Source: a virus | Taxonomy: Duplodnaviria; Caudoviricetes | IMG/VR virus record: IMGVR_UViG_2974555739_000001 | Location: 16,149-80,148 of that record | Reading direction: 5' to 3' (one strand) | Length of the DNA: 64,000 nt | In this document: positions 1 through 64,000 of the stretch, in pieces | How the letters are laid out: each line of letters starts with the position of its first letter | Numbering within the stretch: the stretch's first letter is position 1 | Notes under the pieces: generated by a model | Database searches by the model: none | Told to the model about the DNA's origin: nothing | Seen by the model: only the letters and a program-made list of their open reading frames with translations | Made by a program: the position numbers and the translations under genes

Positions 1-644
1 AATTATCGTTCAGCATGGAATGTCATTATAACCATTCTGAAGTTGCTGAAGGTGGAGTTAGAGCATTAAAAGGAGTTAAGTTTATTGGAAGTGCCGTGGT
101 TGATGATCCAGCAAATCCGTTTTCTTTCTCTTTAGAAGTTGCAAGCAAAAAGAATTTAGGAGGTATTGGCATGACTTTAGAAGAAGCCCTACAAAAAATT
201 GGTCAAATGGAAGCAGCTGCTAAAACTCAAGCTGAAGAATTAAAGAAAGCTGTAGCTGATGTTGAATTAGCTCAAAAAACAAATAAGGAATTAGAAAGCG
301 CTAAGAAAACTCTTTCTGAAACTTTAGAAACTGCTAATAAAAATCTTGAAGCTGCTACTGAACAAGTAAAAGCATTTGAGACTGAAAAAGCAGAAAAAGA
401 AAAAGCTGAATTAGCTGAAAAACGTTTTGCTGAAATGGCTCAATTCGTTAAATTCGAAGAAGCTGAAATTGCTGCTAAAAAAGAAGGTTTCGCTGGTATG
501 TCTGAAGATGTTTATGCTTTAGTTTTAGATACTGCTAAACGTTCTCAACCAGCTCAAGGTTCTGAATTTGCTGGTGTAACATCAGACACTAAAATTGATC
601 TGTCAGGTTCTAAAGGTTTCCTTGACGGAATCGAAAACGACTAA
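1..644 (+). CDS. Prohead protease/scaffold, 5'-truncated (frame is open from the window start); C-terminal part is a coiled-coil scaffold
   Basis: Frame reads LSFSMEC...GSAVVDDPA, a protease-like motif, followed by an A/E/K-rich coiled coil; lies directly upstream of head genes. Internal AGGAGG (158-163) plus in-frame ATG at 171. Confidence 0.7.
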   Translation, partial: LSFSMECHYNHSEVAEGGVRALKGVKFIGSAVVDDPANPFSFSLEVASKKNLGGIGMTLEEALQKIGQMEAAAKTQAEELKKAVADVELAQKTNKELESAKKTLSETLETANKNLEAATEQVKAFETEKAEKEKAELAEKRFAEMAQFVKFEEAEIAAKKEGFAGMSEDVYALVLDTAKRSQPAQGSEFAGVTSDTKIDLSGSKGFLDGIEND

Positions 645-662
645 TCAGGAGGTTAAAAAATT

Positions 663-1076
663 ATGGCTACAAATAAAGTTTCTTTTTACTACCGTAAAGA
701 TTTAAACGTAACTAAACACGGTGAATATAAAGCCGCTGCTGATATGCCATTCGGTACAGCTGTCAAACGTAATGACGTAACAATGGAAGCTGAAGTTGCT
801 GCTAATAGTGCTGAATTTGAAGGTGTTGCTGATAAAGTAATCTTCAATGTACAAGGTGCTGACGATCTTACTATTAAAAAAGGCGAACGTCACCGTGTAG
901 GTGTTGGTAAAGATTATGAAATCGTTTTAATGAAAGATAAACTTGGATCAACTGTTGCTGTCGGTGATGCTATCGAAGTAAAAGCTGGTAAATTCCAAAA
1001 GAAAACAACTGATACTGCTGTAGGTAAAGTAGTAGCTATTTTCCCAAATGGCGAAACTGTACTTCGCATTAACTAA
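663..1076 (+). CDS. Head decoration/cement protein
   Basis: 137 aa between scaffold and major capsid gene; strong RBS; position and size like lambda gpD-type genes. Confidence 0.6.
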   Translation: MATNKVSFYYRKDLNVTKHGEYKAAADMPFGTAVKRNDVTMEAEVAANSAEFEGVADKVIFNVQGADDLTIKKGERHRVGVGKDYEIVLMKDKLGSTVAVGDAIEVKAGKFQKKTTDTAVGKVVAIFPNGETVLRIN

Positions 1077-1093
1077 TAGGAGGTTAACAAGAT

Positions 1094-2032
1094 ATGCCAT
1101 CATATACTAAAGCTCAACGCGATAAATTTATTGAACAAGTTCGTAAATACGCTAATGCAACACGTTTAGATGAAGCTGGTAAAAAGCTCGAAAAGCGTAT
1201 TGCTGCAATGGCTAAAACACCTCAAGGTATGAATGAGTTAGCTCAACTTATCACTGAAAACCTTGAAGAAGAAATGCAAGCATATGATTTACGTCCTTTA
1301 CTATTCGACACAAAACCACGTAAACTTTTAGAAGTGGTTGAATACAAACGTAAAGGTAAATTCCGTGCTTACCGTACAACTCGTGGCGGTTACGTTCCTA
1401 AGTCTCAAGTATTCCAGGACGTTGTAAAAGCGCAACCTGAAGAGTTTTCAGTTCGTCCAGCTTGTCACTTACTTCAATTAGAAACAGGCCGTATTTCAGC
1501 TGTTAACGATCTTATCACTGGTGCTCAAGAAGCATTACTTACTGAATATGCTCGTTATTTCTACGCTACACTTGAAGCTGTAAATGCTGGTGATTCTACT
1601 GGAAAGCTTAAAGCTCAAGTAACAGGTGAAGTTGATAAAACAACTTTAGATAAAATGTTACATGCTGCTTCTGCAAAAGGTGGACAAGTATCTATCGTAG
1701 GTACTCACACTTCATTAGCTCCAATTCTTGATTTCGAAGGATTCACTGATACTCAAAAAGATGAAATCATGCGTACAGGTAACTTAGGTGTTTATCGTGG
1801 TGCTCGTCTAGTTAAACTAGAAGAATTCCTTGATGCTGATGATTTAGAAGTAATCAAACACGATACTATCTTTATCGTTACTCGTAAAGCTGGATATGTT
1901 GATGATTTCGGTGCTATTCGTTCTCGTGAAATCATTGATCCTGAACATGACGAATTCTCAATCTTAATGCGTAAAGAGTGGGGCTTCACTGTATTATATC
2001 CTGAATATGTTCGAATGATTAAGATTGTCTAA
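1094..2032 (+). CDS. Major capsid protein (HK97 fold inferred)
   Basis: 312 aa, strongly biased codon usage, AGGAGG RBS, position after protease and decoration genes. Confidence 0.8.
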   Translation: MPSYTKAQRDKFIEQVRKYANATRLDEAGKKLEKRIAAMAKTPQGMNELAQLITENLEEEMQAYDLRPLLFDTKPRKLLEVVEYKRKGKFRAYRTTRGGYVPKSQVFQDVVKAQPEEFSVRPACHLLQLETGRISAVNDLITGAQEALLTEYARYFYATLEAVNAGDSTGKLKAQVTGEVDKTTLDKMLHAASAKGGQVSIVGTHTSLAPILDFEGFTDTQKDEIMRTGNLGVYRGARLVKLEEFLDADDLEVIKHDTIFIVTRKAGYVDDFGAIRSREIIDPEHDEFSILMRKEWGFTVLYPEYVRMIKIV

Positions 2033-2042
2033 TAAAATAATT

Positions 2043-2063
2043 GGAGGGGTTTATCCCCTTCTT
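2043..2063 (+). terminator. Intragenic-operon terminator-like hairpin after the capsid gene
   Basis: GGAGGGG-TTTAT-CCCCTTC stem followed by T-rich bases. Confidence 0.55.
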
Positions 2064-2085
2064 ATCTTTAAAGGAGTGGAATGGA

Positions 2086-2478
2086 ATGGCTGAAAACAAA
2101 GAAATCGTTTTAATCAATAATTCTGGTCAACTTTTTACAATTAACTTTATGGGTGCTTTCCCTATTAACAAGTGGGCTAATCCAGGTGGTAAATATTATT
2201 TATCTGAAAAAGAATATGATTTCGTTAAAGCGAATTACTCTCATATTCTAGGTAAGCAGCTTGTACACGAAGGTGAAGAAGGCGAAACCTATAACCAAAT
2301 TGATGAAGTTTCTGCTGATGCATTTTTCACTATGCACCATACGAAACAAAAAGCAGCGATTAAAGAAATGTCTGATGAAAAACTTCAGGAACTACTTGGT
2401 TACGCTGACTTAAATGAAATCAATAAGAAAATTGTGAAAGAGATTGAAGAACAGTATCTACAGAACGAAGGTGAATGA
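2086..2478 (+). CDS. Head-associated hypothetical protein
   Basis: ORF track 2041..2478; AAGGAG RBS supports ATG at 2086. Confidence 0.55.
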   Translation: MAENKEIVLINNSGQLFTINFMGAFPINKWANPGGKYYLSEKEYDFVKANYSHILGKQLVHEGEEGETYNQIDEVSADAFFTMHHTKQKAAIKEMSDEKLQELLGYADLNEINKKIVKEIEEQYLQNEGE

Positions 2479-2834
2479 CAATGATCGACTTCGAGACGTT
2501 GATCCCTAAACTTCGTACACGAATTGATGATTTAGATACCGCTGATTTTGAATACAATGATGGAGAACTAACCGATCATCTGCAAAATTCACTTGATAAA
2601 TATAATATGCAATTGCCATTGGATAAACCTTCAGATGGTCAATTAATCATCGTTGAGACAATGATTGCAATTGTGACTGCTTTAAAAATGTGGGCTGATG
2701 GAGAAAGTTATTCTTACAAAAATGATGCTGTTCAAATGACACGCGGATTGATGTCTAAACATTACCTGGATACACTGAAACAACTTCGTATCGAAAGAAA
2801 CGATATCTTGGAAGGGAATGGAGGGGTTTACTAA
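2475..2834 (+). CDS. Head-tail connector/adaptor-like protein
   Basis: 119 aa helical protein after the capsid genes (LRTRIDD...LTDHLQ pattern); call is mostly positional. Confidence 0.55.
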   Translation: MTMIDFETLIPKLRTRIDDLDTADFEYNDGELTDHLQNSLDKYNMQLPLDKPSDGQLIIVETMIAIVTALKMWADGESYSYKNDAVQMTRGLMSKHYLDTLKQLRIERNDILEGNGGVY

Positions 2835-3004
2835 TGCGTAAAGACGAAAAAGAAATCGTTAATGCATATTTATGGAAATCCCACGTTTTAATTTTAGATT
2901 TAGTTGACTTAGTTGAAGATGATAAACTTCGACAAAAGATTAAAACTAAGGTTTTAGATGTGGCCCATGAAACACAAGAATATTTAAAAAATGATGAAAA
3001 GTGA
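2834..3004 (+). CDS. 56-aa hypothetical protein (MRKDEKEIVNAYLW...), below the ORF-track cutoff
   Basis: Manual translation; ATG overlaps the upstream TAA; GGAGGGG RBS; fills the intergenic gap. Confidence 0.65.
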   Translation: MRKDEKEIVNAYLWKSHVLILDLVDLVEDDKLRQKIKTKVLDVAHETQEYLKNDEK

Positions 3005-3015
3005 GGTTTTAAATT

Positions 3016-3522
3016 ATGCCATTCACAGGTAAAGAAGAAATTTATAATGGTTATAACCGAAAATTATATTTCACAGATGGTACGCCAAACGCGAAACCAA
3101 CTGATACAAGTCCTACTTACACTTGGACAGAATTAGGTTATGATGACTCTTTTTCTTTCAATGAGAACGAAAACGAAGCTCAAAAATACAACAAGCGCGA
3201 AAAATCTCATAAGAAAAAAGGCCGTCAAGAATACACATTCGATATCTCTCAACTTTACAGCGGTGTTGAATATTCTATCTTCATGTTCAAAGGTAAAACA
3301 GGAACATTGAAACAAGTAACTGAAAATGATGCTGGTGATATCGTAGAAGTTAACTACTTCCACAATGCTGACATTAACTCTCCACAGTTTTCAGGTGGCG
3401 GCGATGATGGTGATGATTCTGTATCAGCTTCAGGTTCTTACTCTAAACGTTTCTTATACGACGGACAAGCAGCAGGTTCTACTTTACTGTTCGCTACTGA
3501 TGGAAGTCACGAGACTCCCTAA
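3016..3522 (+). CDS. Major tail (tube) protein
   Basis: 168 aa, beta-rich and acidic, highly biased codons, followed by a terminator; ends in CCC-TAA. Confidence 0.7.
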   Translation: MPFTGKEEIYNGYNRKLYFTDGTPNAKPTDTSPTYTWTELGYDDSFSFNENENEAQKYNKREKSHKKKGRQEYTFDISQLYSGVEYSIFMFKGKTGTLKQVTENDAGDIVEVNYFHNADINSPQFSGGGDDGDDSVSASGSYSKRFLYDGQAAGSTLLFATDGSHETP

Positions 3523-3579
3523 TTCGGCCCTTGATTTGGGGGGCTTATCGTATTAGATCGTTTAGGTACGATATAGTTG

Positions 3580-3616
3580 AAAAGAGCACATCTATTAAGT
3601 TAGGTGTGCTTTTATT
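3580..3616 (+). terminator. Rho-independent terminator
   Basis: AAAGAGCACATCTA...TAGGTGTGCTTT stem plus T-rich tail. Confidence 0.7.
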
Positions 3617-3653
3617 TGTATCGTGTGAGTTTTCGTCGGATAGGCCATTTGTA

Positions 3654-3686
3654 AGAGAAAAAACATTTCATTCAAGATATTAATAA
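3654..3686 (+). promoter_or_regulatory. Putative phage late promoter, copy 1
   Basis: GAGAAAAAACAT-N9-GATATTAATAAC, nearly identical to 7588-7620. Confidence 0.6.
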
Positions 3687-3716
3687 CAATGTAACATTAA
3701 TTAAGGAGGTTAAAGC

Positions 3717-4235
3717 ATGACTTCATATTTATATGATGATGGTAATGGTCTTCGCACATCTGCTCGTGTCGAACCAACAACAGGGAAACCAATTACAGAC
3801 GTTTCTAACATGGTTAAAACTAAAAGTGGTTTATGGATACCACAAACAGGTACAGAAGATGGTGCTGCAAACGTTCAAGTAGCAGGATCAGACATTATGA
3901 TGCCAACACATTTACAACGTCAATTAACTCCACAAGATAAAGTAGCGACTGCTTTTTCTGTAGGTGCTGGATCGACTCAAACTGTATTTGTTGCTGATTT
4001 TGATGGTTTTGCTAATTTTGGCGTTATGTCTGTTCCTACCGCTTCTCACGATTATAACCTTTCTGTTTTCTGTAGTCCTGATGGAAATACATTAGTTGAA
4101 AGAAATATGAAGAGTGGTACAGGGTGGGGCAAATCATTAACAGGTGCTTCAGTAGGAGCGTTCGTTATGATCCAAATTACCAACAATAGCGGTTCTGCTG
4201 CAAATTATGATATTTGGTTAAGAAAATTTAATTAA
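3717..4235 (+). CDS. Minor structural/tail accessory protein
   Basis: 172 aa, beta-rich C-terminus, in the tail region; strong RBS. Confidence 0.5.
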   Translation: MTSYLYDDGNGLRTSARVEPTTGKPITDVSNMVKTKSGLWIPQTGTEDGAANVQVAGSDIMMPTHLQRQLTPQDKVATAFSVGAGSTQTVFVADFDGFANFGVMSVPTASHDYNLSVFCSPDGNTLVERNMKSGTGWGKSLTGASVGAFVMIQITNNSGSAANYDIWLRKFN

Positions 4236-4250
4236 TAAGGAGGTAAAAAG

Positions 4251-4682
4251 ATGACTACTTTTATTGAAGCGATGCCAAAAGAAATGAGCATGTTCGATGG
4301 TGAAATTTTCCCTTTAATTCCTGGTGGAGAAAATAACGGTATTTATTTGGATGGTTACACTAGGGTAGAATGGTTCAAAAATGTATTCCCTGACATCGCT
4401 AATGCTGAATTACCATTAACACGAGAAATTTACGATCAATTAAAAGCTATCGGTGAAGTTTGGTTGATGAATGCAGCTCAATGGAGAAAGAATGATATTA
4501 TTCAAGTTGAGGGTTTGACAGCTGAAGATAAATTGGATGATGAGGAAGTTTTGTTAGATATAATGAACCAACAACGAAACCCTAATCCTGAAGAAACTGA
4601 AGAACCTCCTGTAACTGAAGAAACGCCGCCAAATAACGAAGAACAACCAAAAGAAGAGGAAACACCAACTGAAGAGGTGTAA
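4251..4682 (+). CDS. Hypothetical protein with acidic P/E-rich C-terminus
   Basis: ORF with strong AGGAGG RBS. Confidence 0.5.
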   Translation: MTTFIEAMPKEMSMFDGEIFPLIPGGENNGIYLDGYTRVEWFKNVFPDIANAELPLTREIYDQLKAIGEVWLMNAAQWRKNDIIQVEGLTAEDKLDDEEVLLDIMNQQRNPNPEETEEPPVTEETPPNNEEQPKEEETPTEEV

Positions 4683-4711
4683 CAACCTCTTCCCTTTAAA
4701 GGAGGGTAAAC

Positions 4712-7360
4712 ATGAAGAAGATCGATAACTTGTTCGATATAAATGATGGAGATTGGAATAATGGTTCAGCTGATGGGAATTGGAGTTACTTTGTGGATAG
4801 TGGAAGGATTAGGAAGAACAAGCGTGTTCCTGTTAAACCAAACACACAATATACATTAAAGTGTGCTCCTGGATACCAAATTTACATCAGACAATTCGCT
4901 AGTGAATCAGGTTTCGAAATTGGCGCTTCTACCTGGAGGGATAGTGGTTATACTTTCAAAACTGAATCAACAACTACATTAGTCGGTGTTATTGTCAGAA
5001 GATCAAGTAACAGTTCTATTAACTTAGTTGAATTAAGTGCAGCTAATCCGATAATGGTTGAAGGTGCTTTCGAGTCTTATTCTTTGAAAGAAACAAATAA
5101 CTTCGCTGCAACTTTATTTCAAAAAAACCTTTTGATTATCGAACCTAGATTATGGCCTAAAGGTGTTAGGCAACAAAATCAATCAATACAAGTTGGAGAT
5201 TACCGTATTACATATGACGGTACTTTTCCAAAAGTAGAAGAAAACAAACTTTATCGTTTGGAAATGAACGCTAATTATAAAGCTGGTGTTTTTGTTTTTG
5301 ATAAGAATAATGTTTGTCTTTTGGATACAGGATGGAAATATGGTTCTTTTGATTTCGCTATTCCTGCTGGTGGAGTAAAAATTGCTATAAATTTTGCTAT
5401 GAGTAATGATGGTGCTATTGATCCGAACAGAATTCTCCAAAGTGGTTTAAGTGTTTTCAAAAAGACTCCTGAAAAAAACAAACCAGCTAAAATGTATAGA
5501 GGTAAAAATTTCTTGACATTCCCTGATGGTGAATGGACTAGAAGACCAGGAACATTAAACACAACGTTCACTAAAAGTCGTTTAGAATGGGATAATTTCC
5601 AAGATTACGCCGGTGTACAAATCCTTTTAGAAGATGCTTTATTGCAAGGCAAAACTGTAACATTCGGTGGTAAGCGTCATCCTGATGCTACTATTATTTT
5701 ATTTTATAAGAAACCTGATGGTACTAATGCTTACATCGGTCTTGGAACAGGGGAAATGGAAAGGACATTATTTATTCCTTATGGAGCTTCAGAATGTCGT
5801 TTTTACGTTCAAAATGCAAACGGAATAAGAACTAAGTTATGGGCTGAAGATTTGTACTTGAATATCGATTCTGACAAAATTTACACTCCTTCTAAAGCTC
5901 AAAACAAAACAGCTTTACTGTTTCCTAAGAAAAATTTAATTCCTGATTTTAATGATCCAGGATGGTTCAATGATTCTTCTGTTGGTAGTGGCCCTTTGAC
6001 TGTTGATCCGGAAAATCCTTATAAAGCTAAATTGAAAGTTAACCTTAGTGCTCAAGGTAAATTAATTTGGATACCTGTAGAACACGGAAAAACTTACACT
6101 TTCTCTTTTAAAAATATTACAGGTCTTTATCGAATCTACAAACGAAAAGTCATTAACCATGATAATAATTTAGCTTTAGCTCAAAGTGCAAGTGTTGGCG
6201 CTCCTACAACATACTCTTTTACTGTTGATGCTGATTATCAAGGTTACATTTCTATCAGATTAACTCAATCCGTCGCTGGAGAATACACTTTTGAAAATTT
6301 GCAATTAGAAGAAGGTATTTCATCGACGAATTTCGAACCTTTAAAGTATGGCCCTAAAAAGCCTGTCAGACCTATCGCTAATATGATTGATTTCAAATCC
6401 TTAACACCTGGATATTTTGTTAGTGATGCTAACGGTTTAAATACAGGTTCGGGTGCTGGATTAGCCGCTACTGATTATATGGATTTTGTAGAAGGAAAGA
6501 AATATGTAGTTGAAAACATGCCTAATACTTTCCCACTCGTCTTGCGTTTTGCTTATTATGACAAAAACAAAACTTTCATAAGTGGAACGAGTCACTATAG
6601 CGGTGTAAACGCTCCAAAGACATTGACAGCACCAACAGGAGCGCGGTATATGAGAACCGCTGTTCATCCTTTAGATTACAGCACAGCGCGTATTTATTGC
6701 ATAGAAGATAATACGAAAGACACTCTAGGACTTGTTAGAGCACCTTATCAAGATATACCTATCGTCACTTCACGTAATGTTCCAGTAGCGAAAGATGGTA
6801 AGATATTCGCTATAAATCAACCTGTAATTGTAGATGGTGGGATTAGAGTTTCTGAAATAGGAAAAGAAAGTCACGTAACTAAACCTATAGGTGTTATAGA
6901 TAATGTTTCAGGCTCTTTGGAATTCACTTACATTCCTGATAACGAACAATCCTATTACAAAACTAACACTGTAAATAGAACTTACTTTAGTACGAATACA
7001 GGTCAGAATTTCCGTGTGTGGAGTTGGGGTGGTGGAGCTAACCATATTATCAACTTCGATTTCAGATCAGATGTTAGGGTTTTCTTTGATTTTGGAACTG
7101 ATTTAACGAAGTTAGAAAAAGGTGTGCCAATAAAATTCAGGATTGAATGGAGTCCTACGCAATTCAAACTTTACGTCAATGATGCTTTGAGATTAACAAA
7201 AGATATAAGTACCGCTTCGAATGGAAACACCTTCAATGGGCAAGTGCTTACTTCTCCTTTGTATATCGGTACTAATATAACAGAAACGAATGCTATGACA
7301 GGTATTTATAAAAACATCACAATCAAAGACAGAAACGGAAATGTCACACTAAAATTTTAA
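4712..7360 (+). CDS. Multi-domain carbohydrate-binding tail/receptor-binding protein
   Basis: About five repeated modules starting (K/A/D)N(L/F/M) with V.V(K/E).(N/G)..Y motifs, resembling CBM jelly-rolls; C-terminal LamG/ConA-like segment. Confidence 0.6.
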   Translation: MKKIDNLFDINDGDWNNGSADGNWSYFVDSGRIRKNKRVPVKPNTQYTLKCAPGYQIYIRQFASESGFEIGASTWRDSGYTFKTESTTTLVGVIVRRSSNSSINLVELSAANPIMVEGAFESYSLKETNNFAATLFQKNLLIIEPRLWPKGVRQQNQSIQVGDYRITYDGTFPKVEENKLYRLEMNANYKAGVFVFDKNNVCLLDTGWKYGSFDFAIPAGGVKIAINFAMSNDGAIDPNRILQSGLSVFKKTPEKNKPAKMYRGKNFLTFPDGEWTRRPGTLNTTFTKSRLEWDNFQDYAGVQILLEDALLQGKTVTFGGKRHPDATIILFYKKPDGTNAYIGLGTGEMERTLFIPYGASECRFYVQNANGIRTKLWAEDLYLNIDSDKIYTPSKAQNKTALLFPKKNLIPDFNDPGWFNDSSVGSGPLTVDPENPYKAKLKVNLSAQGKLIWIPVEHGKTYTFSFKNITGLYRIYKRKVINHDNNLALAQSASVGAPTTYSFTVDADYQGYISIRLTQSVAGEYTFENLQLEEGISSTNFEPLKYGPKKPVRPIANMIDFKSLTPGYFVSDANGLNTGSGAGLAATDYMDFVEGKKYVVENMPNTFPLVLRFAYYDKNKTFISGTSHYSGVNAPKTLTAPTGARYMRTAVHPLDYSTARIYCIEDNTKDTLGLVRAPYQDIPIVTSRNVPVAKDGKIFAINQPVIVDGGIRVSEIGKESHVTKPIGVIDNVSGSLEFTYIPDNEQSYYKTNTVNRTYFSTNTGQNFRVWSWGGGANHIINFDFRSDVRVFFDFGTDLTKLEKGVPIKFRIEWSPTQFKLYVNDALRLTKDISTASNGNTFNGQVLTSPLYIGTNITETNAMTGIYKNITIKDRNGNVTLKF

Positions 7361-7373
7361 ATGAGGTGTTAAA

Positions 7374-7556
7374 ATGGATATTATTGTATATTTAAACGAT
7401 GGAACAAATTTTGAAGTGCGTATTGAGGACTATGATCCGATGGCAATTGCTGAACAATTGAATGATGCAACTAAATCTATGATCGTATTTGGTTATTATG
7501 TTGTTCAACGATATTCTGTTGTCAAAGTAATGCCAAAACCACCAGCAGCAGAATAA
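7374..7556 (+). CDS. Small tail-associated hypothetical protein (60 aa)
   Basis: ORF with GAGGTG RBS, followed by a terminator. Confidence 0.6.
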   Translation: MDIIVYLNDGTNFEVRIEDYDPMAIAEQLNDATKSMIVFGYYVVQRYSVVKVMPKPPAAE

Positions 7557-7584
7557 GGAGGGGCTAATGCTCCTTCTTTTTTTT
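7554..7584 (+). terminator. Rho-independent terminator
   Basis: AAGGAGGGGC-TAAT-GCTCCTT stem followed by a long T run. Confidence 0.75.
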
Positions 7585-7587
7585 GTG

Positions 7588-7620
7588 GAGAAAAAACATG
7601 CGAAAAATGATATTTATAAC
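7588..7620 (+). promoter_or_regulatory. Putative phage late promoter, copy 2
   Basis: GAGAAAAAACAT-N9-GATATTTATAAC directly after a terminator. Confidence 0.6.
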
Positions 7621-7649
7621 TATAGACAGGTCATAAAAGGAGGTACAAA

Positions 7650-9431
7650 ATGAGTGTAATTAAAAGTTATCAGATAAATCTTGATATATCAAAAGATATT
7701 AAGAACAATCACTTTTCATTTAATCAAAATGATACGAACACCGCGAAGATTACAGTTAACTTGACTAACAATAAAATTCCAGTTTCACTCACCGGATCAA
7801 CAGTACGTTTTGCGTTTTTAAAAGCTGATGGAAAAAGAGTTTATCAAAACGCGACGATTGTTAATCCAACAGGCGGTATCGTTGAAGTAATGTTAAACTC
7901 ACAAGTTCTAGCCGTACCGAAAAGAGTCAAAGCAGAAGTAGAACTTTATTTCGATGGCACACAACAAAGCGCTGTAACAAGACCGTTTGAATTTACTGTT
8001 GAACGATCTATCTTGAGTACAGAAGCTATTCAAAGTTCTAGTGATTTCCCCATTATACAAGAATTAAAAAATAAGTTAGAAAAGGTTAATGATGTCAATT
8101 TAGACACGTTGGTTAGTGTCGATTCTTTATCTAAACGAAACAAGAATATAATTAGCTTAATGGAATATGAAAATCTTAAAGTGTCTGTATCAGGCGGTTA
8201 TGATTGGAGTCCGGTATTCAATAAAGCTATCAATGAAGCGGCGAAAGTTTACGGAATAGTAGTTGCTCCTTTAGGAAATTTTGATTTTTATAACCCTATA
8301 TCATTTCCACCAACAACATCATTTTGCGGAGCGGGGGAAAGTCCGACAGGTACAGTTTTGAATTACAAAGGAAATACAGGTGTTTGGGCCATTAAAACAT
8401 CAGGTACACACCAAAGAAATAAACTAAGTGGTTTTAGACTTGAGTTAAATGGAAAGGCAAACGGTATTTTGTTAGGTGATTTTTACGCTAATTTACCAGA
8501 TAATTCCATACCTCTTGACTTCGATTTGAACACGATTTCAGTATCAGGTATCGGTTCTTCTTATACAGGAATCACTACAGTCAATGCATCTCATTATACC
8601 TTCCATAAAGTTCGTACTGGATACGGAAATTCAACAGGTAGAGGTGTTTGGATTACAGCAGACGGATACAATAGTGGAGTTGCTATTTTTACAGATTGTA
8701 CTTTCGGAAGAGTTGATGCAACAGCGATAGGATTAGAAGTTAGTGGGACGGTCAATATGGATACATTCGAATTTAATGGAGGTTGTTATTACGGCGGTAA
8801 AACACCTATCAAATTAGGGAGCAACAACGGAAATTTTGTTCGTAACATCCGTCTATATGGTCATGCAGAAGCAAGAAATGTTGGACAGACAGTAAATGTA
8901 GTTGAACTTTGTAATGTTCTTGGTGGAGAAATGACTCTAACTTATTCGGGATTCAGTGAACCGAACGTAAATGCTGTTTCTTTCAAAGGGAGTGTTGAAC
9001 GTTTCAACATTTTAAGTGGAGAAGCTAACGCGATTAAAGGGACGATTTTTAAGGATGACGGAGCTACATTGATTGAAGATTGTTTGTTGCAACCACCTAG
9101 ATTAACAAATGGTTCTGATTCAGCTGTTATTTTTTCTGCTGGTTTCAGTGATAAAAATTTTAAATTTTCTACTAGAAGATTCATTACCGAAAACATTAAC
9201 ACGAAATACCTCTATAATATTGATGGTATTAACCGTATTAGTTGGGGAACTCAAAACCCAATGTTAGAAAGTACATTCCAGGGGAATAGGGGGGATTATA
9301 GACACAATACATTACCTACAGAATTAGGGGCGACTGGAAGTAAATATGTGGTAAATGGGTGGAAGTGTATTTCATCCGGAACAGGCACTAATGCAAAATG
9401 GGTAGAAGATAGAGGTTTAACAGGAAATTAA
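7650..9431 (+). CDS. Tail spike/depolymerase: BppU-like (DUF2479) N-terminus plus pectate-lyase-like beta-helix
   Basis: N-terminal F.QND.NTA.I.V.L...FLKADG pattern; central G/N/I-rich beta-helix after a YDWS..FNKAI motif; C-terminal GWKCISSGT..W motif. Confidence 0.7.
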   Translation: MSVIKSYQINLDISKDIKNNHFSFNQNDTNTAKITVNLTNNKIPVSLTGSTVRFAFLKADGKRVYQNATIVNPTGGIVEVMLNSQVLAVPKRVKAEVELYFDGTQQSAVTRPFEFTVERSILSTEAIQSSSDFPIIQELKNKLEKVNDVNLDTLVSVDSLSKRNKNIISLMEYENLKVSVSGGYDWSPVFNKAINEAAKVYGIVVAPLGNFDFYNPISFPPTTSFCGAGESPTGTVLNYKGNTGVWAIKTSGTHQRNKLSGFRLELNGKANGILLGDFYANLPDNSIPLDFDLNTISVSGIGSSYTGITTVNASHYTFHKVRTGYGNSTGRGVWITADGYNSGVAIFTDCTFGRVDATAIGLEVSGTVNMDTFEFNGGCYYGGKTPIKLGSNNGNFVRNIRLYGHAEARNVGQTVNVVELCNVLGGEMTLTYSGFSEPNVNAVSFKGSVERFNILSGEANAIKGTIFKDDGATLIEDCLLQPPRLTNGSDSAVIFSAGFSDKNFKFSTRRFITENINTKYLYNIDGINRISWGTQNPMLESTFQGNRGDYRHNTLPTELGATGSKYVVNGWKCISSGTGTNAKWVEDRGLTGN

Positions 9432-9452
9432 AAAAAGAAGGGTTGGATAGGT

Positions 9453-10160
9453 ATGCTCACTTTAGTACATGAAGATATTTGCGTTTATTTGGATTATATG
9501 ATTTCGCAAAGTCTACAGAAGACAGGTAAAAATTTATCCTTCATAAATGATTCTATTGAAGGTATAGCTAATTTGGGCCGCTTTGAAATTGAAGTGGTTC
9601 AAGGTTCTTTTGCGAGATTCACAATTAAGATCGAAACACAAACAATCACTTTCAATACTCCTTTAGTTGTTGGTGACAAATTAAGCATTGATTTAGATAA
9701 AAACATCTTTAAAAAGAACGGATCGATGATCTTCACTGATGCTATTTTAACATTAGAAGATAACTCTTACGTTAATATCAATGTTGATTTTGTAGGTGAC
9801 GGTACTGCTGCTGTAACTTACTTCTATAAGTATTATGAAAAAAGAACAGATGATTTAATGTTTGTCGATAGTTTATCTTACGACAAAAGTATCGAATACT
9901 CAAGTAGAACAAACATCCGAAATGAAAAGAAGATCGTCGGTAATAAAAAAGAAACATTCAGTTTTTCTTTAAGTCTTATTTGGAATGAGGATCAAGCTGA
10001 ATTGATCGATGACGAATTCCGTTTACGTCTGATTGATGAAGAAGGATTTCCAATCGAAACAATGGCTGGATGTATAATCACTTCTGAACGAAAAGGTTCT
10101 TCTTCTAATGGTGGAGATTTCACTTACGAAATTTCAGGAAGTTTCGAAAAAATTTATTAA
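9453..10160 (+). CDS. Tail component whose C-terminal ~110 aa resemble the major tail tube protein
   Basis: Visual alignment: DSLSYDKS/DSFSFNEN, ETFSFSLSLIW/EYTFDISQLY, ISGSFEKIY/ASGSYSKRF. Confidence 0.5.
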   Translation: MLTLVHEDICVYLDYMISQSLQKTGKNLSFINDSIEGIANLGRFEIEVVQGSFARFTIKIETQTITFNTPLVVGDKLSIDLDKNIFKKNGSMIFTDAILTLEDNSYVNINVDFVGDGTAAVTYFYKYYEKRTDDLMFVDSLSYDKSIEYSSRTNIRNEKKIVGNKKETFSFSLSLIWNEDQAELIDDEFRLRLIDEEGFPIETMAGCIITSERKGSSSNGGDFTYEISGSFEKIY

Positions 10161-10232
10161 AGAAATGAGAAATGCGTTCAAAACCCTTGTATTAATGGAT
10201 GCAGAACGGAAAAGTTCAATATTTTTTAATTA

Positions 10233-10706
10233 ATGGAGGGTTTTGGAATGGCAAAGGTTAACAAGTTCTCAAGTAAGGTAAGTAAATTAAAACGTACAGG
10301 TAAGGTACACTTTAACACTGATGAAGGTGAAGTGTTGGAATTCGTGGTTGAATCACGTAAAAGTGAAGCTATCGATGAAATTAATGGACAATATGATGCT
10401 CTTAAACCAAAAGTGCCGACTAAGAAATTACCAGCTCGTAACGGTTTTAAAGTGGTTGAGCAGCATGACGATCCTGAATATAAAAAAGCTTTAGGTGTTA
10501 TTCAACGTAAGAACTTAGCTCATTTAGCTTTACTGTTCTTAGCTGAAGACGAACGCCCTGAAGGAGAAATCGAAGAACAAGTTCAGCAAATTATTGACAT
10601 TGAACTTGCTGGATTCATCGGAAAAATCGTTAACAAAGGTCTTGAGATTTCAGGTCTAGGCGGCGAAGATGATGAAGAAGAGTTCGAAGAAGTAAAAAAC
10701 GACTAG
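10233..10706 (+). CDS. Tail assembly chaperone (gpG-like)
   Basis: 157 aa ending in slippery A-AAA-AAC two codons before the stop. Confidence 0.7.
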   Translation: MEGFGMAKVNKFSSKVSKLKRTGKVHFNTDEGEVLEFVVESRKSEAIDEINGQYDALKPKVPTKKLPARNGFKVVEQHDDPEYKKALGVIQRKNLAHLALLFLAEDERPEGEIEEQVQQIIDIELAGFIGKIVNKGLEISGLGGEDDEEEFEEVKND

Positions 10707-10897
10707 TAGTAGGAGGGAAATTGAAGAATGGCGTTTACGAAGATTACATTTGGTTAGATATTTGTGAACGTTATGGATTAAATCCTATCACTGAATTCGA
10801 TCCCCTACCTGATGACATAAAAATAATGATGAAAGCCAAATGGATGATTGACCAGGAACATAATTCAGAAATGGCTAAGAAGCAAAGTGAGGGGTAG
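10694..10897 (+). CDS. -1 frameshift extension of the tail chaperone (gpGT-like), or TTG-started gene at 10721
   Basis: The -1 frame is open from 10694 to TAG at 10895-10897 (KKRLVVGGKLKNGVYEDYIWLDICERYGLNP...). Confidence 0.65.
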   Translation, partial: KKRLVVGGKLKNGVYEDYIWLDICERYGLNPITEFDPLPDDIKIMMKAKWMIDQEHNSEMAKKQSEG

Positions 10898-10941
10898 GGC
10901 TTATGTCTTACCTCTCATTTTTATTTATGGGAGGTGTTTTT

Positions 10942-11388
10942 ATGAGTCTAAGAAGAAAGAAATCAACTGTACAGCTGTTCAGGGATGACATCAAACAAAA
11001 CATTGAACGCGAAGGATCGAACGTTGTATTTGAATGGACTGAAGTAACAGGTGCTACTTGGAATGAAACCTATGAAGTGTGGGAGGGTGGAACAGAAACC
11101 AAACAATTCTACCACGAACGCGGAATAGGTAAGATTGTTGATTATAAAGAAGACATCATGGAAGAAGAATTTGCACGTTTTAATGTTGGTGAGTGCATTG
11201 TTCGTTTCCCTTATGATTCACCTATCTTCGATGTTTTAACAGGAAAGTCAGATGTTACATTCATTTACCAGGGCCAACGATTCAAAATCGATTCTCCAAT
11301 GTATACAGGTGATATGATCGACAATTCCTTTTACGCTTTAACTGTTCGCGGTGTGAAAGATTACGATGGAGCTGTTAAACGTGATTAG
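10942..11388 (+). CDS. Head closure/neck protein
   Basis: ORF track 10903..11388; GGAGGTG RBS supports ATG at 10942; beta-rich. Confidence 0.5.
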   Translation: MSLRRKKSTVQLFRDDIKQNIEREGSNVVFEWTEVTGATWNETYEVWEGGTETKQFYHERGIGKIVDYKEDIMEEEFARFNVGECIVRFPYDSPIFDVLTGKSDVTFIYQGQRFKIDSPMYTGDMIDNSFYALTVRGVKDYDGAVKRD

Positions 11389-11857
11389 AATGAAGCTTGA
11401 TACGAAAGCGACTGAAAATCTAGTCCAAAAATTAAAGCTGCTACAAAAAGAAATTCTTCAAGAAACAAACAGTGTTGTTAATGACTTAGATCGTAACTTA
11501 GCCGAAACGTACGAACGATCTGTAGACGAATTAGTTTATGACCAATACTCTCCTGAAAAATACCAACGAACACTTCATTTACGTGGTGCTCATGGAGCTT
11601 TACAAAGAGACATTCAATTAGTTGGTTATAAAAAGAATTACACATTTAAGATTGATGGAAGTAGTCGTGATCCGGTGGATGGTCAGTCATGGGATACAAA
11701 AGCTTACAATGTTGAGCACGGAACAACTGAAATGAGTGTAGGATTCAATCGTCCATTCATTGCACCTACTCAACAGAAGTTAGAATTCGAAACTGAACGA
11801 TTACGAAAGTATTACATTGAACGTATTCGCGGTTTTATAAGAAAGGCGGCTAAATGA
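11366..11857 (+). CDS. Neck/tail completion protein (HK97 gp10-like)
   Basis: Y.RT..L...YNVEHGT...RPFIAP motifs typical of gp10-like proteins. Confidence 0.6.
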   Translation: MELLNVIRMKLDTKATENLVQKLKLLQKEILQETNSVVNDLDRNLAETYERSVDELVYDQYSPEKYQRTLHLRGAHGALQRDIQLVGYKKNYTFKIDGSSRDPVDGQSWDTKAYNVEHGTTEMSVGFNRPFIAPTQQKLEFETERLRKYYIERIRGFIRKAAK

Positions 11858-12315
11858 TGGTATTCGATCAAGAAAAATATATCGAAAGTGTCAAAGGGAT
11901 TATCATTGCTTATATCAAGAAAGCCTTTCCTGAACACAAAGTCATAACCGCTTTCCCTGATGTCGAAGGAACTAATTTAGATTTAAGTGTTCCTATGATA
12001 TACGTCGAATTCGAACGTGAATCGAATATTGAAAGACGTAGGGGGAAATGGGTAGGAGCTGACAGTTATCAACGAAGAGTAACCGTTGTTTATTCTATCC
12101 AGGTTTTTACAAGTGGTGACGGAAAAGGAGTGTTAGCTAGGGATCGTACTATTCAGAAATTGAAAGTCGATATACCTAGAAATGAAAGAGTTTTCGCTGG
12201 TCAGGGCTTACGTAAAGTTGATATGCGTTTCATGGGATCGTATCGATTAAGGGAACGTATTCATCTAGCAAGAATGGAAGTCTTTACACAAGTAACAATG
12301 ACAACAATAATGTAA
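11854..12315 (+). CDS. Tail terminator protein
   Basis: 153 aa with P.IYVEF and YSIQVFT strands; adjacent to the tape measure gene. Confidence 0.55.
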   Translation: MMVFDQEKYIESVKGIIIAYIKKAFPEHKVITAFPDVEGTNLDLSVPMIYVEFERESNIERRRGKWVGADSYQRRVTVVYSIQVFTSGDGKGVLARDRTIQKLKVDIPRNERVFAGQGLRKVDMRFMGSYRLRERIHLARMEVFTQVTMTTIM

Positions 12316-12330
12316 AGGTTGGTGGAATAG

Positions 12331-15300
12331 GTGTCGGATCAAATTAAAATCAGCTTCCAGGTAGACGGTGAGGAGCTTAAACAAATAACACAAGCTATGA
12401 ATATTTTGGACAAGTTCAACAAACAAGCAAAAACTGTTGTTGATGGTTTAAATGGCATGGGTACTTCAATGAATGGTGTTGGTCAATCCGCTAAGAACCA
12501 AAAAAATTCCATTGAAAATTTAGATGCTGCAATGCAATCATGGTCAAATAAGATCAAAGGTCAACAAAAAGAAATGTTGCAACATTCACAAACAGCTAAA
12601 CGAATGGCTAATACTTTAAATCAATTAGGTTCTGATGCTAAAGTGACTGCTGATTCTGCTGGACGTTTATCTGCAACTTTTAAAGATATGAATGGAAACA
12701 CTGTTAGAATGTCCGGTACTGTTCAACAATTGAATAGCCAAATTGGACAAATGAAAACAACTATCACCGCTACTTCTTCTGCTGTAACTGATTCTAACAA
12801 ACGTCTTGCAGCAATGAATAAAGAACAACAACAGTTAGCTAAAGCTATGGCTGATGGACGTTCTAAATTCGAAAATCAATCCAAAGCTGTAAGTAAATTA
12901 GCTCAAGATTACGATAAGCTCCACACTGGAACTCGTGATTTATCTAAAGTTTTAGCTGATAACAAAGGTAAGTTCGACGTTTATACTAACTCATTACAAA
13001 AGAATAGTCAAATTATGAAAGCTTCAATTGATGCTCACGGAAAGTTCTCTCAAACGTTGAAGAACGAAAAAGGTGAGTTAACGACTATTTCAGGTTATTA
13101 CGACAAGAACAATCAACGGATCACTGAATACAATCGTAGCATTGTTAAATCTGCTGATGCAATGGGTAGAGCTAGTAAATCAGCTAATCGTTATCAAGCT
13201 GAATTGATGGGCCTTAACAAGCAAGCGAAAAGTTTCGGTGAGTCACTAGAACATTCAGCTACTAAAATGGTTGAGTGGGGCGCTGCTGGTGCTGTTGTAT
13301 TTGGTATCCAGGATGCTTTTAGAGGTCTAGGTGCAACTATCCTAGAAGTAGATTCACAAATGACTCAATTACGCCGTGTACTTGACGATGATGTTGATAT
13401 GGGTAAATTGTTTGATGGTGCTGTTCGTAATGCAAGTTTGTTAGGTATTAAGTTAACAGACATCAATGAAGCAATGATTGAGTTCGGAAGACAAGGTTTC
13501 GATGATAGTCAGATCGAAAAATTAACAAAAGCAACAGGTATGATGAAGAACGTAGCTGATATGGATATGGGTATGGCTTCTGAAAACATGACCGCTTTCC
13601 TTGCTACATTCCGTCGAAGTGTTGATGACACAATGGAATATGTTGACAAATTGAACGAAGTTGATAACAAGTACGCTGTCAGTGTTGACCAGCTATCTAA
13701 CTCCATTCGTAAGGCCGGTGGTACTGCAAATGCTTTCGGTGTTTCTATGGATATGGTAATCGGTTATACAACAGCTATCGGTGAAGCGACTCGTGAAAGT
13801 GGTCAACAAATCGGTAACGCATTAAAAACAATTTTCTCTCGTGTAACAACATTAGGCGGCGCTGAAAAAGTTTTAAATGCTGTTGGTATCGCTGTTAAAG
13901 ATCAGGCCGGTGAAGCTCGTAAAGCTGAAGATATTTTCGGTGATCTACACAAAGTATGGGGCGATTTAACAAATGCTGAAAGACAGAACATCGCGTTAAA
14001 AGTCGCTGGAACGCATCAAGTAAACAGATTTTTGGTTATGATGCAGAACTATGATAAAGCTTTAAAATCGGCTAAAACAGCTGAAAATTCATGGGGATCA
14101 GCTCAACGTGAAAATGCTAAGTACATGGAATCATTACAAGCTAAATTGAACAACTTATGGTCTTCATTACAATTAGCTGCTGTAGCTGCTGGTGATGCAG
14201 GATTAACTAAAGCGTTCAAGGTGCTTATTGAAACAGCTAATACATTAGTTCAAGGTGTGTTAGGAATGGGTAAAGCAATGGGAGATTTTGCATTATTATT
14301 ACCTGTTGTTGCCACTGGAATAGGCTTATTCACATTCAATCTTATGAAAGTTAAAGCTAATGCTGATCTTGCTGTAATCAGTTTGAATACTGTTGGTACT
14401 GCTACACAACAAATGGCCCTTAAAATGGGAGCTTCTACAACTGCTGCAACTGTTCTAGGTGGTGCTGTTGGACGTATTACCGGTGGTATTAGAGCAATGA
14501 CAATCGCTTTAGCAACAAACCCATTCACAATTTTACTAGCTGCTGCTTCTACAATTGCTTACTTTGTAGGTCAATCTAAACAGATGGACGATCAACTTAA
14601 ATCTATGCAAAATGGATTTAAAGATTCTACAAAAGAATTCAAAGCGTTCCAGGAAGCTATTGCTAATAAATCTGTTGATGAATATTCTGTTAACAAATAT
14701 AAAACTCAAGTAGATATGTTAAAAGATTCTACAGTCCTTTTAAATGGCGTTATGAAGGATGGAGTTAAAGTATATGAGCAACAGAATAACAGTATGGTTG
14801 CAATGAAGGCCGGTACTGAAACAATGGGTATGAGTCAGGCCCAAATGAAAAAGCACTATGCAGAAACAACACTAGCTCGTAAAGCCCTTTCCGAAGAAGA
14901 AATGACATCATTATCAACATTAGGCATTTCAATCAAGAAGAACACAACTTTAGCTGATGTTGTTAATCAAGTTAAGAATCGTCAAATCGATGTTAAGGGT
15001 GCTGTAAAAGATGCTGGTGAAGCAATGAAGAAAGCTGATAAAGAAGCTATCACTCCTGCCATTGAACAATATGGTGATCTGAACGATCAATTAGATAAAA
15101 ATGCTTCGTTAATGGAAAATGCTATTGGTTTCACTAACAAGTATATCAAATCGATCAAAGAACAGATTGGTGTAGTTGAATTATTATCAGGTCAAGAAAA
15201 TTTAAGTAAGCAACAAAAAGACCTCCTAGAAATGTCTACTCGTAACTTAACTGAAGCTTTTGGAGATCAAAATGATACTACTCAAGAAGTAATCAAAAAA

Positions 15301-18300
15301 GCTAAAGGTCAAGTTAAGAGCATGGATGAATTGATGGAGCTTTCAGGTAAACTAGCTGATGGTACTGCTACTAATGAAGAGAAAAAACGTGCTCAATATC
15401 TTCTTACACAACAGGCAACATACGAAAATACTCGTGTGGCCCAACAAGAAGCAAACAAAGTAGCTAAAGCGAAACAACAAGAAGCTAAAGAGCATAACTA
15501 TACAGCTGGTCAAGCATTCCAGGCTAGTATTAAAACGAATAAAGCTTCTTCTAGTATTTCATCTACGACTACTCAAAAGATGGGTATTGTCAGAGGTGAG
15601 TTAAATACAACTGGAACTAAACACGCTGAACATGCTAAATCAGCTCAAGATTCATCTAAGAAAGTACAATTAGCTGGTAGTGAAATGTTCAAAGCTTCTA
15701 AACGAGATTTCAGTAAAACACGAGATCAAGTTGACCAAACAAAGAAAGAATACAACAAGTTAGAAGATGAAGCTAAAAACATTCCTAAAGGTATCGCTAA
15801 AGGTATCATTAATGCTATCGCTGATCCTGAAAAAGCTATTGCTAAATTAGCTGAAAGTCTTGTTAAGAAATTTAAAAAGGCTTTAGGAATCAAGTCACCT
15901 TCTAGGGTATTTATGGCTTTAGGTGGACACGTTATCGACGGTTTAGTAAATGGTTTAGATGTTGATAACTTGAAATCATTAGGTCAGAACGCATTTAAAG
16001 ATTTCGCTGATGGAGCTTTCAACTCAATGGATCAGATTAAAATGTTCCTAAGTGGTGGCGGCCCTGGAAACTTTAAGAATCCTGGTGGCGGTGGAGCTGG
16101 TTGGAGATCGATGATTTATGCTGCTGCTGCTCAAATGGGTCAATCGGTCAGTGAATCAGAGGTAAATGGAATAATTGCCCAAATAAATAGGGAATCCGGA
16201 GGAAACCAAAACATCACTCAAAGTAGTGCTGTATGGGACGTTAATACTGCTGCTGGAAACCCAGCTAGAGGACTTTTGCAGTATATTCCTCAAACATTTA
16301 ATGCGTATAAAGTCCCAGGATATAATTCTATCTACAACGGATATCACCAACTTTTGGCCTTCTTTAATAACAAAACTTGGAGACGTGATTTGCCCTATGG
16401 ACGAAGAGGATGGGGGCCAAGGGGCGGTACATTCTTTGCAAACGGCGGTATAACAGGCTCTATCTATCAACAGGCCGAAAGTAACGGATTTGTGCCAAAT
16501 GGAGGATTTATCAATAAACCTCATTTTGTAGATGGTGGACGTGGTATTGCAGGTGAAGCAGGAGCAGAAGCTATCATTCCTTTGTCTAACATGCGTAGAA
16601 GTCGTGCTTTAGACCTATATTCACAAGTTGGAAATATCTTAGGAGTTCACGCTTATGCTAATGGTGGAGTAACTAAGAAGACAACAACGAAAGCTAAACA
16701 ACCTCCTGCTGCTTGGTATACTGTTCAATCAGGTAATACTTTAGCTGGTATTGCTAAGTTGTTCGGAACTTCAGTTAAGTATTTACAAAGCATTAACAAA
16801 GGTTTAGCTAAGACATCTAAGGATAAAAAACTTACAGAAAACATGAAAGTATCCGTTAAAGGTTTAATTACTAATGATGGTTCTTATCGTGCAAATGACC
16901 TTCTTGATCCACAACGTAAGAAAGCCGGTTATGTTCAAGCTGAAAATGGTAGTTGGGTAAAGAAAACAGCAACGAAAGCTCCTGCTAAGAAACCAACAAC
17001 ACCAGCTAAACCACCAGCAAAAACATACGCAACTAAATACGGTCATGTAACAGCTATTGAAGGCGATTATAGCGAAATGATGTCAACAATCGGATACTTG
17101 CAAAATAACGGTATCTATAACGATTCTCAAGCATTATACGCTATGAAGTCTCAAGTTCGTCCTCAAACTAGAGGAACGCAAGATCGTCGTGCTTACAATG
17201 ATGCTCAAATCGATATTATTTCTAAAATGGATAACGTTAAGAAAGCTTCAGAATGGTTCAGAAGCGCTAACCTTTTCTTATCAGGTGACGATTGGAAGAA
17301 AGCGTACAATCAAACTATGGAAATGGTTAAGGCTAATGCAGAAGCAAAAGCTCAAGCTGAAAATGATTCTAAGTTAGCTAACCGTCAAGCGACTTTATCT
17401 CGTGAGCAAACACTTGGATTAGCAACAGCTTCTCGTACTTCATCTTACCTACGTGGAAACATTCGCGCTTACTCTAAGACTGATGAACAGAAGTTAGCAT
17501 ACAACACGGCTCAAATGGACGTATTTAAAGGAATGGAAAACCTTAAAACGTTTGGTCAATGGTTCGATCAAGCTAAGTTGTTCGGTACTGCTGCTGAAAT
17601 CAAACAAATCAAGGAAAACTTAACTGAAATCGTTCGAGATAATGCAATCGCTGGTGTTACAAATGCTACTAATGCATGGTTTGACACTTTCAGTAAACGT
17701 ACTCCTGAAGTCATCAAGAACCTGGAAAGAACAGTAAATACGATTGATTCAATCAAAACAGCTCAAGAAGATGCAGTATTGAATAGCAAGATTGATTCTT
17801 ATATTGCTGATCGTCAAGCTGCTTTAGGTTTTGATAACCGTACTGACATTGAGAAAAAGCAATCGAAAATGGATTCTGTTAAGAGTCAAATCGATGCAGC
17901 TATTCAGCAAAACGCTGAACTCAAATTCAAAACTGATTCTTCAGACATTGATGCTAGATTGAAACAACTACAAGCTGATAAGGATAAGTTGAATCAAGGG
18001 ATGAAAGAAACAAGTGCTTACGGAAAATCGAAAGGTTTATCTGATAAGGACATCAATGATTCTCTTCAACTTTACAAAGATCAACTTGCAGCTATTCAAG
18101 AAGAAACAACTAAGCTGATCCAGCAGAAGAAAGATTCTGTTGATATGTTCAACGCGAACGAAACAGCTATTGGTTCTTTAACTGAAGAATATAAGAAATT
18201 AGAACGTGAAATGCAAGAAACGCAACGTCAAGCTGATATCCTTCAGAAGATCAAAGATAAAGTTAATTCTATTTTTGATTGGGATACAAGTAATGTGCTG

Positions 18301-19080
18301 ACTGAAAAAACTGACCAATTCGGAAACACGGTGCGTGATATCGAAGGTAACGTTCAGAAAGTCCTAGACATTCAGAAAGCTATCCAGGATATCACAGCTG
18401 ATATTTACAGCAATATTGGAAACACTGTTGATGAAATGGTGACTGAAATCATTTCTTCTCAACTACCTTCTATCGGTGATTTAATGGGTAGTGACAATGA
18501 TTACGGTGCGATTTCTTCAGGCATTAACGGTGCGATTGATTCAGTTAAGCCAACGTGGGATGCAACACTTTCTTACATGGCCCAATCGACTTCTCAAATG
18601 TTCAGTTCTCAAAATTGGCAAGCTGTTTCTCAAGGATGGATTCAAAGCATGGGTTCTACTATTCAATCTCTTCAACCGCTGTTTGAACAGATGATGGTAA
18701 CGATGCCTGAAACTATGGGTAAAATGTTCGAAAACTTACCTTCGCTTGTATCTACTGCAATGCAGAACATTACAACAGGTATTTTCAACACTGTTATTCA
18801 AATCCTTAACCAAATGGTTGCAACGGTTAATCAGATCGTTCCTGCTGCTCAACGTATTCCTGCTTTTGAGTCAATGCAATATGCGACTCCAACGTATACG
18901 CAAAATAACGACAATAGCTCTACAGAAGAGAAGAAAGTGTACTCTGCTGATACTAATGTAGTTAGAAATGTAACGTATGTTGTTCAAGCTGGTGTAGTTG
19001 TTGGAACGCAAAGTGAAATGAAAGAATTCGCTATGATGATTAAAGAATTGATTGATGAAGAAGAAGGACGTGGTAATTAA
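12331..19080 (+). CDS. Tape measure protein with lytic transglycosylase (SLT-like) and LysM domains
   Basis: 2249 aa helical protein; tape-measure core (EVDSQMTQLRRV...); RESGGN...GLLQYIP..F motif at ~16180-16310; YTVQSGNTLAGIAKLFGTSV LysM at ~16715-16800. Confidence 0.9.
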   Translation: MSDQIKISFQVDGEELKQITQAMNILDKFNKQAKTVVDGLNGMGTSMNGVGQSAKNQKNSIENLDAAMQSWSNKIKGQQKEMLQHSQTAKRMANTLNQLGSDAKVTADSAGRLSATFKDMNGNTVRMSGTVQQLNSQIGQMKTTITATSSAVTDSNKRLAAMNKEQQQLAKAMADGRSKFENQSKAVSKLAQDYDKLHTGTRDLSKVLADNKGKFDVYTNSLQKNSQIMKASIDAHGKFSQTLKNEKGELTTISGYYDKNNQRITEYNRSIVKSADAMGRASKSANRYQAELMGLNKQAKSFGESLEHSATKMVEWGAAGAVVFGIQDAFRGLGATILEVDSQMTQLRRVLDDDVDMGKLFDGAVRNASLLGIKLTDINEAMIEFGRQGFDDSQIEKLTKATGMMKNVADMDMGMASENMTAFLATFRRSVDDTMEYVDKLNEVDNKYAVSVDQLSNSIRKAGGTANAFGVSMDMVIGYTTAIGEATRESGQQIGNALKTIFSRVTTLGGAEKVLNAVGIAVKDQAGEARKAEDIFGDLHKVWGDLTNAERQNIALKVAGTHQVNRFLVMMQNYDKALKSAKTAENSWGSAQRENAKYMESLQAKLNNLWSSLQLAAVAAGDAGLTKAFKVLIETANTLVQGVLGMGKAMGDFALLLPVVATGIGLFTFNLMKVKANADLAVISLNTVGTATQQMALKMGASTTAATVLGGAVGRITGGIRAMTIALATNPFTILLAAASTIAYFVGQSKQMDDQLKSMQNGFKDSTKEFKAFQEAIANKSVDEYSVNKYKTQVDMLKDSTVLLNGVMKDGVKVYEQQNNSMVAMKAGTETMGMSQAQMKKHYAETTLARKALSEEEMTSLSTLGISIKKNTTLADVVNQVKNRQIDVKGAVKDAGEAMKKADKEAITPAIEQYGDLNDQLDKNASLMENAIGFTNKYIKSIKEQIGVVELLSGQENLSKQQKDLLEMSTRNLTEAFGDQNDTTQEVIKKAKGQVKSMDELMELSGKLADGTATNEEKKRAQYLLTQQATYENTRVAQQEANKVAKAKQQEAKEHNYTAGQAFQASIKTNKASSSISSTTTQKMGIVRGELNTTGTKHAEHAKSAQDSSKKVQLAGSEMFKASKRDFSKTRDQVDQTKKEYNKLEDEAKNIPKGIAKGIINAIADPEKAIAKLAESLVKKFKKALGIKSPSRVFMALGGHVIDGLVNGLDVDNLKSLGQNAFKDFADGAFNSMDQIKMFLSGGGPGNFKNPGGGGAGWRSMIYAAAAQMGQSVSESEVNGIIAQINRESGGNQNITQSSAVWDVNTAAGNPARGLLQYIPQTFNAYKVPGYNSIYNGYHQLLAFFNNKTWRRDLPYGRRGWGPRGGTFFANGGITGSIYQQAESNGFVPNGGFINKPHFVDGGRGIAGEAGAEAIIPLSNMRRSRALDLYSQVGNILGVHAYANGGVTKKTTTKAKQPPAAWYTVQSGNTLAGIAKLFGTSVKYLQSINKGLAKTSKDKKLTENMKVSVKGLITNDGSYRANDLLDPQRKKAGYVQAENGSWVKKTATKAPAKKPTTPAKPPAKTYATKYGHVTAIEGDYSEMMSTIGYLQNNGIYNDSQALYAMKSQVRPQTRGTQDRRAYNDAQIDIISKMDNVKKASEWFRSANLFLSGDDWKKAYNQTMEMVKANAEAKAQAENDSKLANRQATLSREQTLGLATASRTSSYLRGNIRAYSKTDEQKLAYNTAQMDVFKGMENLKTFGQWFDQAKLFGTAAEIKQIKENLTEIVRDNAIAGVTNATNAWFDTFSKRTPEVIKNLERTVNTIDSIKTAQEDAVLNSKIDSYIADRQAALGFDNRTDIEKKQSKMDSVKSQIDAAIQQNAELKFKTDSSDIDARLKQLQADKDKLNQGMKETSAYGKSKGLSDKDINDSLQLYKDQLAAIQEETTKLIQQKKDSVDMFNANETAIGSLTEEYKKLEREMQETQRQADILQKIKDKVNSIFDWDTSNVLTEKTDQFGNTVRDIEGNVQKVLDIQKAIQDITADIYSNIGNTVDEMVTEIISSQLPSIGDLMGSDNDYGAISSGINGAIDSVKPTWDATLSYMAQSTSQMFSSQNWQAVSQGWIQSMGSTIQSLQPLFEQMMVTMPETMGKMFENLPSLVSTAMQNITTGIFNTVIQILNQMVATVNQIVPAAQRIPAFESMQYATPTYTQNNDNSSTEEKKVYSADTNVVRNVTYVVQAGVVVGTQSEMKEFAMMIKELIDEEEGRGN

Positions 19081-19445
19081 TGGATCAATTTAGATTAGGA
19101 GTCAAAGGAGAGGGCTATGCCTTCTTCCTTCCTGATTCTTATAACAAAGACACAAAAGTAATCGGTGGACAAATGCGTAGATCAATTAGCGGTAAAGCTA
19201 AAAGGGATATCATCACCACTAAGAAAGTATTTTCGCTTGGATTTACATTTTTATCAGCTGATGAAACTGCTGCTATTTACGAACAGTTCTTAAAAAATAT
19301 CGAAGATGGTAAAAACTTAACCTTTGCTGATGATGAAGGTGTAGAATATACCGTGATGTTTGCTAATGACAGTTTCGGAATTAGTGATAGACAAGCTGCT
19401 GATGAAGTTTTTTGGTCAGGGAATATTAACTTGGAAGAGGTGTAA
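19080..19445 (+). CDS. Distal tail protein (Dit/gpM-like)
   Basis: 121 aa directly after the tape measure gene. Confidence 0.55.
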   Translation: MDQFRLGVKGEGYAFFLPDSYNKDTKVIGGQMRRSISGKAKRDIITTKKVFSLGFTFLSADETAAIYEQFLKNIEDGKNLTFADDEGVEYTVMFANDSFGISDRQAADEVFWSGNINLEEV

Positions 19446-19448
19446 GGA

Positions 19449-22400
19449 ATGGTTGAACGCTTAAAACAAACAATCAGACATCCTAAGATGGAAGTGTTAG
19501 TGGATTTTAAAGGTTTGGGCCTGAACAGAATTAATGAGTGGGAAAATATCACTGATTATGTCCTAGATATTTCAGGTAGTAAGGAGAAAGCTACAGAATC
19601 AGTCGGTGGTGTTACTAGTGATATCGTTACATTTGCAACAGATAACAAAGGTAATGTATTTTCAAATACTAATCCTAAAAGTCCTTTTTATCAAAAAGTA
19701 AAATCAAATGTTGACTTTGTTCTCAAGACAGGATTTAAAGGTGAAGAGTTAAAAATTTATGCTGCTGGTATTATCACAAAATTCGCTCCTTCGTGGAATG
19801 ACAAGAAATACAATGTAAGTGCTGAAGATTATTTTTATTTGCTGAAAAATACTGATGCTCCTAAAACAGCTTACCAGGATGTTTCATTAGATGAACTAGT
19901 GCATATCCTTTTAGATACAGCTGAAATTCCTTCACAAATTAAGCGGATCATACCGAAAACTGAATTCAACTTTCAGTATTTTAAATTTGAAGAAGCTAAT
20001 TGTTTTGATGCCCTGAAGAAGCTAATGGAGATTTCCGTTGGTCAGGCATACTTTGAGGGACTTAATTTTGTATTTGAAACAAAGTTAGCACTTGATTATG
20101 AATTAGATTTGACTGTAAAACACACAATTGAAGAGGATGATATCTTTACCTTCGACGAAACAATTGAAGATTCAGATATTGTAAATGCTGTTTCGATTAT
20201 TTCTGATCCTAAGACGATCTTTCCAAAAGAGCTTGTATTTCAAACTCCTGAAAATATCGTACAGGTAAATGAAGAACCTATTACGTTTGGTGATGGTAGT
20301 TCGTTCTTTATTGACAATACTCATTTGCCAATCATCAACAATACTGAAAATCCTATTTCGGTAAAGAATTTAACTCAAGGCCGTACGATTAATATTCTTA
20401 CTGTAGATAAAAATACAGGTAAAATCACAATCGCTCCTGAAAGTTTAGCTTATGTAGCAAAAGGTGACTTGTTAGTTGTTTCTTATTCTTATCAGCAACT
20501 AGTTTTACTTCCAGGCCAATCACGTACTTATTCACTTAGCTTATCAGGTGAGGTACACGCTCTTACAGACGTTGATGTAGCTGTTTGGGATGCAACAGGG
20601 CAATTACCTAGAGATTACTCAACAACGCCAAATAAAGCAAATACAGTATCTCTAAACCAATTCAATTTCAATCAAACTTCAGGTTTGGTTACTGTTGTTT
20701 TAAAGAACAACTATAATGAAGGTATCACAATTTCTACGCTGCAATTACGTGGTAATCCAATTAAAAGTGCTAATCCATTAGAAATTTACGTTCGTGATCT
20801 TCCTTCTATTAACGAATATAAAAAGCAAGAAATACAAATCGCTAACAATTACTTCACGAATACGAAGTTAGCTCAAAAAATTGCACAATACATTGTAGAC
20901 AATCGTTCTCAACCTAGAAAGAAAATCGGCGTTGATATGGATGGTTACACTGAATTAGAACTTAATGATATCGCAAAGGTAATTGAAAATGAAAGCGGAA
21001 CAAACCATACGTTCTACGCTGATCGTATCGATTATTCTTTTTCTGCTGATGGTGGGTGGACTGCTAAAGTTACATTTACTCAAACTGAAACTGAACAATG
21101 GGTGTATGAATCATTTAAAGGTGAATCATGGGAGAAAACAAATCCTGGAAATCCTATCGATGACTTCATTTTCGATATCAATGCAAATATGATTAAGAAT
21201 GGTGGAGCTGAACTTCATACTGGAATTGCTGATTATGTAGATGCTGGTGCAATTGGTTCTGCTCATTATGTTCCGGACTATTGGAGATTCACACGTTCAA
21301 CAGGAAATGCTTCAGCTAGGATTCGTACCGGCGGTGAATTAGCTTTACATGCGGATCAGTCTTTCGAAATCTCAACATCAAATAGCGGTTCAGGTTATTA
21401 TGAACAAACTATCGAAGGTGTTGTTCCTTCTAAGACACATTCAGCTTCTTTTATAGCACGTTTAGATGGGTGTACCGGCGTTTTTATCGTTGAGCAATAC
21501 GCTAACACTAGTTTAATCAAAACGCTTTCATATGACCTTCCTGAAGGCTTAAAAGAATATGAATTCCAATTCGCTTCTGAACCTACAGCAACTTCTTTTA
21601 TTGTCAAGTTTCAAAAGAAAGCTGGTACAAAAGGTTCTGAATCAATGATCTTTGACAAAGTAAAAGTTGAAGAAGCCGACAAAGCTAGTTTGTATTTAGA
21701 AACTAATGAAACTCAAAGTGTTCAAGCTGGACAAAAGTATGATAATTCAGTTATAATCGGTAATAACTACGGTGTATCGGTTTATGATGCTAATAATTCT
21801 CAACGTGTTCGTATGGGCCAATATGCACCAGGAAAGTACGGTATGCGTATTGACAATGGAGCACTTGAAATTGTTAACGGATTATTATATGAACAACTAG
21901 CTAATGATGTAGGTAAAAAGTTAGACATCAGCGCGAATAACGCTATAACAAGTTTAGCTATGAGTATGTCAGGTCTTGATGGTGATTTAGATGCAGTTTC
22001 AGGTATCGTCAATAGTCATACAAGCCTTATCCAGCAGAACTCTGAACAGATACAATTAAGAGTTTTATCGTCAACATACAAAACGGATAAGGATGGAATA
22101 TTGAAACGTCTTTCTGACAATGAAACGGCTATCAGTCAAACGGCCCACGATATCACCTTACTTGCTACTCAAGACTCTTTAGATGAATTAGGTAACGTTG
22201 TTGAATCAAATACAGCAGCAATCAATGTCAATGCTACTGCTATTACTCAACGTGTAACAACATCAACTTTCAATCAGGCCATTACTGATACTAAAGCTTA
22301 TGCTGATTCTGCTGCTACTTCTAAAGCAAATACCGCTGAAAGTAATGCTAAAGCTGCTTCAGAAAAGAATATTCACATTGGTAACACTTCGCCAACCGAC

Positions 22401-25361
22401 ACAACGAGAAAATGGTTAGATACAAATACAACCATTCCGATCTTGAAGTATTATACAGGTGGAACATGGAAAAAGTTAATTCCTACAGCTGCTTCAGATA
22501 TTGGCGCTGAAACTCCATCAGGAGCACAAACTAAAGCAACAACAGCGGAAACAAACGCTAAAAAGTATATGGATTCAGTGAATGCAACAATTCAAGATCA
22601 ATTCACGGCCCAATCATCAAGCATCACTCAACTTTCGAACAGAATAGATAGTAAAGTTGAATCAACAACTTACACTCAAGGTATCGCTGATGCTAAAACT
22701 TACGCTGATGGTAAAGCTTCTACAGCTGAATCAAACGCAAAAGGATACGCCGATACTAAAGATACCGCAACTTTAAATAGCGCTAAAGGTTATGCAGATA
22801 CTAAAGATGCTGTTATCGCCGAAAGAGTAGAAACGAATTCATCTTTAATTAGTCAACAAGCGGATAAAATTTTATCTATGGTTACTAAAACCGAATTCAA
22901 TAGCTTGAAAATCGGTGGTCAGAATAAAGTAACTGGAACTGATTTCAAAAACGCTGTAGGATGGACTAGGTGGAATGTAGGTACACTTTCATTTGCTCAA
23001 GCTGATTCTAGTATGCCTAAAAATTATCTGAAAGTAGAAACAAAAGATGGATCAGGTAACAATTTAACTGTAGCAAGCGGTCAAGCGATAGGTTTACAAC
23101 ATAGTGGACGAACTTTCAAGGTAATCGCTGGTCAAACTTATACAGCTTCTATGATAGTTGCTACTAGTGAATTAGGCGGTATGTTGGATTATCTTTATGT
23201 AATTCACAAAGATGGTCAAGGTAACAAGAGATTAACCAACGTTGATACAACTAATTTCGTAACTGTTCACCCTGCTTATAGCGGCGCTCCTTCAGTTTAT
23301 GATTTCAGAATGGTTTACTTCACATTTACAGCAGCACGTACAGATGACGTTTACTTGTTAATTGGTGGTACAACAAAACGTGACTTAGGTTCTACTGCTT
23401 ATGCCTGGATTCGGTTATACGACTTCAAAGTAGAAGACGGTGATAAAGCTACTGCTTGGACTCCTTCAACAGAAGATGTCAAACAAGATATCAACACACT
23501 TTCTACTCAAATCAGTCAGACAGCTGAAGATATCTCATTGAATGTTGTTAAAAATAACAAAGTATTGACAGCTATCAACGCTTCAGCAGAAGGTGTTAAA
23601 ATCAAAGCTGATCGTTTAGATATCACTGGATTAGTAACATTCAACGTACTAAATAACGATATGCAATCAAGAATTTCTAATGCAGATCAAGCTTATGCTG
23701 ATACTGCTAGATGGAAATTACCAAACACAACTTTAATCAATGGTGGATTAATCGCTGCTGATACAGTTACAGCTAGTCAGATTTTAGTTGGATCGTGGGA
23801 AAACCTTTACCAAAACGGCGGCTTCGAAAAGAAAGATGCTGGATGGAAAAATGCTTCTGTTTGGTCAGTAGTTTCAACAGCTCCTTACAATGGAACGTAT
23901 CACGCTGAAGGAACTTGGGGTAGTAGCGGTGCTGTTTCTTACTATGATGACCGTGAAATTGATGTCAGACCAGGAGAAAAATATTACTTCGAAGGTTATT
24001 TCCGTACAAAAACTTCTACTACAACGAAAGCTAGAACTATCCTGGTGAGATTTAAAGATAAAACAGGATCTTATTCTTACAATATCGTTGAAGAAACGTT
24101 ATCTACTTCTTGGCAAAAGTTTTCTTATGTTGTAGATATTCCTTCTGATTGTGTATCGATGACTATAGGTTTATCTGTAAAAGGCGGTATGCCTTCAGGA
24201 AATTCAACATATGCAGATAACTTATTCTGTAAGCGAATGACAGACGGTTCTTTAATTGTCGATGGAACAATTACAGCTAGTATGATTAAATCATTAAATG
24301 GTTTAAATATTGGTAGCGGTCAGTTTACAGTAGATGGATCAGGTAACGTAATTATTGGTGGTGGAGCAACTTTAAGAGCCGCTAAGTTTGAAGGTCTAAG
24401 AGGTAACACAATTTCATTTGGTGATTACGGTGCTAAAATTGATACTTCTATCGCTGGAACAATCAAACGTACACGTTTTGCTGGAAACGATACAAACTAC
24501 CTAGCTATTGATGATGACGGTACTTTCAACTTTGTTATGAATGGTGACTTCAACCCTAAATTTTATATCGCTAATGGTGGACACAAAGGATTGAAATTAG
24601 GGATGGGCCAAATCATCGGCCTGACTGATGGTGAAGCTATTCACGTTCGTAACGGCGCTAACTCTGATTATGGTAAGTTTGCTGCTGGTGATGTTGCTGT
24701 AACGAAAGAACTTGATGTTTGGGGCAAAGCTAAAATTGGTGGTACAGATTTAACTATTAACGGCTCTACAGCTGGTATGCTTAAATTGAAAGGTTCTCCA
24801 TATGCTTATATGGAATTCTACGCTAATGGAACTCAAGTTGGTTTTGTTGGTTTAGAACAAGCTTCAGGTCAAAATAACGTGATGCTTCAGAATAACAACG
24901 GCGGCGAAGTGTTAATTAAAACTGCCGCAACTCGTGTTAAATTTGACCGATCTGTTGGACAAGTTGTTTTTAAAGATCAGAATGATAATGGTTACATTAG
25001 CTTGGTCGCTAAAGATTTCGTTCCTGGATCATTAAGAGAACTAAAGAAAGATATCGCGCCTTTTGAAAAAACTTCAACAGGAAGAACAGTTTTAGAAGAG
25101 ATTTGCAGCACAACGGTATTTAATTATCGTTACAATGAAGAAGACAGTAAAATCGATCCGTTAAGAATGGGTTTGATTTATGATTCTGCTCCTTACGAAG
25201 TTATTGATCCGCGCGGTCAAGGTATTAATTTGTATGGTTTAGCTACAATGTCCTTCCAGGGCGTAAAGGAATTGAACATTAAATTAGAAGAAAAAGTTTC
25301 TGAATTAGAAATGACTATCGACTCCTTGAGTGCTAGAATAGCTATTTTGGAAACAAAGTAA
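19449..25361 (+). CDS. Tail tip/central fibre protein with carbohydrate-binding modules and C-terminal intramolecular chaperone (peptidase S74-like)
   Basis: 1970 aa; NMIKNGG/NLYQNGGF CBM starts; AK.YAD..A.TAE.NAK repeats; SLRELKKDI...FNYRY...GLIY C-terminal motif. Confidence 0.8.
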   Translation: MVERLKQTIRHPKMEVLVDFKGLGLNRINEWENITDYVLDISGSKEKATESVGGVTSDIVTFATDNKGNVFSNTNPKSPFYQKVKSNVDFVLKTGFKGEELKIYAAGIITKFAPSWNDKKYNVSAEDYFYLLKNTDAPKTAYQDVSLDELVHILLDTAEIPSQIKRIIPKTEFNFQYFKFEEANCFDALKKLMEISVGQAYFEGLNFVFETKLALDYELDLTVKHTIEEDDIFTFDETIEDSDIVNAVSIISDPKTIFPKELVFQTPENIVQVNEEPITFGDGSSFFIDNTHLPIINNTENPISVKNLTQGRTINILTVDKNTGKITIAPESLAYVAKGDLLVVSYSYQQLVLLPGQSRTYSLSLSGEVHALTDVDVAVWDATGQLPRDYSTTPNKANTVSLNQFNFNQTSGLVTVVLKNNYNEGITISTLQLRGNPIKSANPLEIYVRDLPSINEYKKQEIQIANNYFTNTKLAQKIAQYIVDNRSQPRKKIGVDMDGYTELELNDIAKVIENESGTNHTFYADRIDYSFSADGGWTAKVTFTQTETEQWVYESFKGESWEKTNPGNPIDDFIFDINANMIKNGGAELHTGIADYVDAGAIGSAHYVPDYWRFTRSTGNASARIRTGGELALHADQSFEISTSNSGSGYYEQTIEGVVPSKTHSASFIARLDGCTGVFIVEQYANTSLIKTLSYDLPEGLKEYEFQFASEPTATSFIVKFQKKAGTKGSESMIFDKVKVEEADKASLYLETNETQSVQAGQKYDNSVIIGNNYGVSVYDANNSQRVRMGQYAPGKYGMRIDNGALEIVNGLLYEQLANDVGKKLDISANNAITSLAMSMSGLDGDLDAVSGIVNSHTSLIQQNSEQIQLRVLSSTYKTDKDGILKRLSDNETAISQTAHDITLLATQDSLDELGNVVESNTAAINVNATAITQRVTTSTFNQAITDTKAYADSAATSKANTAESNAKAASEKNIHIGNTSPTDTTRKWLDTNTTIPILKYYTGGTWKKLIPTAASDIGAETPSGAQTKATTAETNAKKYMDSVNATIQDQFTAQSSSITQLSNRIDSKVESTTYTQGIADAKTYADGKASTAESNAKGYADTKDTATLNSAKGYADTKDAVIAERVETNSSLISQQADKILSMVTKTEFNSLKIGGQNKVTGTDFKNAVGWTRWNVGTLSFAQADSSMPKNYLKVETKDGSGNNLTVASGQAIGLQHSGRTFKVIAGQTYTASMIVATSELGGMLDYLYVIHKDGQGNKRLTNVDTTNFVTVHPAYSGAPSVYDFRMVYFTFTAARTDDVYLLIGGTTKRDLGSTAYAWIRLYDFKVEDGDKATAWTPSTEDVKQDINTLSTQISQTAEDISLNVVKNNKVLTAINASAEGVKIKADRLDITGLVTFNVLNNDMQSRISNADQAYADTARWKLPNTTLINGGLIAADTVTASQILVGSWENLYQNGGFEKKDAGWKNASVWSVVSTAPYNGTYHAEGTWGSSGAVSYYDDREIDVRPGEKYYFEGYFRTKTSTTTKARTILVRFKDKTGSYSYNIVEETLSTSWQKFSYVVDIPSDCVSMTIGLSVKGGMPSGNSTYADNLFCKRMTDGSLIVDGTITASMIKSLNGLNIGSGQFTVDGSGNVIIGGGATLRAAKFEGLRGNTISFGDYGAKIDTSIAGTIKRTRFAGNDTNYLAIDDDGTFNFVMNGDFNPKFYIANGGHKGLKLGMGQIIGLTDGEAIHVRNGANSDYGKFAAGDVAVTKELDVWGKAKIGGTDLTINGSTAGMLKLKGSPYAYMEFYANGTQVGFVGLEQASGQNNVMLQNNNGGEVLIKTAATRVKFDRSVGQVVFKDQNDNGYISLVAKDFVPGSLRELKKDIAPFEKTSTGRTVLEEICSTTVFNYRYNEEDSKIDPLRMGLIYDSAPYEVIDPRGQGINLYGLATMSFQGVKELNIKLEEKVSELEMTIDSLSARIAILETK

Positions 25362-25474
25362 ATAATAGGAATAAAATGGAGTGGTTTTTATAACCATTCC
25401 TTTCTTTTTTGTGAGATTTTGTATTTTGTTATATGTATTAATGTTACATGAGACAAATTTAGGAGGTGCTAGGA

Positions 25475-25651
25475 ATGGACAAGCAACAATTACAACCAAC
25501 ATTTGAAGATGTGGTAAAAGAATTAAAGGCTAGGATCGGCGATTTAGAAGTAGAAAAAGCTATCGCTGTTTCCGCTAATGCTAAAAAAGATATTTATATT
25601 GCTGAATTAGAAGCTAAATTACCAGCTGAAGAACCAAAAGAAGAAAAATAA
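25475..25651 (+). CDS. Small coiled-coil protein
   Basis: AGGAGG RBS and ATG at 25475. Confidence 0.6.
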   Translation: MDKQQLQPTFEDVVKELKARIGDLEVEKAIAVSANAKKDIYIAELEAKLPAEEPKEEK

Positions 25652-25664
25652 GGAGTGAAAACAG

Positions 25665-26111
25665 ATGGTTTCTGAAATCACTAAGACCGCTTCAGAATTA
25701 GCCGGTTCACAGTTTGTTTTCGGAATCCTTTTCATTCTTCTTTTGGTTGCTGTTTTGTGGAGTGTTCATAAAGCTTTTACTCAAGTGCAACAGAATAATA
25801 TTGCTCAAGCTAATAAAATGGATGATATGCACTTGCAGCGGCAAGCACAACTAATGGAAATATTACAAGAAAACAAATCCGAAAGCAAAGAACGCGAAGA
25901 TAAGTTGTATGCAGAACGCGAAAAATTAGTTTTGACAATTGATCGTTATAATGACCAATTAGAAGCTTTGAGTGATACACAAACCAACACAAATGAGACA
26001 TTAAATAAGATGCAAGACAACCTAGAAAACCTTCAAACTAATTTCACTGAAATGAATTACAGTGTAAGAGTATTGAATGATCGTGTTGATCGTATCGAAC
26101 GAAAAAATTAA
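25665..26111 (+). CDS. BhlA-like holin/accessory lysis protein
   Basis: One N-terminal TM helix (SQFVFGILFILLLVAVLW) plus a long coiled coil; upstream of the endolysin. Confidence 0.6.
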   Translation: MVSEITKTASELAGSQFVFGILFILLLVAVLWSVHKAFTQVQQNNIAQANKMDDMHLQRQAQLMEILQENKSESKEREDKLYAEREKLVLTIDRYNDQLEALSDTQTNTNETLNKMQDNLENLQTNFTEMNYSVRVLNDRVDRIERKN

Positions 26112-26126
26112 TTAGGAGTGGTAAAA

Positions 26127-27305
26127 ATGGCTTATACATTAGACGATTTACTGAAGAAAGCGAAACCTAGATTAGAGGGAGTTCATCCATCGGTTCAGGC
26201 ATGTGCGCTACAATTGATTACTAAAGCTTATGCTAAAGGTTATAAATTGATTATCACACAAGGATTACGAACAATTTACGAACAAAATAAGTTATATGCA
26301 AAAGGACGTACAACGGCACAATTACGAGCTGTTGGTATTAGTGGAATCGCTGGTAATCCTTCAGCTGCTATCGTTACTCGTGCAAAAGGCGGTACTTCTT
26401 ATCATAACTACGGTTTGGCATTTGATATCGGAATTTTACGAACTGATGAAAAAGATGTTGATTGGACTGATTCAAAATACCGTCCTATTGGAGCTTTAGG
26501 AAAAGAATTAGGTTTAGAATGGGGTGGAGATTTCAAGTCAATTAAAGATACTCCACATTATCAGTTATCTTTCGGCCTTTCTATTGCTGATTTACAAGCA
26601 GGAAAACGTCCTAAAAACTCAACTGTATCTGTTCATCCAGGAGTTCAAGTTGTTAAGATGGGTTCTGAAGGTTCACTAGTAAAAGAAGTCCAACAAAAAC
26701 TTAACAAATTAGGTTTTGATTGTGGTGATCCGGATGGTATTGCTGGTAAGAAAACTGTAGCTGCTATCGAAGACTTCCAGGCTAAATTTGGTCTTTCTAA
26801 AGATGGTATTGCTGGACGTGATACTTTAGCGAAATTGAACCAATTAGCTGCTGAAAAAACTGAAGAAGTTAAAAAAGAAGCAGAAAAGAAAGACTTACCT
26901 AAAGTTGAATCTTTCGGCGGTACACCAATTCGTGTAACTACTATCACCGATGCAGGAGTTTATCGTCATGCTGATATCTCTGACAAACATCGTACGATTA
27001 AAAAAGGAACAACTTTTAGAGTATACGGAAACACTTATGCAGCATGGGCCGTTAATGATGGTTTCGTTCAAATGAAAGATGTTGAACCTCAAGCAATGAC
27101 TATTCATACCGGCGGCGTTAATATTGCTATGCAAACTGAATTGAAGCGTTTTATGTCAGGTCTTAACAAAGATACTGTATTAATCTTCAAATCAGAAGGT
27201 GGTAATCCTTACGCTGAAATTACTGCTAAAGGTTTAGTATTAGTTGAAATCCTTCGTTACCTAAAAGCTAACAAATGGTATTACAAAGAAGCTCCAAAAG
27301 CTTAA
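26127..27305 (+). CDS. Endolysin: M15C L-Ala-D-Glu peptidase, PG_binding_1 domain and further C-terminal binding region
   Basis: QGLRT..EQ..LY, SYHNYGLAFD, WGGDF...DTPHYQ motifs; GSEG..VKEVQQKL...DGIAG..T..A...FQ...L..DGIAG. Confidence 0.9.
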   Translation: MAYTLDDLLKKAKPRLEGVHPSVQACALQLITKAYAKGYKLIITQGLRTIYEQNKLYAKGRTTAQLRAVGISGIAGNPSAAIVTRAKGGTSYHNYGLAFDIGILRTDEKDVDWTDSKYRPIGALGKELGLEWGGDFKSIKDTPHYQLSFGLSIADLQAGKRPKNSTVSVHPGVQVVKMGSEGSLVKEVQQKLNKLGFDCGDPDGIAGKKTVAAIEDFQAKFGLSKDGIAGRDTLAKLNQLAAEKTEEVKKEAEKKDLPKVESFGGTPIRVTTITDAGVYRHADISDKHRTIKKGTTFRVYGNTYAAWAVNDGFVQMKDVEPQAMTIHTGGVNIAMQTELKRFMSGLNKDTVLIFKSEGGNPYAEITAKGLVLVEILRYLKANKWYYKEAPKA

Positions 27306-27324
27306 TTTTTAGGAGGTGAACAAA

Positions 27325-27585
27325 ATGGACAAAGGTACTTTAATTCGTACGGTGCTCCTAGTCGTGGCCCTGATTAACCAAACGTTAATTATGGTGGGTA
27401 AACCTGTTTTACCGGTAGACGAACACCAATTAACTAACCTGATCGACAACGCTTATTTATGGGGATCGACGGTTTATTCAATCGTTATGATCCTGGTAGC
27501 ATGGTATCGAAACAACTTCATTACTAAGAAAGGTAAGGCCCAAAAAGAAGTTCTAAAGAAACACGGTCTTACTAAAGCAAAATAA
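27325..27585 (+). CDS. SPP1-family holin
   Basis: DKGTLIRTVLLVVALINQ.L...G...LP...AW.RNN.IT.K motif. Confidence 0.85.
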   Translation: MDKGTLIRTVLLVVALINQTLIMVGKPVLPVDEHQLTNLIDNAYLWGSTVYSIVMILVAWYRNNFITKKGKAQKEVLKKHGLTKAK

Positions 27586-27616
27586 AAAGGAGGGCGTAAT
27601 AGCCTTCCTCTTTTTT
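27584..27616. terminator. Bidirectional terminator between the late and replication blocks
   Basis: AAAAAGGAGGGC-GTAATA-GCCTTCCTCTTTTT. Confidence 0.75.
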
Positions 27617-28160
27617 ATATCTTGACAAACTTATTGTACCCCATTTGCGGAAAGATATGATATTCAATTTTGTTCGCTTCGATCATTTCTGCTAAGAATC
27701 CAGCTATGTCATTTTCGACAACGTTACAATATCCATCTGTCAAGAAATTATCAAACATTTTTTCAGCTACTAACTTTTTTCTTTTGGTTTCCATTTCCTC
27801 TTTTCTCATTAGGAAATAACTAGCAGCATGTCCACTTAATTTAATTCCTTGATCCGTACATTCAACTTCAGGAGCTTTAAATTCCTTCTTTTTGAATTCT
27901 TCGATGTTAGCTTGTAATTCGTATAATCTTTCTTGTAAATTATTGAAATTAGCGCCAAAAATATCAGCGATTTTGACGCAATCTACAACTGACACGTTCA
28001 CAGCTTCGAAAAAGCCTTCTGAAGAATTATGATAACCTTGAGAGTAATTGTATTCTGATATGGTAAAAAGACCATTAGACTGCAATCTGAAGCTAAGAAA
28101 ATCACGTTTCGAACTCCTTTCAATGGAAGCTCCTGGAAAAGTTGTAATTCTTTTGTTCAT
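27615..28160 (-). CDS. Hypothetical protein
   Basis: 181-aa ORF with GGGGG RBS. Confidence 0.55.
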   Translation of the reverse strand: MNKRITTFPGASIERSSKRDFLSFRLQSNGLFTISEYNYSQGYHNSSEGFFEAVNVSVVDCVKIADIFGANFNNLQERLYELQANIEEFKKKEFKAPEVECTDQGIKLSGHAASYFLMRKEEMETKRKKLVAEKMFDNFLTDGYCNVVENDIAGFLAEMIEANKIEYHIFPQMGYNKFVKI

Positions 28161-28182
28161 TTGTAAATTCCCCCTATAAAAT

Positions 28183-28350
28183 TTATAATGTTGTTTGTTC
28201 AGCGGTAATTTTTCTTAAATGTCTAGCTACCGTTTCGACAACTTCAAAATATTCCTTGTCACCAAATAAATTAAACAAAAACATGTAGTCGTTATAAACA
28301 TCCAAGAGTCCATCAATAATTTCTTTTTTTGACAATTCTTTTTGTTTCAT
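28183..28350 (-). CDS. 55-aa hypothetical protein (MKQKELSKKEII...)
   Basis: Manual translation; AGGAGG RBS. Confidence 0.65.
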   Translation of the reverse strand: MKQKELSKKEIIDGLLDVYNDYMFLFNLFGDKEYFEVVETVARHLRKITAEQTTL

Positions 28351-28411
28351 TATAACTACCTCCTATTTAATTGGTTAACCTTATTATAAATGGTAAATTC
28401 CTATAAGTCAA

Positions 28412-28915
28412 TTATAATTTTGGTAAATATTCGTTTTGAATCAGCCAATGAATGCCTATACCGACAGAATCACTGGCATCGTCAGTTAAGAAATTCAATT
28501 CTTTGTTTTTGTGCCAAATTCTTTTGCTATATTTTTTTACTTCATTTTCAACATCTTCTTTACTTGCCGATCCGTTTCCAGTGAAATCTTTTTTGAACGA
28601 CTTATTGTTCAACTCTTCTACTTCGGAAAAGGCAAATACTTTGTTAGTTATACCATGAACCAACGCTAATTTATATCCTGATAGTCCAGCTTGATTAACC
28701 CATTCTTCCTTTACGACTTTATGAGGAAAATAATTTTGCCTTAACGTAGACAGAAACATTTCTAAGTGAATAAGCTTCTTTCCTTCATCTTTTGTTTCGA
28801 AATGGTTATTGTTAATATGTCCATAATTCAAAAGTTTCGGCTTATTTCTAATGTCGAAAATAGCATATCCGTACGAATTTAATGATGGATCAAGACAAAT
28901 CAAAAACATCTTCAT
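28412..28915 (-). CDS. ruvC: RuvC-like Holliday junction resolvase
   Basis: CLDPSLNSYGYA, VVKEE, KKDFTGNGSASKEDV, DDASDSVGI catalytic pattern. Confidence 0.85.
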   Translation of the reverse strand: MKMFLICLDPSLNSYGYAIFDIRNKPKLLNYGHINNNHFETKDEGKKLIHLEMFLSTLRQNYFPHKVVKEEWVNQAGLSGYKLALVHGITNKVFAFSEVEELNNKSFKKDFTGNGSASKEDVENEVKKYSKRIWHKNKELNFLTDDASDSVGIGIHWLIQNEYLPKL

Positions 28916-29606
28916 CTACCTCTTTTCTGTTAAAAGGCTTATTCAAACCTTTTTCTCTTATGAAGTCGTTATAAGTGTCAATAGCTTCTTCTTTCGTTAT
29001 ATAATTACCTAAGAATTTTTTCTTCTTATCGAAAGATATTTCACATTTAAAGAAAGAACCTATTTGTTTTATCCCTACATCTTTAGTAGTACCTGTGAAT
29101 TTATCGATTATCTTTCGAATATCTTTTTTATCGCGAAGTTTTTCTTTTGGCACGTCATTCAAAAAGGCATATTCACCATATTTTCTTTTAGCGAATAAAT
29201 TGTAAGCAAAAGCTGCTGATTCTTCTTCATTAAAATAACCTATTGTTTTTGTTGTTTTTCCTTCAGCTATTTTCGCTATCCAGGTATTTTTTGTTTTACA
29301 AAAATGAACACCTTTATATTTAGAAGAAAGAACTTTTATCTTTCGTGTGTTCCCTTGACTTTGACTTTCACTACATACCCTCAAATTTTCCCTGGTGTTA
29401 TTCAGGGTATCGTGATCTTCGTGATCTACTATTTTACCTTCAGGAAAATTCATTATTTCTCTATGCATCATAACTTTACCTTTAGGAGTATTTCTTACAG
29501 CGTAACCATTAGACGTTTCGTGCCAATTATACTGATTCAAATAGTTAAAATCGCATTCACTAACTTTAACTTCATTTCCGCTACTTAATGTTATAGTTCT
29601 ATGCAT
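28890..29606 (-). CDS. HNH homing endonuclease with AP2 domains
   Basis: MHREI...VDHEDHDTLNNTRENLR; SKYKGV...W.AKI AP2 motif. ORF track start 29621; GGAGG RBS supports 29606. Confidence 0.85.
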   Translation of the reverse strand: MHRTITLSSGNEVKVSECDFNYLNQYNWHETSNGYAVRNTPKGKVMMHREIMNFPEGKIVDHEDHDTLNNTRENLRVCSESQSQGNTRKIKVLSSKYKGVHFCKTKNTWIAKIAEGKTTKTIGYFNEEESAAFAYNLFAKRKYGEYAFLNDVPKEKLRDKKDIRKIIDKFTGTTKDVGIKQIGSFFKCEISFDKKKKFLGNYITKEEAIDTYNDFIREKGLNKPFNRKEVDEDVFDLS

Positions 29607-29684
29607 TTCCTTTACCTCCATAAAAAAACACCCTTTCGCATTTTATACAAACATTAATACGAAAGAGTGTGACTTTTTTATTGT

Positions 29685-30080
29685 TTAAGCTTCTAATAAT
29701 TCATTCTTCCAGGCATCAGTTTTAAGTGACTCTAACCATTTACCATCTGTTGTATCACTAGCTAAATCAAAGAACAAGCTTTGTAAGATAGCGCTTTGTC
29801 GCTGATCCAACTTGACTTCCAAACGGTTAGATTTGTCACCTAAGAAAGTTAATCGATGAATAGTGACTTCATTTACAGAACCGGTAATAACACCTTTATC
29901 AAATTCGCGTAACAATTCATCACTTTCGATACTAAACTTTTGATGAACTTCAAAGTGAACTCTTTCATTAGTAACATGAGTTACTTCACCGTGAAAATAA
30001 AAACCATGATTGTGTTCCGTAAAAACAATTTTATCCCCATCTTGAAAATCGTTAACAGTATAAGCATAGTGATTTGACAT
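29685..30080 (-). CDS. Hypothetical protein
   Basis: 131-aa ORF with AGGGGG RBS. Confidence 0.55.
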   Translation of the reverse strand: MSNHYAYTVNDFQDGDKIVFTEHNHGFYFHGEVTHVTNERVHFEVHQKFSIESDELLREFDKGVITGSVNEVTIHRLTFLGDKSNRLEVKLDQRQSAILQSLFFDLASDTTDGKWLESLKTDAWKNELLEA

Positions 30081-30101
30081 AACTTAAACCCCCTTTAGAT
30101 T

Positions 30102-31019
30102 TTAAACAGCGATATCTTCAAATTTAATCGGATCACCTGATTCATAATCAAGCAACTTGAAGTCATCAATTGTAAAATCATAGAAGTTTTTGACTTCAGG
30201 ATTTACCCACAATGTAGGTGTTTTGAATTGTGGACGTTGAATCATTTCTAACATCTGTTCTTCGTGACGGTTATAGATGTGTGCATTATCGATATTAAAT
30301 ACTAATGTTCCAACTTCCATTCCGACTACTTGTGCAATCATACGCTGCAACACGTAATATTGGAAACAGTTAAAAGGATTTCCAGGTGGCATATCATTTG
30401 ACCGAATATTAACTGTCAGATGAAGTTTTTCGTCCCATGTTTGCCAATGAGTTTCATATACACAAGGCGGTAAAGCCATTCCTGTAATATCTTCTACACA
30501 CCATAATGTTGTTTTAATTTGGTTAGAGTAGCGGTTAAAGATCAATGATTGTATCAAATGGTCAACCTGATCCAGCATAAGATGTGGTTTTCCGTCAAAA
30601 ACTCTACCAGGATACAAACCTTTATCCAATTGACTAGTATCGATGTGACCTACATATACAGGCCGCTTCTTGTGTCTTAATTGCCATCCGTAAGCTTTTC
30701 CTATCGTACCATCTTCTTGTTCCCATTGATTCCAAACTGTTTTATCAGTACCGTTTAATTTACGAAGATCATCAACAATATTTGATTTCTTTTGCCAAAT
30801 CCATAACAATTCCCAAATAGGCGTTTTATAACCTAATTTACGAAGCGTAGGGAAAGGGCATTCACCGTTAAATACCATACGCTCATTCAAAACTGATCTA
30901 GCATATGCTGGTGATCCATCAGAATCCCATCTAGCACGAATTGGTTTACCTTCGTTACTTTTACCTTCTGTAAATATTCTGTTTGTAATACGAACGATCT
31001 GTTCATCATACGTTGACAT
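30102..31019 (-). CDS. thyA: Thymidylate synthase, B. subtilis ThyA/phi3T ThyP3 type
   Basis: ALPPCVYETHW, RSNDM..GNPFN, AHIY motifs. Confidence 0.92.
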   Translation of the reverse strand: MSTYDEQIVRITNRIFTEGKSNEGKPIRARWDSDGSPAYARSVLNERMVFNGECPFPTLRKLGYKTPIWELLWIWQKKSNIVDDLRKLNGTDKTVWNQWEQEDGTIGKAYGWQLRHKKRPVYVGHIDTSQLDKGLYPGRVFDGKPHLMLDQVDHLIQSLIFNRYSNQIKTTLWCVEDITGMALPPCVYETHWQTWDEKLHLTVNIRSNDMPPGNPFNCFQYYVLQRMIAQVVGMEVGTLVFNIDNAHIYNRHEEQMLEMIQRPQFKTPTLWVNPEVKNFYDFTIDDFKLLDYESGDPIKFEDIAV

Positions 31020-31023
31020 TCAA

Positions 31024-31173
31024 TCACTCCTGGACTTCAAAATAATAATTATTGGCGGCTACATAAAAGCCATTTACAAATGCTGTATATAAATCAAATG
31101 GATTTTGAACTGTTGTTACAGCTAGTAATCCATTAAGATAACCACGTTTGAAAGCAATCATATCATGCATCAT
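31024..31173 (-). CDS. 49-aa hypothetical protein (MMHDMIAFKRGYLNG...)
   Basis: Manual translation; ATGA overlap with the sigma-factor stop; fills the gap to thyA. Confidence 0.5.
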   Translation of the reverse strand: MMHDMIAFKRGYLNGLLAVTTVQNPFDLYTAFVNGFYVAANNYYFEVQE

Positions 31174-31871
31174 ATTGCCACTCTCCCAAAATGAGCTTCA
31201 GCAAAAGGTTTGATTCTTCTTTTGATAATACGGCCCACTTGAACTTGACTAATGCCTAAACCTTCAGCTATTTCCCTTTGTCCCTTTTCTAACAAAAGTT
31301 GCTCCACTATGTAACGTTCTCTAGGTTGCAGCTTGTCCATAAAATCTTGAGCAATAACATGAGTGTAATCTTCGTCTGTACGCACAAAGTAATCAAATGT
31401 ATCACCGAAAGTATCATCTTCATCAATGAGTTTGTTTGTACTAGTTATAGTGAAGTTCTTGTTTAAAGCAACTGCATCCATAACTTCTTTTTCAGACAAA
31501 CCAACATCTTTCATGATTTCCTTTACGTCTTTTTCGAAAGAGCTTTCACGATTAATCAACGAAAAATGTTCTCTTACGTGACGTGGAAAGCGAATTGATG
31601 TTGTGCGTTCTCTAGCCCAATGCAACCATTCACCTACCATGATCTTGACAGCATAAGTAGAGAATTTGTATTCGCTGAATTTAATCGGATCATACTTAGC
31701 GCAAGCTGTTAATAATCCCATTGAAACAACTTGTTCAATGTCTTCCTTTGAATAATTTGTTTGATTTTCGTTCTTCATCCAGTAACCAGCTAACTTATCA
31801 TTCATAACGAAGCCGATTAAACCTGAATTTTCCGCGAATAAAGCGTTTCTTTCCTCAATAGTTCTTAACAT
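31170..31871 (-). CDS. Sigma-70 family factor, SigF/SigG-like
   Basis: EDIEQVVSMGLL.A..K.DP...KFSTYAV..M.GE region 2; region 4 QREIAEGLGISQVQVGRI. Confidence 0.88.
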   Translation of the reverse strand: MLRTIEERNALFAENSGLIGFVMNDKLAGYWMKNENQTNYSKEDIEQVVSMGLLTACAKYDPIKFSEYKFSTYAVKIMVGEWLHWARERTTSIRFPRHVREHFSLINRESSFEKDVKEIMKDVGLSEKEVMDAVALNKNFTITSTNKLIDEDDTFGDTFDYFVRTDEDYTHVIAQDFMDKLQPRERYIVEQLLLEKGQREIAEGLGISQVQVGRIIKRRIKPFAEAHFGRVAI

Positions 31872-31988
31872 AATTTAAGTTCCCCCTTAAATTTTGGTTA
31901 TAAAGTGAATACGTGATGCATACCCTATGTGATGTAAGTTAATTATATACCAGCAAATATCATTTTGTAAACATTTTTTTCTAATTTT

Positions 31989-32720
31989 TTAGGACATATT
32001 TTTCTTGAGATAAATTGGACACACGCTGCGCATAGTACAAAAGGACTCACAGAAAAATGGAGAATAATTAGCTTGGAATGTACTGTTTTTTATTTTGTTC
32101 CATGCACCTATTACTTTTAATTTTGCAAGCTCCATAAATACATCATCTATAACGAAAGTATGCTGCTGGTCATAAAGTGGAAAGTCAAATTCAAATTTAT
32201 AAGGCATTTCACCATATTTAGCGTAAACAGCAAGTGCGTAAACGTATGGTTGAACTTTCTTTTTCAAAGCGGATTTTTCAAATGGTTTCGATTTTTTATA
32301 ATCGCGGATCACAATACCTTTTTCATCACGGTAAACACAATCGACAAAACCGTGAATAGGTGGAATTCCGAACTGAACTGAATGAGTAAACTCCATTTCA
32401 ACGTCCAGGACATTCAATTGACTGATTTCATAAGCTTTCCTCTCTATTCCGGAAAGGGCCAAATGATATAACTTTTCATATTCTTCTTCAGGAACATAGC
32501 AATACTGATAGTTCTGCATGAAATAATTCTTAGCCTGGAACACTTCGAATTCACCTTTTGCTAACTTTTCCATGATTGTATGAATAAGTGTACCTAAATC
32601 AGCGTGCCAATCGACGGTGTTATCAAGATCATCCATCTTTTCTATATACTTAAATCCGAAATAAAGACCGCATTGCTCATGAAGTTCGATCCTGCTGCTG
32701 CTCAAATACTCCATTACCAC
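31989..32720 (-). CDS. PD-(D/E)xK nuclease, Cas4/AddB-like
   Basis: LSSSRI...EQC; GFVD...IRDYKK; C-terminal CESFCTMRSVC gives a four-Cys set. Confidence 0.8.
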   Translation of the reverse strand: MVMEYLSSSRIELHEQCGLYFGFKYIEKMDDLDNTVDWHADLGTLIHTIMEKLAKGEFEVFQAKNYFMQNYQYCYVPEEEYEKLYHLALSGIERKAYEISQLNVLDVEMEFTHSVQFGIPPIHGFVDCVYRDEKGIVIRDYKKSKPFEKSALKKKVQPYVYALAVYAKYGEMPYKFEFDFPLYDQQHTFVIDDVFMELAKLKVIGAWNKIKNSTFQANYSPFFCESFCTMRSVCPIYLKKNMS

Positions 32721-32962
32721 AACTCCTTATAAACATTTACTTGATCCATTGAAATAGATTCTTCAATTCTTAGGCCACAAATAAGGTTGCTATCAAGGTC
32801 TTGTTGAGTAGTAAGAGGACACGTTGCTAAATAATTTTGAATAGCTTCACGTTGTAAAACACCTAAAGCAACAGTGTTTGGCTCTCTTTTATTAACAGCT
32901 ATAAATGTGTTTGTTTCTTCTTTAATCGCTTTTATAATCGTATCCATAGTAATCATTTGCAT
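32714..32962 (-). CDS. Hypothetical protein
   Basis: GGAGG RBS; ORF track 32714..32977. Confidence 0.55.
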   Translation of the reverse strand: MQMITMDTIIKAIKEETNTFIAVNKREPNTVALGVLQREAIQNYLATCPLTTQQDLDSNLICGLRIEESISMDQVNVYKELW

Positions 32963-33017
32963 ATTAACTACCTCCAATAATATAAAGCCCTACCGAATGG
33001 ACAGCAGGGCTTATAGC

Positions 33018-33209
33018 TTATTTATTTAATCCGTTAAGGTTAATCGTTTCGTTATCAATCGTCTTGTATATGACAACGATAACGTGAATTGTTTCGTTAT
33101 TATTCATAGCTAAATTACTTTTAATATCAACAACGTTAATATTGTATTGGCGTATCCAGTTATTTACGGTTCGATCTTGTTCACCCCAAAATTCCTTAAT
33201 GTGAAGCAT
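33018..33209 (-). CDS. Hypothetical protein
   Basis: 63-aa ORF in the operon. Confidence 0.55.
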   Translation of the reverse strand: MLHIKEFWGEQDRTVNNWIRQYNINVVDIKSNLAMNNNETIHVIVVIYKTIDNETINLNGLNK

Positions 33210-33519
33210 TTTCTGACTCCTTTTTTGCTTGGACTTTATTATACCATTCTACAGCTTGTTCACGAGTCATCTTAGTCATGTGTAAAAAAGCAGCTAACAA
33301 ATCTGCATCATCAACATCTTCACCACGACAATAATTGCAGCTTGTTTCTTGTTCATAAGTTCCATTTTTAGGAGTGAATCCGTTTGGTTCTTCACGGAAA
33401 CCATCACCTTCAGCACAACTATCATCACACCAACGATTACCGCAGTCACAACTTACGTGTGGCCCACAATCAGGAAAGTTATCTTCACAATTTGCACATG
33501 TTAAGTAATCTACACCCAT
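33196..33519 (-). CDS. Cys-rich (Zn-binding) hypothetical protein
   Basis: CANC...C..C.C...C...C and C..C motifs. Confidence 0.6.
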   Translation of the reverse strand: MGVDYLTCANCEDNFPDCGPHVSCDCGNRWCDDSCAEGDGFREEPNGFTPKNGTYEQETSCNYCRGEDVDDADLLAAFLHMTKMTREQAVEWYNKVQAKKESENASH

Positions 33520-33794
33520 TATTCAACACCATCACTTTCAGATAATCTTTTTAGAGCTTCACCATTACGAGCTACAGCTTTTTCAAACGACTTTCTAACA
33601 TCTTCTTTAAGTTTATCATTCAATTCATTGTAACAATCGGTACACAATCCAGCTTCAAACGCTTTAGTTTTAACACCTACCCACTTAAATTCTTGACAAG
33701 ATGGACAAGGGATGTAGTTTTTCATCCGTCCTGATCGAACTTTACTTACGTTTCGTTTCATTTCAATTGTACTACCATTTACCAGGGTAATCAT
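33519..33794 (-). CDS. Zn-finger hypothetical protein
   Basis: CPSC...CTDC; start revised from 33845 to 33794 because of the ATGA overlap with 33791..33940. Confidence 0.55.
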   Translation of the reverse strand: MITLVNGSTIEMKRNVSKVRSGRMKNYIPCPSCQEFKWVGVKTKAFEAGLCTDCYNELNDKLKEDVRKSFEKAVARNGEALKRLSESDGVE

Positions 33795-33940
33795 AACCGT
33801 GTCCTTCTGTACTCTCTTTCTTCCATTTCCTTTTCTTTTTCCCATATCTCCATCTGCTCCTTAAAACAATCATCACATAAGTGAAAATCGTTTGTCATTT
33901 TATTGCTGCAATATAAACATTTATCGGTGTTTGACACCAT
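33791..33940 (-). CDS. 49-aa Zn-finger protein (MVSNTDKCLYC...CDDC...)
   Basis: Manual translation; CxxC-x10-CxxC; AGGAAG RBS. Confidence 0.6.
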   Translation of the reverse strand: MVSNTDKCLYCSNKMTNDFHLCDDCFKEQMEIWEKEKEMEEREYRRTRL

Positions 33941-34106
33941 CCCACTTCCTAGTCTCTTCTCGACTCATTCTCAACATGTACGAAAGATAACGAAGGTATT
34001 CAGGATCATTTTCTACTTTACCTTCGAGAATAACCATCATAGCAGTAACGATTTCTTGTTCAAAATTGATAATATTTTCATTAACTTGCACGATATTTTC
34101 ACTCAT
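33921..34106 (-). CDS. Hypothetical protein
   Basis: 61-aa ORF right after the primase. Confidence 0.5.
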   Translation of the reverse strand: MSENIVQVNENIINFEQEIVTAMMVILEGKVENDPEYLRYLSYMLRMSREETRKWDGVKHR

Positions 34107-34108
34107 TT

Positions 34109-35137
34109 TTAAACCCCCTGAAATTTAGATGCCATTTTTAAACTAAGCATAAAAGTATCTTTCAATGTATCCGCTGGATCAGTCCCTAAAGTCGGCGGCA
34201 TTGTTAACCAAATGTTCTTACCTCTTTGCTTTAATTCAGCAGCTAATTTAACAGCTGAAGCTTGACTAGCTTGTGTTGCATCATTATCAGCAAATATTAC
34301 AATGTTATCAACGCCCATATCACAAAGTAACTTAACTTGTTCAGGTGTTGTTGTGTTACTTAAAGTAGCAACAAAGTTTCCGTAGTCGTATTGTACAGCT
34401 CTCCATACAGAAGCAGCACCTTCTACGACTCCCACCCACCCACGAGACATAGCGTGAACCTTCGCAACACGATAATTATATAACGTCCTTTTAGCTAAAT
34501 AACCTTGTTCCGTTGAGCCGAAACAGTATTTAGGAAACGTTTCATCGTTTGTTGCGCGGCCCTGGAATGCTATGATCCGCATATTTTCATCTAAAATAGG
34601 TATAGTCAGACGATCTTTGAGCAAATTATTCATATTACAGTATCCTAATTTAAACATTTGAGCAATTTCAGGAGTGTATCCACGTCCTTGCCAATATACA
34701 TGTAACTTTCCGCTATCAAAAGCTTCTAAGGTTGTCTTATCGAAATATGTAGGTTTGATAACTTTCGGTTCAAGTTCTATTTGAGTCGCTTCGTGAACTC
34801 CATTCTCGCTACCTGAAGCGAACACCATAACATCTATGGCCTTTCTGAAGCTATATCCCATGTGTTTAGTTAGGAAATCAACAGTGTCTATATTCCCAAA
34901 AGTCCGGTGTGTAAAGTCACTCCAACGCCATTTACTTTCATTTGGGTAGAATGTGACACCAACACCTCCTGGATTATCGCCACCTCTCCACCACGCATTA
35001 ATTCTCCAATCAATAACAATACCTTTGTTTGTTTTTTTGTGCGGTTTTAGATTTTCTATAGGAGCATTAATAAAAGTCATTAAAGCCCCTATATCAATAC
35101 TTCTGTTAAGTTCTTTCATTTCTTCTTGAGAAATCAA
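34109..35137 (-). CDS. dnaG: DnaG-type DNA primase (TOPRIM)
   Basis: RLTIPI...IAFQGR...PKY; VVEG; FADND TOPRIM motifs. Confidence 0.85.
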   Translation of the reverse strand: MISQEEMKELNRSIDIGALMTFINAPIENLKPHKKTNKGIVIDWRINAWWRGGDNPGGVGVTFYPNESKWRWSDFTHRTFGNIDTVDFLTKHMGYSFRKAIDVMVFASGSENGVHEATQIELEPKVIKPTYFDKTTLEAFDSGKLHVYWQGRGYTPEIAQMFKLGYCNMNNLLKDRLTIPILDENMRIIAFQGRATNDETFPKYCFGSTEQGYLAKRTLYNYRVAKVHAMSRGWVGVVEGAASVWRAVQYDYGNFVATLSNTTTPEQVKLLCDMGVDNIVIFADNDATQASQASAVKLAAELKQRGKNIWLTMPPTLGTDPADTLKDTFMLSLKMASKFQGV

Positions 35138-35806
35138 TTATTCCACCCCTAATTCAAAAAGATTAGATACTATCCTTTTGAATTCAACAGCATCTTCCTC
35201 TTTTTTAAAATAACCAAAATGAATCTTTTCTTTATTTATCGTGATTCTCAAACAAAAACTTTGTCCAGCTTTATACCAATTAATGTATTTATGTTTCGAA
35301 GTTTTCGTTTTATCTCTTTTTGTTATTATTTTTCTACCGTCATCTTCAACTGGATTAAGAGAAGCGAATTCACCGAAAAGTTCAATAGCCTTCCTGTTGT
35401 AAATTAACGCTGCATCGATTTCGTTATCATAAGTTCCTAAATCGTAATCTTTTTTATCTTTAGTTATAGAGACTCTCCAGCTTGTTTCTTTTTTCTTAGA
35501 AACACCCAGGTAAACAGAAGAACCACTGATACTTTTTCTATTCCACTTGTTTTGTTGTGGAGTACAAATTCTTAAATTAGACTTTCTGTTATCTAATTTA
35601 TTTCCATTAATATGATCCACGACTACATTAGGATCAATAACACCCAAAATGAACCTATGCAAATATATCCTGAAACGTTCGCCATTGATTCTTTTTAGTC
35701 TTGAAGCGTAACCATTATTGAAATACCAATTAAAACGAGAAATGATTTCATAATCACCATCATCAACAATAGCTTCTTTCCCTTGAGAAAGTGGTATCTT
35801 CTTCAT
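35138..35806 (-). CDS. HNH homing endonuclease with AP2 domains
   Basis: YLHRFI...VDHINGNKLDNRKSNLR; YLGVS...W; second AP2-like repeat. Confidence 0.9.
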   Translation of the reverse strand: MKKIPLSQGKEAIVDDGDYEIISRFNWYFNNGYASRLKRINGERFRIYLHRFILGVIDPNVVVDHINGNKLDNRKSNLRICTPQQNKWNRKSISGSSVYLGVSKKKETSWRVSITKDKKDYDLGTYDNEIDAALIYNRKAIELFGEFASLNPVEDDGRKIITKRDKTKTSKHKYINWYKAGQSFCLRITINKEKIHFGYFKKEEDAVEFKRIVSNLFELGVE

Positions 35807-35808
35807 AA

Positions 35809-37179
35809 CTATAGCTCCTTTATTCTATGGAAATCATTGAACCATAAGTCAACTGTTTTCCCTTCATCTTTACGATCAATTTTACGGCCCATTACAAGCT
35901 CAAGATAATGTGTTCCTTGATGTTGGTGTGAATTCTCGTACCCTGGACGATTCTTTCTAAGAACGAAAATAACATCACCTAGTTTTGTAAAGTGAGAAGT
36001 TTCGGCAAATCTAGCTTTACCTTTTTCATCTACCCACATCTGACCGCTTGTAATAACAGGAATATCACATTGTTTAGCGATTTTCTCTTTAAGTGTATCG
36101 ATTTTAGCGGCTAATAACAAATCAGTACGGCCCTTTTCTACTTCATGAGACTGAATTTTAACGTAGTCATAAGTGAAAAGTTCAATTCCTTCCTGCATTT
36201 GAAGCAGTTTGACCTTACTTTCAAGCTCTGAATTGGTCATTTCGTTCGCGTTAAAATGAAAAAACGGTGTCATTTCAATCACGTCATATGCATCTATTAG
36301 CGCTTGTTTTTGCTTATCTGTTAAGAAAGGCTCACCATTTGGTTTAGTGTCTTCTGATGCCATTATCTGTTCTTCGGTAAGGCCAGCTTCTTTCGCCAAT
36401 AATCGCATTAAAACTTCTTCATCGAACATTTCTGTATCTGCATAAGCTGTTGGTATTCCTAAATTTCTAGCTACATACCAGGAAATATCAAGCATTACAG
36501 ATGATTTACCAATCTTTTCTTCAGCACCGATAACATACAATGCTTTTTTACGAAGATTTTTCATTAATTTATTCATCTTAGGATACTTACCGCCGATATT
36601 AATGCCTTCGATTTCTTTGTTCTTAATCTTCTCTTTGATCCGGTCTAACTTTGAACCAATTTTAGTTATCTTCTCGTGAGTTCTAATTGAATCAGCGAGA
36701 AAATAAGTAGCAGTTTTGATGTGAGTATCCATTTCTTCCAGGTCTTCAAACTGCTTATTACCTTCATCAGTGTTAGTTATAGCGAATGTGTGAATTTTAG
36801 CTGAAAGATCAATACATTTACGGCGATAAGATAAACTTTTTAACGTTTTCATTTGTTCTGTTACAGCTGGTGATTCAGGTAGTGTATCGTCTACAAGACT
36901 TCTTACAGCTTGTACACCACCGATACCCATTAAACAATCATAGCCTTCTTTGTTCGTATTCTCAAGAAGTGTCATAATACCTTCAGGAGTTACATCACCA
37001 TCAGCAGCAAGGCGTTTGATAGCACCAAATGTAAATCTACAGTAAGGAAAGAAAAAGTCATCAGCTTTTAATTCCTGACCGATTATTGTAATCATAGCAG
37101 GTCTTGTCATCAAAACCTTCAAGATATATGTTTCTGTTGAATTTGAGCTTAACGCTGCTTTAGGATCACTAACCGTCAT
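35809..37179 (-). CDS. dnaB: DnaB-like replicative helicase
   Basis: LYVIGAEEKIGKS Walker A; YADTEM; TYDYV; PVITSGQ. Confidence 0.85.
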   Translation of the reverse strand: MTVSDPKAALSSNSTETYILKVLMTRPAMITIIGQELKADDFFFPYCRFTFGAIKRLAADGDVTPEGIMTLLENTNKEGYDCLMGIGGVQAVRSLVDDTLPESPAVTEQMKTLKSLSYRRKCIDLSAKIHTFAITNTDEGNKQFEDLEEMDTHIKTATYFLADSIRTHEKITKIGSKLDRIKEKIKNKEIEGINIGGKYPKMNKLMKNLRKKALYVIGAEEKIGKSSVMLDISWYVARNLGIPTAYADTEMFDEEVLMRLLAKEAGLTEEQIMASEDTKPNGEPFLTDKQKQALIDAYDVIEMTPFFHFNANEMTNSELESKVKLLQMQEGIELFTYDYVKIQSHEVEKGRTDLLLAAKIDTLKEKIAKQCDIPVITSGQMWVDEKGKARFAETSHFTKLGDVIFVLRKNRPGYENSHQHQGTHYLELVMGRKIDRKDEGKTVDLWFNDFHRIKEL

Positions 37180-37185
37180 TGCTAA

Positions 37186-37731
37186 TTACCTCCAAATCTT
37201 AACCCACCGCACAATATGAATAGGTGCATAAAACAAATCGCACAAATTGTTATTTTTAACTTTTCTATCATAATCGATGAATCGGAATGCTTTTCTATCG
37301 TGCCAAATACGTTGACAAGCGCTTTTGAAACCACGTTCTTTACGCATACGTCGAAATCTTCTTAATAATGATGTTTCAACATAAATGACCATTATGTTTT
37401 CTCTTCCTATTTTAGTAGCTAGGAATTCAACACCAGCTGGATCAATAATATAAACATCGCTTTCGACTAACTGCTTGAGTGTACCGAAATAATCATGACC
37501 ATCAAACCTGGTATGAGCAATAATTTCTTCTTCATGAAGCATTACAGTAGCTTGTACAGGTGTAATAAATTCATGAGTTTCTTCGCTTTCAAATCTCTTT
37601 GGACGTGAAGTGTAACTTTTTAAATCCGTTAATCCGTAACGTTCTAGTTCTTTTGAAATTGTTGATTTGCCTGTCCCACTTTTACCCACCAAACAAACGA
37701 TTCTATCTTGACCTTTTAGAAAAGTATTCAT
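37186..37731 (-). CDS. gmk: Guanylate kinase-like nucleoside monophosphate kinase
   Basis: LVGKSGTGKS P-loop; SYTSRPKR.E; YFG; IDP.G. Confidence 0.8.
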   Translation of the reverse strand: MNTFLKGQDRIVCLVGKSGTGKSTISKELERYGLTDLKSYTSRPKRFESEETHEFITPVQATVMLHEEEIIAHTRFDGHDYFGTLKQLVESDVYIIDPAGVEFLATKIGRENIMVIYVETSLLRRFRRMRKERGFKSACQRIWHDRKAFRFIDYDRKVKNNNLCDLFYAPIHIVRWVKIWR

Positions 37732-37909
37732 TGACTTCCTCCTTAGTCATTTCGCTTCTAACCACTTCACCACTTAAAGAAGCCCAATCAGTGAAATCGT
37801 TTGGCATTCTGCAATTGTGAGTATCATAAACGGTGATGTTATTTCTATCTTGCTGCTTCCATTTCTTCATTAATTCTTGCATTGAAACGCCGCGTTTAGG
37901 TCTAGGCAT
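37703..37909 (-). CDS. Hypothetical protein
   Basis: 68-aa ORF in the operon. Confidence 0.5.
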   Translation of the reverse strand: MPRPKRGVSMQELMKKWKQQDRNNITVYDTHNCRMPNDFTDWASLSGEVVRSEMTKEEVNEYFSKRSR

Positions 37910-38252
37910 TTTTCACTAACCCCTCATTCTTCCACCAATCATTACGTTTGCCTTGTAATTGGCAACTGATGATGACATATTTTCCACACTCTTCTTTCTT
38001 ACAAATGAACTGCATCCTTTCATTCATAGAACCAGCTACTTCATAACGTCTTTCTTTTCCATTCGCTAAGAAGCCGCCTAACTTAGAATTTCTGAATTTG
38101 CGGATAATTTCAGTTCGAACAGCGTTGATGTCAAGTCCAGCTGGATCAAGATTCTGTCTTTCAACAAAACGAATAACTGCATGATCTGACATAAACACTT
38201 TAACATTACCTATAAAATTACGTCTAACTTTATTTTTATAATGATTTGCCAT
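37902..38252 (-). CDS. Hypothetical protein with SDHA..RF.ER motif
   Basis: GGAGG RBS supports start at 38252; ORF track 37902..38288. Confidence 0.55.
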   Translation of the reverse strand: MANHYKNKVRRNFIGNVKVFMSDHAVIRFVERQNLDPAGLDINAVRTEIIRKFRNSKLGGFLANGKERRYEVAGSMNERMQFICKKEECGKYVIISCQLQGKRNDWWKNEGLVKNA

Positions 38253-38268
38253 TAAATTACCTCCCTTA

Positions 38269-38709
38269 TCACCACTCTTCAGTGTCAAGCCAATTTAATT
38301 TCTTTTTCTTATCTTTATTATAACCATTTAAACCATTATTTTCAACGTTTTCTTTTTGTTTAGGGCTATAAATATCTAAATCATTTGAAGATTCTTTTTC
38401 GTGGGCCTTAATTTCTTCAGCAACAGCACGGCCCTTCCAATATTTCAAGCTTTCGGGTAGAACATCATAACCTAAACTTCCAATCGATCTGAAGCGTTTT
38501 CCTGTCATTTGCGAATACTTGATTGTATTAATAATGATTTCGTTTGTAGAAAGATCAGTTTCGATATTATTTTCTTCCAGGTATTTATTGACTGTTTTGC
38601 GAAGTTGAGCAAGCATAATACCCATACGGCGCTTTTCTGAAGGCGTGAAAGGTTGCCCATGCTCAAATGTCTTGATAAATAAATCGGTTACATCTTTATT
38701 TTTAATCAT
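38269..38709 (-). CDS. Hypothetical protein
   Basis: AAGGAG RBS supports start at 38709. Confidence 0.55.
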   Translation of the reverse strand: MIKNKDVTDLFIKTFEHGQPFTPSEKRRMGIMLAQLRKTVNKYLEENNIETDLSTNEIIINTIKYSQMTGKRFRSIGSLGYDVLPESLKYWKGRAVAEEIKAHEKESSNDLDIYSPKQKENVENNGLNGYNKDKKKKLNWLDTEEW

Positions 38710-38775
38710 AGTATAATCTCCTTTTTTAGACAAAATAAAAAGAGGTGCAATGATAAACACCTCTTATTTAATTAA

Positions 38776-39552
38776 TCACCAAATGTTAGCGAATAATTGA
38801 GCTACATTACTACGTTCTGACTTCTGCATTTCAACTAGCCCTACCAGCGAAGGCCATCCGTTGTTTTCAAATGCTTTAACACCATTCAGAAGGCCGTTTT
38901 TATCACCTCTGTATTTATGGTCAAACGCTTGTTTATAATCACCAGCGTAAACGATCTTGCTCTTAAATCCTACCCTAGAACCTAACATTTGAAACAAGTC
39001 ATTACAAAGCATTTGAGCTTCTTCAACAATAACAAATGTCTTGTCCCATGTGATCCCCTGTTGATAAGCAGGAGTATCGAATTCAATAGAAGACATTAAA
39101 TCGTAAGCTTCATCGCCGCAAAGGTTAGTGATTGTCTTGATCCAGGGCGCTAATTTTTCTTCTTTCGTTCCTGGTAATAGACCTAAATCCTTTCCGACTG
39201 TAGCAGGATTACGTAAAATTAAGATTTTTTCAATAGGATTGTGATAATCGATTAGCTTTTTTAATGCAAATTCGAAAGCCATTCTTGTTTTACCACCACC
39301 GGCAACACCGGTTAAAATTTTTACAGGGATTTCATCGTTATCTAATAAATCGAAAGCCATTTTCTGTTCTGTATTTCTAGGTTTGATTGACTTTACATCG
39401 TAAGCTAGAGGAACTAATTCTTGACCATTCCAGCGGAAAATATCAGCATTATCAATAATAATGTACTGATTATTATAAAATGTACCGCCTTGTTCGATAT
39501 GAGCGTTTAGTTCGTCACTTGTGAAATTTTGAAATCCTTTGTAAATATCCAT
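38776..39552 (-). CDS. phoH: PhoH-family ATPase
   Basis: PRNTEQ..A...L; GVAGGGKT; LGLLPG..EEK..PW; VEEAQ; GD.KQ; RS.VA. Confidence 0.9.
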   Translation of the reverse strand: MDIYKGFQNFTSDELNAHIEQGGTFYNNQYIIIDNADIFRWNGQELVPLAYDVKSIKPRNTEQKMAFDLLDNDEIPVKILTGVAGGGKTRMAFEFALKKLIDYHNPIEKILILRNPATVGKDLGLLPGTKEEKLAPWIKTITNLCGDEAYDLMSSIEFDTPAYQQGITWDKTFVIVEEAQMLCNDLFQMLGSRVGFKSKIVYAGDYKQAFDHKYRGDKNGLLNGVKAFENNGWPSLVGLVEMQKSERSNVAQLFANIW

Positions 39553-39569
39553 GTAAAAACCTCTTCCTG

Positions 39570-40172
39570 TTAATTGATTGGATTACCTTCTGTATCGATA
39601 ACTGTAGCGTTTTCAGGTACGAATAACAGTTTTCTAGTTGGGAATTTCATCATTGTGTTCATCAGGATTTCGTGGCCCTGTTCTTTATGGTGCTTCAATA
39701 CTTCGATTGTAGCTTTAATGTCATGGTACGCGTCATGGTGATTGTCCAGTTTAATACCTAGACGTTCACACGTTGGTTTTAATGACGAATTTTCATCAGG
39801 ATAATGATACTGATTTAATGTTTTGGTGCAAATGAATGAACCTAAGTTAAGCTTCAAACATGGATCACCTTGATTCAAGAAAGCTAAATCGAATGAAGCG
39901 AATTGAGCTACAGTAATCGTATCTTTTAACAAATCACTAATCATATAAATTGCATCTTCTTCATCAAGGCCATGCTGCAAGTCTTCTTTTTTCACTTTAA
40001 GCAGCTCCATAATGAAAGGAGTTAATTGCTTACCTCTACGAAGCTTAACTTTGAAGTTTGTTTCTCCAACGATATTGAAATCTTCATCTGTACGGATCAA
40101 AGCAGCTTGAATAATTTGATCTGCTCCTGGAATCAAACCTGTTGTTTCTAAATCAATAAATGAATATACCAT
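39570..40172 (-). CDS. DEDDh 3'-5' exonuclease (DnaQ/epsilon-like)
   Basis: FIDLETTG; AQFASFD; HHDAYHD. Confidence 0.85.
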   Translation of the reverse strand: MVYSFIDLETTGLIPGADQIIQAALIRTDEDFNIVGETNFKVKLRRGKQLTPFIMELLKVKKEDLQHGLDEEDAIYMISDLLKDTITVAQFASFDLAFLNQGDPCLKLNLGSFICTKTLNQYHYPDENSSLKPTCERLGIKLDNHHDAYHDIKATIEVLKHHKEQGHEILMNTMMKFPTRKLLFVPENATVIDTEGNPIN

Positions 40173-40185
40173 ACCTTAACCACTC

Positions 40186-40686
40186 CTATTTAATCATTTC
40201 CCAATTGACCTTGCGAACCTTACCATCTTCCTTGTACCATTCCGTGTTACATTTTGTACAGAAAGCCTGATTAGTTTCTTCTGATGGTGACTGTAAATTA
40301 TGTACTCCTAATCGACGTACGTACTTAGTATCTTTACAAGTAGGGCAACGTTCAAAGTTTTTCCACTTCAGATTTTCGTATTTGAAACGTCTTTCAGTAG
40401 AAACGTCACGACTTTTGATAAAATTAGAAACTGTACTAGTCGGTAATTTTGTATCCTGGACGATTGAATAAATGCTATAACCATTTAAAAAGCGGTCAGT
40501 TATGACATCTTTAACTTCTTCAGTAAATAAGAAGCGTTTACCATTTCCAATGTAATTCTTATTCAAATCAAGATAGTTACAAAGGTCATTTTTAACACTT
40601 TCTTCATTTTCATAATCCATTTCGATCATGATATCCTTTAGGCTTTCACCTTCAGCGTACAGTTTAGCTAACTTAATCATTAACAT
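40186..40686 (-). CDS. HTH plus Zn-ribbon protein
   Basis: GYSIYSIVQDTKLPTSTVSNFI HTH-like segment; CPTC...CTKC. Confidence 0.55.
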   Translation of the reverse strand: MLMIKLAKLYAEGESLKDIMIEMDYENEESVKNDLCNYLDLNKNYIGNGKRFLFTEEVKDVITDRFLNGYSIYSIVQDTKLPTSTVSNFIKSRDVSTERRFKYENLKWKNFERCPTCKDTKYVRRLGVHNLQSPSEETNQAFCTKCNTEWYKEDGKVRKVNWEMIK

Positions 40687-40708
40687 TTCCCCCTTGAATC
40701 AGGGGAGA

Positions 40709-41701
40709 TTATTCATCCCCTGAACTATTCATTTCTTCCATAAGTAAACGTAGACGGTTAATTACTAATCGCGCCTGATCCTTTGTGAGTTCTGTCGGAT
40801 TGGCTATTTTACTATTGGTTGCTTCTTGCATTATCTCTACAGCACGTTCACCTGAAATACCTAATTGGTTGTTTACTAAGTCAACGATATCGTCAATCAT
40901 CTTAGCTAATTCACCATCTGTCTTAATGACATTTGTTTGGCCCACTTTTTCTTTAGCGAAACCTTCATCTTTTTGTGACATTTCGATAATCATATTTACC
41001 AGCGAACGATTGTCGAAGTTATCAATCACATCAGGCAGCAAGCTATTCCCTTTAGAATCCTTCAGACGGTTCTTTTTCAATTGGGCCGTGTAAACACCTT
41101 TTGACTTTTCTGAAAGGATGTAGTGTACGTCTAGTTCGTGGATCAGACGTTTATCACAATCAGCTTTAATCGGATTAACTGCATCAATCTTCATAAATGT
41201 ACCTTTTAGGTAGTTATCAGAAGCGTGTGCTGTAACAAATAAATGAACATCCAGCTCTTTCAAGTTTTCGATGATTTCATAAAATTCATCTTTTGGCGTT
41301 TCGTATTCAGTAGGTTCAAGCTTTGTTTTACCCCACTGTTTCTTCCAATAACTTTTAATTTTGTTGTACAATACTGTACCTGACTCTAAAGCGATTGATT
41401 TAAACGGTAATTGTTGTCCTGAACGCTTGAAAGCTAACAGCTGTTGAGTAAGAGCTAAAACTTCTTGTGGATTAGATGTCTTGTACACCTTAATTCCATC
41501 GACTTCTTTAGCTAACTGACTAAAACCACTACGTTCCATATCGATAGCCCACAAAGGCTTAGGAGCGCCGTAAGCGATAGATGATGTTTTACCACTACCT
41601 GAAGGGCCGGTTAGTAAAACTTTAACAGGTTCAGCACCTTGAGCAGCCGCATCCTGGAAATTATTCATAAGGTTGAATTGATTCATGTTCATTTGATTCA
41701 T
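40709..41701 (-). CDS. AAA_24/Sak4-like P-loop ATPase (recombination-associated)
   Basis: VLLTGPSGSGKT; AIDME; IALES; adjacent to an SSB-like gene. Confidence 0.7.
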   Translation of the reverse strand: MNQMNMNQFNLMNNFQDAAAQGAEPVKVLLTGPSGSGKTSSIAYGAPKPLWAIDMERSGFSQLAKEVDGIKVYKTSNPQEVLALTQQLLAFKRSGQQLPFKSIALESGTVLYNKIKSYWKKQWGKTKLEPTEYETPKDEFYEIIENLKELDVHLFVTAHASDNYLKGTFMKIDAVNPIKADCDKRLIHELDVHYILSEKSKGVYTAQLKKNRLKDSKGNSLLPDVIDNFDNRSLVNMIIEMSQKDEGFAKEKVGQTNVIKTDGELAKMIDDIVDLVNNQLGISGERAVEIMQEATNSKIANPTELTKDQARLVINRLRLLMEEMNSSGDE

Positions 41702-41748
41702 CTAATTACCTCCAATTTTATTAAAGAAGGGGAATTAATCCCCTTTAA

Positions 41749-42750
41749 TTATGAGCCGAATGGAAATTGACCAGTGTATCCAGTGTCACTTCCAGGGAAT
41801 TGTTGACCGTTTTGTTGTTGATTAAATCCCTGTTGTTGTTCAAAGCCAGCTTGTCCACCAAACGTTTGCTGTTGGAAGTTGTTAGCTTGCTGCTGATTGA
41901 ATTGTGTTTCATTTCCTTGTGAGAAACCACCGTTTTCATTTGGTGGGTTGAATCCTGGTGGTGGCCCTTGTTGTTGCTGTTGTTGCTGATTTTGGAATCC
42001 TTGTTGTTGGAATCCATTTTGTTGACCAGCGAAACCATTTGAGAAGCCGCCGCCTTCAGGAGCTTTTAACATTTTGAATTTCTTAACTTCAATACGTTCA
42101 ATTTTCTCACCTGAACCTTCAGCCATTCCGAATTCATCATAAGTTACATCATCTTTATTGATGTAGTAATAACCGATATCAACATTAGCACCATCAGGAG
42201 TGTTAGCAATTTGCTGAACTAATTCCGGATCAACCGCTTCTAATGTAAGAATTGAAACATCAATTGGTTCACCATTAGCTCGTGTTGCGCGGTTCTTTTT
42301 ATTTTTACGATCTGTAGCATAAAAGGCGATTTTGAATTGAATACCGTCTTTTGATTGCTGCTTACCGAACATTTCACCTGAAATACGTCCTGAAACTTTA
42401 TCTTCCATTTCTTCGCCTTTAACAGTGATTGGTTTCTCTAACTCAACGAATGATGTGAAGTTAGTGAATGTTTTTCCTGTTGTCGTTACGAACTGACTGA
42501 TTTGAGCTAATCCAGCACGTACACGCGGTTTAGGATCAGCGATTGGAAATTGATTGATACTAGCTTGTGCCTTATCTAACATTGGAATGCGAAGGTTTAC
42601 AGAACCGAAACCTGTTGCATTTAGCAAGAAGTCCCAACCATATTCTGTTTGGTCATTTCGTAGTGCTGGTGAGCCGTATACTAGCTTACCAACTACCATT
42701 CCTAAGTTGTTATAAGAAAAATTTGGATTAAATTGCGGTGCTTGATTCAT
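41749..42750 (-). CDS. SSB-like protein with Q/G/N/F-rich tail ending FPFGS
   Basis: Two beta-rich N-terminal regions, low-complexity tail and aromatic tip; next to the Sak4-like gene. Confidence 0.6.
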   Translation of the reverse strand: MNQAPQFNPNFSYNNLGMVVGKLVYGSPALRNDQTEYGWDFLLNATGFGSVNLRIPMLDKAQASINQFPIADPKPRVRAGLAQISQFVTTTGKTFTNFTSFVELEKPITVKGEEMEDKVSGRISGEMFGKQQSKDGIQFKIAFYATDRKNKKNRATRANGEPIDVSILTLEAVDPELVQQIANTPDGANVDIGYYYINKDDVTYDEFGMAEGSGEKIERIEVKKFKMLKAPEGGGFSNGFAGQQNGFQQQGFQNQQQQQQQGPPPGFNPPNENGGFSQGNETQFNQQQANNFQQQTFGGQAGFEQQQGFNQQQNGQQFPGSDTGYTGQFPFGS

Positions 42751-42862
42751 AATTTTTTCTACCTCCTGATTGGTTAACTACTTTCTGATATAAATATATC
42801 ATGGATAGTTTTGGTTCGTCAATAATTATTTTTCCATTTGGTTATAAATTAGTTATAGATGG

Positions 42863-43135
42863 TCATATACTATTAAGTTCGATCTCAAAACAACGACTTA
42901 AAATGTTTGATAATTGTGATTGAGTCTTGTAAGCTTGCATACCATTCTTAGTTACATTGATGGTCAATACATCTGAAGCGTACGTTCCACTTCTGCCACG
43001 GCCTGAATGTGACATAAACATCTGAAATTCCAGGATGTCACCTACTTCGATATGTTCAAAGAAGTAAGCTTTCGTTTTAGCTTTAATAGCAGTTACTTTG
43101 TACTGTTGACTGATTAAAGGGATGGAATTCATCAA
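42863..43135 (-). CDS. Hypothetical protein
   Basis: 90-aa ORF with GAGGTG RBS. Confidence 0.55.
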   Translation of the reverse strand: MMNSIPLISQQYKVTAIKAKTKAYFFEHIEVGDILEFQMFMSHSGRGRSGTYASDVLTINVTKNGMQAYKTQSQLSNILSRCFEIELNSI

Positions 43136-43149
43136 ATCACCTCATAATT

Positions 43150-44184
43150 TTATAGTTCATCAAATCCGTTGCTTGATCCAGCTTTCTTATAATCATCCGG
43201 TTTACGTTCAAAGAAGTCAGTTTTCTTAGCGCCTTCTGTTTCATAATATTGAATCCAACGTAGCGGATTTGAACGATAACCTTCAAAGATGCGTTCTTTA
43301 CCAAATCCTAATTCGTTTACACGTTTGTTCGCCATGAATTTAACGTAGTCCTGAACTTCAACAACGTTAAGTCCTTCAATTTTGTTGCCGATGATGTATG
43401 AAGCCCAATTAATTTCTAATTCAGCTGCTTTTGTAAAAGTATTAATAACAAACTGCTCCATCTTTTTCTTATCAATTTGCGGATTTTCTTCTAAAACTGC
43501 TTTAAATAAGTCGCAGAAGAAACCTACGTGAATTTGTTCATCACGATTGATAAAGTTAATCATCTTAGCAGTAGCTAACATCTTTTTGTTTCTTGCTAAA
43601 TTGTAGAAAAATGCAAATCCACTGTAGAAGAATAGCCCTTCCAGGATAACGTCATAAACCATTGACTCAAGAAAATTCTCTACTGTCTTGTCATCAGTGA
43701 ACTTTTCATAACCTTTAGCTAGGAAATCATTTCGTTCACGTAAAACTTCATCTGTACGCCAATAATCGAATGTTTTATCTTGTACAGCGCGGTTAACTAG
43801 TGACGATAAAACGTAAGTATAAGATTCATTATGAACAACTTCCTGGAAAGCAAGTGTGATTAATGTTGCATTTAGTGATGAATCAGTCACATAATCAGCA
43901 ATACGGCCCACGTAATCAGACTGTACGGAATCCAAAAATGCAAGCAAACCGATAATTTTAAGGAAAGCTTCTTGTTCGTGTTCCGTCAAATGAGGAAATT
44001 GTTTAATATCTGTACTCATATCGACTTCATCAGCGAACCATGTGTTACTAATCATTTTCTTATATTTCGTACGCGCGAATTGATAACGGATATCTGACCA
44101 ATTCAGGATATTTGAACTTTCACCATTTACAATCCCTGTTGATTTATTTGGTGCTTCGACATCGTACAGTTTTCTTTCTTTCAT
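43150..44184 (-). CDS. nrdB: Ribonucleotide reductase class I beta subunit
   Basis: W...EV.M..D, LD..Q, EVVHNESY (radical Tyr), LEG..FYSGF, RDE..H motifs. Confidence 0.9.
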   Translation of the reverse strand: MKERKLYDVEAPNKSTGIVNGESSNILNWSDIRYQFARTKYKKMISNTWFADEVDMSTDIKQFPHLTEHEQEAFLKIIGLLAFLDSVQSDYVGRIADYVTDSSLNATLITLAFQEVVHNESYTYVLSSLVNRAVQDKTFDYWRTDEVLRERNDFLAKGYEKFTDDKTVENFLESMVYDVILEGLFFYSGFAFFYNLARNKKMLATAKMINFINRDEQIHVGFFCDLFKAVLEENPQIDKKKMEQFVINTFTKAAELEINWASYIIGNKIEGLNVVEVQDYVKFMANKRVNELGFGKERIFEGYRSNPLRWIQYYETEGAKKTDFFERKPDDYKKAGSSNGFDEL

Positions 44185-44237
44185 TTTACTCTTCCTCTCT
44201 TTTTTCAAAAATAAGAAGGGGAATTAACCCCCTCCTG

Positions 44238-46571
44238 TTAACTATGACAAGATTCACATTCATCGATGACTTCTTGCGATTGACTACGTACATAATAAGT
44301 TGTCTTCAGTCTTTCTCTCCATGCTGTCATGTGTAAGTCAAGCAGCTCTTTAGCTTTGATTTCACTTGGAACATATAAGTTGAATGAAACAGCTTGGTCA
44401 ATATGTTTTTGACGTGCTGCATTCTGTAAAATACTCCAATTTTGGTCAATTACATAAGCTGTTTTATAGAACCATTGGTTAGTTGGATTAATTCCTGGTG
44501 CTGTTCTAACCACACGGTACTTACCTTTCTCTTCTTGATATACTTTACGGAACACCGGATCAATACTAGCTGTTGTTCCTGCAATGATAGCTGTTGAAGA
44601 GTTAGGAGCTACCGCCATTAGATAAGCATTACGCATGCCATTTGTCATAACATTCTTCGCTAAATCCTCCCAACGATCAGGGAAAGAAAGTTCATCTACT
44701 GTATCTCGTGCAATATAACCTTTACGAGCGAAATATTCACCTGTTTCCCATTCAGAACCTTCAAACAGTGGATATTCTTCTTTTTCCTTCGCTAATTCCA
44801 TACTAGCTTTGATGGTATAATAAGCGATATCTTCGTACAAACTATCATTGAAATCTACTGCTTCTTGACTTTCCCATCTGATCTTTTTCTGAACAAGTAG
44901 ATCATGTAGACCATATGTTCCCAAACCAATAGCGCGGTAACGATGGTTAGTGTATTTTGCAACAGCTAAAGGTAAGTCATTAAGATCGATAACATTGTCC
45001 AGCATGCGAACTTGAATCGGAATTAATCTTTCTAACACGTCATCAGTAACAGCACGAGCTAAATTAATGGAAGACAAGTTACATACTACCATATCACCTA
45101 ACACTTTTTCTTGAGTCGAACGGCCTGTTTTTAGGTCTAAATTTTCATCAAGGTAATAAGTTTGTGATTGGTTTTGTGTAATTTCTGTACATAAGTTAGA
45201 ACAATAAATCATACCTTTGTGTTTTTGTGAGTTCTCACGGTTAACTTGGTCACGATAGAACATATACGGTGTTCCTGTTTCCAATTGAGAACGCATGATA
45301 CCCTTCATGATGTCAATAGCAGGAACAACACGCTTATCAAGATCGTTGTTATTCACGCATTCATAATAGAATTCACGGAATGAACCACTGATTTTACGAT
45401 TTCCTTCTTCATCAAACTCTTCAATTTCATCAAAGTGATCTTCAATTCGTTTACCTGTTACTTTGTAAACCTGGTGAGGATCAAATAAATACCAATCTCC
45501 ACGCGATTCAACTTTTTCCATGAATAAATCAGGGATACAAACGCCGGTGAAAATGTCACGAGCACGTTTTCTTTCATCACCTGTATTTAATCGAAGGTCA
45601 AGGAATGAAAAAATGTCTTGATGCCATACGTCCAAATAGACCGCCATTGCACCTTGTCGTTGACCTAACTGATCCACACTGATAGCTGTTTCGTTAACAA
45701 GTTTAGTCCACGGTACTGTTCCACCACAAACGCCTTTGAATCCTTTGATATCTGAACCCAATGAGCGAACGTGGCCCATATAAATTCCGATGCCGCCGCC
45801 ATTTTTCGAAAGTTGAGCGATATTATCAAGTGTTCCGTAAATAGCTTTAAGATCATCGCCCATTGTATCGATAAAGCAGCTTGATAATTGACCGTAACTC
45901 TTACCAGCATTAGCTAAAGTCGGTGTTGCAACGGTCATATACAGGCTAGACAAGGCCCAATAAGCTTCTTGAACTAATGCGACACGTTGTTCAGATTTTT
46001 CTTTAACCATCAAAGTCATAGCGATAATCATAAAACGTTCTTGTGGTAATTCGAACTTATTTTTAGCATGATCTGTAGCTAAATATTTATCTTCTAAAGC
46101 TAACAATCCTGCATAAGTGAAAAGCTTGTCCATTTCAGGATTAATCATATCACTGAAGCGGTTAATCTCTTCTTCTGTATATTCAGCTAGAAGCCATTTA
46201 GCATAAATACCTTCTTGAGCTAATCGTTTGACCAGGGTATATAACGAACCGTACTTTTCTTTCGGATCGTAACAACGATTTTTTGCAGCTTTCTTATAAA
46301 GATCACGCAAAAAGAATTCAGCTGATAAATATGTCCAATCAGGTTCTTCTACTGATGTGTTTTCGCTACTAACCATAAGCATTAAGTTAGTGATTTGATC
46401 TGCTGTATATTCATCTTTAAATTGGATGTTACCAATAATACTTGCTTTAAATCGTCGTAACGATGCATCAGGGATATCAATACCTTCAGCAGCACTATCG
46501 ATATATCTTTCTAAGCGGTACGGATCAAACGGTAAGCTACGAGCGCCGTTATCTTTAATGATTTGTGTCAT
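44238..46571 (-). CDS. nrdA: Ribonucleotide reductase class I alpha subunit with ATP cone
   Basis: N-terminal IIKDNG...FD; TPTL.NAG; LSSCF; NGGGIG; SNLCTEI; VAPNSST; C-terminal CESC. Confidence 0.92.
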   Translation of the reverse strand: MTQIIKDNGARSLPFDPYRLERYIDSAAEGIDIPDASLRRFKASIIGNIQFKDEYTADQITNLMLMVSSENTSVEEPDWTYLSAEFFLRDLYKKAAKNRCYDPKEKYGSLYTLVKRLAQEGIYAKWLLAEYTEEEINRFSDMINPEMDKLFTYAGLLALEDKYLATDHAKNKFELPQERFMIIAMTLMVKEKSEQRVALVQEAYWALSSLYMTVATPTLANAGKSYGQLSSCFIDTMGDDLKAIYGTLDNIAQLSKNGGGIGIYMGHVRSLGSDIKGFKGVCGGTVPWTKLVNETAISVDQLGQRQGAMAVYLDVWHQDIFSFLDLRLNTGDERKRARDIFTGVCIPDLFMEKVESRGDWYLFDPHQVYKVTGKRIEDHFDEIEEFDEEGNRKISGSFREFYYECVNNNDLDKRVVPAIDIMKGIMRSQLETGTPYMFYRDQVNRENSQKHKGMIYCSNLCTEITQNQSQTYYLDENLDLKTGRSTQEKVLGDMVVCNLSSINLARAVTDDVLERLIPIQVRMLDNVIDLNDLPLAVAKYTNHRYRAIGLGTYGLHDLLVQKKIRWESQEAVDFNDSLYEDIAYYTIKASMELAKEKEEYPLFEGSEWETGEYFARKGYIARDTVDELSFPDRWEDLAKNVMTNGMRNAYLMAVAPNSSTAIIAGTTASIDPVFRKVYQEEKGKYRVVRTAPGINPTNQWFYKTAYVIDQNWSILQNAARQKHIDQAVSFNLYVPSEIKAKELLDLHMTAWRERLKTTYYVRSQSQEVIDECESCHS

Positions 46572-46582
46572 AATGACCTCCA

Positions 46583-46966
46583 TTATTTTGATTTTAAATA
46601 AGAAGAAGGATTAACGTCTATATGTTCATAAACCTCTTCTTCAGTTAACTTTCCTGCATCAATCAAAGTTTGAACTTTGTTCAGGTCAACGTCATCGTTA
46701 CGGCACAAGTCGAGAAGTCCACGTTCAGCTAGGAAAAACTTCAGCGATTCTTTCTGCTTCTTCGTTTTTGTTTCGATCACCTGGACTCCACCGTAATTAG
46801 TTTTGGCGTATTCACCGACTGCTTCTACTTCGGTTAGGGCCAACTTCTTGTGCTTTTCTTTCAATTTCTTAGCTGATGTTTCAAGTGATGAATAAAATCG
46901 CCACGCTTCAGCTTCACTACTGAACTCCAAACGTCCAATCGTTTCTAAAAACTCTCTTCCATTCAT
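46583..46966 (-). CDS. Hypothetical protein
   Basis: 127-aa ORF with GGAGG RBS. Confidence 0.55.
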   Translation of the reverse strand: MNGREFLETIGRLEFSSEAEAWRFYSSLETSAKKLKEKHKKLALTEVEAVGEYAKTNYGGVQVIETKTKKQKESLKFFLAERGLLDLCRNDDVDLNKVQTLIDAGKLTEEEVYEHIDVNPSSYLKSK

Positions 46967-47010
46967 ATAAAAACCTCCATATAAGAGTCTATATGAAGAT
47001 TTTACATGAA

Positions 47011-47199
47011 TTACTTAACTTTTTCCAGTATTTCTTCTTGTATTTCAGCAATAATTTGGCTAAACTTTTTAGAACCTGAACATTGGCCTGAACGGTATCC
47101 ATAATAATATGTAATTACCGAACAAATTTCTCGTAAGGTTTCTTCATTTTCACCATCCAATAAACCACAAAGTTCATCAGAAACAGCATTCTTCTTCAA
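47011..47199 (-). CDS. Hypothetical protein, first gene of the leftward block
   Basis: 62 aa; AAGGGGG RBS; sigma-A-like promoter upstream. Confidence 0.5.
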   Translation of the reverse strand: MKKNAVSDELCGLLDGENEETLREICSVITYYYGYRSGQCSGSKKFSQIIAEIQEEILEKVK

Positions 47200-47239
47200 T
47201 AAGAAATCCCCCTTCGTTGTTACTAAAAGTTACTTTATC

Positions 47240-47267
47240 ATTATAATACAGAATTGAAATAAAACAA
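47240..47267 (-). promoter_or_regulatory. Sigma-A-like promoter for the replication block
   Basis: TTGTTT-N16-TATAAT on the minus strand. Confidence 0.55.
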
Positions 47268-47428
47268 GCCTTTTTATTACATTTGTGATAATTTTGAAAT
47301 ATTTCTCGTTTTTTTGAAATAGTACGTGCAATATTTAGATTATCGCCCATATATTAGGATTATGAAAAGGAGTTATTAACTACTTAACAACTTCTTCTCA
47401 CCTACTTATTAAAAAGGAGTGATGAAGC

Positions 47429-47695
47429 TTGTCTAGCAAGTACATCCGTAAACCTGTAGTGTTCAATCGTGAATCTGCTTGGCATATGAGTATCTTGAAA
47501 CGAATTGAAGGTGAATCGAACAACTTTTCCGGTTATGTAATGTCTATCCTTAAAGAACACTTCGATACAAAATTACCACTTGAGCCAATTGTTAAGTCTG
47601 ATCCGGTAGAAAAAGAAAAAGAGCAACCAAAATCAGCTGCTCCTTCCTTTCAAAAACCCACTAATAATTTACCGCCGAAACTTTTTGGAAAATGA
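47429..47695 (+). CDS. Ribbon-helix-helix-like DNA-binding protein
   Basis: RKPVVFN strand, helix, then NFSGYVMSILKEHF second helix. Confidence 0.6.
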   Translation: MSSKYIRKPVVFNRESAWHMSILKRIEGESNNFSGYVMSILKEHFDTKLPLEPIVKSDPVEKEKEQPKSAAPSFQKPTNNLPPKLFGK

Positions 47696-47795
47696 ATTCC
47701 TGGTACTTGCAACTTTTGAATATGAGTAGCATAAACTGTTCGTGTAATCGAATTTATGAGTGGAGCGAACAGTTTAAATACCACTTTATACCCAA

Positions 47796-47861
47796 TTAGA
47801 AGGGCCATAACCCCACCAATAAACCTGTTAAACCGATACTGATTAAGATTGCTTCCACCAT
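47796..47861 (-). CDS. 21-aa hydrophobic peptide MVEAILISIGLTGLLVGLWPF
   Basis: Manual translation; AAGGGAGTG RBS; consensus sigma-G promoter immediately upstream. Confidence 0.6.
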   Translation of the reverse strand: MVEAILISIGLTGLLVGLWPF

Positions 47862-47893
47862 CTTTAAATCACTCCCTTAATTGTTGTTGAACT

Positions 47894-47924
47894 TAGTATG
47901 TACACCTTATCCAAATCCTATTCA
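47894..47924 (-). promoter_or_regulatory. Consensus sigma-G (forespore) promoter
   Basis: TGAATA-N18-CATACTA matches the B. subtilis sigma-G consensus. Confidence 0.7.
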
Positions 47925-47942
47925 TGAAAAGGAGAATGACAA

Positions 47943-48047
47943 ATGTTTTCATTTTTGAGTGTCGCTGGTATGTGGATTGTATGGCATACCGTTGGAATTC
48001 CTGCTTACATCAAATACATTAAAAAATTGGAGGAAAACAAAAAATGA
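47943..48047 (+). CDS. 34-aa single-TM peptide (MFSFLSVAGMWIVWHTVGIPAYIK...)
   Basis: AAAGGAG RBS; ATGA overlap with the next gene. Confidence 0.65.
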   Translation: MFSFLSVAGMWIVWHTVGIPAYIKYIKKLEENKK

Positions 48048-48514
48048 AAAAATATGAAGTGATCCCATTTAATGAGTTTATGTCAGTGGAGAAATTTGAC
48101 CTGGAAGCTATTGTGAAAAACGAATATAACCGCAAAGGCATTAAAAAGCTACAGAAGCTTTCAGTATTCTTGTGGACGGTTAGTGCTTCATTTACAGCTA
48201 AAGCAGCTTCAGCGGCAAGTACGGTTTCTACAGCAGCTAGTTCTAGTCAATCGTTCGGATTATGGTCGCATACAACTGGATTGTTTGGAGTATTTCAAGA
48301 AATGGCAATGGTCTTAGGAGCTTTAGCTATCTTTGGTGGACTAATCACAATGATCTTTAAAAAACGTGCTGGTCAGAAGATAATTTTAACAGCTGCAATT
48401 GCTATTGGTGGTTGTTTCCTTGTACCATCAGCGATTATGTTAGTAGCAATTATAGGAAACATGCTTAATGATACGTTATCACAAGCGTTCTCAAGCATGA
48501 CAATGGGGAGGTAG
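48044..48514 (+). CDS. TrbC/VirB2-like membrane protein
   Basis: Leader with an A-K-A-A cleavage-like site followed by two hydrophobic helices separated by KKRAGQK, a pilin-like topology. Confidence 0.6.
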   Translation: MKKYEVIPFNEFMSVEKFDLEAIVKNEYNRKGIKKLQKLSVFLWTVSASFTAKAASAASTVSTAASSSQSFGLWSHTTGLFGVFQEMAMVLGALAIFGGLITMIFKKRAGQKIILTAAIAIGGCFLVPSAIMLVAIIGNMLNDTLSQAFSSMTMGR

Positions 48515-48516
48515 TC

Positions 48517-48657
48517 ATGATTAAATTCATTATTGGTTCATTCGTTGGCTTTAGTGTAGGTTTTGGTATGGCTTTATCTTACCTTGTTGAAGCTTCTGAT
48601 TCATCAATGTTAATTAAAACAATTTCTATCGTGAAGGGAGTGCTTGAAGCGTTATGA
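48517..48657 (+). CDS. 46-aa membrane peptide (MIKFIIGSFVGFSVGFGMAL...)
   Basis: GGGAGG RBS; ATGA overlap with the ATPase start. Confidence 0.65.
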   Translation: MIKFIIGSFVGFSVGFGMALSYLVEASDSSMLIKTISIVKGVLEAL

Positions 48658-51146
48658 AAATAACATTAAATTCCAGGGAAAATAAACCATTAGATAATCC
48701 TCAAATGGTCATGAAGAAGAAATTAACATTGGGATCACCTCAAAACGATCCCCTACTTCTTCCTGTTGCTGTTGAACCTAAGTTACCAATAGTTAGACCT
48801 TCTACGGATGTAAACGTCAATGTGCGCCAATTTGAAAAGCCTGAAGCTAAACAGAAGAAAAAGTTAACTTTACCATCCTTTAATTTTCAACTAGCCGAAC
48901 CGATGAACACAACTTTTTCTGTAAAGCCTGTTCCTACAACAGATAACGAAAAGATAAACGTATTCATAGAAGCTTTCGCAAATACTTACAAAGAATTTTT
49001 TAATCAAGTCCGGAATTTCTCGTACGGTGAAGATGGTTTGTCTATACCTCAACAGGATAAAATTTTCATGGAAACAGTTATAGACAACAAAAAGGTGCAA
49101 CAATTCATTACAACCAATGAGCACCAGGAAGAATATGTAGAGCAGCAAATAGGATTTACATGGTACAAAGCTCAAGTATTAAAGCAGCATAAAGAAGTTA
49201 TTGATTTCGATGTGGATAAGTCAATTATTTATGAATTCACACTGAAATTCACACCGGCCCTAACATTAAAACCACATGAAAAGCTGTCAGATAAGATGTT
49301 ACGTGATTTCCTTGAGCTTAGTAAATTGTTCAGGGATGATGAAAAAGCGCTGATCCAGTTTGGATTTCAACCATCAGAAAACGATTGGTATAAAGAAGGG
49401 AACGTTCAACTGAAGGACTTACCAACTAAAATCAAGAAGAGTGAGTACAGTACTAACAAGATGGGATATTCAGCGTTTGATTGTTGCTTGAGACTAATTG
49501 TTCAAAGTAACGATAAAATACGCTTAGAAACGATATCACGCGGTCTAGTTAGTACGTTGAAACGGTTAGAACATGACAATGAACTTATTGCCAAACAGAT
49601 AAAACCAAAAAGAGCCAAACAATTCTACAAACGTAAGGTATTGGGCCGCAAAGTAGATGTTCCTTTATCATTCAGAAAGCGGTTCATTTTAACGAACAAG
49701 GAAATAGCACACTTTATCGTACTTCCTAACCGATCACTTCAGAAAGATTATCACCTGGAAGTAGATGAAAAAGGTGTGACGGCTGTTGATCCGTCTTTAT
49801 TAGGAAAGAAAGGCATTTGGTTAGGTAACGGTAAAGTTAAAGGGAATGATGTTGCGGTTAAAATACCTGTTGATAATTTAGATCATCTTTGTGGAGCTTA
49901 CGCATTCATCGGTTCTAAACGTATGGGTAAAGATGTATCTTGTGCTAGGTTCATCATAGAAAACGCTAAACAAGGTCATGGTGCTATTATAGGTGATTGT
50001 ATTGATGAAGCAGGAAGGGGATTAGCTGATTTGATTAGGCAAAACCTACCTGAAAATAAAGTGATAGATGTTGATTTGTGCGATACTGAAAATCCTATTT
50101 ACTTTGGACTTGACGATGTAATTGAATCTATAGGTAGTGGTGGTATTGATGTTATTTCTAATGATTTAGTTCAAATTTTAGACCTGGATAAGAACTATAC
50201 ATCAAAGCAGCTTGCTCGTCTTGTGGCAAAGGCATGTAAATGTAACCTTTATAATATGATGGTTTTCCTAAAGTCAGATAAAATAGCTAGAGAATTTCAA
50301 CAGAAAATCAAAGATGAAGGTAACGACATATTAGCTTTACAACTTGAACATGAGTATTTTGAAGCTAATCATTCATCAGCAGTTAAAGGAGCTGTAATTA
50401 ACCGTTTGGATGAAATGATGAATATGTCCATTATGAAGAATTTATTCGCTTGTCCTAGAAACAAAAAATTCGATCTCCAAAAATTTATCCAGCAGAACAA
50501 AGTAGTTCTGATTCGTATGAAGAAGACCGGTGGTTTCGGTGAAATGGGAACACGAGTAATTATGAATCTTCTGTTATTAAAAATATTTTGGTTGAAGAAA
50601 ATCAAAAAGACAGACAATGTTACTTTCACTGTATTTAACGAATTTCATCAATATGATACCGAACCATTCAATCGCACTTTATCGGATATGTTATTAGAAT
50701 CAGCGAAGTACAGATTAGGAACGTGTCTTGTATTCCATACACCCGAAAAAATAAATAGGATGTTATGGGAAACTATCCAGGCCGCTTCTACAAATTTCTT
50801 CATGTTCAAAAATACAAACCTTAACGTTTATCGTTCGTTGGTGGATCAGTTAAAACCATTTGATTTAGACGCTTGTTTCAAAACAAAAAAACACGAAAGT
50901 ATATATTTACCCTTCGTGAATGGAAAGCAGTTAGAGCCTATATTTATGAAAATGTTACCTACTGACAGATTAGATCACACTTATGATAGTGAAAAACATA
51001 CAGCTCTTTATGGTACACCCTTACATTTAGTCGAGAAGAAAGTTTACGAAACTGAATTAAGAATGTACCAAAAAGAAGAACTTGAAGAAAAAGAAGAAAA
51101 AACTGAAGAAAAACCGAAAAAATCCAAAAAATCGAAGAAAAGTTGA
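48654..51146 (+). CDS. VirD4/TraG/HerA-like P-loop ATPase with degenerate Walker motifs
   Basis: AFIGSKRMGKD at Walker A position; FTVFNEFHQ at Walker B position; ESAKYRLGTCLVFH corresponds to E.RK..L.l.la.Q. Confidence 0.65.
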   Translation: MKITLNSRENKPLDNPQMVMKKKLTLGSPQNDPLLLPVAVEPKLPIVRPSTDVNVNVRQFEKPEAKQKKKLTLPSFNFQLAEPMNTTFSVKPVPTTDNEKINVFIEAFANTYKEFFNQVRNFSYGEDGLSIPQQDKIFMETVIDNKKVQQFITTNEHQEEYVEQQIGFTWYKAQVLKQHKEVIDFDVDKSIIYEFTLKFTPALTLKPHEKLSDKMLRDFLELSKLFRDDEKALIQFGFQPSENDWYKEGNVQLKDLPTKIKKSEYSTNKMGYSAFDCCLRLIVQSNDKIRLETISRGLVSTLKRLEHDNELIAKQIKPKRAKQFYKRKVLGRKVDVPLSFRKRFILTNKEIAHFIVLPNRSLQKDYHLEVDEKGVTAVDPSLLGKKGIWLGNGKVKGNDVAVKIPVDNLDHLCGAYAFIGSKRMGKDVSCARFIIENAKQGHGAIIGDCIDEAGRGLADLIRQNLPENKVIDVDLCDTENPIYFGLDDVIESIGSGGIDVISNDLVQILDLDKNYTSKQLARLVAKACKCNLYNMMVFLKSDKIAREFQQKIKDEGNDILALQLEHEYFEANHSSAVKGAVINRLDEMMNMSIMKNLFACPRNKKFDLQKFIQQNKVVLIRMKKTGGFGEMGTRVIMNLLLLKIFWLKKIKKTDNVTFTVFNEFHQYDTEPFNRTLSDMLLESAKYRLGTCLVFHTPEKINRMLWETIQAASTNFFMFKNTNLNVYRSLVDQLKPFDLDACFKTKKHESIYLPFVNGKQLEPIFMKMLPTDRLDHTYDSEKHTALYGTPLHLVEKKVYETELRMYQKEELEEKEEKTEEKPKKSKKSKKS

Positions 51147-51204
51147 CTTTAGTTTAACTTGAATTATCCAACTGTTTTAGTCAAGATTGACAGGAGGTGA
51201 ACTT

Positions 51205-51276
51205 ATGTTAACGATAATCGCGGTATCCTGGATCGTTTATATAGCAAATGAGCAATTAAAAAAGCCTTCCAATTAA
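51205..51276 (+). CDS. 23-aa hydrophobic peptide (MLTIIAVSWIVYIANEQLKKPSN)
   Basis: AGGAGGTG RBS; ends at a bidirectional terminator. Confidence 0.6.
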   Translation: MLTIIAVSWIVYIANEQLKKPSN

Positions 51277-51290
51277 GGAGGGCTTTATTT

Positions 51291-51863
51291 TTATACTACG
51301 TGTTTCCAGGTCTTGCGATTAACAATTTGTTTAATAGTGCTAGGTCTAACATCAAACATATTAGCTAAAGAATACGAATTGTATAATTTATCTCTCGCTT
51401 TGAAATGTTTTCTTATAAAACGAACATCATCTTCATTTAATTTTGTGTTTATGTTATCTGATCCATAATGAATAGGTGGTTTCAATCCTCTATTTTTGTT
51501 AGAAGCAAGACCAGTTTTAAAAGCATGTTTCATATTTTCACTTCTTGTAGACCATTCTAAATTTGAATGTTCATTGTTTTCTTTTTTTCCATCAATGTGA
51601 TTCACTTCTTTTCTGTTGATCGGATCATCGTTCTTAATAAATGAAAAAGCAACCAATCGATGTATTGCATGATTTTTTCTGATTTGTTCTTTGTTCGTTA
51701 AAGTAATCATATGGTATCCATAACTATTTACTTTAGGTTTCATGATACGACTTTTATAAGTTTTTCCTTTTATGACCCTAGTTAAACTTCGGATACGTCC
51801 GTAATCACTAACTTGATAATATCCTTCGTATCCTTCTATATCCTTCCAAATTTCATTCTCCAT
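51291..51863 (-). CDS. NUMOD4-HNH homing endonuclease
   Basis: EIWKDIEGYEGYYQVSDYGRIRS; HRLVA..F; VNHIDG.K.NN...NLEW; C-terminal HTH. Confidence 0.92.
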   Translation of the reverse strand: MENEIWKDIEGYEGYYQVSDYGRIRSLTRVIKGKTYKSRIMKPKVNSYGYHMITLTNKEQIRKNHAIHRLVAFSFIKNDDPINRKEVNHIDGKKENNEHSNLEWSTRSENMKHAFKTGLASNKNRGLKPPIHYGSDNINTKLNEDDVRFIRKHFKARDKLYNSYSLANMFDVRPSTIKQIVNRKTWKHVV

Positions 51864-51925
51864 TCCGATCACCTCTATTATCATCATACCCCTGTAAATG
51901 TTTTTTATACACAAAAAAAGACGGA

Positions 51926-52837
51926 TTAAATACCGTCTGTAAACTTTTCTAATTTATCATGTAGTTTTCTTTCGCTATCAACATAATTACGATAAGTCAC
52001 CGAAACGTCAGAATGACCTAGCATTTCACTAACGAAACTAATTTCTAAACCACTTTCAATTAATTCGGTAGCTCTTGTTTTTCTGAAAATGTGACTACTC
52101 AAGTTTTCAATGCCTGTTCTACTAGCTAAATTGTCCAGGATTTGATTGATACGTCTAGTTGATAAAGGCTTTTTAGTTCGATTTGATTCTAAAATATATT
52201 CAGAATTCCAAGTACGTCCTTCTTTCATTTCCATCAAGCGTTCATATGTTTTTTCGCTGATTAGTACAGTTCTTCTTTTTGACATACCACCTTTACCCTT
52301 ACCTAAAACAGTTAAGATATAACGACCAAAATCATTATCTAAATCACTCCATTTAGCATTCACAAGTTCACTTACACGAAGACCTCCATCAAAAAGAACT
52401 CTCACTATACATTCTTCCAAAAGATCATCAGAAACAAAAACTAACGTTTTGATTTCGGCTTTAGAAAGTGACTTTACTTTCTTTTTATTTTTAGCTGGTA
52501 AATAGCTACTCAATTCCTTTTTATCGATGAATGGAGCTTTCTTCATGCGTCCAGTACGGTTTAAGAACGAAAGGAACTCATTTGTGCTTACCGCTTTACG
52601 TTCGATTGTAGCAGCTGATGTATATTTGTGTTTAAGGTGATCGATGAAGTTAAGAAAATCTTCCTTCTCGAAGTTATTGATGTTCATATCTACATCGTTC
52701 TGTTCCATATAAGTAACGAACTGATTAACGTCCGAAATGTAATTGATAACTGTATTAGCTGATTTGTTGCGACCTAACTCCTTTTCAAAAAGATCGATGT
52801 AGTGATTTAACGTTTTAACATTGTTGTATTTAGCCAT
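51926..52837 (-). CDS. Tyrosine recombinase (XerC/D or integrase family)
   Basis: SAM-like N-terminus; GLRVSEL (R), GKG (K), SHIFRKT (HxxR), LGHSDVSVTYRNY (H/Y). Confidence 0.9.
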   Translation of the reverse strand: MAKYNNVKTLNHYIDLFEKELGRNKSANTVINYISDVNQFVTYMEQNDVDMNINNFEKEDFLNFIDHLKHKYTSAATIERKAVSTNEFLSFLNRTGRMKKAPFIDKKELSSYLPAKNKKKVKSLSKAEIKTLVFVSDDLLEECIVRVLFDGGLRVSELVNAKWSDLDNDFGRYILTVLGKGKGGMSKRRTVLISEKTYERLMEMKEGRTWNSEYILESNRTKKPLSTRRINQILDNLASRTGIENLSSHIFRKTRATELIESGLEISFVSEMLGHSDVSVTYRNYVDSERKLHDKLEKFTDGI

Positions 52838-52868
52838 TTTAATTTCCCCTTTCGGTTATCTTACTCTT

Positions 52869-52912
52869 AGTATACACACCAATAACCAATAAGTCAACTA
52901 TTTCTTATAAGT
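52869..52912 (-). promoter_or_regulatory. Recombinase promoter with adjacent 14-bp operator
   Basis: TTGACT-N17-TATACT; TATTTCTTATAAGT at 52899-52912 abuts the -35. Confidence 0.75.
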
Positions 52913-52963
52913 GAAATAATTTCTTTTCAGGTGAATAAAATGGACAAAATAGAATATAATAAT

Positions 52964-52991
52964 AAAAAAAGCACCGGATCAGCACCGGCGC
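52964..52991 (-). terminator. Rho-independent terminator
   Basis: GCGCCGG-TGCTGAT-CCGGTGC-TTTTTTT on the minus strand. Confidence 0.75.
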
Positions 52992-53000
52992 GATTGTTAG

Positions 53001-54851
53001 TTATAGATAAAGCTTTAATGTTCCTTGCAGCTTATCAATCTTATCATGAAGCATTTTAACTTCTTCTTGATGAAGTCGTTCAGCAGCATCAGCTTTTTCT
53101 AAAACGTTATCTAAATTCTTGCTCATTTCTTTGTTATGTTTAGCTATGATATCATTAGCTTCTTCAAATGCATCAAGTGTTTTCTGCTTGTTATCATTGC
53201 ATTCGTAAGCTTCTTCCAGCTCTTGTTTGTAAGAAAGAATAGCAGCTTCTAATTGATTAGCACGTTGCAATTCATCTTCATACAAACGTTTAAACTCATG
53301 CGCTTCACTTTCATAGCGATCACGTTCTTGAGAAACGTTGTCAAAATCATGTAATGTCTGTTCATATTTTTCGTTAATAGCAAAATGAGCAGCTTCGACT
53401 TCTCTTCTTTGCTTTAACACACGCTCATATGATTCATTGCGATTGTTGTAATCTTCTTCCAAATTAGTGTATCGCGCTGTTAATGAATCTAATTCTTTTT
53501 GTAAAAGTTGAGCTTTATCGACAATAGAATCACGTTCTGAAACCACTTGAGCAAATTGATCTTTTACATACTTAACGTTGCTATCTTTATGTTTGATGGA
53601 AGTTTGCAGCTGATTAATAACTGATTCTTTTTCCAATACTTTGTTTTCCCATGTTGTATTTAAAGTAGCAACAGCTTCTTCAAAACCTTCACGTTGTTGA
53701 TCCATTTGTTTCTGAATCCGTTTGATCTCCTGGTCACGAGAAGAAACTTGCGATTTATAGCTTTCAACTGTTTGCTCAAGATCAGTGATAACCTTGTCCA
53801 ATTTACTAACTTGTGAAGCTGATGTAGACGGTTTAATAGCAGTAGCCATCATATCTTTTGAATCCCCCTGTTGTTTCTTCTTAGTTGATACACCTTTGCG
53901 TTGATTTGAAATAACAGCGCTTTTAGTTGTATCAGTTAAACCATTTTCTTTCTTCCAACCATAATAAGAAGCGTTATTGAGTCTGAAGAATTTCATGATC
54001 TTACCGTTTGATTTACCTTCGTTACGCATTTTGTGATAAATTTCAACAGTCAATCCATTCAAAGGTTTTTTAGCGTTAAACATAGTAACAACACTCTCCT
54101 GTTTTTTAATATTTTTAGGACTAGGTTTTCTAACTACTTGTGCTCTCTCTTTCACTACGTTGTCGAATTGACCTTGACCTTTTAAATAATTTTCTAGCAG
54201 CGGTTTAACTTTGTTTTTGATAATACGCGAAACCTGGACTTGAGTAACGCCAATCAATTCACCAATTTCATTTTGCGTTTTACCATCCATCACAAGTTTG
54301 ACCACATTGACAGTACGTTCATCCAATGTTTCCAGGAACTCTTTTACAAAAGTATGGGAGTAATCGTCGAAATCACCAACTTGATCCGCTAGGGTAATGG
54401 GATCACCGTCATTTTCGTAAACAGTTTGTTCAATGAAAGCAGGATTTCGTACCTTCAAATAATATAATAACTCGTCTACTTCCGATAAGTCAAGCTCTAA
54501 TTTTTCAGCAATTTCTTCACGCTTCAATCCTTCGCATTCATTCATACGAAACTTAGCGGCCCATTCTTTCAAACGTCTAGGTGATTTAATAATACCATCA
54601 TCACGAATAAAACGTTGGATTTCACCGATCATCATAGGAACAGCGTAAGTTGACCACTTCACTTTAAAAGAATCGTCAAACTTATCGAAAGCTTTCAAAT
54701 AGCCAATAGAAGCTAATTGAAACAAATCATTGTTATCATAACCGCGATTCTGAAAACGATATACAACTGACCATATGAGCCTTAAATTACGTTGAACATG
54801 GTCATCCCTGTTTTCTAACACACCTTCAATCATTGTTTCAGTCTTATACAA
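53001..54851 (-). CDS. SigF/SigG-like sigma factor fused to an HTH and a long coiled coil
   Basis: N-terminal ~225 aa: DLFQLASIGYLKAFDKFD, WSTYAVPMMIGEIQRFIRDD, TQNEIGELIGVTQVQVSRI; then HTH-like segment and ~270 aa of heptads. Confidence 0.8.
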   Translation of the reverse strand: MYKTETMIEGVLENRDDHVQRNLRLIWSVVYRFQNRGYDNNDLFQLASIGYLKAFDKFDDSFKVKWSTYAVPMMIGEIQRFIRDDGIIKSPRRLKEWAAKFRMNECEGLKREEIAEKLELDLSEVDELLYYLKVRNPAFIEQTVYENDGDPITLADQVGDFDDYSHTFVKEFLETLDERTVNVVKLVMDGKTQNEIGELIGVTQVQVSRIIKNKVKPLLENYLKGQGQFDNVVKERAQVVRKPSPKNIKKQESVVTMFNAKKPLNGLTVEIYHKMRNEGKSNGKIMKFFRLNNASYYGWKKENGLTDTTKSAVISNQRKGVSTKKKQQGDSKDMMATAIKPSTSASQVSKLDKVITDLEQTVESYKSQVSSRDQEIKRIQKQMDQQREGFEEAVATLNTTWENKVLEKESVINQLQTSIKHKDSNVKYVKDQFAQVVSERDSIVDKAQLLQKELDSLTARYTNLEEDYNNRNESYERVLKQRREVEAAHFAINEKYEQTLHDFDNVSQERDRYESEAHEFKRLYEDELQRANQLEAAILSYKQELEEAYECNDNKQKTLDAFEEANDIIAKHNKEMSKNLDNVLEKADAAERLHQEEVKMLHDKIDKLQGTLKLYL

Positions 54852-54879
54852 ATCTATTCCCCCTTTTCATTGGTACGGC

Positions 54880-55251
54880 CTATTCTTGTTCCATTTCATT
54901 AACCAACAGCTTAGATACGAATTTAACTACACCGCCGGTAAAATCAGCTACGATTTCCAGTGACATAATGTGTTTACTTCCAAACGATCCTAGCTTGTAC
55001 AATGAAATGGTACGATTAAATTTATTGTCCGGATTGTCAGAAGTTTTAAGTATGTAGCCTAGACGTTGAAACTCTTCCATTGATCCGCAACCACTAACCA
55101 AAATCAATTGCTGGTAACTATTTTCCACAACTTCATTGTACTTCTGATGAATCAATTCAAACATTTTCGTGTAGTTAACCTTATCTGATGTTGCAGCATC
55201 AGCATTAAGAGCTTTCACACGCTTGTAATTAACAACGTATTCTTCTTCCAT
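54880..55251 (-). CDS. Hypothetical protein
   Basis: 123-aa ORF with AGGGGG RBS. Confidence 0.55.
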   Translation of the reverse strand: MEEEYVVNYKRVKALNADAATSDKVNYTKMFELIHQKYNEVVENSYQQLILVSGCGSMEEFQRLGYILKTSDNPDNKFNRTISLYKLGSFGSKHIMSLEIVADFTGGVVKFVSKLLVNEMEQE

Positions 55252-55254
55252 AAC

Positions 55255-55485
55255 CTATAACCCCCTGATAATTTTAAATGCATTCAAGACGTATTCTTGA
55301 TGTAATTCCTGTTCTAGCGTGTACCACCCTATAACTTTGTGGCAAGTCTTACCTTTATTTAACCAAACATTTCCTAATTCGTCAACAATAATATTATATC
55401 CTAATGAATCAGCGTACATTTCGCAACTTTCTTTCACACGCTTTAAATCGTCATCTAAACCTGCTGTCAATTTACTTCCAAACAT
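55255..55485 (-). CDS. Hypothetical protein
   Basis: GAGGTG RBS; ORF track 55255..55494. Confidence 0.55.
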   Translation of the reverse strand: MFGSKLTAGLDDDLKRVKESCEMYADSLGYNIIVDELGNVWLNKGKTCHKVIGWYTLEQELHQEYVLNAFKIIRGL

Positions 55486-55539
55486 GATTTCCACCTCTTT
55501 TTAAAATTTGTTGTATCAAAACTGAATAACAAGGGAACA

Positions 55540-55790
55540 GTTAAATAATAATTAAATAATATATATAATTAAATATAATTTATAATTAAATATAATTAAC
55601 ATTTCTATTTATATTATAATTAAAATATAATTAACAGTTCAAGTAAATATAGTTCTTTATTAACAATTAAATATAATTAATAATTATTTATAACTAACAA
55701 TTAAAACACTAATAACAATTAGCCTTAACCAACAAGAATCTTTATTTAATAATTAACAATAACTAATAACAAATATAAAAACATTATCGA
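55540..55790. repeat. Extremely AT-rich tract of TATAATTAA-type repeats (candidate replication origin)
   Basis: Noncoding; many TAATTAA/ATAATTAA copies; lies at a minus-to-plus strand switch. Confidence 0.6.
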
Positions 55791-55814
55791 TCAAAAAAAT
55801 GTGCGAAGAAATTG

Positions 55815-55843
55815 TTGCACCGTCTTCCAGGATCAGTTATAAT
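55815..55843 (+). promoter_or_regulatory. Sigma-A promoter
   Basis: TTGCAC-N17-TATAAT upstream of the antirepressor. Confidence 0.7.
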
Positions 55844-55874
55844 ACAAGCATAACGATATGGGAGGTAGTAAAAA

Positions 55875-56618
55875 ATGAAAAGTGAATTAGTTTTTGTTAA
55901 AGAGGAACAGGTTCTAACTGACAGTTTATTGATTGCTAACACATTCGGAATTCGTCACGACAATGTTATTCGTGATATCGAAGTACACATTGATAAGTTG
56001 AATGAAGCTGGTGAGCAAGAATATGCAGAACTCAACTTTGAGGAATCCCATTATACCAACGTTTACGCGGTGGGTATAGCAAAGAATCGCCAATACAAGA
56101 AATACAATCTAACTGAAGACGGTTTTATGTTGGTCATTATGTCATATGTAACTCCTGCTGCAATGTCAATGAAAGTTGCGTTCCTTGCAGAATTCAAGAA
56201 GATGAAGGAATACATTCAGAACAATTTGAAGCAACCTTCATATATGATTGGTGATCCGATTGCTAGAGCTGAAAAGTGGATCGAAGAACAAAAGGAAAAG
56301 CAATTGTTAGAACAGCTGGTAACAATTCAAAAACCTAAAGTTGAATCATATGACCGCTACATAGATAGCGAAGGTTCTTATTGCATCCGTGACGTTGGTA
56401 AAATTTTAGGTTATGGTCAGAAAGAATTTTTCGCGCTGCTTCGTGAGAATGAAATTTTATACAAGAACCGGAATGTTCCATATCAGAAGTTTGTAGATGA
56501 TGGGTATTTTGCACTAAAGACAGGTTCAGGTGTCCACTCTGAAAAGACATACATTCAATCTCGTATCACTACAAAAGGATTGGATTGGTTATCGAAGAAA
56601 TTTAAAAAGGTATCATAA
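55875..56618 (+). CDS. Rha-family/KilAC (ANT) antirepressor-like protein
   Basis: LTDSLLIA..FG.RH.NV.RDIE and Y.LTEDGF.L..M Rha motifs; QKPKV...D...I..V.KIL...FF..LR...ILYK...PYQ KilAC motifs. Confidence 0.88.
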   Translation: MKSELVFVKEEQVLTDSLLIANTFGIRHDNVIRDIEVHIDKLNEAGEQEYAELNFEESHYTNVYAVGIAKNRQYKKYNLTEDGFMLVIMSYVTPAAMSMKVAFLAEFKKMKEYIQNNLKQPSYMIGDPIARAEKWIEEQKEKQLLEQLVTIQKPKVESYDRYIDSEGSYCIRDVGKILGYGQKEFFALLRENEILYKNRNVPYQKFVDDGYFALKTGSGVHSEKTYIQSRITTKGLDWLSKKFKKVS

Positions 56619-56703
56619 CAACTAATCAACTTCCTAAAATTGGTCATTTACTAGGTTAATCTCCTGGTGATATGATTGATTTCGAAAGGGAGTTGATTTT
56701 TTT

Positions 56704-57306
56704 ATGAAGAAAATCGTAGCAACTACAGCATTAGCAGCTGCTTTACTAATTCCAACTACAAGTTTAGCCGCTACTACCTACACTGTACAACCAAATGATA
56801 CAATGTGGAAGATTGCAGTTAAGAATAAAGTAGGGGTACAAGAATTAATCAATGCAAATTCTTCGCTCAAGAATCCAAATTTAATCTATGTGGGCCAAAA
56901 GTTAACGATCCCCACACAAGATAGTTCATATGAGCAACAGGTTATTAAGTTAGTTAATGCTGAAAGAGCAAAGGCCGGTCTTAAACCATTAAAGGAAAAT
57001 TGGGAGCTATCGCGTGTAGCTGAATTCAAGTCGAAGGATATGAGGGATAATAATTACTTCGATCACAATTCAAAAACATACGGATCACCTTTTACTATGA
57101 TTAAAAATTTTGGTATCTCATATAAAACAGCAGGGGAAAATATTGCAGCTGGTCAGAAAACACCTGAAGAAGTGATGAAGTCGTGGATGAATTCACCAGG
57201 GCATAAGGCGAATATTCTCAATGCAGGATATACACAAATCGGTGTAGGTTATGTTACCGGCGGTAGTTATGGTTCGTATTGGACACAACAATTTATTTCA
57301 CAATAA
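56704..57306 (+). CDS. Secreted LysM plus CAP/SCP domain protein (SafA/YkwD-like)
   Basis: Signal peptide; YTVQPNDTMWKIA...NPNLIYVGQKL.IP; VIKLVN.ER...GENIAAGQ..PEEV...WMNSPGH..NIL. Confidence 0.9.
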   Translation: MKKIVATTALAAALLIPTTSLAATTYTVQPNDTMWKIAVKNKVGVQELINANSSLKNPNLIYVGQKLTIPTQDSSYEQQVIKLVNAERAKAGLKPLKENWELSRVAEFKSKDMRDNNYFDHNSKTYGSPFTMIKNFGISYKTAGENIAAGQKTPEEVMKSWMNSPGHKANILNAGYTQIGVGYVTGGSYGSYWTQQFISQ

Positions 57307-57309
57307 GCC

Positions 57310-57338
57310 TTGACTCTTCGTTGGTAAGGCCATATAAT
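57310..57338 (+). promoter_or_regulatory. Near-consensus sigma-A promoter
   Basis: TTGACT-N17-TATAAT. Confidence 0.75.
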
Positions 57339-57374
57339 ATTAACAACGGATAATTATTTCGTACTTTTCTCATT

Positions 57375-57407
57375 AGACTGTAGGTGTGGAAACCTATGGT
57401 CTTTTTT
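57375..57407 (+). terminator. Rho-independent terminator
   Basis: AGACTGTAGGT-GTGGAA-ACCTATGGTCT-TTTTT. Confidence 0.75.
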
Positions 57408-57468
57408 GTGTCTCAATATTATCTCAAGTGGGTATGATGATGTTAACAAATCACGAGAGGGGTATGAG

Positions 57469-57975
57469 ATGATTATGAAAAATAATTACAAGGTAAAAGG
57501 TGAGGATATTGAAATTTATGTCCAAAGTATCCACGGTGAATTTACTGTTATCATGGATGTCTCTTTTTTAAATACTTTAGAACAAATCTCTTCTATTTCA
57601 ATTAGACAAAGTAGCAAAAAGGAAGATTACTTTACTGCTGTTTTTTATCACGAAGGTGAAGTTGTATTTTTGCATCACCTTGTTTCAGGAAAACCGTTAA
57701 ACGATTTAGTTGTGGATCACATAGACAGAAATCCCCTTAATAACAAAAGTAATAATTTGAGGGTTGTTACAAAGTCGTTTAATTCTATTAATAAATCCGC
57801 TTGCAACAACAGTAAATCAGGTATCCGTGGTGTTTATTGGTGTAAAACAAATAAAAAATGGCGTTGTGAAGCTACATACGAAGGTAAACGTCATCGTTTA
57901 GGTAGATACAGCACGTTAGTTGAAGCTAGAAGAGTGATCCGCAAGTTTTGGGAAGAAAAAGGTATAGTTATATGA
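57469..57975 (+). CDS. HNH homing endonuclease with AP2-like C-terminus
   Basis: LHHLV...VVDHIDRNPLNNKSNNLR; SKSGIRGVYW...KWR. Confidence 0.85.
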   Translation: MIMKNNYKVKGEDIEIYVQSIHGEFTVIMDVSFLNTLEQISSISIRQSSKKEDYFTAVFYHEGEVVFLHHLVSGKPLNDLVVDHIDRNPLNNKSNNLRVVTKSFNSINKSACNNSKSGIRGVYWCKTNKKWRCEATYEGKRHRLGRYSTLVEARRVIRKFWEEKGIVI

Positions 57976-58193
57976 TAGGGGAGGTTATTTTTCTAGCCTT
58001 TCACTTGGAAACTAATATCGAAATAAATCATACTCGTAGGATTTGAGTTAATGAAGTAGGGGTAGTAAAATCTCTAGGCTTTTTCCTGAAAATCAACATC
58101 GAATTAAATCAAAATGACACTTTTTCACCTTCAGTAGATGGGGGCCAATAAATCACTGGACATTTTTTGAAAAACCAAAGTCGAAATAAATCA
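57976..58193. repeat. Three degenerate ~81-82 bp tandem repeats
   Basis: TCGAAWTAAATCA at 58018, 58099 and 58181; T(A/G)GGGG at 57976, 58057 and 58139. Confidence 0.65.
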
Positions 58194-58521
58194 CACTGTC
58201 AGTTTTACAACTTCTAAAAAAAATGAGCAGAAAAATGTTTCAACACTGAAAAAACAGTGTATGATATAAGTGTAACAACAAACTAACTCACTCTCTCATA
58301 TGTTTCATGATCGTAGTAGCTAATTTGATACAAAATTTGATTCCCCCTCAAATTTATTTGTTGAATAAGCGATGATATGCCAAAAAAGGAAACTCCAATA
58401 TCATATGTAAATATAAATCGAATGTTTTTCTAACTCCTGTTTTTTTCATTCGGATTATAAATACATTTTGATGTCGGTGTTTCCTTTTTTTTATTACACA
58501 AAAACTAAGGAGTGTTCAAAT

Positions 58522-58968
58522 ATGTTCAATAGAAATGTGACGATGGATATTATGTGTAAGCGATGCAAAAGAAAAACTGATGCAACAGACTTTCCAGCTC
58601 ATAAAATTGCAATAAAATGTGAATGTGGTGGATGGTTAATCACTCCAACAGGCACGTTTGATGCACAATTAGTTTATCACAAATTCGCATTTTCATTAGC
58701 AAGCAAAAAATTAGTTTCTGTTATCATTTCTGATAGCCTGGAAAATGCTATTGCTTACTTTGAAAATCTTCACAATGAAAAGGTAGATCAAACACATAAG
58801 ATCAATCCTATCAACTATCAAGACATCACGTTCACAAATACAATCAAGAATGAAGAAGGTCATGAGGAAGAAATTGTTGCTGATTTGTGCGATATCATTT
58901 TCAGCTGCAATCAAGACAACTTAGAAGCTGCTCACATGACAATGGACGAATACATCCAACGCTTCTGA
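58522..58968 (+). CDS. Protein with N-terminal Zn finger (CKRC...IAIKCEC)
   Basis: AAGGAG RBS supports ATG at 58522; ORF track 58468..58968. Confidence 0.65.
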   Translation: MFNRNVTMDIMCKRCKRKTDATDFPAHKIAIKCECGGWLITPTGTFDAQLVYHKFAFSLASKKLVSVIISDSLENAIAYFENLHNEKVDQTHKINPINYQDITFTNTIKNEEGHEEEIVADLCDIIFSCNQDNLEAAHMTMDEYIQRF

Positions 58969-59190
58969 CTAGCACCGGCCCTATAGCTCAAAGGTGGTTT
59001 GCCGTTATGCACTAGTCACCGCTGCTCCCTATAGCTCAAAGGCTAGTTTCCGTTATGGCCCTTACAGCTCAACACCACCGCGCCGCTATACAGCTCGACA
59101 GCACCTTTCCGTTATAGTGCCACACGTCACCAGGGCCACACCGCGGCGCGCCTATACAGCTCGAAGGCCATGTTCCGTTATAGGGGCCAA
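58967..59190 (+). repeat. GC-rich array of four imperfect hairpin repeats (candidate structured ncRNA)
   Basis: CTATA(CA)GCTCRAM-loop-TTTG/TTCCGTTATRG units at about 58981, 59028, 59085 and 59151. Confidence 0.7.
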
Positions 59191-59591
59191 TCACTCGTGC
59201 GCGTAACCTATTATGGGCCACCACCTGAAGCGCTTATAGTGTGTGCTCGCTGTTGCTACTATGTGCGCGGTCTGTTATGCTCCATCTGTTCATACACACT
59301 AACCACCACATAACTTTTAGGCTTTTCAGTTTCCTTTGTATCACATTTTTATTTCTTTCGAATATAAAACTATTCAAAACCATAAAAACCTCTTACAAAG
59401 GATTTTAAACAGTCTGAATGATATTAACCTTTTTGTATGCCATAAAACCATAAAACAAAAAGAGCACCAACATATACACTAGGCTTTTCAAATTCGCTTC
59501 TAAACGATCTTAAAAGCTATTTGATACCTAATATATACATTGGCGCTCTAAACGGTTACAAAGGCATTTAAACGCCTTGTAAGAGACAAAT

Positions 59592-59640
59592 AAAAAAGCA
59601 CCAACACACTAACCATTTTTAAGGTTAATATGTTGGTGCT
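59592..59640 (-). terminator. Terminator of the early operon
   Basis: GCACCAACA..TAACC-loop-GGTTA..TGTTGGTGC followed by TTTTTT on the minus strand. Confidence 0.75.
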
Positions 59641-59647
59641 CGCTTAT

Positions 59648-59767
59648 TTATTGGCACTCTTCGAATTCACTCACGTTTTTGCATTTGTTACACTTTACTT
59701 GAATTTTTCCCTTAAACATTCCCAACAACAAAAGGCGTTTACATATCTTACATCTGAATTGCTTCAT
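59648..59767 (-). CDS. 39-aa Com-family Zn-finger protein (MKQFRCKICKRLLLLGMFKGKIQVKCNKCKNVSEFEECQ)
   Basis: Manual translation; RCxxCxxLL...I.VKCxxCK matches the Mu Com pattern; AAAGGCGG RBS; starts 1 nt after the upstream stop. Confidence 0.75.
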   Translation of the reverse strand: MKQFRCKICKRLLLLGMFKGKIQVKCNKCKNVSEFEECQ

Positions 59768-59768
59768 G

Positions 59769-60395
59769 TTATTGGCCGCCTTTCAAAGCTGATGCCATAA
59801 CATAAGAGCCTTTACCGTTTTCAACTAACTTCTCAACTTTTACAAGTTCTAATGTTTCCGCGTCATAAACTGCATTAACGTAGTCACCGTTTTTCAATTC
59901 ATCATTATACATAACTTGTTCTGATGTGAAATAAACGCCGGTGTTAACGTCTGAGCAATTGTTATAGCAAATTCCGTTATATTCGCCGTTTTCAGCGTTT
60001 GTAATTTGGTATGAGCTAAAAACATATTCATCGTTGTAAGGAACATCGCTTGTATCCGCTGTTTTCTTCTGTTTAAGGTGTTTTACATCTGTTACACCTA
60101 TAAACTTATCTTCACCTTTTAAAACGCGGTATTCAGCTTTTACAATATCGCCGATTTTGACATCTTCATCATTCAGAACATCAGAAGGTTCGAACCCTAG
60201 AAAATCTTTATCAGTTCCTTTTCTAACATTCTTAGCAACAAAAATACCATTGTCTTCTTCTTGGACTTTGAACACTTCATAAGCTAATGGGCTTTTTACC
60301 TCTTCTTCTTTCGTGAAATGGTTAAAACCTAATGTAGCAGTTACACCAACAAGAAAACCTACCGGTAATAATAATTTACGTTTGAATTGTTTCAT
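59769..60395 (-). CDS. Membrane-anchored/secreted protein with two internally repeated domains
   Basis: N-terminal hydrophobic segment; repeats F..S.V..D..(V/L)K.GD.V.A.Y. Confidence 0.6.
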   Translation of the reverse strand: MKQFKRKLLLPVGFLVGVTATLGFNHFTKEEEVKSPLAYEVFKVQEEDNGIFVAKNVRKGTDKDFLGFEPSDVLNDEDVKIGDIVKAEYRVLKGEDKFIGVTDVKHLKQKKTADTSDVPYNDEYVFSSYQITNAENGEYNGICYNNCSDVNTGVYFTSEQVMYNDELKNGDYVNAVYDAETLELVKVEKLVENGKGSYVMASALKGGQ

Positions 60396-60417
60396 AATAA
60401 AATCACTCCTAATATAA

Positions 60418-60471
60418 TTTTAGATGTTTTAAGCATCTATAAAAGCCATATCAAGCGATATGACTTCTAAC
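60418..60471 (-). promoter_or_regulatory. Double-hairpin leader element A
   Basis: 13-bp stem with GCTT loop, then TAGATG/CATCTA stem, then AGGAGTG RBS. Confidence 0.7.
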
Positions 60472-60481
60472 ATACTTAAAG

Positions 60482-60760
60482 TTATCTTGCACCAACATAT
60501 ACATGATAATCACTATTTGGAGCTTTTAAACATTCAATAACGTTTCCGTATCGGTTCAAACTCATTTTTGTAATATCATCTAACGAAAAGCCTTGATGCT
60601 TCAACTCTTCGTCTGCATCTTGAGTCATTTCAAAAGTTCCAAAAAAAGTGAAATCAGGATTTTCTTCTAATTCTTTGATTTCGTTTTCTAACTCTTCTTC
60701 GCTATCTAAATTACAAATACCAACAATACCACATGCACTATTATAAAGTTCTTCATTCAT
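60482..60760 (-). CDS. Acidic early hypothetical protein
   Basis: 92 aa; GGAGTG RBS. Confidence 0.6.
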   Translation of the reverse strand: MNEELYNSACGIVGICNLDSEEELENEIKELEENPDFTFFGTFEMTQDADEELKHQGFSLDDITKMSLNRYGNVIECLKAPNSDYHVYVGAR

Positions 60761-60784
60761 TTTAAAATCACTCCAATTTTTAAA

Positions 60785-60840
60785 TTTTAGATAAATTAAA
60801 TTATCTATAAGAGCTATGAAACAAGTTCATAACTCCTAAC
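60785..60840 (-). promoter_or_regulatory. Double-hairpin leader element B
   Basis: 13-bp stem with CTTGT loop, then TAGATAA-TTTAAT-TTATCTA. Confidence 0.7.
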
Positions 60841-60845
60841 ATAAG

Positions 60846-61157
60846 TTAATTTATTCCCATGTTTTCGCCTATCTCTTCTATTTCCTTGATACTTGTGTAC
60901 GTTTTGCGGAATTGTCTCGCGTCTTCTAAAGTTTTGAATTCTTGAAAGTCTCCAAGTGTTTCAATTTTATTAGTGTTATGATTAAACCATCTTAATGTAT
61001 AAAGTTTATCCATATCCAATTCCATACGTTCACTAGTAATGAAAATGTTTACTTTGTTCGGTTGTGTTTCGATTTGGCTATTGAAAAAATCCATAGCTCC
61101 TTTACTAAACCACATAGGACAAAGTTCTTTCATTTCATTGATAGATAGTTTTTTCAC
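60846..61157 (-). CDS. Early hypothetical protein (WFS..AM.FF...FITSE motif)
   Basis: 103 aa; GTG start; GGAGTG RBS. Confidence 0.6.
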   Translation of the reverse strand: MKKLSINEMKELCPMWFSKGAMDFFNSQIETQPNKVNIFITSERMELDMDKLYTLRWFNHNTNKIETLGDFQEFKTLEDARQFRKTYTSIKEIEEIGENMGIN

Positions 61158-61180
61158 AATAAATCACTCCAATTAGTTTT

Positions 61181-61237
61181 TTTTAAAGGTATTAAAACCT
61201 TTAGAGAAGTTACAAACCGTAGTTCGTAACCTCTAAA
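61181..61237 (-). promoter_or_regulatory. Double-hairpin leader element C
   Basis: 13-bp stem with TACG loop, then TAAAGGT-TTTAAT-ACCTTTA. Confidence 0.7.
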
Positions 61238-61246
61238 AAGCTTTAA

Positions 61247-61552
61247 TTAAGAAATGTAATAATAATGGTTATTTTCTTCGCTGTCTTCTAAAACCATCAC
61301 AAGTGTATGAGCGTTAACTAAGGCGAAATAACTTACTTCCATACCTTCGTACTCTACATAGTTCATAACATTTAACATAGGAACAGTAGAAGAACTATAA
61401 GCGGTAGATACTTCAACTTCGTATCCTTCCATTTCTTCGAACCATTCAGCGATATAACTTTCAATCCCTGTAATTTCGAAGTTGCTCATATCCTTAAAAG
61501 TTTCTTTGAAATCCTGCTCGTTTGAATAATCAGCTTTTACAAATCTTGTCAT
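61247..61552 (-). CDS. Acidic early hypothetical protein
   Basis: 101 aa; GGGAGTG RBS. Confidence 0.6.
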   Translation of the reverse strand: MTRFVKADYSNEQDFKETFKDMSNFEITGIESYIAEWFEEMEGYEVEVSTAYSSSTVPMLNVMNYVEYEGMEVSYFALVNAHTLVMVLEDSEENNHYYYIS

Positions 61553-61578
61553 AATAACAACACTCCCAATTTTTATTG

Positions 61579-61632
61579 TTTAGGTTTACAACCTAATTCA
61601 AAACATCAAACGCTTTTGATATCTTGAGTTAA
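61579..61632 (-). promoter_or_regulatory. Double-hairpin leader element D
   Basis: 13+4-bp stem with AGCG loop, then TAGGTT-GTA-AACCTA. Confidence 0.65.
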
Positions 61633-61704
61633 GCCGCAAAAGCAGCTAGACCGGAGTGAGTGATTTTGTTATTTAATTTTCAAGGATCGGTGTATCTAAT
61701 ACTT

Positions 61705-61732
61705 ATTATAGCAGTTATTTCTTATAAGTCAA
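61705..61732 (-). promoter_or_regulatory. Early sigma-A promoter with 14-bp operator in the spacer
   Basis: TTGACT-N16-TATAAT; operator at 61716-61729. Confidence 0.7.
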
Positions 61733-61802
61733 TAACTTTTTTTAAAAACTTTTTAATCAGTTTCGATTAAGTTGTTTTCGTTTGTTATTAGCTTATATAT
61801 GT

Positions 61803-61831
61803 ATATTACATAACTATTTCCTATAAGTAAA
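61803..61831 (-). promoter_or_regulatory. Early sigma-A promoter with 14-bp operator
   Basis: TTTACT-N17-TAATAT; operator at 61815-61828. Confidence 0.6.
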
Positions 61832-61937
61832 GTATTTCAAGCGATATTTTTAAAGATAGTTCTTTAGTCCTAAATTTTTTTGAGTCAAAACATTTCCAGG
61901 GTTCAAAAGTAACAAAAAAGCCGCTATTATAAGCGAC

Positions 61938-62348
61938 TTATTTATAAAATATTGATTTGTTTGTTAAGATGACTTTTTCAGCAGTTTCTATTTTTTGCGT
62001 GTGATCGTTTTTATTTACAAAATACTTTGTTGTATATGGATTTACATATCCTTCGTTAAAATCATTTGTATTCGTTTCAACAGTTAAAGAAGCATCTTTC
62101 AAAATACCTCTTACGACAGCGTAAACAGCTTTTTGTTTTTTATCTAAAATGGTTTTATGAGCTGATTCACTAATTTTAAAAACAGCATTTTCGATTACAA
62201 CTGTTTCCGCGTATCCAATAACTTTTCCTTTATTCGGATTTTGTTTATCAAGCGATTTAATAGAAAAGCCGCCTTTATGCAAATTGTAATATGCTTCAAT
62301 TCTTTCACCTACGTTAATATTCATGTTTTCACGTAAAGTAATGTTCAT
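61938..62348 (-). CDS. Early hypothetical protein (YYNLHKGGFS motif)
   Basis: 136 aa with its own promoter and terminator. Confidence 0.6.
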   Translation of the reverse strand: MNITLRENMNINVGERIEAYYNLHKGGFSIKSLDKQNPNKGKVIGYAETVVIENAVFKISESAHKTILDKKQKAVYAVVRGILKDASLTVETNTNDFNEGYVNPYTTKYFVNKNDHTQKIETAEKVILTNKSIFYK

Positions 62349-62381
62349 TTATAAATTCACTCCTTATATTTGATTAATTCC

Positions 62382-62410
62382 ATTATATCAATTACTTATA
62401 AGAAATACAA
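62382..62410 (-). promoter_or_regulatory. Early sigma-A promoter with 14-bp operator
   Basis: TTGTAT-N17-TATAAT; operator at 62394-62407. Confidence 0.7.
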
Positions 62411-62492
62411 GATAAAAGGCCATATTCAGAAACCTTTTTTATTCTTATTCGGTAAAGGCCAAATAAAAAGAGAATATCAAATGATATCCCCT

Positions 62493-62561
62493 TTATTCCT
62501 TCACTATATCCATATAGGCTAAGTATATAAGGCTACTTAGTATAACGGCCCATACTATCAT
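62493..62561 (-). CDS. 22-aa hydrophobic peptide MIVWAVILSSLIYLAYMDIVKE
   Basis: ATGA overlap with the upstream stop; GAGGT RBS; terminator follows. Confidence 0.5.
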   Translation of the reverse strand: MIVWAVILSSLIYLAYMDIVKE

Positions 62562-62785
62562 GATACCTCATAACCCTTCTTATTAGCTTCTGCTATACGC
62601 TTCTTGTATTCGTACCCTGTCATGTATTGTGTTTCGTATTGAGTAGCATTGTTAGTAATACGATGTATCATATTAAGATCATTAGTAATAACATGTAGCT
62701 TCTTGCGCTTACGTACTGTAATGTATATAGCCTGTATGCCTTCCTTAGTTGTACGGTTAATCATATTAATGTATTCATATAGCAT
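62558..62785 (-). CDS. Basic early hypothetical protein
   Basis: 75 aa; AAAGGGG RBS; promoter upstream. Confidence 0.55.
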   Translation of the reverse strand: MLYEYINMINRTTKEGIQAIYITVRKRKKLHVITNDLNMIHRITNNATQYETQYMTGYEYKKRIAEANKKGYEVS

Positions 62786-62828
62786 AATGTATATCCCCTT
62801 TACTTATATAGTGTGTGTATCTATATGT

Positions 62829-62857
62829 ATTATAACTATTACCTATAAGTAATGCAA
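62829..62857 (-). promoter_or_regulatory. Early sigma-A promoter with 14-bp operator
   Basis: TTGCAT-N17-TATAAT; operator at 62837-62850. Confidence 0.7.
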
Positions 62858-63200
62858 TACCCTATATGTACATACCATAGTACATATGCATACCTAATAG
62901 TAATAACATATATAACATATAGTAATACATATGTATCATGTATATATAACAATGTATATGTAACATGCATTGATACATTGAGCATGTGTGTGTCATGTGT
63001 ATGTGTGCATGTGTGTTGCATGTGTTCATTGATTGTTCAATGATGTATCGTAACATGCATGTGTATATGTAACACGTATATGTACATCAGTATCAATATA
63101 CAGTAACATCATTATCAGTATATATAACTCATATATGATGATGTATATATAAGATGTATATAAGCAGCTCCAACATGCATGATGATATATAAAGCTATTG
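62858..63200. repeat. Alternating purine-pyrimidine low-complexity tract
   Basis: Dense (TA)n/(TG)n/CATG; AACATGCAT at 62962, 63052 and 63172. Confidence 0.75.
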
Positions 63201-63358
63201 TTCGCTTATTGTATGTAAAAAGTGTTTCGCTGCTCTTGTATATACAAGTGAAAGTCATAAGGTTTAATAAGCAATACTTATGTCGGATCAGAAGAAATTC
63301 TTATCAAAAATTTTCTCTAAAAGTATTGACAAAGTGTGTATATGTGTGGTAATAATTC

Positions 63359-63410
63359 AGCTAATATTTGTTATATGTAACGTAATTTGGAGCTAATATT
63401 TGCTATATGT
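63359..63410 (+). repeat. 20-bp direct repeat, two copies
   Basis: AGCTAATATTTG(T/C)TATATGT at 63359 and 63391, downstream of a TTGACA-containing promoter-like sequence at 63326. Confidence 0.7.
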
Positions 63411-63988
63411 TATTAAAAATATAATGTTCAATTGTACATAGCTTCGACGTATTATAAGCACACGTTGGATAGTTACATGCAAGCCTAAACTGCTGATAAG
63501 AGTCTTCAGCTCGCGCGATCTGTTACCCTAACCGCTGTTATGGCCTAAAAAAATGCTTAAAAAAAGATGTGTAAATGTTGGGCCACATCTAACCTTGTAT
63601 ATGGGCTTCTTATAAGATAACTTATAGGAAATAAGCAGCGTGGCGGGTACTTTACATTGTTTTTCGTAAAATTTGATAAAAACGTTCCGTACTCCCCACT
63701 CCTTCCAACCGGCCATTTTTCCCCTTCGAGTAACTAATTTTTCTCGAATAAATCCCCGAATATTTACGAGTAGTAGCTAATAATAGTCGGATCAGCTACC
63801 AGGGGGGTACTTTTACAAATTAGAAATAATCGACTTTTTCTTGATATATCGCGGTTTATTTAAAATTTTTTGTGACATATAGCGAATAATAGCTTCTTAT
63901 AATTGTTCGGTAAAATAGGTTAATGCATGTAACGAATAAAATGTGTGTATGATGATAGAAATAACTTACTAGGAAAGGATGATCCGGA

Positions 63989-64000
63989 ATGATGACAAGA
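63989..64000 (+). CDS. Start of a gene truncated by the window end (possibly the first packaging gene)
   Basis: AAAGGATG RBS plus ATG ATG ACA AGA; identity inferred only from position. Confidence 0.35.

Follow-up and report, generated by a model that had tools for sequence, protein, structure and literature searches.

Covarying RNA elements in the leader and intergenic gaps of an operon of Bacillus phage Stahl

Why should four consecutive genes of one phage operon each be preceded by an elaborate RNA structure of similar design? The question arises in a 64,000-nucleotide stretch of DNA, analysed whole and here called the window. Its source is the Slashvirus phage Stahl, a siphovirus that infects Bacillus (Priestia) megaterium. 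An initial annotation had described four double hairpins on the minus strand, and all four were found at the positions claimed, with the geometry it gave and a GGAGUG ribosome-binding site.

Architecture of the operon and its elements

The operon runs from a sigma-A-type promoter to an intrinsic terminator, with one element in the leader (W1) and one in each of the three long intergenic gaps (W2-W4; Table 1). Neither promoters nor terminators were found inside the gaps by the promoter and terminator scans. The operon promoter contains the motif ACTTATAAGAAATAAC, which a motif census also places in other promoter-like sites, and its consensus sigma-A character is the sole basis on which the genes are presumed to be early. 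The DUF7447 gene is known also from the Herelleviridae phage Goe8 and from Listeria P100-like phages.

Table 1. Positions in the window of the operon signals, the RNA elements and associated features.
Feature	Position	Strand	Parts or basis
Operon promoter, sigma-A-type (TTGACT, 16 nt, TG-n-TATAAT)	61705..61732	-	Promoter scan, 11/12 matches
Leader anti-TIR strand, AAUAACAA-AAUCACU-CACUCC	61653..61673	-	Complementary (8 + 6 bp) to gene 1 Shine-Dalgarno and spacer
W1, leader element	61580..61646	-	hp0 61646-61633, hp1 61627-61598, hp2 61596-61580
W1 alternative long hairpin	61640-61585	-	12-bp lower stem, 1x1 internal loop, 13-bp upper stem
Gene 1 translation initiation region (TIR), GGGAGUGUUGUUAUU	61553..61567	-	Predicted to be sequestered by the leader strand
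W2	61184..61247	-	hp1 61234-61205, hp2 61203-61184, long hairpin 61247-61191; R1 76.8 bits
GGAGUG Shine-Dalgarno, 103-aa DUF7447 gene	61165..61170	-	Pfam for the gene
W3	60788..60857	-	hp1 60838-60808, hp2 60807-60788, long hairpin 60857-60789; R1 76.3 bits
GGAGUG Shine-Dalgarno, 92-aa gene (Stahl-only cassette)	60769..60774	-	
W4	60421..60487	-	hp1 60469-60440, hp2 60439-60421, long hairpin 60487-60422; R1 58.8 bits
GGAGUG Shine-Dalgarno, 208-aa gene (phrog_19941)	60404..60409	-	
Com-like zinc-ribbon ORF, 39 aa, final operon gene	59648..59767	-	PHROG match, E 4e-6
Intrinsic terminator closing the operon, 19-bp stem then U tract	59596..59641	-	Terminator scan

Each element has a hairpin of 13-14 bp with a 4-5 nt loop (hp1), followed after 0-1 nt by a smaller one of 6-7 bp (hp2), whose loop is UUUAAU in W2 and W3. 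An A/U linker of 11-13 nt then leads to GGAGUG, and the start codon lies 7-8 nt beyond. Fold z-scores of the elements range from -3.7 to -5.4. In a descriptor scan of both strands of the whole 80,148-bp genome, this architecture upstream of a ribosome-binding site was unique to W1-W4, the remaining matches being terminators or a low-complexity tract; a more general search for any single hairpin with 22 or more pairs does not discriminate, as many coding windows pass.

The hp1 loops vary by type (AGCG, UACG, CUUGU, GCUU and AUAAA) and show no conservation, which is consistent with recognition by a structure-specific enzyme. A readthrough or frameshift stimulator was also considered, as hp1 starts 7-12 nt past the stop codon; by inspection, the in-frame extension is short and unconserved, and this candidate was rejected.

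Two competing folds

Three strands in each element are mutually complementary: X, which adjoins or overlaps the upstream stop codon; Y, directly 3' of hp1; and Z, 3' of Y. Y constitutes the 5' arm and loop of hp2. Paired with X instead of Z, it is predicted to stack below hp1 and so produce a long hairpin that competes with hp2; this has about 25 bp, 9-12 bp below and 13-14 bp above a 1-2 nt bulge. The bulge, between hp1 and Y, falls at about 61597 in W1, 61204 in W2, 60807 in W3 and 60439 in W4. The upstream stop codon lies inside the 5' strand of the lower stem or 0-2 nt ahead of it. In W2, the 5' strand of the long hairpin begins at base 3 of the upstream UAA; in W3, the UAA is itself paired within the lower stem; and in W4, the main lower stem begins 2 nt past it. 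Pairing with this stop-codon region accounts for the conserved UUAA in the hp2 loop. The sequence UUAG or U-N-U-A near the bulge is conserved as well.

According to the predictions, hp1 forms in all copies (probability 0.93-0.99). The long fold is locally favoured by 1.6-7.3 kcal/mol and the ensemble is divided, with the long fold dominant in 8 of 12 contexts and in the minority in W1, W3 and Stills_d, all of these thermodynamic values being soft given the A/U-rich stems. Per-element shuffling gave p values of 0.000-0.078 for X:Y and 0.000-0.084 for Y:Z. As modelled, the elements are bistable, and the double hairpin is just one of their two competing folds. The Shine-Dalgarno sequences of genes 2-4 fall outside any conserved masking helix in either fold; that of W2 has merely a weak 6-7 bp pairing, and weak A/U pairing surrounds those of W3 and W4.

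Covariation, strand specificity and distribution

The elements are present in phages Slash, Staley and Stills as well, with no other carrier among the sequences searched; an IMG/VR search for relatives returned Staley and Stills only, and no further relatives were found in metagenome contigs. A covariance model (R1) was constructed from W2-W4 and their orthologues. As R1 does not find W1 even at E <= 10, the four-member covarying set originally proposed is narrower than claimed: W2-W4 are a sequence family of three, and W1 is a structural analogue.

Compensatory changes occur at 12 of 19 pairs according to RNAalifold. A count over the long hairpin finds pairing in 94% of cells and compensatory change at 13 of 26 pairs, a signal resting on about five paralogous types from four closely related phages and not on a deep phylogeny; none of 500 shuffles was as good, and slid controls were 34-52% paired. 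All three strands take part. Y positions 60-62 read GGU, UAA, UGC or GCG across the four intergenic types, and both X and Z change accordingly. Because MAFFT alignments that include the leader type mis-register, the leader was treated on its own, and a script was used to tabulate covariation in hp2.

Each copy has 3-5 G-U pairs. Minimum free energies are -23 to -29 kcal/mol for the sense strand against -10 to -21 kcal/mol for the antisense, and R1 scores are 55-81 bits against 20-25 bits. The G-U pairs and this asymmetry together indicate selection on the RNA of one strand, and the earlier observation that pairing is preserved by compensatory and G-U changes is borne out. Structure, covariation and strand specificity are established for these elements.

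Searched against Rfam at the gathering threshold, the whole window gave no matches. At E <= 1, the operon gave two chance-level matches to miRNA precursors only, one of them over the W1 long hairpin (23.6 against 98 bits). The suggestion of an undescribed cis-RNA family stands, given that the elements are strand-specific, covarying and without an Rfam match.

Comparison with known systems

The closest known system, by analogy, is the set of Bs-RNase III sites in SP82/SPO1 early mRNA, which have an adjoining polypurine/Shine-Dalgarno 5' stabiliser (Hue 1995). The stems of the SP82/SPO1 sites have internal loops and a single cut on the downstream side (PMC1935012). Like Stahl, SPO1 has repeats at several intercistronic and leader positions in sigma-A-driven operons of small genes. 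In both phages, the 5' strand of the lower stem includes the upstream stop codon, the upper hairpin contains G-U pairs (7-14 bp; 7-13 bp for hp1 of SPO1) and adjoins an internal loop or bulge, and an alternative small hp2 directly 3' is followed by a strong Shine-Dalgarno sequence. There is no sequence similarity, however. The SPO1 motifs GUUGCUAG ... AUGGAGCC ... GGCUAC are not in the Stahl elements, and R1 scores two SPO1 copies at just 11-12 bits (E 1.6-2.3). A second covariance model (R2), built from five SPO1 copies, recovers a sixth SPO1 copy and gave no match at the Stahl elements when the window was searched. Stahl stems are A/U-rich with a 1-2 nt bulge, whereas those of SPO1/SP82 are G/C-rich with a larger asymmetric loop; the SPO1-type phages are Herelleviridae whereas Stahl is a siphovirus, and its cleavage sites are predicted only. 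The SPO1 intercistronic repeats modelled here are presumably the published RNase III sites, an identification with indirect backing in PMC3896407 and PMC1935012. RNase III sites in SP82/SPO1 early mRNA were reportedly published by Panganiban and Whiteley in 1983 and Stewart in 1998, and Mitra and Bechhofer are said to have treated the Bs-RNase III processing sites of this mRNA in 1994.

In T7, hairpins R0.3-R1.3 lie between the early cistrons, each with two stems of about one turn and an internal loop between them, and after cutting the upstream product ends in a 3' hairpin. They resemble the Stahl elements as intercistronic hairpins of an early polycistronic transcript and in their two-stem layout; the host enzyme and the sequences differ. 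We know of no description of T7 sites as competing with a downstream hairpin or overlapping a stop codon. The T7/SPO1 punctuation analogy already drawn for this locus is the best fit, since the SPO1 repeats share the stop-codon-to-hairpin architecture, and the elements are probably phage signals of a type already known, in a sequence family that is new.

The PeSL cassettes of T4-type phages and the Goe8 promoter hairpins are also repeated intergenic stem-loops that flank small early genes and coincide with modular shuffling. Unlike these, the Stahl elements are transcribed internal parts of an mRNA. The Goe8 hairpins contain a promoter (-35 TTGAC) and have Watson-Crick pairs only, whereas the promoter scan found no sigma-A promoter of at least 9/12 on the coding strand inside the Stahl elements.

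A possible role in mRNA processing

The most likely reading, with about even chances, is that the elements are cis-acting punctuation of a single sigma-A-driven polycistronic mRNA, serving as processing sites for host RNase III and as stabilising sites. In this model the choice of nuclease, the point of cleavage and any influence on stability or translation are inferred. No RNase III gene is present in the phage, and so the host enzyme would serve. This enzyme is specific for double strands, and its substrate would be the long form; the duplexes of B. subtilis RNase III span 10-36 bp (PMC11780869). A nick on the 3' side close to the bulge, as at the SP82/SPO1 and T7 early-mRNA sites, would leave the upstream cistron with hp1 as its 3' end, blocking 3' exonucleases. 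The downstream cistron would refold Y:Z at its new 5' end, with the strong GGAGUGAUUU Shine-Dalgarno sequence 11-13 nt beyond, and both hairpin and Shine-Dalgarno would guard against the 5' exonuclease RNase J1. A passage in PMC7509114, citing Hue 1995, has a mutation in the SP82 ribosome-binding site shortening mRNA half-life. Ribosomes terminating at the upstream stop codon would have to melt X, and so translation should bias the toggle between folds.

It is possible, if unlikely, that no nuclease is needed and that the elements are instead insulators and translational couplers. They would then passively obstruct RNase J1, PNPase and RNase R and keep the linker and Shine-Dalgarno clear of the upstream coding sequence; X:Y pairing would bring the stop codon near the next ribosome-binding site, and terminating ribosomes would toggle the fold and so couple the translation of genes that lie about 85 nt apart. 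If the RNA were cleaved at all, RNase Y would do so in the single-stranded linker. The stop codon within strand X and the constant spacing from hp2 to a Shine-Dalgarno sequence that either fold leaves unpaired or presents in a weak A/U loop are in keeping with this, as is the preference of RNase Y for AU-rich single strands with downstream structure (PMC11780869). A simple barrier has no use for a 25-bp duplex and three covarying strands, however, and the conserved sequence near the bulge suggests a recognition site in a design that matches phage RNase III sites.

A bolder extension of the processing model, which we regard as rather doubtful, is a ribosome-gated switch. A ribosome terminating at the upstream stop would melt X, and the roughly 25-bp hairpin that RNase III can cut would give way to a resistant pair, hp1 plus hp2; translation of the gene upstream would in this way decide the fate of the downstream cistron. 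Once the RNA had been cleaved, Y would be free to pair with Z again and form a protective hairpin at the 5' end. The unrelated SPO1 elements, built on the same three-strand logic, would then be a case of convergence, and the design a general one of Bacillus phage operons, undescribed in the classic RNase III work.

The leader copy and the Com-like ORF

Masking of a ribosome-binding site is predicted for gene 1 alone, through a long-range helix in the leader. This closing helix between the anti-TIR strand and the gene 1 TIR appears in both the minimum free energy and centroid leader structures of all four phages. Under the processing model, a cut in the leader copy would also release the 5' strand that sequesters the gene 1 ribosome-binding site. 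In the Stills orthologue of W1 the lower stem is retained, with G-U pairs replaced by G-C and 1 bp deleted on both sides, and hp2 is shorter by 2 bp. The initial annotation overlooked both the long hairpin that uses the stop-codon region and the non-homology of W1 to the other three elements.

The masking of gene 1 bears on another explanation: that the elements bind the operon's own Com-like zinc-ribbon protein or another phage RNA-binding protein and regulate how each cistron is translated, in the manner of Mu Com acting on mom. The operon ends in a Com-like ORF, and the conserved leader helix, adjoining hairpins, resembles the translation-inhibiting structure of mom. Counterparts of this ORF in Slash and Staley are annotated gpCom. 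The match to Pfam Zn_ribbon_Com is 19.5 bits, however, below the cut-off of 22.9, and the 39-aa ORF, set against a profile of 52 positions, is missing the C-terminal half of Mu Com. The ribosome-binding sites of genes 2-4 have no conserved masking helix, there is no mom-like gene, and no conserved loop is available for sequence-specific binding, hp1 loops differing in each type and hp2-loop conservation being explained by stop-region pairing. The Com-responsive element first suggested for this locus is accordingly improbable.

Mosaicism

Conservation is mostly higher in the intergenic regions than in the genes beside them, though there are exceptions. Identity in Staley is 91% for the leader and 90% for IGR_b, against 57% for g101; in Stills, IGR_c is 92% identical, against 72% for g103 and 78% for g208. 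Breakpoints between phages sit at ORF edges or within elements. One slot holds unrelated genes, of 92 aa in Stahl and 148 aa in Stills, each with its own element, and Slash and Staley lack this slot altogether. A tblastn search with the 92-aa gene gave no match; with the 101-aa gene as query, it led to B. cereus phage PBC4, in which the gaps measure 27-33 nt and hold no elements. Conservation and mosaicism are in this respect established, and the view of the genes as swappable cassettes holds, in that the elements coincide with mosaic junctions. Recombination inside an element could exchange ORFs as cassettes because the same element flanks every ORF.

These breakpoints, and the replaced or missing slot, might suggest that the repeats are DNA-level linkers only, promoting or recording cassette exchange with no function as RNA. 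This is very unlikely, as the G-U pairs and strong strand asymmetry point to RNA selection, and the compensatory changes hold helices together while the sequence diverges, whereas recombination driven by homology would need the reverse. A graded transcription of the operon through weak intrinsic terminators or attenuators is hardly credible in spite of the stable hairpins between genes, given that neither hp1 nor hp2 has a U tract 3' of its stem, that hp2 is followed by A-rich sequence, that the scan calls just the true operon terminator and two others outside the gaps, and that the annotators of Slash, Staley and Stills did not call the elements terminators.

Significance

These elements would represent a new cis-RNA family supported by covariation and absent from both Rfam and the Slashvirus genome papers. 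The punctuation signals described for phage mRNA form a small set, to which a Gram-positive siphovirus would here contribute a further one. At 60-70 nt, such units could find use in Bacillus or Priestia for insulating or processing synthetic operons. The elements also illustrate how conserved RNA punctuation can at the same time provide recombination linkers, through which cassettes are exchanged with ORF precision. Transcription and translation are uncoupled in Bacillus, and the X/Y/Z design over the upstream stop codon, also present in the SPO1 repeats, offers a concrete hypothesis that would link processing, mRNA stability and the translation of neighbouring cistrons in these hosts.

Genomic setting of the elements

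The window takes in the right-hand 64 kb of a virus record of 80,148 bp that has direct terminal repeats. Closest to its phage are three siphophages of Bacillus (Priestia) megaterium, Slash, Staley and Stills, all in the genus Slashvirus. The published phage Stahl paper (PMC4541283) does not mention the RNA structures described here. These lie in an operon of five genes, none of whose products has an assigned function; the operon is presumably early, a designation based on its promoter. An ACTTATA(A/G)GAAATA motif overlaps the promoter spacer and recurs at four other promoter-like sites; with up to 3 mismatches allowed, there are 9 matches where 2.5 are expected, and the motif may be a shared operator. 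Upstream, the stretch 61835-61792 has the look of another copy of the promoter type seen in Slash.

Features of the operon and its surroundings (window positions)
Feature	Position	Strand	Comment
Sigma-A promoter, near-consensus	61732-61705	minus	TTGACT-16-TATAAT with TG; drives five ORFs
ORF, 101 aa	61552-61247	minus	
ORF, 103 aa	61157-60846	minus	DUF7447
ORF, 92 aa	60760-60482	minus	
ORF, 208 aa	60395-59769	minus	
ORF, 39 aa	59767-59648	minus	Com-like zinc ribbon
Intrinsic terminator, strong	59641-59596	minus	Closes operon
A/U-rich hairpin	59542-59467	minus	32 pairs
A/U-rich hairpin	59404-59329	minus	27 pairs
ACTTATA(A/G)GAAATA motif sites	61714-61729, 61813-61828, 52897-52912, 62394-62409, 63620-63635		

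Just downstream of the terminator, two more long, nearly perfect A/U-rich hairpins occupy non-coding sequence (59329-59542). The A/T-rich genome also holds a G+C-rich island (58967-59300), with the region of the terminator on one side and, on the other, a zinc-finger ORF that runs convergently on the plus strand (58468-58968). The island has approximately four related repeat units (…AUAACGGAA…GAGCUAUAGG…), and several windows within it fold as long hairpins.

Architecture and conservation

All four non-coding stretches of the operon, the leader (element W1) and three intergenic gaps (W2-W4), carry a hairpin of 13 bp (hp1) directly adjoined by one of 6-7 bp (hp2), followed by an A/U linker of 11-13 nt, GGAGUG, a further 7-8 nt and the start codon. 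Fold z-scores range from -3.7 to -5.4, and a descriptor scan of both strands of the whole genome places a double hairpin before a ribosome-binding site in these four places only; the architecture given in the initial annotation holds. Close to the right end of the genome, a low-complexity tract of alternating purines and pyrimidines (62858-63200) is rich in short palindromes and gives spurious hairpin matches in scans. Slash, Staley and Stills show the same folding in their orthologous gaps, and Stills supplies one more sequence variant. In Stills (3346-3395), the W2-gap orthologue has ~40 nt inserted after hp2 and before the Shine-Dalgarno sequence, and these form one more hairpin.

The initial annotation held that the sequences differ while pairing is preserved by compensatory and G-U changes, and this stands: RNAalifold finds compensatory changes in 12 of 19 pairs, and each copy has 3-5 G-U pairs. 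A covariance model built from W2-W4 and their orthologues recovers those copies at 55-81 bits on the coding strand, versus 20-25 bits on the opposite strand, but does not detect W1, which shares their architecture and not their sequence. Sense-strand folding is better than antisense by 4-15 kcal/mol; together with the strand difference in model scores and the G-U pairs, this indicates that the feature is RNA and not duplex DNA.

A second, competing fold

When ~20 nt more upstream sequence is included, most copies adopt a long fold that the initial annotation did not see. A strand located at the upstream stop codon (X) forms base pairs with a strand made up of the hp2 loop and its 5' arm (Y), lengthening hp1 into a single hairpin with a lower stem of 9-12 bp, a bulge of 1-2 nt and an upper stem of 13-14 bp. 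In local constrained folds, this form beats hp1 plus hp2 by 1.6-7.3 kcal/mol in all 11 copies tested, including W1, and remains the more stable in 14 of 14 after three leader orthologues are added. In a nine-sequence alignment, 94% of cells are paired and 13 of 26 pairs have two-sided changes; this level of covariation is reached by 0 of 500 shuffles, and slid controls give 34-52%.

The hairpin hp2 is real as well: in every type, strand Z, its 3' arm, is better than shuffles. Positions 60-62 of Y read GGU, UAA, UGC or GCG across the four intergenic types, and the partners in X and Z both change in step. In the leader, Stills differs from Stahl by G-U to G-C changes and by a 1-bp deletion made on both sides; these keep the lower stem, and hp2 has two pairs fewer. 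In contexts of ~150 nt, hp1 appears in every prediction (P 0.93-0.99) and the ensemble is split between X:Y and Y:Z, with the long form dominant in 8 of 12 contexts and hp2 dominant over it in W1, W3 and the Stills copy Stills_d. On these predictions, bistable is the best description of the element. The hp2 "loop" UUUAAU is conserved because it pairs with UUAA at the stop codon, which lies within X or 0-2 nt before it, so that a terminating ribosome must open the lower stem. Bases are conserved only around the bulge (UUAG / U-N-U-A).

The leader of each of the four phages has a 5' part (AAUAACAA...CACUCC, 61673-61653) that is paired with the gene 1 Shine-Dalgarno sequence and spacer (GGGAGUGUUGUUAUU, 61567-61553) in a helix enclosing the hairpins. 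This masking helix has no conserved equivalent at genes 2-4; W2 has a weak counterpart of 6-7 bp, and the only pairing around the Shine-Dalgarno sequence in W3 and W4 is weak and A/U.

Comparison with known elements

The closest known case is that of the Bacillus phages SP82 and SPO1. The SPO1 host-takeover region contains six copies of a repeated element in intercistronic and leader positions, which we take to be homologues of the Bs-RNase III sites mapped in SP82. Indirect backing comes from PMC3896407, which cites RNase III cleavage as a feature of the terminal redundancy of SPO1. The sixth copy, which lies in the leader of gene 44 (5805-5877; 33.7 bits, E 2e-7) and is more divergent, was found with a model of five of the intercistronic repeats. 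The SPO1 elements likewise have the upstream stop codon in the lower stem, an internal loop, an upper hairpin of 7-13 bp that includes G-U pairs and, 0-5 nt downstream, a small alternative hairpin, the same two-fold design as in Stahl. Models of the two sets give no cross-matches either way and, judged by sequence, the Stahl elements fall outside the SPO1/SP82 family. They also match no Rfam family; they are a real, conserved and undescribed cis-RNA family, as had been suspected, with a narrow distribution, being known from four Slashviruses.

Bacillus phage vB_BmeM-Goe8 (Goe8) has a perfect Watson-Crick hairpin in almost every small-gene gap near its genome end (1364-5494). These hairpins embed a -35 TTGAC (e.g. 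GGTGGTTGAC-TTTTAAT-CAACCACC), followed by a TATAAT-like -10, and their stems covary between copies, recalling the PeSL cassettes of T4-type phages.

Mosaicism

When the genome is compared with those of Slash, Staley and Stills, the homology breakpoints lie at the edges of ORFs or within elements. The 92-aa gene and hp1 of W4 are an insertion relative to Slash and Staley, flanked by two copies of the hp2-linker-Shine-Dalgarno half; the same slot in Stills holds an unrelated gene of 148 aa that has a variant of the element to itself. Identity to the first gene is only 57-63% in Staley and Stills, while for the leader and gaps that flank it the values are mostly 81-92%, except for one Stills gap (IGR_b, 65%) because of its ~40-nt insertion. 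Goe8, a member of the Herelleviridae, and P100-like phages of Listeria have DUF7447 too, there without these elements. The breakpoints and the exchanged genes support the earlier reading of swappable cassettes, whose boundaries the elements mark.

Proposed function

The elements have no U tract and so are not terminators, and a promoter scan found no promoter inside them. The hp1 loop sequences show no conservation, which argues against a loop-reading protein. A bulged duplex of ~25 bp between cistrons is a classic RNase III substrate; the phage itself encodes no RNase III. Duplexes cut by B. subtilis RNase III span 10-36 bp (PMC11780869). By analogy with SP82/SPO1, a nick would fall near the 3' bulge, the upstream message would keep hp1 as a 3' cap, and the downstream message would refold Y:Z into a 5'-terminal hairpin before a strong Shine-Dalgarno sequence. 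In the leader, the same cut would also free the masked ribosome-binding site. As a whole, this mechanism stands about an even chance of being correct. A passage in PMC7509114, citing Hue 1995, states that mutating the SP82 ribosome-binding site shortens mRNA half-life.

It is possible, if rather unlikely, that the elements are passive insulators and translational couplers, any cutting being due to RNase Y or RNase J1. Sites for the operon's Com-like protein are improbable, and the proposed Com response is not borne out, since a masked ribosome-binding site occurs at gene 1 only and the Com match is under the Pfam cut-off. Recombination linkers acting only as DNA are still harder to credit, contradicted as they are by the G-U asymmetry and compensatory changes, and attenuators are scarcely plausible. 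By analogy, the elements are most probably RNase III-type phage mRNA punctuation, new in sequence and structure, and their interesting feature is the bistable design that overlaps the stop codon.
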